Shown here piece after piece: positions 1-20,000 of a stretch of DNA of 20,000 nt. Below the pieces are notes generated by a model. That model made no database searches and was not told where the DNA came from. It saw nothing but the letters and a program-made list of their open reading frames with translations. The translations under genes were made by a program, and so were the position numbers. Every line of letters begins with the position of its first letter. Within the stretch, counting starts at the first letter, position 1. Source of the DNA: an uncultured virus (IMG/VR IMGVR_UViG_3300021091_000050) (taxonomy: Duplodnaviria; Heunggongvirae; Uroviricota; Caudoviricetes); the IMG/VR virus record IMGVR_UViG_3300021091_000050; one strand, written 5' to 3'.

Positions 1-3000
1 TCTAAATTTATCTTTAAACTTCCCAATAGCCTCACTAAGACTATTGATAACTTTATCAAAGAAATTAGCTTTTAATGCTTTTGCTCCCTCGTCAATCGCC
101 TCAGCAATTGTTATACCTCTAGCAGTAGCCTGAGATGGTGTTTGTGCATCTGGTTTTTTATCTTTTCCTCCGACATCTTTGCCAATTCCTTTGCCTATGG
201 TTTCTGCGGTTTTTAAGCCACTGATCCAGTCTTTTATACCCCTACCAATACCAACAACCCAATCACTCGCACTCCCTATGGCATCCATAGTGCTGTTTGC
301 AACGCTATCAACACCACCAAGAATTTTATCTTGAATATTCTTTAAAACGTCATCCCCCATTTCGGTAATATCTCTAATAGAACCAAGAACTGCTTTAACT
401 CCATTACCTATACCCTCAGTTACGGCTATCGCTTTCTCTTCTGCGGTTTCCAGACCAGAGTTAAGTCCGCTAGTTGCTTCATTTGCGATACCTTTCACTG
501 AATCGCCAACTTTTTCAAAAATATTTCCTATTGCATCAGCTGGTTTTGCCAGGATATCAACAGCCATACCAACAAGGCTATCCAAACCAATTTTGTCATA
601 AAACCATCCAAGTCCAAAACCCAATTTCTTTGGTAAATCAACAAGAATTGTTCTTAAAAATTCAGCAAACATTTCTGCCATTTTTTGAAGAATCTTTCCC
701 CATCCAGAAATCAATCCGCCAAAAATACCTACCAATTTACCGACTAATGTTATTGCCCCACCAGTTAATGTAAACAATGCTTTAATCATCAACTGTACGG
801 ATTCTTTGATCAAATCAACAAGTGCTTTTTGTAGATTTGTCCATATCCGTACAACTTCTTGGACTAGCGCAACAACAGCTCTTGGTATTGCAAAAAATGC
901 ATTAATAATTCCTTTGAGTAAATATTGAATAACAATTATTACAGCATCTGCCATTCTTTCAAATATATTTGTTATTAGACCAAGAACTTTAAATACAATA
1001 TCAATTAAGAATATAAATGGAGTTTTAAATATTGTAATTAAACCTGTAAATACCTTACTTGCTGCTTCTTTCATTCCATCGAAAGCTTTACCCATAGCCT
1101 TCTTGGACTCCTCTCCACCGCCCTTGAAATAACCAATAAGATTTCTTATGAACTGAATTATTGGACCAATAAATCCAATAATTCCCTTAACTGCCAGAGA
1201 TACACCGCTCAAAACTCTTCTGATCACTGGTTCAAGAGTCTTTTCAAAGAAGGCTTTAAATTTCTCAGTAAATGCCAAAACTTTTTCAGAAATTGAACCA
1301 ACGACTTGTCTTATGTTTTCACCACCATCTTTTGCATCTTTAGCACCACTGCCAAACAAAGAAGCAAAGAAGTCTTTAAAGACTCCGACAAGAACTCCAA
1401 AGATAGCTTTAATATTTTCAAAAGCGGCTTTAAAGTTATCCATAATATTTTGGGCTTTACCACCCATATTCTCAAATGTCTTTTTAAGAACCATTATTGC
1501 AAGCGCAATTGCTGTAATTATAATCAATATTGGAGCACTAACCTTAGAGAATCTTTGCATCAATCCAATTACTTTATTCATAGGACCGGCAAGAAGCATT
1601 CCTGCTGGGCCAAGTTGATAGGTGAGCATGCTCGCCATAGAACCGCCCATTCTGATGGCTCCCTTAAATGCCTTCCCAACCCCACCCATTGTCTTTCCAA
1701 TCATTCCAGCGCCGCGAGATGTCGTACCGTCTTGATTTGTAATAACATCTCTTCTGAAGAGACCCTTCTTTGTTATAGTGCTTCCATTTGCGCCTTCAAC
1801 TGTTCTTGCTTGACCGCCGACCCCGAACAACCCTTGCGTGACTGCAAATACTGGTCTTGTAATTGCCCGACCAGCGGCTTTAAGAGGAACTGCAGCAACC
1901 CTGCCAGCAGCTAGTGCAATCTCCTTAGCACCGTTCGCTAGAACCTTCCCAGCAGCCGTCAAACCCCTTCCAGCCATATTTAAAGCTTCTTTTGGATCAG
2001 TGAACGCTTTATGGATAAATTTAGCTGTATTTGAACCAGCAACCAGTAAACCGCCAACCCCTAGTTGCAACATCTGGACTGTCTTGAGGAATACCTGTCC
2101 AGCTTGTGTATTCTGAATAAAATCAAGACCGCCAAGAGCAATGAATATTTTTTTAGCAGTGTTTACAACTTGTGGCATAACTGACTGAATCTGTGCGCCT
2201 GCTGCTATTAAACCTTTCGCCATTATGATTGTAGAAGTAACTGGCGATTTGATAATTTCTTTTTCAATTTGATAAGCAGTCTTTATCATCTTTTTACCAA
2301 TTGAAATTGTTGTAGTTTTAGCAGTCTCCATTGCATTCAGTATGGGAGGACCATAAAGGTTTCCAATTGCCTGAATGTTATCTTTAATTGGAATAAGTTT
2401 CATTGCAAACTTTGATGGAATTACCCCAACAACTTTAGAGAGTCTTGTTATTGGAGCAAATAAGAGACTCTCTGCTTTAGCAATTTGTCTTGCTTCAATT
2501 TCTGTTTTTCTTATCTGCCTAGAGGAACTTGCTGGACCAATACCTCTTTCTTTTTCAACTCTTGCTTTCGCCATTTCATAGCGTTCTCTTGGATTTAATG
2601 CATATCTAACTTGCTGAGCATCTGTGCCAATTTTTTTAGCAATAATATTCTTTAACAAAACGGCAATTTCGCTAAGTCCGCCAGTTGCAACAGCAGATCC
2701 AACTCTTGCAACACCTCTTCCTGTTATTGGGATGCCAGCAATTTCACGAACTTTTGGTGTAGGTGGTACATATTTATCTTTACTTGGGCGTGGTGGGATA
2801 AGAGCCTTAAGTTGATCAAAACTACTCATACCCATTGCAATAGGGGTTAGACCAGACGTTCCTGCTGCCGCAGCAGCAAGCTTGGCTTCTGCTGCAGCCC
2901 TTCTTGTGTTTGTCCAAACTGGATTTATTGTGGAGATGCTTGCTCGCTCAGCCAAATTGCGAACACGATCACGGACTGTCTTTAATTCATTTGTAGCACT

Positions 3001-6000
3001 TACTGAATCAAGAAGCTTTTTACGCAAAAGATCTGCAGCATTAACATACACTGGTCCAGATGGGGGCTTCGCTGCATTTTCTTCCATAAGTTTTTTCAAA
3101 CTTGCTGGGGTTAATATTGGCTGTTGTGGAATAGCAGATGATGGAACATCTCGCTCAGGGGGTGAAGCCTGTGGGGTTGTTGTTGTGGGTTTTGGAGCTC
3201 TTGGAAGTTGAGGAATAGCTGGAGTTGTTTGAGCTGCGGCTTGTGTTGCTTTTTCTATTGGTTTAACTGCTACTTGTTGAATTGCAACATCTGTTGCAAC
3301 CCCGAGTTCAGAAAGTTTGTCAATAATAATTTTCTTATAATCTTTTGCTTGTCTTTGTTTTCCTGTCTCGTCTCTAGTTTTTGCACCAGCTACATACTCT
3401 GCAAGATATCTTAATTCTTGAACTGTATATTGTTTTAATGAATCCATGCTTGCGCCATATACTTTAACTTGTTCAGCGACCTGCTGCATTCTTGCTCTTA
3501 TTTGTTCTCTTGTTTCTCCAGCAACTTTAGTAGTTGTTTCTTTTGGAGTTATTGGTATAACTTTTCCTTTATTAGGACCAAATTGAGGCGTGACCTGTCC
3601 AGCAGCCTGCTCGCCAAATTTCTGTAATTTGGCTCTTTGTTGCATTACAGCAGCATAAAGTGATTCAAGACTTCCGTTTCCGGCAACAACTGTAGCCTTA
3701 ATTGCTTCTACGACTTTTGTAACATCACCTTTGACTTTTGAAATTGGAGCATCAAGACCTGCTGCTGCTTTTGGTGCTCTGTTTCTAAGTTCAGCAATAA
3801 GCGCTTCAAATTGTTTAGCTGGTAAATTAAGAGTAGCTTGAAGTTGCTGAAGAACTGTATCAAAACCAAATGCTCCACCGCTAATTTTTGGAAGACTAGC
3901 TAGAGCTTTTGCTTGTGCTTGTTCCATTTCAGCTTCTAATTTAGTTTTTACTTTTGAAAGAATGCCTATTTGCTTTTTATATCCTTTACCTTTAACTTCA
4001 CCAAGTCTATTTATTTCAGCTATTAATTCTTGAATTTGTTCTTCAAATTCATTAACTTGTTTTATCAAAGCCCTTCTTTGAGCAGTATCAAGTTTTTCTA
4101 AACCCTTTTGCGGAACTGGTCTTGTAGAAGCAGCAGGCATTGGATAACCGCCGAGGGCTCGTGGTTTTATTGGCTTTGGAGTAGGAGCTTCTCCAACAAC
4201 TTTTATAGCCGCTTGCGCTTCTGTAAGTTCTTTCCTACCTAAACTAATTTCTTCATCAATTTTTTTTATTTCTTTTTTTAAAGAAAGAATTTGTTTTTCT
4301 CGTGCAGACATTGTTGCTTTTAATTTTTCTTTAGCCTCAGTAGCTTCATCTTTTGCAACAATCGTTTGTTCTTTCAATTTAACATCGGCAGCAGTATGTG
4401 TTACCTGTTTAGCTAGACTAGCTAAAGTTGCTTTTCCTTCTTCTATTGTTAAAAGCAGTTCCGTTTCTTTGCCTTGTTCTTTTCTTTGTATACTTTCAAG
4501 TTTATGCAAAGTTGCAATTTTTTTTGTATGTTCTGCTTCTGATTTTCCTATTGCTGCAGCAATTTTATTAATATTTTTTAATGTCTCACCGACAAGAATT
4601 TTCGCAGCAACAGGTCTTGCTGCTACCATTGCTGATTTGATTAAACGATCATATGTCGCTCTTTGTTTTTTATTTAAAGAAGCAATTTTTTGTTCTATTG
4701 CTTTATCTTGAGCAACAGTATCTAATTCTTCAAATGCTTCTGGTTCTTTAATCTTACCCAATTGTTCTAAAAGCTCAATTTTTCTTTCTCTGACTAATTT
4801 ATTAATTGTTTCTGTTAATTTATCTTCTGGTATTACAATTGGTGCAAACTGTGCAGACGTAGCAAGTGGCAAATCAGTGTCGTATGGGCTTATCTTTGGG
4901 CCTGTTGGTACTGTCGGTATTTTTGGATATGCACCTAATTCTTCTTCGTGTGATGCATAAGGTGAATATTGTCGACTTGCCATAGGCAATGTTGGCTTTA
5001 TTTCTTTTTGTCTATTTAATATACTAAATAATTTATTCCTTGATTCTGTTGTATACGGAGTAAGTTGTTGTTTAGTACTTACTCCAGTCTCTGGATTCTC
5101 CACCATCTCGAATGGTGTTCTTATTTGCTCAAAAGCTATTCTAAGCTGTCTTCTAGCTGAAGAAACACCTTCAGCAACGCGATCCATGCGTTCTCTTAAT
5201 GGAGCAAGTCTTGCTCTAATTACTGAATCAATAACAACTTCAGAAGCAGTTGGCATTGATGCAATAACTTTTTGTATAACTCGTTGAACTTCTAAATCAA
5301 GTTTTTTCTGAAGGCCTTCATAATATTTTAATTTTTTACGAAGACCTGTAACAATTCGGGCATGCATTTTCCCTTCAACAGCAGTCATCTCTCTTGGAGG
5401 CACACCTTCTTCTGCAGGTTTGCCTTCTATCATTTCTTTTTCATATTTTGCATCAGCTGTTGCTTGTCTTGCTGTTGTGTGTCCTAAAGCTGCAAATAAA
5501 GGATTAAGATAGGTTGCTGATCTGATATTAAGAGCTGTTTTCTGTCCACCAGCAAATGCGTTTAGCCTTTCTTGTGCGCCAGCACCAGAAAGTGATCTTT
5601 TAAGTGTTTCAAAAGTTCTTTTTTGTATAGAAACTGCAAAGTCACTCATTTGTGCGACAGTAGAGGGTATCTCAAGCCCAAGGTTTGTTAGCAATTCAAT
5701 AAAAGATTGTTTTGTAAGTTTAATTTTTTTAGAAACAGATACAGCAGTTTTCTTAGCTTCAGATACTTTTGTTTCTGTTTCTTTGGCAACGGTTTCTGCT
5801 TGTTTAATATCATTTGATGCCTGTTGAGCAACTTGATTTTGAGAAGATGTTGCTTGAGTTGCAGCAGGTACAAGTGGTGCTGGTTGTGTTGTTGCTGCTG
5901 CTTTGGTCTGATTTTTAGATTGTGCAACAGCCGTTGGAGATGCTGTTATACCTAATTTACGTCTTTGGGCAGAATTGGCTATTTCTTGATCTCTTTCGGC

Positions 6001-9000
6001 TTTCCTTGCGACAACAAAAGGAATCGATCCAAACATTCCACCCATACGACGCTGCGCTTGTGCGGCAAAATTTTTGAAGTCCATCACGTCGAAAGCGAGA
6101 TCTTTTAGATTTTTTAGCGTAGATGGCAAAATTTTTGAAGTAACTCGTTCGACAGCCTCTGCTACTTGTGGAATTGCTGGTCTTAATGGTCTTTTTCTTG
6201 TTCTTGTTCCACTAGAAGCATTCTGTCCGCCTCCTGTGGGTTGTGGTGCTGGTTGTGTTGTTGTTGGCTGTGCTGGTCTAGAAGTCGTTGTCTGCTGAGC
6301 TGGAGGTGCGTTTGGCTGAGAAGGCTGTCCTGGTCTTGTACCCGTTCCTGTATTGACAACACGCCCAGGACTGCAAATACACTTTTGAATTGCCTGAAGA
6401 ATTGCCATTAACTTTGTATAATATTGGGCAGATACTGGTTTTTGCTGTCCAGTTGTTCTTGTCGTAGCTGTTGCTTGCCCCGCAGAAGAAGTTGAAGGTG
6501 TTTTAACAACACCAAATGGTGTTATAATACCGCCTGCTGCTGAATTTGCTCCAACCCTTGGAGTTAAGCTGCTTGTTTTCTTAGATGCTCTTTGTGTAGC
6601 TTTAATTACGGCTTCATTCATTCCTTTAATCAGGTCTATTGTGTATTGCTCAATGACCTTTGCTGGATTTTGTAAATTCCGTGTAGCGGTGACAGTACTT
6701 GCATCCAAGCCCGAAAGGTTTGCCGACCCAGTAGGTAACACCATCTGATCGAGGGGGCCAGCCTGTGTGCCCCTTTTTGCTGCAACTGTATTTGCAGCCT
6801 GAACTCTTAAATATTCTTTTCTGCCAACTAAACCTTTAATTGATTTTTGATATATTGATTTTTCAGCAAAAGAAATTTTTTCTCCAGCATCAATTTTTTC
6901 TTGAATTGGGGCGGCTCTTTCCAGTCTCTTTAAATTTGCTTTAGAAACAAAAATATTTCCATCTTTCCCAACTTTTCTAAAATTTCCTCCTAATCTTGTA
7001 AGAAGGCTTGTAGATTCTGCAATTGTTCCATTTAAAGAAACCATATCATCTTTAAATTTTAATACACCCTTAGAACGCATCATTGAGAAAGAACCAGCAA
7101 TTTGAGCAATAGCACCAAAAGTCCTAAGAACAGGGCCAAGTGTTGCAAGAAGAATCAAAACAACACCAATAAGTTTCTTGGTTCCCGATGGGAGGAGCTG
7201 AATCCATGTACTAATTTTTTCAAGAATTGGATTAATTGCTGAAAGCAAATCACCAAATACAATCGTTAGCTCTCTTGCTATTGATTTAATACTTTCTCTT
7301 GACCGACCATAACGAACTTGCAAAGAGCCTTGAACCCTTTCTAGCTCTGCTTCTAATGTCTCTTTCGTAACAGCAGTTCCAAACATTGCTCCAGATAATA
7401 TTTTTCCAGACTCAGTTTGAATTGAATCAAAGCGTGTGCCAAAAAGAGTATTTCCCTTTTCTACTTCTTTATTGTACCCTTTTGTTTCACTTGTTATATT
7501 TTTAAGTCTTTTAACCTCGGCTTCTTGAGCTTTTTGAATAATTAAAGCTCTTGCAGTAAAGGCCCCATCTTTATCCTTTTCTTGAGATTGGCCTATTACA
7601 TCCTGTATATCTTTAATTTTATTCAGTTGGACAAGTTCAACTTGTTGTCCTTCAGTAGTCCTACCTCTTTGGCTATTTAGTCTTAGTTGAGCATTAATTT
7701 GTTTTTCAAGATCTTTTGCCAATTTGTTTTCAGCAGAACCAACTTTGTCTAATGATTGCTGGTATTCAGACATTTGCTTAATTGAAACTTCCATTCTTGG
7801 GCCCTGGCGAACACCAAACAGTTCCGCAAAGAATGTCAGAGCACCCGCATCGCCCAGTTTGTCTTGAAGTTTTGTATAACCATCAATTAAGTCCTGAATG
7901 CCCTCGGAACCAACTTTTGTTGAAAGACGAAAATCTTTTCCGAGAACCCTTGTCAATGCTTTAATGATGTCTTGATTCTTTTTGGTTGGGGCAATAAGTC
8001 TTTGTAATGAAACTTTAATTGAGTTTGCAGAAGCACCAACTTGGAACCCAGCACCAACCATTGGTGCCAATAAAGCCGCAGTTGTCTGCATATTTAAACC
8101 GAAAGATGTTGCTGCAGCAGAAACTTCTGGGAAAGCATCTGCCATGTCTTTCAAAGAAAGAGTTGTCTTATTTTCAGCAAAGTTGAAGAATGCAATTGCA
8201 CCGCGAACTTCTTCAACCATTTGATTGATTGCTTTAGTCCCAGTAACTGCCAAACCTTGATCTCTTCTAACTCTTGCAATTTGTTGATAGATTGCTTGAA
8301 TTGCAGCTTGAGCTTGAGTAATGTCAACGTTACCAAGTTTTTCAAACTCAGCTGTAAATTGTGCAAGGTTCGCTAGTGCTTTAGGATCTGAAATACCAAT
8401 TTCGGCAAAATCTCCTGCAAGACCCTGTACAAGTTCTCTTGAGACACCCCAACTAATTGATAGTTTATCTAATCTAGTATCAAGTTCTGCCATAGCAGCG
8501 TTATATGCCTTGATACCATCTGCTCCTGTTGAGAAACTATCTGCGATAAGCTTCCCTGTTCTTATGACTTCTTTATCAAGAGCTTTTAATGATTGGAAAC
8601 CTGTACGAAGGAACATCGATATGGGGAGAGAAAGACCATATGTCATTCTCATTCCCGCATAAGATAATGTTTGAGCACTCTTATTGAATTTCTTACCCAA
8701 CTCATTAAAATTCATTGCTCTTTGAGTATTAGTTAACTCTTTTTGCATTGCATTTACACTTTCAAGTTGGGACTTGTAAGCTTTCAATGGACCTGTGTTA
8801 AAACCAGTTTTTGTACTTAATCCGTGTCTACGATTTGCTGATTCTAATTGTTTAATAGAAATTTCAAGCTGCGCTATCGTTGTTTTATTTTTTTTGAATG
8901 CAGCATCAAGACCAGCTAGGTCTGCTTTTGCTTTAGAAAAAGAGGCGGACAAACCTCTGCCTTCCTTGGAAATTTGATTAAGAGTCCTTGAGATTGCGCC

Positions 9001-9150
9001 GCCACTAGAATTAGCAGCTCTTTGTGATCTATTAAAGCCATTAATGCTTGCAATGGTTTGCAACATTGAGCGCTGCATCCCAGCCATCGCGTTTTCAAAT
9101 GCTCTGTCAATTATGGCATTTACAGTTACATTTGCATTTGCACTCGTCAT
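1..9150 (-). CDS. Tail tape measure protein, >3,050 aa, 3' end outside the window
   Basis: ATG at 9150 (MTSANANVTVNAIIDRAFENAMAG...). The frame is still open at base 1 (...INSLSEAIGKFKDKFR); I found no in-frame stop on reading it, which fits its absence from the ORF track. TP901-type TMP core near 7980-8200 (LSLKDMADAFPEVSAAATSFGLNMQTTAALLAPMVGAGFQVGASANSIKVSLQRLIAPTK). Hydrophobic segments near 7130-7180 and 1490-1540, with amphipathic helical repeats at ~500-1480. Lies directly after the chaperone pair. Confidence 0.93.
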   Translation of the reverse strand, partial: MTSANANVTVNAIIDRAFENAMAGMQRSMLQTIASINGFNRSQRAANSSGGAISRTLNQISKEGRGLSASFSKAKADLAGLDAAFKKNKTTIAQLEISIKQLESANRRHGLSTKTGFNTGPLKAYKSQLESVNAMQKELTNTQRAMNFNELGKKFNKSAQTLSYAGMRMTYGLSLPISMFLRTGFQSLKALDKEVIRTGKLIADSFSTGADGIKAYNAAMAELDTRLDKLSISWGVSRELVQGLAGDFAEIGISDPKALANLAQFTAEFEKLGNVDITQAQAAIQAIYQQIARVRRDQGLAVTGTKAINQMVEEVRGAIAFFNFAENKTTLSLKDMADAFPEVSAAATSFGLNMQTTAALLAPMVGAGFQVGASANSIKVSLQRLIAPTKKNQDIIKALTRVLGKDFRLSTKVGSEGIQDLIDGYTKLQDKLGDAGALTFFAELFGVRQGPRMEVSIKQMSEYQQSLDKVGSAENKLAKDLEKQINAQLRLNSQRGRTTEGQQVELVQLNKIKDIQDVIGQSQEKDKDGAFTARALIIQKAQEAEVKRLKNITSETKGYNKEVEKGNTLFGTRFDSIQTESGKILSGAMFGTAVTKETLEAELERVQGSLQVRYGRSRESIKSIARELTIVFGDLLSAINPILEKISTWIQLLPSGTKKLIGVVLILLATLGPVLRTFGAIAQIAGSFSMMRSKGVLKFKDDMVSLNGTIAESTSLLTRLGGNFRKVGKDGNIFVSKANLKRLERAAPIQEKIDAGEKISFAEKSIYQKSIKGLVGRKEYLRVQAANTVAAKRGTQAGPLDQMVLPTGSANLSGLDASTVTATRNLQNPAKVIEQYTIDLIKGMNEAVIKATQRASKKTSSLTPRVGANSAAGGIITPFGVVKTPSTSSAGQATATTRTTGQQKPVSAQYYTKLMAILQAIQKCICSPGRVVNTGTGTRPGQPSQPNAPPAQQTTTSRPAQPTTTQPAPQPTGGGQNASSGTRTRKRPLRPAIPQVAEAVERVTSKILPSTLKNLKDLAFDVMDFKNFAAQAQRRMGGMFGSIPFVVARKAERDQEIANSAQRRKLGITASPTAVAQSKNQTKAAATTQPAPLVPAATQATSSQNQVAQQASNDIKQAETVAKETETKVSEAKKTAVSVSKKIKLTKQSFIELLTNLGLEIPSTVAQMSDFAVSIQKRTFETLKRSLSGAGAQERLNAFAGGQKTALNIRSATYLNPLFAALGHTTARQATADAKYEKEMIEGKPAEEGVPPREMTAVEGKMHARIVTGLRKKLKYYEGLQKKLDLEVQRVIQKVIASMPTASEVVIDSVIRARLAPLRERMDRVAEGVSSARRQLRIAFEQIRTPFEMVENPETGVSTKQQLTPYTTESRNKLFSILNRQKEIKPTLPMASRQYSPYASHEEELGAYPKIPTVPTGPKISPYDTDLPLATSAQFAPIVIPEDKLTETINKLVRERKIELLEQLGKIKEPEAFEELDTVAQDKAIEQKIASLNKKQRATYDRLIKSAMVAARPVAAKILVGETLKNINKIAAAIGKSEAEHTKKIATLHKLESIQRKEQGKETELLLTIEEGKATLASLAKQVTHTAADVKLKEQTIVAKDEATEAKEKLKATMSAREKQILSLKKEIKKIDEEISLGRKELTEAQAAIKVVGEAPTPKPIKPRALGGYPMPAASTRPVPQKGLEKLDTAQRRALIKQVNEFEEQIQELIAEINRLGEVKGKGYKKQIGILSKVKTKLEAEMEQAQAKALASLPKISGGAFGFDTVLQQLQATLNLPAKQFEALIAELRNRAPKAAAGLDAPISKVKGDVTKVVEAIKATVVAGNGSLESLYAAVMQQRAKLQKFGEQAAGQVTPQFGPNKGKVIPITPKETTTKVAGETREQIRARMQQVAEQVKVYGASMDSLKQYTVQELRYLAEYVAGAKTRDETGKQRQAKDYKKIIIDKLSELGVATDVAIQQVAVKPIEKATQAAAQTTPAIPQLPRAPKPTTTTPQASPPERDVPSSAIPQQPILTPASLKKLMEENAAKPPSGPVYVNAADLLRKKLLDSVSATNELKTVRDRVRNLAERASISTINPVWTNTRRAAAEAKLAAAAAGTSGLTPIAMGMSSFDQLKALIPPRPSKDKYVPPTPKVREIAGIPITGRGVARVGSAVATGGLSEIAVLLKNIIAKKIGTDAQQVRYALNPRERYEMAKARVEKERGIGPASSSRQIRKTEIEARQIAKAESLLFAPITRLSKVVGVIPSKFAMKLIPIKDNIQAIGNLYGPPILNAMETAKTTTISIGKKMIKTAYQIEKEIIKSPVTSTIIMAKGLIAAGAQIQSVMPQVVNTAKKIFIALGGLDFIQNTQAGQVFLKTVQMLQLGVGGLLVAGSNTAKFIHKAFTDPKEALNMAGRGLTAAGKVLANGAKEIALAAGRVAAVPLKAAGRAITRPVFAVTQGLFGVGGQARTVEGANGSTITKKGLFRRDVITNQDGTTSRGAGMIGKTMGGVGKAFKGAIRMGGSMASMLTYQLGPAGMLLAGPMNKVIGLMQRFSKVSAPILIIITAIALAIMVLKKTFENMGGKAQNIMDNFKAAFENIKAIFGVLVGVFKDFFASLFGSGAKDAKDGGENIRQVVGSISEKVLAFTEKFKAFFEKTLEPVIRRVLSGVSLAVKGIIGFIGPIIQFIRNLIGYFKGGGEESKKAMGKAFDGMKEAASKVFTGLITIFKTPFIFLIDIVFKVLGLITNIFERMADAVIIVIQYLLKGIINAFFAIPRAVVALVQEVVRIWTNLQKALVDLIKESVQLMIKALFTLTGGAITLVGKLVGIFGGLISGWGKILQKMAEMFAEFLRTILVDLPKKLGFGLGWFYDKIGLDSLVGMAVDILAKPADAIGNIFEKVGDSVKGIANEATSGLNSGLETAEEKAIAVTEGIGNGVKAVLGSIRDITEMGDDVLKNIQDKILGGVDSVANSTMDAIGSASDWVVGIGRGIKDWISGLKTAETIGKGIGKDVGGKDKKPDAQTPSQATARGITIAEAIDEGAKALKANFFDKVINSLSEAIGKFKDKFR

Positions 9151-9164
9151 GATTGTCCCATTTA

Positions 9165-9193
9165 ATAATAATATATTACGTCAATAAACGCAA
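9165..9193 (-). promoter_or_regulatory. Putative sigma70/sigmaA-type promoter for the tape measure gene
   Basis: TTGCGT (9193-9188) - 17 nt - TATTAT (9170-9165), 14 nt upstream of the ATG in an AT-rich gap. Confidence 0.45.
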
Positions 9194-9196
9194 TTA

Positions 9197-9520
9197 TTAA
9201 TTACTCTCATAACCCAATCCAATGGGTATTGCACCAATATTTGAACTGTTAATAACCTCTGGCGGATCTGGATCGTACCAATCTTCATTAAGATCAACAT
9301 CAGCACCTTGCGAAGCTGCAAGCATTTTCATGTGTGAAGAATTTTCATTCATACATGCGCGATAAAGAAGAAACATCTCATCTAATGTGAGATTGTCTTC
9401 AAGTTCTGAGATGCTGCGCCATGCGCCAGTCCTTATAAAAATTTCGCATTCATATTTCAGGAGCGGAAGATCTTCCCATGATTGAGAAGATCCCTCCCCG
9501 CTCCCGTTTGTCAGGAAGGG
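9197..9520 (-). CDS. Tail assembly chaperone C-terminal extension (gpT-like), probably made only as a -1 frameshift fusion of ~205 aa
   Basis: Open -1 frame overlapping the end of the chaperone: PFLTNGSGEGSSQSWEDLPLLKYECEIFIRTGAWRSISELEDNLTLDEMFLLYRACMNENSSHMKMLAASQGADVDLNEDWYDPDPPEVINSSNIGAIPIGLGYESN, ending in TAA TAA. No early ATG. Occupies the lambda G-T position between tube and TMP. Confidence 0.85.
   Translation of the reverse strand, partial: PFLTNGSGEGSSQSWEDLPLLKYECEIFIRTGAWRSISELEDNLTLDEMFLLYRACMNENSSHMKMLAASQGADVDLNEDWYDPDPPEVINSSNIGAIPIGLGYESN
9458..9520 (-). promoter_or_regulatory. Programmed -1 ribosomal frameshift signal (slippery site plus downstream hairpin)
   Basis: C CCT TCC TGA at 9520-9511, then a 7-nt spacer after the heptamer, then the hairpin CGGGAGCGG-GGA-GGGATCTTCTCA-[ATCA]-TGGGAAGATCTT-CCGCTCCTG (9506-9458; 21 bp including G-U pairs, 3-nt bulge). 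Confidence 0.75.
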
Positions 9521-9813
9521 TCTGAACCCATTGCTGCTGACATCAGTTCACCGAAGCAACGGAGGTCAAGCGCATCCTCAAGTTTATCAAGATCTGCTGA
9601 AAGTTCAGCATCAACATTAGAGAGAGCAATCGATGCTGCCTCAACCATAATGTCAATATCTTTATCTTCAAGAGTATCATCCATCTTTAGATCCTTGACA
9701 ACCTTCATAAATTTACGAAGATTCCTGATTGTAAGAGGTCTAATAACTCTTTTCTTTCCATCGGCAAACAAAATCTCGGTCCCCCCGAGAATGTCTTTAT
9801 TCTTATCAGCCAT
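9511..9813 (-). CDS. Tail assembly chaperone (gpG-like), 100 aa
   Basis: MADKNKDILGGTEILFADGKKRVIRPLTIRNLRKFM...; the start is re-assigned to the ATG at 9813 behind an AAGGAG RBS (9831-9826); sits directly downstream of the tail tube gene. Confidence 0.85.
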   Translation of the reverse strand: MADKNKDILGGTEILFADGKKRVIRPLTIRNLRKFMKVVKDLKMDDTLEDKDIDIMVEAASIALSNVDAELSADLDKLEDALDLRCFGELMSAAMGSDPS

Positions 9814-9845
9814 TTTTAATTTTATCTCCTTAGTCAAGAGGGTAA

Positions 9846-9893
9846 GCAAAAACCCTCAAGATACAAGTTTATCACAAGATCTTGAGGGTTTGC
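9846..9893 (-). terminator. Putative intrinsic terminator after the major tail gene, with an extended -10-like motif in its loop
   Basis: Perfect 13-bp inverted repeat AAACCCTCAAGAT (9850-9862) / ATCTTGAGGGTTT (9879-9891) with a 16-nt loop, ending in GGGTTTTTGCTT on the minus strand. The loop carries TGATAAACT (9874-9866). Confidence 0.65.
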
Positions 9894-9912
9894 CAATTAA
9901 TAATATTTTAAA

Positions 9913-10488
9913 TTATGTCTGATCGATGATTTTGCCGTATTCGTAGCCAGTATCTTCCGTTTTTGGAAGAATTCTGAAACCAACGGCGAAGACCGAAGCT
10001 TCCGCACGCTTCATTGTGAGCTGGGTGCTCTCCATTGAAATTGCACGTTTTGTATAGAACTTACGGGTCTTAGTTGTTGATGCATCCGAACCTGGGGCAA
10101 CGCCCGTGATGACGAGAGCCTTCTCAAACGGGAACACGCTCTGACCACCGAACAAGAATGTTTTGGTATTCGCGCCATCATTGTTTGCAACAACGTCAGT
10201 TGCACCAACTGAGTCGTAGTTCCAAGAGAGAGCGAGGTTGTTCAATGTGGCTTCAGCCAGAGTCGTTTTGACCATGACCTTAACCTTTGACTGCACAACT
10301 CTTGCAGCGTCACCGTACTGGTCGATTTCAATGTCAACCATATCTGGCTCCCAAGAGATTTCAACACCATTCTGAGTAGCGCCGATGTCGCTGAAGTTGT
10401 TCATTGCTGCAATGCTAGTAGCATTGGCTGAGTCGCCCACCTTAAGGGTCGCCTCACCGACAACAATGTTAGAAACATTAACTGCCAT
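9913..10488 (-). CDS. Major tail tube protein, 191 aa
   Basis: Strong AGGAGG RBS; beta-rich sequence with tube-protein-like motifs (NIVVGEATLKVG, DIGATQNGVEISWEP, KTTLAEATLNNL); lies between the neck genes and the chaperone and is followed by a terminator. Confidence 0.88.
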   Translation of the reverse strand: MAVNVSNIVVGEATLKVGDSANATSIAAMNNFSDIGATQNGVEISWEPDMVDIEIDQYGDAARVVQSKVKVMVKTTLAEATLNNLALSWNYDSVGATDVVANNDGANTKTFLFGGQSVFPFEKALVITGVAPGSDASTTKTRKFYTKRAISMESTQLTMKRAEASVFAVGFRILPKTEDTGYEYGKIIDQT

Positions 10489-10506
10489 TTTTAGTTTCCT
10501 CCTAAA

Positions 10507-10701
10507 TTATTCAAGGACAAAAATTCTTTTGCCTTTTTTGTCACGCCATTTAGCGATCTTTTTAACATGATCAAGCCGGATTTCATCATTTCTTTTCCCG
10601 ATTCCAAGTCCTTTATTCCATTCAAATTCATATATATTCTTTCCGATCCTGACTGTGTAGCCGGGTAGTTTCCCGACATATGTAATAGTAGTATACTCCA
10701 T
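10507..10701 (-). CDS. Small basic hypothetical protein, 64 aa
   Basis: Fills the gap between the tail-terminator-like gene and the tube gene; ATG lies 8 nt after an extended -10 motif. Confidence 0.7.
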   Translation of the reverse strand: MEYTTITYVGKLPGYTVRIGKNIYEFEWNKGLGIGKRNDEIRLDHVKKIAKWRDKKGKRIFVLE

Positions 10702-10709
10702 ATAATATT

Positions 10710-10718
10710 ATTGTACCA
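10710..10718 (-). promoter_or_regulatory. Extended -10 promoter element (TGnTACAAT), near-leaderless
   Basis: TGGTACAAT lies 8 nt upstream of ATG 10701, with no Shine-Dalgarno in between. Confidence 0.6.
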
Positions 10719-10720
10719 CC

Positions 10721-11146
10721 CTATCTGGAAACATAACACAATTTAAAGTCTAAATTCATCCTGTACCAGCCATTTATTTCAAGGGGTGATACAAGATTTG
10801 CTCCAATTTGATAGGAAGACAGAATTCTGACATCGGTACCAGGCACCCCCCCAGATTTAGCTATATTGTTTCCAATATTAAGTAGTTCTATAAATCTTTC
10901 CGAGAGTTTAAAAAGACGGTCAACATTGGTATCAAAAATTGAATATTTTATAATGTCATATCTATGCCAATATTCTTCCACATTTGGAGCGATTGGGTTA
11001 AAGAAATAAACCACAAATGGGGCTGGTTCATTATCTGTTGCAACAACTGGAAAGAAATTCATTGTCTTACCAGCAATTGATATTATTGTATTATCGTTTT
11101 TTAAATACAAATTGACATCATAAACCGCTATTGTTGATATTGTCAT
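10721..11146 (-). CDS. Putative tail terminator / tail completion protein, 141 aa
   Basis: Size and position just before the tube gene; FPVVATDNEPAPFVVY resembles the P-(F/Y)-V-V-Y motif of SPP1 gp17/lambda gpU-like proteins. Confidence 0.65.
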   Translation of the reverse strand: MTISTIAVYDVNLYLKNDNTIISIAGKTMNFFPVVATDNEPAPFVVYFFNPIAPNVEEYWHRYDIIKYSIFDTNVDRLFKLSERFIELLNIGNNIAKSGGVPGTDVRILSSYQIGANLVSPLEINGWYRMNLDFKLCYVSR

Positions 11147-11481
11147 GACCCCTCTCTAAATAAAGGTGTCTCTTTAAGTAATTCAATTATTTTATTGTTA
11201 AAAAGATCTGCTGCATAATCTGCAACCATTTGGGCATCAGCCCCACTTCTATCTCTCAATGCGTATTCATTTACATCATCAATTTCTATTGAAAAATTAT
11301 CACTATCAATATTCAATTTTATTTTTGTATATCTTAAATTTTCACCAAATTTAGACACCAGATCTTCAAAGATTTGAAGATGATGGTCTGTGTATGTTCT
11401 AACAATGACTTCTTTAATATCAGAATGCATTGTTAATAATTGATCTGATAGGCGGTCTAAATCATGAGTAATTATGATCAT
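11143..11481 (-). CDS. Putative neck/tail-completion protein (HK97 gp10-like position), 112 aa
   Basis: ATGA-coupled to both neighbours; the call rests on synteny only. Confidence 0.5.
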   Translation of the reverse strand: MIIITHDLDRLSDQLLTMHSDIKEVIVRTYTDHHLQIFEDLVSKFGENLRYTKIKLNIDSDNFSIEIDDVNEYALRDRSGADAQMVADYAADLFNNKIIELLKETPLFREGS

Positions 11482-11861
11482 GATGTTTCTACCACCTTTC
11501 TGATGGTAGCCAGTATGTGATGTTTTTTGCCATTGAAACCAAATTTTGGTTGTATTGAAACAATCTCAAAAGGTCCAATTTCAAGGACATTGCCATATCT
11601 ATCTTTTATATTTTGTATTCTATTTTGATAATCAATATTATCTGCATACATTCCTGGAACAATCATTTCATGAATTGCAATAAATTCTTGGTAAGGAACT
11701 ACTCTTTTATCACTGCCAGATGCTTGAGGGGATTGAATATTGATTGGAACAGTTGCAGAAAGAGTAAAAGTAAAAGTCTTCTGCCCCGCTGCACTAATTA
11801 CAGTTTGCTTTGTATATATATCAGCAGTTTGTGAAAACCGTAAAAAACTCTTGTATGCCAT
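11478..11861 (-). CDS. Putative head-closure/stopper protein (SPP1 gp16-like), 127 aa
   Basis: Beta-rich (FSQTADIYTK...AGQKTFTF...FEIVSIQPKFGFNGKKHHILATIRKV); follows the connector gene. Confidence 0.6.
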   Translation of the reverse strand: MAYKSFLRFSQTADIYTKQTVISAAGQKTFTFTLSATVPINIQSPQASGSDKRVVPYQEFIAIHEMIVPGMYADNIDYQNRIQNIKDRYGNVLEIGPFEIVSIQPKFGFNGKKHHILATIRKVVETS

Positions 11862-12787
11862 CAGACCACATAATCCATCACAAACAAGGTATAGTCCATT
11901 AAGAGGACATCGGCTTCAATATTGCCTGTAGACTCATAAAAAGAATCTTTCATTTTCATCTTGACAATATCTATATCAATAGAATAAATGCCATGCCTTC
12001 TGTATTCAGAGTCGTCATTCATTAAATCAGCAATAATTAATTCTGCTGCTTGCTGAACATTCAATGGAACAGAATTCCAGCCAAAATTACCCTCAATTTT
12101 ATAATCAGACCTCAATCTAAATTTTGTAGGTACAGTTAATTTATCTGCTTTATCAATTGCATCAGCTTTAAATCTTATATAATAAGAGGCTTCAAAGTTA
12201 AAAGGTTGTTTAACTCTCTCAATATTCTGTGATGAAGATGTTGTTGAATCATAAACAATTTCAGCATAATCTTTACCAGGATCTTGTGTCACTTTTGTAA
12301 GTGTACTTATTGCAAATGGCAAGTGTAAAATATTATGATTATTACCATCAATCGTAAGACTTTTATTTGGGTAGTAGTCAAATGACTGCCCACAGTGTGT
12401 ATTAATTATTGCTCTAGATTTTCTTTCATATTTATCAAATAAAGCACCTTTTGATTGCTGAAGTTCTGGATACATCGTAAAAAAATCTGATGAAGTTATG
12501 TAGGGGGTGTAAACATTTATATAGGCAGATTTTGTATAAGATGTGCCCGATACAGTAAATGTAAAATCAATTCTATGTTTACCCGCTGAATTTAAAATAT
12601 AGTTTCCACTGGCTTGCTGGCCATATGTAATTGTGTAAACCCCTTCCGAAGCTCTGGTTGCACCAGTTGGACCAGAAACAAGATCACCAAACTCATGATA
12701 AAGAGAAGCGCTAACAGTATTCCCAGCAGGGTCACTCGGAAGTGTGAGTGTGACTGTCTTTGATGTATTAATTTTTACTTCATCCAT
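11861..12787 (-). CDS. Head-tail connector/adaptor (SPP1 gp15/HK97 gp6-like) with an extra N-terminal beta-sandwich domain, 308 aa
   Basis: The C-terminal two thirds carry adaptor-type motifs (PYITSSDF, SRAIINTHCGQSF, GNFGWNSVPLNVQQAAELII). The N-terminal ~95 aa is an Ig-like beta pattern (GVYTITY...AGKHRIDFTFTVSG). Confidence 0.7.
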   Translation of the reverse strand: MDEVKINTSKTVTLTLPSDPAGNTVSASLYHEFGDLVSGPTGATRASEGVYTITYGQQASGNYILNSAGKHRIDFTFTVSGTSYTKSAYINVYTPYITSSDFFTMYPELQQSKGALFDKYERKSRAIINTHCGQSFDYYPNKSLTIDGNNHNILHLPFAISTLTKVTQDPGKDYAEIVYDSTTSSSQNIERVKQPFNFEASYYIRFKADAIDKADKLTVPTKFRLRSDYKIEGNFGWNSVPLNVQQAAELIIADLMNDDSEYRRHGIYSIDIDIVKMKMKDSFYESTGNIEADVLLMDYTLFVMDYVV

Positions 12788-12796
12788 TGTATATCA

Positions 12797-12805
12797 ATTT
12801 TACCA
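12797..12805 (-). promoter_or_regulatory. Extended -10 promoter element (TGnTAAAAT), near-leaderless
   Basis: TGGTAAAAT lies 9 nt upstream of ATG 12787, with no Shine-Dalgarno. Confidence 0.6.
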
Positions 12806-12817
12806 AATAAACATTTA

Positions 12818-13135
12818 TCATATAATTTCCATATATGTCATTATATATAAATCAGAAATTTTTTGATTTATAGTTGCATCATTTTGATTTATAGTTGCAT
12901 CATTGACCCAATTTGTTCCATCATATTTTAAAACATCACCCGAAGCTGGGGACGATATAACAACATCTGATAAATCATTGATAGATATTGATGTAGCAAA
13001 AGAAACAATTGTATTGGAATTGTTTTTGTAGAAAATTTTACCATCCGTATAGTTGATGGCAATTTCACCGTGCTCAAGGACAGAGGGGGCAGAATTCGCG
13101 GTACTAGAATTTTTAATTTTTATGGTGTTAGCCAT
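12818..13135 (-). CDS. Short fibre/spike-like virion protein, 105 aa, N-terminus paralogous to 13149..14150
   Basis: AGGAGG RBS. MANTIKIKNSSTANSAPSVLEHGEIAINYTDGKIFYK resembles Mtd-N/hyaluronidase-type fibre N-termini; INDLSDVVISSPASGDVLKYDGTNWVN is a common phage fibre repeat. Confidence 0.7.
   Translation of the reverse strand: MANTIKIKNSSTANSAPSVLEHGEIAINYTDGKIFYKNNSNTIVSFATSISINDLSDVVISSPASGDVLKYDGTNWVNDATINQNDATINQKISDLYIMTYMEII
12861..12904. repeat. Perfect 21-bp tandem duplication (2 copies), in frame
   Basis: TTTTGATTTATAGTTGCATCA at 12861-12881 and 12882-12902; it encodes NDATINQ-NDATINQ. Confidence 0.95.
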
Positions 13136-13148
13136 AAAAACCTCCTAC

Positions 13149-14150
13149 TTAGAATGTACCACCATCAACTGTCACATTATCCAGATTTGTACTAGAAAGA
13201 ATTGTTGTTCCATTAAATTTTAAAACTTTTCCAGAGGCGAGGTTGAGATGCTCCGAAGACGTCCAGGAATCAGTTGCATCAACCCAATTGAATGTTTTTG
13301 TGCTCGTTCCAAGAACAGAGATGCCAGCGCCATCGGCTGTTATGTCTGTTGGAGCGGCAACATTCGCAAGAACAACATTCTTATCCTCAACAACAAGTGT
13401 CGCTGTATTTAGGGTTGTGGTATTCCCTTGAACTGTTAAATCCCCTGTTACAGTTAAATTATTTGAAATTGTCACATTAGATGGAAGACTCAAAGTAACA
13501 GCGCCAACCCCCGAGTTAGAAACTGTAATTTCATTTGCAGTACCAGTAAGACCAGTAACAAGATTTGTTGTTCTATCACTAATTTGCGATGCTGTAATTG
13601 AAATCGATGTATTAGCGGCAGCAGTCAAGCGACCTTGAGCATCGACAGTAAATGTCGCAACTGATCCAGCTGCTCCATAGCTTGCAGGAGTTACTGCTGT
13701 ATTGTCAAGATTGATTGTAACTGTATCAGTCGCTCCAACAACTGAAGACAGGCCCGTTCCGCCAGAAACTGTAAGGGTATCTGTTCCCGTTGTTATCGTT
13801 TGAGGGGTGCCACTATCTCCAGATAAAGTAAATGTTGATGATATATTTGCAATTAATCCGTCAACATAAGCCTTTGTTGCAGCATGTGTATTTGCTGATG
13901 GAGTAGGAACAATAACAATACCGTTAAATGTTTTATTACCAGTAAGAGTCTGTTCTGTGCTTAATGTCGCAAAAGCACCGGAGCCGCCAATAGCAAGAAC
14001 AGATGTAGCACTTCCTCCAGCGCCTCCTGTCCCTTCACCATAGTAAAGAATATCATCTACTTCGTTAAATGCCAGTTCAGCATTTTCAAGAGAAGCGGGT
14101 GCTCCAGAGCTTCCAGAAGCTCTTCTTTTAATTCTAATTGTATTAGCCAT
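13149..14150 (-). CDS. Fibre-like virion structural protein, 333 aa
   Basis: N-terminus MANTIRIKRRASGSSGAPASLENAELAFNE; Thr/Gly/Ser-rich fibre motifs (QTLTGNKTF, HAATKAYVD, FTVDAQGRLTAA, LTVTGDLTVQGNTTTLN); C-terminus VDGGTF. Confidence 0.75.
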   Translation of the reverse strand: MANTIRIKRRASGSSGAPASLENAELAFNEVDDILYYGEGTGGAGGSATSVLAIGGSGAFATLSTEQTLTGNKTFNGIVIVPTPSANTHAATKAYVDGLIANISSTFTLSGDSGTPQTITTGTDTLTVSGGTGLSSVVGATDTVTINLDNTAVTPASYGAAGSVATFTVDAQGRLTAAANTSISITASQISDRTTNLVTGLTGTANEITVSNSGVGAVTLSLPSNVTISNNLTVTGDLTVQGNTTTLNTATLVVEDKNVVLANVAAPTDITADGAGISVLGTSTKTFNWVDATDSWTSSEHLNLASGKVLKFNGTTILSSTNLDNVTVDGGTF

Positions 14151-14425
14151 TAATAATTTCCTCCATCAACAAGTAAATTAGCAGCAGAGTGAACATGATC
14201 TGATCTGCTTGCTATTATTGCTGTTCCAGCGCTTGCGGTCCTGGCAATATTCGCTGGTGCTGAATCACTGTAACTTAGGCTTGCTGTATTAATTGTAGCA
14301 GGTGCAGCAGTTAAAACAGTAGTATCGGATGTTTGAATCACGACTGTTGCTACATCAGAAGCGCCAATTGTAAGCTGTGTTATATCACCGCTTGTAACAG
14401 TTATTTCAGTTATTTCACCCGCCAT
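14150..14425 (-). CDS. Small virion structural protein, 91 aa
   Basis: Start re-assigned to the ATG at 14425 (MAGEITEITV...) behind GGGAG; contains the fibre-type motif ASRSDHVH; ends VDGGNY; TAATG-coupled to the next gene. Confidence 0.65.
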   Translation of the reverse strand: MAGEITEITVTSGDITQLTIGASDVATVVIQTSDTTVLTAAPATINTASLSYSDSAPANIARTASAGTAIIASRSDHVHSAANLLVDGGNY

Positions 14426-14753
14426 CTGTAACATCTCCCTGTATCAGAGCCTTCCCTGCCACAAGGGTTGTCACAACTGCGCCATCTGTTTGTTGAAAAT
14501 CGTAATGGTATGTTCCAGGAATAATCGCTCCTGAAACATTGGAGGAAAGAACAAACTGGACGATTCCTCCAGCACCATTACTGATATTAACAGCAAAGTT
14601 AGCAACAATCTCTGTAGAAGATGGGGCAATTCTGATTTGTCCAGAAAAAGTTCTTTGAGAGATGTTGATAGCTGCATTAGAACCGTCTTTTAATCTCAGT
14701 TCATGAACATAGGTATCACCAGAATAGATAGTAATATTCCTGCTGCCAGCCAT
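14415..14753 (-). CDS. Putative fibre adaptor protein (BppU N-terminal-like beta-sandwich), 112 aa
   Basis: The pattern NITIYSGDTY...FSGQIR...GGIVQFVLS...GTYHYDFQ...TTLVAGK is typical of small phage adaptor domains. Confidence 0.55.
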   Translation of the reverse strand: MAGSRNITIYSGDTYVHELRLKDGSNAAINISQRTFSGQIRIAPSSTEIVANFAVNISNGAGGIVQFVLSSNVSGAIIPGTYHYDFQQTDGAVVTTLVAGKALIQGDVTDGG

Positions 14754-14762
14754 AACAATTAA

Positions 14763-14791
14763 ATTTTATACGAAATAATATTCGTTATCAA
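14763..14791 (-). promoter_or_regulatory. Putative sigma70/sigmaA-type promoter, near-leaderless
   Basis: TTGATA (14791-14786) - 17 nt - TAAAAT (14768-14763) - 9 nt - ATG 14753; no Shine-Dalgarno. Confidence 0.6.
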
Positions 14792-14889
14792 CAATTGCAG
14801 TCTTCACAACCACAATTGCATTGTTCTGTGCATAGGCACCCACATGCACAACTTTTTATTTTAGAGTTTTCTAAGTTTTGATCGCTCAT
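14788..14889 (-). CDS. Cys-rich metallothionein-like peptide, 33 aa
   Basis: MSDQNLENSKIKSCACGCLCTEQCNCGCEDCNC*: 9 Cys in the last 20 residues, all in CxC arrays, with no aromatic residues. Its ATG overlaps the endolysin stop (ATGA), it ends in a TGA TAA double stop, and it fills the intergenic gap exactly. Confidence 0.75.
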   Translation of the reverse strand: MSDQNLENSKIKSCACGCLCTEQCNCGCEDCNC

Positions 14890-15389
14890 TTTGGAATAGA
14901 TTTCCAAGCGGCAACAAGTTTCTTAGGATTATCAGCCATTTCTGGAGAAAGCTCTACATGGATCCACTTACCGCCCTGTGAGCCTGCATTGTCTTTAGAA
15001 TTATAAATCTTGACACCTTTTGCACCTTCACCACGTGAGCAACGATAACCTCTCCCCCAGCCGAGTTCCTTGTCATTTACGTTACTATCGTAAGCATAGT
15101 CATGAATCTCTTCGATACCCAAAACTTCTGTGTTTGCGAGCAAGAAATTCCAAGCTTCTTCAGCTTTCTTCCGATCTGAATAGCCCATATCAATGGCTCG
15201 GCCTGTGGCGTGAACTGATAACCACTTTGGATCTCCAGGAGTAGCTTTAGGATTGTTCATGCTCCTATTTGCCCAAATTCCCAAAGAAGAAAAGCCCCAA
15301 CGATTCTTGCAAATTTCTAATAGTTTCTCTGTTCCTGGTCTCGCACCTTTAGCAAGGCCATCTGTATTACCTGTATATTTTCTTGGCAT
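14886..15389 (-). CDS. Putative endolysin, zinc peptidase of the M15/D-Ala-D-Ala peptidase (Hedgehog/DD-peptidase) fold, 167 aa
   Basis: SVHATGRAID matches SxHxxGxAxD, and a downstream WIHVE supplies the third Zn ligand; GGAGG RBS; next to the holin-like gene; no obvious cell-wall-binding domain. Confidence 0.8.
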   Translation of the reverse strand: MPRKYTGNTDGLAKGARPGTEKLLEICKNRWGFSSLGIWANRSMNNPKATPGDPKWLSVHATGRAIDMGYSDRKKAEEAWNFLLANTEVLGIEEIHDYAYDSNVNDKELGWGRGYRCSRGEGAKGVKIYNSKDNAGSQGGKWIHVELSPEMADNPKKLVAAWKSIPK

Positions 15390-15418
15390 AATACCTCCAT
15401 TTATTAATTAATTATATA

Positions 15419-15667
15419 TTATTTTGCATTTGATTGCCCTCTATCGGGGCCATTAAAAATTTGATCAATTTCATCAGCATCAAGTTTGCCATCATCAAGA
15501 AACGCCTCAGCAAGGCCTTGAACGACTTTTGCAACACCGCCGATTCCTGCCATAAAAATTGCTTTAGGAAGATCGACCCCAGCGATTGCACCTGCGCCGA
15601 TCACTCCAAGCCCAGAGGCTCCAAACACAGCAAGAATTCTTAACAATATATTTTTCATATTATTCAT
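15419..15667 (-). CDS. Holin-like membrane protein, 82 aa
   Basis: Two hydrophobic Gly/Ala-rich helices and an acidic C-terminal tail; AGGAG RBS; immediately upstream of the endolysin. Confidence 0.6.
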   Translation of the reverse strand: MNNMKNILLRILAVFGASGLGVIGAGAIAGVDLPKAIFMAGIGGVAKVVQGLAEAFLDDGKLDADEIDQIFNGPDRGQSNAK

Positions 15668-15836
15668 TATCTTCTCCTTGTAAAATTAAAGCGCCAATCA
15701 AATGCACAGCAAGAGATGCGACGCTAATCCAAATTCCCCATTTCCTTGTCTGGCCTGACAAAGTAATAAGAACAAGACCTGTTCCACCCAATGTCCAAGC
15801 CAGGGCGTGAAGTTCACTAATTAATTTTTTAATCAT
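15660..15836 (-). CDS. Small 2-TM membrane protein, 58 aa (not in the ORF track)
   Basis: MIKKLISELHALAWTLGGTGLVLITLSGQTRKWGIWISVASLAVHLIGALILQGEDNE*; TAATG overlap with the upstream gene and an 8-nt overlap with the holin-like gene. Confidence 0.8.
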   Translation of the reverse strand: MIKKLISELHALAWTLGGTGLVLITLSGQTRKWGIWISVASLAVHLIGALILQGEDNE

Positions 15837-17440
15837 TATTTCCTCCTGCTTCCTCCACCAGATGTGCTGGTCGAAGAAGTTGAAATGTTGACAGTAGAAA
15901 GAGCAGCGGCTGCTGCGACAATTACCCGTCTTGTTCCGACATTTACGGCTGAGCCTGTTGGTACATATTCATCGAATGCATCACTTCCATAAATATCAAT
16001 TTCTTTTTCAAATGCTTCCTTAACTTTGTCAGATGCTTGAGAAAGATTTAAGGCAATTTCTTTTAATTCTATTTTACTAAATTCATCAAAGTTAATTTCT
16101 GCGAATACTTCTTGGATCTCAGATCCGCTTAATTCATCAATTGCTGTATTGTCAATAATACTAACTAACTCACTAGAGTTAATTGTACTTAAATCTACGT
16201 TATTAATAACATTTTTTAGTTCCTCTGGGGTGCTGGCTTCCGCTATAACATTTTCTATAGGCTTAGAGGGTTGAATTGTCGTTGTCGTATTTATAAAAGC
16301 CACAGAGGTCGTTGTCGCGGGAATGGTGGTGCTTGTCGTGGTCGTTGTTGGCTCTGGAATCGTCGTTCTGGCAACCGAAGTTGTCGTTCTTGGGGTTGGT
16401 GCCAAAGTTGTAGAAGTTGTTGTCGTTGTTAATTGAGTTGTTGTAGTTTCAGGTATAATTGTAGTATTAGGTAATTCAGATGTTGTCGTGGATTCAGGAA
16501 CAGTTGTTGGAAATATTGTCGTTTCCACTATAAGCTGTGTGGTTGTCGTAGTTAATACTTCTGTTGTGGTGGTAATAGGCTGCTGAGTTGTTGTTGTGGG
16601 TGGCAACGTAGTAGTTGTCGTAGTTGTAGTAGTAGTTGTCGTAGTCGTGGGTGGAGTAGGGTCAATCACCACAGCATTAACAGTTGTCTGGGGGCCGTAC
16701 ATACAAGACCCAGCACCCTCTCCGACACATGGGGCTGTCCCTGCTTGAATCTTAAATCTAACTGGTCCGTATCCAGTTGTTCCAGGCCACATCCACGGAC
16801 CGAGACTATATGAAGTGTTCACGGCATATGTCCACACTCCCCAACCACCAGTTTCCACCCCATCAACGAGGTCATAAAACAAAATGTTGTACATATATGG
16901 GGCAGTGTTGCTCGGCGTTGGGGCATCCCAGTCCAAAACAACATTCCCATCGTTGTCTGCTACCGCTGTTAGATTTTGAACAGAGTTAAAGTATGGTGCT
17001 ATCGTTGTAGTTGTAGTACTTGTGGTTGTTGTAGTTGATGTTGTCGTTGTTGAACCCGTTGAAATACTTGTGGGCACAACATTTGTTTCCACAACATAAC
17101 TCCCGCCTTGCCAAGCATTTGGATTTCCACAACAAATACCTGTTCGTAAACGATAATTTCCTGGTTGTAAATTTATTTCAATAAATGAGTCGAGTCCAAA
17201 CCAATCGTCATTGGCTGCAATTTGTTGGTTTTGAGAATTATATAACCACAACATTGAGTCAATGCCATATTGTTGAGCATATGTTCGTACAGTCAATTGT
17301 TGTAACTGTGTTATTCCAAAATATAAATCGGAAGCGCCAGTGACCGTATAGACATCAGCTTTTGCGGGTGATGCAAAAAAAGAAAGAAACAGAGCAGGTA
17401 ATATTATCCAAAAACCTTTTCTTAATTTTATTTTTCTCAA
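15836..17440 (-). CDS. Secreted/surface mucin-like Thr-rich protein with PPC-like and FN3-like domains, 534 aa
   Basis: TTG start behind GGTGA. Domain order: Sec signal peptide (MRKIKLRK-hydrophobic-SPAKA|D); PPC-like motif (DSMLWLYNS...IAANDD...DSFIEINLQPGNYRL); FN3-like motif (VQNLTAVA...VVLDWDAP...Y); ~130-aa Thr/Pro stalk; acidic helical region; weakly hydrophobic C-terminus ending SRRK. Confidence 0.8.
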   Translation of the reverse strand: MRKIKLRKGFWIILPALFLSFFASPAKADVYTVTGASDLYFGITQLQQLTVRTYAQQYGIDSMLWLYNSQNQQIAANDDWFGLDSFIEINLQPGNYRLRTGICCGNPNAWQGGSYVVETNVVPTSISTGSTTTTSTTTTTSTTTTTIAPYFNSVQNLTAVADNDGNVVLDWDAPTPSNTAPYMYNILFYDLVDGVETGGWGVWTYAVNTSYSLGPWMWPGTTGYGPVRFKIQAGTAPCVGEGAGSCMYGPQTTVNAVVIDPTPPTTTTTTTTTTTTTTLPPTTTTQQPITTTTEVLTTTTTQLIVETTIFPTTVPESTTTSELPNTTIIPETTTTQLTTTTTSTTLAPTPRTTTSVARTTIPEPTTTTTSTTIPATTTSVAFINTTTTIQPSKPIENVIAEASTPEELKNVINNVDLSTINSSELVSIIDNTAIDELSGSEIQEVFAEINFDEFSKIELKEIALNLSQASDKVKEAFEKEIDIYGSDAFDEYVPTGSAVNVGTRRVIVAAAAALSTVNISTSSTSTSGGGSRRK

Positions 17441-17525
17441 TTAAATCACCAACATATTGTAGATGATAATTGGTTTTAAAGATTAAGTTTTGTGTTGTTG
17501 TAGGTGCTAGTGCAAACCGAAATGG

Positions 17526-18131
17526 TCATGTAGGACCGATGTCCATCACTGTTATCTGATGCGGCAACGAGTTGGTTCCGACAATGCCGTCAGGGTCAGT
17601 GTTCAACCCGCCGCTTGCCCCGCACTTCCATTTCAACGTCAGGCTTTTTGATGCGGCAGTGCTTGTCACGCCAAAGTCGGAAGCCAAACAGTAGACAGAA
17701 CCTTGGAACATTTTGCAGTGGTACTGGGTGATGGCTCGGGTGTCATAGTCAAGGGTGCGTTTCCCAAGTGTTGTTTCCTCAACCCATAGAGCATTTGATG
17801 TTGCTGCCGTGCCGGTCACCTGGACGCCGATGCGACCAAAAATCATGTAACGGCGTGAAGGCTGGACCGTGAACGACAAGGTGAACACAGTCAAGGTTGT
17901 CGCTGCGGAAAACGCTGTCGTTGCGTATGACCCGTCGTGGCCTACCACTCCACGGGGCGTAGTCCACGAGTCAAGCGACTGGCTGAGGTAGTCCCATGCT
18001 GACCCATCCCACACACGCAAAAACCCCGTATCCGTCTCGTAGATAATCTGCCCCGTAAACGGGTTGCTTGGCCTCGTAGACGACGTGCAGACCCCTGGTC
18101 TTAGTCCCCTATTTGCGCTAGACACACTCAT
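17526..18131 (-). CDS. Fibre/receptor-binding-like virion protein, 201 aa
   Basis: N-terminal module PGVCTSSTRP...GQIIYETDT...VWDGSAW followed by a beta-rich head domain. Confidence 0.7.
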   Translation of the reverse strand: MSVSSANRGLRPGVCTSSTRPSNPFTGQIIYETDTGFLRVWDGSAWDYLSQSLDSWTTPRGVVGHDGSYATTAFSAATTLTVFTLSFTVQPSRRYMIFGRIGVQVTGTAATSNALWVEETTLGKRTLDYDTRAITQYHCKMFQGSVYCLASDFGVTSTAASKSLTLKWKCGASGGLNTDPDGIVGTNSLPHQITVMDIGPT

Positions 18132-18778
18132 GCTGACTCCTAATTCCTGTAACCGTACACACGGGCCGTCCCAGTAAATGACCCACTTGGGGCAAGCAAA
18201 ATCACGCCATCATAAGAACCGCCGCTGTAATGCATAAAACCACCAGTTGTGTATTGCAACCCGCTGTTGGTCAAATGACCGCAGCCGATGAACGAACCAG
18301 TTGTCGCTCTTGAATCAAATGGGGCAATGACTTCTATTGAAGTTTCAGCAATACCACCAGCGCCACCGCTCACACCAACAATCGCACTTCCTACACCTTG
18401 GTTACCTGTACCGATGTTGTCGTTAAATTGAGTACCTGCGGACAAATACGAGAATGCCCCAACGGAACTGTACGCAGAAGGAGCAACGGTCGTACCTGAA
18501 AGCATTTGCATACGAATGTAGCCAGACTGGACAGATGTAAAATCAACAACAATTTTGTAATTCAAAAATGTGCTTGAAAAACAACTTGTTAGGTTTGTTG
18601 ACCCTCCGCTGAGGGTGTAATTGTTGATGTACACCAACCCGACAGGGTTGGCAGTTCCCGTTGAGAGGTACACCCACGCCGATCCGTTCCAGACCAACGC
18701 CTTGTCGGTGTCGGTCTCGTAGATGACCTGCCCATCAAACGGGCTGGCAGGCCGTGTGGACGAGGTGCAGACCCCAGG
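17982..18778 (-). repeat. Diverged direct repeat: paralogous 39-codon N-terminal modules at 17982-18098 and 18662-18778
   Basis: 29/39 identical residues by manual alignment (PGVCTSSTRPSNPFTGQIIYETDTGFLRVWDGSAWDYLS vs PGVCTSSTRPASPFDGQVIYETDTDKALVWNGSAWVYLS), with many third-position differences. Confidence 0.9.
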
Positions 18779-18820
18779 TTTGGCGATAGCGGACGGAGCG
18801 GAGAACGAACTAATCGGCAT
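18140..18820 (-). CDS. Fibre/receptor-binding-like virion protein, 226 aa
   Basis: Same N-terminal module as 17526..18131 but a different beta-sandwich C-terminus (GLVYIN...CFSSTFLNYKIV...YDGVIL...FTGTARVYGY). Confidence 0.7.
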   Translation of the reverse strand: MPISSFSAPSAIAKPGVCTSSTRPASPFDGQVIYETDTDKALVWNGSAWVYLSTGTANPVGLVYINNYTLSGGSTNLTSCFSSTFLNYKIVVDFTSVQSGYIRMQMLSGTTVAPSAYSSVGAFSYLSAGTQFNDNIGTGNQGVGSAIVGVSGGAGGIAETSIEVIAPFDSRATTGSFIGCGHLTNSGLQYTTGGFMHYSGGSYDGVILLAPSGSFTGTARVYGYRN

Positions 18821-18965
18821 CAGTGGCCTCCCACGGTTCGGGTGTATTGCCTTCAGCGAGCCATGCTAGGTACTGCTGATAGAAACGGTGAGTGGCGTCA
18901 AAAGTCCAATAAACATCACCATCAAAATAAATATATTCCATGTTGTTAAGTGTGTAATAAATCAT
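18810..18965 (-). CDS. Small fibre-associated (chaperone-like) protein, 51 aa (not in the ORF track)
   Basis: MIYYTLNNMEYIYFDGDVYWTFDATHRFYQQYLAWLAEGNTPEPWEATDAD*; ATGA-coupled to the upstream fibre gene. YxxYLAWLAEGNTP is a motif I recognise from small genes that follow fibres ending in ELALCQRYY-type domains. Confidence 0.8.
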   Translation of the reverse strand: MIYYTLNNMEYIYFDGDVYWTFDATHRFYQQYLAWLAEGNTPEPWEATDAD

Positions 18966-20000
18966 AGTTCAGCATCCATCGTGAAAAAAGCAGTTGCTGT
19001 ACCGTTTGATAGCAACATTGCGCTTTGACCAGCGGTACCAGCACACGCAATTTGAAAACGTATGGACTGGGCTGTTCTATGGTTAATCGATGCCAGTGCG
19101 TTCACTGCACCAAAACCAGTTGCCGCGTCAATATAAAAAGTGTTAACTCCAGAAGTCGCTACTGCTGGAGTACTTCGCATGTCCACACGTAGCGGGAAGC
19201 CAGTACCCAAGACAGAACCAGTCAACCAACCGCTGGCAAAATACATATATTGACCAGAATCTGATGCTGTTGTACCTACTCGCTGGTAGTACCGCTGGCA
19301 GAGTGCTAGTTCGGCACCGATGGGGCGTTGCTCAAACGGGGTCGGCTGATAGTTCTGCTCCAACTGGACACCCCAAATGTCAAACGTAAACGTCGTGTTG
19401 ATGGGCAAGAACAAACGAATCGACGTAAACGAACTGTTGGTATTCGTGCCAATGACCTTGCCAGCGGCAGACGGAACTTGGAACGTAAACAAGAACCTCT
19501 GCCACGAGGTTGTAACCGCCAAGTTGGATGTAACGGTCGTGTTCACGTTTGCGGATGGCGAGCCACCACTACCGAAATGCTGTTCGATGTCAATGGCTGG
19601 CATCGTCAAGTTGGATGCAGCCTTAGCATAGAACGAGAGCGTTACGGTCTGGCCCGCAATTAGACGCACGTTCTCTATACGGTTGGCGTACAAGACGTTG
19701 TATGTCGCACCTGAGCCAGCAACGGATTGCGCCCACCGCAAGAAGTACGTCGGGGATTGCCCAGTTGGTGGCGTAGCGGTGACAGTTGCACTACTCGGGT
19801 ACGGGTCAAACTGGCCTTGACTGATTGTGCGTGTCGCTCCAGCACCGTCATATAAAACAAAGAATCTGTCTGCTGTGAATTCGTGTGAGGCAGGGTTGCT
19901 GAACGATGTGCCTCGTTGCCATATGTCTAAGCCGCCGTTGATGACCAGATTGCGAAACCCGAGGCCAGCAGGCAGCAACGCAGACGAACCTAAAGCAGAT
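18962..20000 (-). CDS. Tail fibre-like protein with a carbohydrate-binding-type (galactose-binding-like) domain; 5' end outside the window
   Basis: The frame stays open to the edge (SALGSSALLPAGLGF...), so TTG 19978 is probably not the start. Motifs: RNLVINGGLDIWQRG, GQTVTLSFYAK, TTSWQRF, GVQLE...TPFEQRPIGAELALCQRYY. Confidence 0.8.
   Translation of the reverse strand, partial: SALGSSALLPAGLGFRNLVINGGLDIWQRGTSFSNPASHEFTADRFFVLYDGAGATRTISQGQFDPYPSSATVTATPPTGQSPTYFLRWAQSVAGSGATYNVLYANRIENVRLIAGQTVTLSFYAKAASNLTMPAIDIEQHFGSGGSPSANVNTTVTSNLAVTTSWQRFLFTFQVPSAAGKVIGTNTNSSFTSIRLFLPINTTFTFDIWGVQLEQNYQPTPFEQRPIGAELALCQRYYQRVGTTASDSGQYMYFASGWLTGSVLGTGFPLRVDMRSTPAVATSGVNTFYIDAATGFGAVNALASINHRTAQSIRFQIACAGTAGQSAMLLSNGTATAFFTMDAEL

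Follow-up and report, generated by a model that had tools for sequence, protein, structure and literature searches.

A conserved nine-cysteine, putatively metal-binding micro-peptide encoded at the end of the lysis cassette of uncultured phages

Metallothioneins are defined by a small mass and a high cysteine content in C-x-C or C-x-x-C arrays: the β-domain of the vertebrate proteins has nine Cys, and the fungal Cu-thioneins are 25–26 residues long. MymT, a small mycobacterial Cu(I) metallothionein of ~53 residues that uses His, is a cellular, metal-induced protein, and an example from the actinobacterial world of a metallothionein ORF missed by annotation. The subject of this study is a peptide encoded by an uncultured phage of the Caudoviricetes (IMG/VR record IMGVR_UViG_3300021091_000050), of which a stretch of 20,000 nucleotides, hereafter the window, was analysed. 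Like metallothioneins, the phage peptide is very small (33 aa with 9 Cys in the window) and made of C-x-C arrays, with a Cys content of 27–39% in its family, and its nine Cys equal the ligand count of the M(II)3Cys9 cluster of the metallothionein β-domain. Like MymT, it is small, Cys-rich and missed by annotation. However, it has no sequence homology to metallothioneins, a profile search returning only phage peptides; it is far more acidic than the classical, Lys-rich metallothioneins; and, unlike the known members, it is phage-encoded and located at the end of a lysis cassette. In contrast to MymT, to which the profile search found no sequence similarity, it would be the product of a late phage gene.

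The alternation of acidic residues and Cys is also reminiscent of phytochelatins and of synthetic (Glu-Cys)n-Gly peptides, as these are presented in the accessible portions of two articles (PMC4292183, PMC9917255). Cores such as C-D-C-G-C-E-C-x-E-x-C-D-C-G-C-E-E-C-D-C resemble an alpha-linked (Asp/Glu-Cys)n chain, and by analogy the thiol-rich acidic chelator chemistry of phytochelatins is expected for the phage peptide. Phytochelatins are nevertheless synthesized enzymatically and contain gamma-Glu bonds, whereas the phage peptide would be made by the ribosome and has a fixed Cys spacing, with x3 and x2 breaks and two C-G-C turns.

The micro-ORF (translation: MSDQNLENSKIKSCACGCLCTEQCNCGCEDCNC*, 33 aa) and all the genes discussed in the region are on the minus strand; their positions are given in Table 1. 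The nine Cys of the window peptide occupy positions 14, 16, 18, 20, 24, 26, 28, 31 and 33 (27%), and the peptide has neither aromatic residues nor His. The micro-ORF is a genuine phage gene, predicted to be translated, and its product is tiny and very acidic. As noticed in the initial annotation, it starts inside the stop codon of the endolysin gene, in an ATGA, and closes the lysis cassette, coming last after the holin-like and endolysin genes (some phages add a nuclease here) and directly 5' of the first virion gene. Judged from the ATGA overlap, it is predicted to be translationally coupled to the upstream lysin gene. Among relatives, the offset between the lysin stop and the peptide start is -4, -1, +5, +9 or +12 nt. 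Copies that do not overlap the upstream stop carry AGGAG or GGAGG 5–7 nt 5' of the ATG, so that at +9 and +12 the micro-ORF is preceded by a Shine-Dalgarno site of its own.

Table 1. Features of the micro-ORF region, in window coordinates.
Feature	Position	Strand	Evidence and remarks
Nine-Cys micro-ORF, 33 codons	14788..14889	-	Stop TGA 14790..14788; core C-x-C-G-C-x-C-x-E-Q-C-x-C-G-C-E-x-C-x-C; sequence reading, conservation, codon-level selection
ATGA overlap, peptide start within lysin stop	14886..14889	-	ATG 14889..14887, lysin TGA 14888..14886; from sequence; relatives overlap at -4 or -1, or have a spacer of 5-12 nt carrying AGGAG/GGAGG
Single-domain endolysin, 167 aa, predicted LAS-fold zinc peptidase	14886..15389	-	Invariant H60, D67, H144; fold Z 10.4 to VldE chain 9flh; 649 homologues
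Holin-like two-helix membrane protein, 82 aa	15419..15667	-	phrog_26427 E 6.6e-21; phrog_443 holin E 0.0067; conserved 5' of lysin; putative holin
Membrane protein, 58 aa, putative second small lysis-cassette gene	15660..15836	-	phrog_29041; synteny
Promoter-like site TTGATA, 17 nt, TAAAAT	14763..14791	-	10/12 matches; -35 box overlaps micro-ORF stop
Ig-like protein 'p1084', 112 aa, first gene of fibre module	14415..14753	-	phrog_1084, phrog_3304; fold like T5/DT57C tail-tip baseplate chain
Head-to-tail-adaptor-like protein, 308 aa	11861..12787	-	phrog_442, phrog_33253; ~26% identical to proteins of Streptomyces and Rhodococcus phages, some of which bear the annotation adaptor

A C-terminal extension of the lysin produced by frameshifting or readthrough was considered and rejected: the frame relation between the two ORFs varies among relatives, the +9 and +12 copies have a Shine-Dalgarno site of their own, no Cys tail is seen on any of 13 longer lysin homologues, and a profile search covering 1.84 billion representative proteins turned up no fused form of the peptide. 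A spanin or another membrane-bound lysis accessory was likewise discarded, as such a protein would need a signal peptide, lipobox or transmembrane segment and no hydrophobic stretch can be read in the peptide sequence. No Rfam family matched in the window. The gene is below common gene-calling cut-offs, and the window peptide is in none of the protein collections queried; a look-up of the exact 33-aa sequence among about 15 billion predicted proteins was negative, which fits the initial annotation's view that such an ORF is routinely missed. The same ORF is present in the nearest viral record, G001. The initial annotation placed its end just before the next promoter. A promoter-like site is found between the micro-ORF stop and the next ATG at 14753, but the region holds 3 such sites compared to 3.9 expected from shuffled sequences, so the match alone proves nothing. 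The site is retained in relatives with a 32–34 nt gap at this place and missing where the gap is 0–3 nt.

The micro-ORF is a real, conserved gene under purifying selection. Twelve stop-free frames of the window have at least six Cys in 20 residues, two of them with nine Cys, and most are antisense to Thr/Ala-rich genes; Cys-richness by itself is therefore within chance, and it is conservation that lifts the micro-ORF above it. DNA pattern scans yielded 34 viral loci, 58 viral loci in a wider version, and 50 metagenome loci. The resulting 108 viral and metagenome records (58 and 50 loci), from many uncultured freshwater and marine phages, comprise 55 different cores at the nucleotide level and encode 51 different peptides, although viral and metagenome records share origins in part and locus counts thus do not equal counts of independent lineages. 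The family peptides are mostly 23–33 aa long, with most relatives of the window peptide at 23–31 aa, and all end with C-x-C-x-C-x-C-x3-C-x-C-G-C-E-x-C-x-C-stop (Cys at core positions 1, 3, 5, 7, 11, 13, 15, 18 and 20); each pattern match is a short ORF that ends immediately past the last Cys. As the pattern scans required every Cys as well as the second Gly and the Glu, invariance at these positions can be read without bias only from 33 context-led copies. These were collected by two neighbour-led searches with no Cys requirement, one from lysin homologues (8 copies in 80 loci) and one from p1084 homologues (25 copies in 80 loci). All 33 have the nine Cys in register, and none of the loci searched carried a partial copy.

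Selection was measured on 22 nucleotide variants. In the micro-ORF frame, pS is 0.76, meaning that synonymous sites are saturated, and pN is 0.17; both TGT and TGC are used at all nine Cys codons. This saturation argues against a conservation caused by an overlapping element. At the 11 non-Cys core codons, dN/dS is 0.23; the values in the other five frames range from 0.31 to 3.1. One Gly and one Glu are the invariant non-Cys residues of the core, and a [KR]-x-K lead-in is kept as well; the invariant Gly is that of the second C-G-C turn, the Gly of the first turn being kept in 34 of 43 distinct cores. Both the Cys conservation and the selective constraint that the initial annotation had left to be established are thus borne out. 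The profile search of representative proteins gave only 4 matches, of 29–44 aa and with the same nine Cys; none was a longer or fused protein, and the only annotation was 'hypothetical protein', given to another member of the cluster of one match. In cultured phages, tblastn at E up to 10 detected no match to the peptide, with a low-complexity filter that may hide one. A Cys-only pattern applied to bacterial genomes left 6 of the 521 matches listed after filtering, none of them peptide-like, and the 124 loci listed were simple repeats or unrelated frames.

The make-up of the peptide is metallothionein-like, and on this ground it is probably a metal binder. The non-Cys positions of the core are mostly acidic, and 10 of 43 cores have a His at position 10. 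The absence of aromatic residues, put forward initially as part of a metallothionein signature, is true of the window peptide but does not extend to the family, in which 26 of the 51 distinct peptides have at least one F, W, Y or H. The rule of few aromatics and His has many exceptions among accepted metallothioneins as well. Four family peptides were compared with the Pfam metallothionein families (Metallothio_*) at E up to 10 and had no match there, the sole match being the unrelated SEHBP (E 0.23). In a language-model search for look-alikes (Atlas), the best score was 0.81 and a Metallothio_5 cluster scored 0.75, all below the lead threshold.

The 167-aa lysin encoded upstream has a large family (649 homologues at E 0.001 or better), but neither Pfam nor PHROG families, including the Peptidase_M15 and VanY models, matched it at E up to 0.01; a PDB profile search gave no sequence match, and tblastn found no match in cultured phages. 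The initial assignment to the M15-fold zinc peptidases is upheld by structure modelling. The AF2 model (pLDDT 83) aligned by VIA-align with VldE chain 9flh at Z 10.4 (rmsd 2.3 Å, 101/107 residues aligned, 20% identity), followed by Hedgehog-N, LysB4, MepA, 1lbu, Ply500, VanXYg and the T5 endolysin at Z 3.4–5.3, and the top Foldseek matches were VldE and LdcB (E 1.6e-3 and weaker). Across 33 homologues H60, D67 and H144 do not vary, and their spacing and alignment offsets agree with H301, D308 and H375 of VldE. From the model, the lysin is thus predicted to have the LAS / clan MD (M15-like) zinc-peptidase fold with H-x6-D...H ligands. It resembles the C-terminal domain of VldE (PDB 9flh) and the LAS peptidases LysB4, Ply500, T5 endolysin, MepA and VanY/LdcB in its fold, its H-x6-D motif and the His that completes the triad towards the C-terminus. 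In contrast, the first His of the H-x-H of LAS peptidases is replaced by Trp142, and the His/Asp-rich extra-zinc (zinc-zipper) loop of VldE is not seen in its sequence. The phage lysin therefore shares the LAS fold while standing outside every curated sequence family checked (Pfam, PHROG), and this LAS-fold family, invisible to Pfam and PHROGs, may be useful for lysin catalogues.

The neighbours of the peptide gene were compared in 84 loci. A peptidoglycan hydrolase is encoded directly upstream in 63 of them; homology assigns it to the LAS types in 60 cases, and in 2 further cases it is an unclassified PG_binding_1 protein that is 28% identical to a VanY lysin. A lysin-linked role therefore has to be considered. 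The 58 viral loci show the same architectures. The initial annotation tied the peptide to the zinc lysin, as a dedicated zinc donor, buffer or chelator that would load, activate or restrain it until lysis. The ATGA coupling, the LAS fold of the lysin with its zinc triad, and the retention of the peptide where a VanY-type zinc lysin replaces the window-type lysin are in keeping with this proposal; in addition, LAS enzymes can be inhibited by extra zinc, as stated in the available part of PMC11667670, and a zinc buffer could therefore matter. However, the tie was not supported by the wider comparison. Most loci with a homologous lysin (72 of 80) have no peptide, and about 36 of the 55 peptide-free loci among the 80 p1084-homologue loci have a VanY + PG_binding_1 zinc lysin at the same position, a number counted from a shared C-terminal motif and checked by Pfam for two. 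The peptide lies behind a glycosidase-type (Rv2525c-like) lysin in one lineage, and in 16 of 84 loci its immediate upstream neighbour is a staphylococcal-nuclease-like gene, the nuclease either sitting between lysin and peptide or replacing the lysin; in the marine subfamily, which is among these nuclease loci, no lysin was found within 4 kb. Moreover, lysin alleles are exchanged around an unchanged peptide: between loci L082 and L088, the lysins are 35–85% identical whereas the peptide gene and its flanks are 93–100% identical. The phage lysin also lacks the extra-zinc loop of VldE. The suspected co-occurrence with Zn-dependent lysins thus stands as a usual position behind a LAS lysin (60/84) and fails as a rule, and we regard a role dedicated to the zinc endolysin as improbable. 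On the other side of the peptide gene, the downstream neighbour is p1084 in 56 loci (model pLDDT 91; structure matches 8hqz_T, E 2.6e-9, and 7qg9_L, E 3.6e-8), an adaptor-like gene in 15, where it is directly 3' because the fibre module is missing, and nothing recognisable in 12. That the peptide would be an assembly factor or a small component of the following virion module (a p132-like fibre-anchor or adaptor-like protein) is suggested by these distances: a virion gene is located within 0–34 nt in 71 of 84 loci, and the 2–3 nt gap seen in many of them suggests coupled translation of the peptide and the downstream gene. In L103 and L109 the lysin is directly upstream of the peptide; in L110 an 84-aa membrane-protein gene is inserted between lysin and peptide, and not between peptide and p1084. 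The peptide types also sort with the two clades that p1084 forms in a neighbour-joining tree (Biopython, midpoint root, without support values). Yet 55 of 80 p1084-homologue loci have no peptide, L090 compared with L100 shows the opposite of the L082 and L088 pattern, an exchange of p1084 alleles with the peptide gene unchanged, no recognised virion gene is found 3' of the peptide in the marine subfamily, and the promoter-like site separates the peptide gene from p1084 in the window's lineage. We consider this virion-related role distinctly unlikely. A narrower version, in which the peptide belonged to the fibre-anchor gene as in 34 of 34 loci of the first scan, was dropped when wider scans gave the adaptor-like and the unrecognisable downstream neighbours.

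Other alternatives concern the nature of the peptide itself. It may act by thiol chemistry and hold no metal cluster, as an antioxidant or redox buffer, as a peptide knotted by disulfides that lysis sets free, or as a small inhibitor of a host target. The nine invariant Cys, the strongly acidic composition, a late expression beside the lysis genes as suggested by the gene context, and the failure of Pfam and profile searches to detect homology to any metal-binding family are all compatible with this. But metal-thiolate binders typically have C-x-C arrays spaced by Gly and acidic residues, which are poorly suited to ordered disulfide knots, and the His at core position 10 of some cores fits metal ligation; we judge a purely thiol-based activity unlikely. 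The ORF could instead be a regulatory element, a Cys-codon-rich upstream ORF that senses the cysteinyl-tRNA supply and gates the next gene. For this there is a precedent in the polycysteine leaderless short ORFs of mycobacteria, in the accessible part of a preprint (bioRxiv 10.1101/834739): the phage ORF is likewise short and Cys-dense, heads the next cistron, 0–3 nt before its start in many loci, and belongs to a phage that resembles actinobacterial phages. Unlike these ORFs, as far as described there, the sequence of the phage peptide is itself selected, its Cys are spaced and its neighbours are unrelated to cysteine metabolism. A Cys-responsive leader would have a free peptide sequence and cysteine-related downstream genes; here, non-Cys residues are under selection too (dN/dS, the invariant Gly and Glu, and the [KR]-x-K lead-in), Cys are at fixed and non-consecutive positions, and the downstream genes are virion genes, or nothing recognisable in the marine subfamily. 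A gap of 0–3 nt also leaves no room for an attenuator hairpin. Such a leader function is very unlikely. That the ORF is no gene at all but a Cys-rich frame that is open by chance, in intergenic or overlapping sequence, is extremely improbable: it is shorter than usual gene-calling lengths and other chance frames of the window are equally Cys-rich, but purifying selection is specific to its frame with synonymous sites saturated, its start, stop and Shine-Dalgarno sites are conserved, and 51 distinct peptides were recovered from 108 loci.

The explanation that we favour, with about even chances of being right, is that this last gene of the lysis cassette encodes an independent, late metal-thiolate peptide akin to metallothioneins or phytochelatins, a putative binder and not a dedicated helper of the zinc lysin. 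Five lysin kinds or a nuclease are found upstream and three different states downstream; with such variation and exchange on both sides, the peptide would not be the obligatory partner of one neighbouring protein. Its nine invariant Cys, alternating with Asp, Glu or Gly, may wrap a metal-thiolate cluster, which could resemble that of the metallothionein β-domain with about three Zn(II)/Cd(II) or a larger number of Cu(I); the peptide could otherwise be a ribosomal (Glu/Asp-Cys)n analogue of phytochelatins. Because of its coupling to the upstream gene, its synthesis would be late and similar in quantity to that of the lysin, and it would then act alone in the dying cell, as a buffer or sink for a thiophilic metal or in thiol redox.

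We further propose, as a doubtful extension, that phage metallothionein- or phytochelatin-like peptides made in step with the lysis genes would control thiophilic metal in the last minutes of infection, for instance the zinc occupancy of the LAS endolysin (by loading it, or by stripping inhibitory or catalytic zinc), and so tune the timing and efficiency of wall cutting. If the peptides do set this occupancy, they would represent a metal-handling component undescribed for any lysis cassette; a search of open-access papers and bioRxiv, within the portions of text available there, found neither a phage-encoded metallothionein nor a metal-handling or zinc-chaperone partner of an endolysin. Should the peptide bind metal, phages of small freshwater bacteria would carry their own metal or thiol buffer, which would constitute a further class of auxiliary gene and provide a testable link between metal supply and lysis. 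Within the family, the peptides of the marine subfamily are the only ones that start with M-F-I/F.

The minus strand carries every gene of the window. The initial annotation had placed the start of the 33-codon nine-Cys ORF inside the lysin stop codon, and this proved correct: its ATG (14889..14887) shares bases with the lysin TGA (14888..14886) in an ATGA (14889..14886, minus strand). Cys-rich frames are common by chance in the window (12 with at least 6 Cys per 20 residues, 2 of these with 9), so the composition of the ORF alone proves nothing. Among 80 loci fetched by lysin homology and 80 fetched with a profile of the 112-aa gene (the best 80 of 308 relatives), both without a Cys criterion, 8 of the former have the ORF immediately after the lysin and 25 of the latter have it immediately ahead of the 112-aa gene. 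The nine Cys are in register in 33/33 copies from these two neighbour-led searches, no decayed copy was found at any of their loci, and non-Cys positions do change (first Gly to Asp; Gln to Tyr or Lys). A strict DNA pattern scan returned 34 viral loci, and a looser one, in which only the Cys, a single Gly, a single Glu and the stop were fixed, 58 viral and 50 metagenome loci; the invariance of these residues is partly built into such scans. All matches are short ORFs terminating right behind the last Cys. The 108 loci of the looser scans, which are records and not independent lineages since the viral and metagenome collections overlap in origin, hold 55 distinct nucleotide cores (first to last Cys, 20 residues), 43 different cores and 51 different peptides, the latter mostly 23-33 aa long.

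Features of the window around the nine-Cys ORF
Feature	Position	Strand	Remarks
Nine-Cys ORF, MSDQNLENSKIKSCACGCLCTEQCNCGCEDCNC then stop	14788..14889	-	9 Cys within final 20 residues
167-aa ORF, lysin	14886..15389	-	Directly upstream of peptide ORF
Two-helix, holin-like 82-aa membrane protein	15419..15667	-	Upstream; phrog_26427, E 6.6e-21
Second small membrane-protein gene	15660..15836	-	Upstream of lysin
112-aa gene (p1084, fibre anchor)	14415..14753	-	Downstream of peptide ORF, gap 34 nt
308-aa gene (adaptor-like)	11861..12787	-	Past fibre-like genes; resembles Streptomyces/Rhodococcus phage proteins, some annotated head-to-tail adaptor
534-aa protein (Trich534)	15836..17440	-	Signal-peptide-like start; long Thr-rich mucin-like runs
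Single open frame, >3050 aa	1..9150	-	Runs off window start; downstream of major-tail-like gene
Overlap of p1084 gene and next 94-aa ORF (f94)	14415..14434	-	20 nt

At the codon level, 22 nucleotide variants gave pN 0.17 versus pS 0.76 (saturated) in the ORF's frame and dN/dS 0.23 at the 11 non-Cys core codons; the remaining five frames ranged from 0.31 to 3.1, and TGT and TGC are both used at each of the nine Cys codons. The start signals point the same way: overlap with the upstream stop is 4 nt or 1 nt, and copies without overlap, which begin after a spacer of 5-12 nt, have AGGAG or GGAGG located 5-7 nt ahead of the ATG. Cys conservation and dN/dS, which the initial annotation had proposed to check, thus both favour the ORF. 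Taken together, conservation without a Cys criterion, the pattern scans and codon-level selection indicate that the ORF is very probably a real gene, and a chance frame is barely credible; at the level of sequence comparison, these data show the peptide to be a selected, presumably translated product. An extension of the lysin by frameshifting or readthrough was rejected because the frame relation of ORF to lysin varies between loci and 13/13 longer lysin homologues are devoid of the Cys tail. At seven peptide-free lysin loci (L002, L003, L032, L064-L067), a 22-23-codon frame with 4-6 Cys overlaps the lysin stop (ATGA, but GTGA in L032) and extends, out of frame, over the beginning of the membrane-protein gene that follows; the frame varies non-conservatively between loci and is unlikely to be a gene.

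Searched with a profile, 1.84 billion representative proteins yielded only 4 matches (29-44 aa, same Cys pattern), the sole name tied to them being 'hypothetical protein', from another cluster member of one match; a set of about 15 billion proteins does not contain the window's exact peptide. The peptide showed no homology at sequence level to any of the metallothionein families, an Atlas look-alike search gave sub-threshold leads only, and literature searches of open-access papers and bioRxiv turned up neither a phage metallothionein nor a lysin metallochaperone.

Genes lying at most 200 nt from the peptide ORF were recorded at 84 loci and checked with Pfam.

Neighbours of the peptide ORF at 84 loci (34 viral, 50 metagenome)
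Side	Neighbour	Loci
Upstream	Window-type LAS lysin	53/84
Upstream	Window-type LAS lysin + PG_binding_1	2/84
Upstream	VanY-type LAS lysin	5/84
Upstream	PG_binding_1 protein, 28% identity to VanY	2/84
Upstream	Rv2525c-like glycosidase + PG_binding_1 lysin	1/84
Upstream	Staphylococcal-nuclease-like gene	16/84
Upstream	58-aa membrane-protein gene	1/84
Upstream	Nothing recognised	2/84
Upstream	Contig edge	2/84
Downstream	Fibre-anchor gene p1084	56/84
Downstream	Adaptor-like gene, fibre module missing	15/84
Downstream	Nothing recognised	12/84
Downstream	Contig edge	1/84

The nuclease cases comprise 5 freshwater and 11 marine-subfamily loci, and fetched flanks place a lysin ahead of the nuclease in 4 of the 5 freshwater ones. 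The marine peptide (e.g., MFICGCHCDCTDNCECGCERCDC; L402:3992-4060(+), L323, L331, L335, L341 and others) has 23 aa, with an M-F-I/F start and a C-G-C-E-R-C-D-C end, and shares one base with the stop codon of the nuclease-like gene (PF00565, phrog_452); in this subfamily, neither a lysin nor a virion gene could be recognised out to 4 kb. Architectures at 58 viral loci with 4-kb flanks were the same as in the census. What stays constant is the position: the last small gene after holin-like genes, lysin and sometimes nuclease, just before the first virion gene. At freshwater loci L329, L338, L321, L337, L373, L381 and L406, a 126-aa SNase-like gene lies between lysin and Cys peptide, inside what otherwise resembles a lysis cassette.

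Comparison of related loci indicates that both neighbouring genes have been exchanged around the peptide gene. L082 and L088 share 35-85% identity in the lysin and 88-100% in the membrane-protein genes, peptide gene and fibre module; for the pair L090/L100, identity falls to 48-72% in the fibre-anchor gene and stays at 83-100% in the lysin-gene end and peptide gene. The peptide is missing from 55/80 fibre-anchor loci, about 36 of which have a VanY + PG_binding_1 zinc lysin at the same place (counted by a shared C-terminal motif, two checked with Pfam). Peptide-bearing loci make up two clades when fibre-anchor proteins are arranged by neighbour joining (no support values).

The 167-aa protein has no sequence match in Pfam, PHROG or PDB and none among 50,697 cultured-phage records; 649 homologues were found in metagenomes (E 0.001 or better). 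Its AF2 model (pLDDT 83) matches the zinc L,D-endopeptidase domain of VldE (PDB 9flh), an enzyme of the LAS zinc-peptidase fold class (VIA-align: Z 10.4, rmsd 2.3 A, 101/107 residues aligned; further LAS enzymes at Z 3.4-5.3), and VldE and LdcB were the top Foldseek matches (E 1.6e-3). H60, D67 and H144, unchanged in 33 homologues, align with VldE H301, D308 and H375, the catalytic-zinc ligands according to PMC11667670. By its VldE-like model and this ligand match, the protein is a LAS-fold zinc peptidase in no curated family, which bears out the M15-like zinc peptidase of the initial annotation. With a fold closest to VldE, the family represents a candidate addition to curated libraries as a new group of lysins.

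The peptides share nine invariant Cys and an invariant C-G-C-E near the C-terminus; freshwater forms have a [KR]-x-K lead-in, and most other core positions are Asp or Glu. The nine Cys in C-x-C arrays are as many ligands as a metallothionein beta-domain supplies, and the acid-Cys alternation is reminiscent of phytochelatins and of synthetic (Glu-Cys)n-Gly peptides. By analogy, the family may be called phage-borne, acid-rich and metallothionein-like. His occupies core position 10 in 10/43 cores. Some bacterial metallothioneins have His as extra metal ligands. Other variants have Gln, Tyr, Asn or Lys there, and metagenome loci L346 and L348 a tenth Cys (C-T-E-C-C-E-C-G-C). We lean, with some confidence, towards a peptide that binds metal, its Cys array holding it as a thiolate cluster; a peptide acting by thiol or redox chemistry with no metal cluster appears distinctly unlikely, and a Cys-codon sensor, for which a precedent is reported, highly improbable.

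How the peptide relates to its neighbours bears on its role. A link to Zn lysins, suggested at the outset, holds in part: a peptidoglycan hydrolase lies directly ahead of the peptide in 63/84 loci, 60 of LAS types, and surplus zinc can inhibit enzymes of this class (PMC11667670). However, the peptide is also present where no zinc lysin is recognised, behind a glycosidase lysin and at marine nuclease loci whose lysin search reached 4 kb, and the lysin family does not require it, 72/80 lysin loci being without it; a partner of the zinc lysin is thus unlikely. That the peptide belongs to the fibre-anchor gene was based on 34/34 strict-pattern loci with that gene downstream and was overturned by the wider scans, with 15 adaptor-like and 12 unrecognised downstream neighbours in 84 loci; a virion-module factor is very unlikely. 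Since its neighbours vary, we read the peptide as independent: coupling to the upstream gene would give late synthesis in lysin-like amounts, and the peptide would work as a metal or thiol buffer in late infection, a statement to which, as a whole, we give an even chance.

The 112-aa protein is Ig-like and all-beta (model pLDDT 91). Its model best matches DT57C and T5 baseplate/tail-tip chains (E 2.6e-9 and 3.6e-8), the T5 chain being presumably collar protein p132, and it matches phrog_3304, 'L-shaped tail fiber protein assembly'. Fibre-like genes come after p1084, then the 308-aa gene. The window (G+C about 36-51%) has no RNA families in Rfam, and we only infer a freshwater actinobacterium as host. 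The PHROGs label of phrog_26427, 'nuclease', looks wrong for the two-helix holin-like sequence, whose DNA matches an Actinomycetia phage record at 72% in blastn. The >3050-aa frame may be a tape measure or giant structural protein. In most related loci, a homologue of Trich534 immediately precedes the lysis genes, and in nearly all of the related loci p1084 and f94 stay together.
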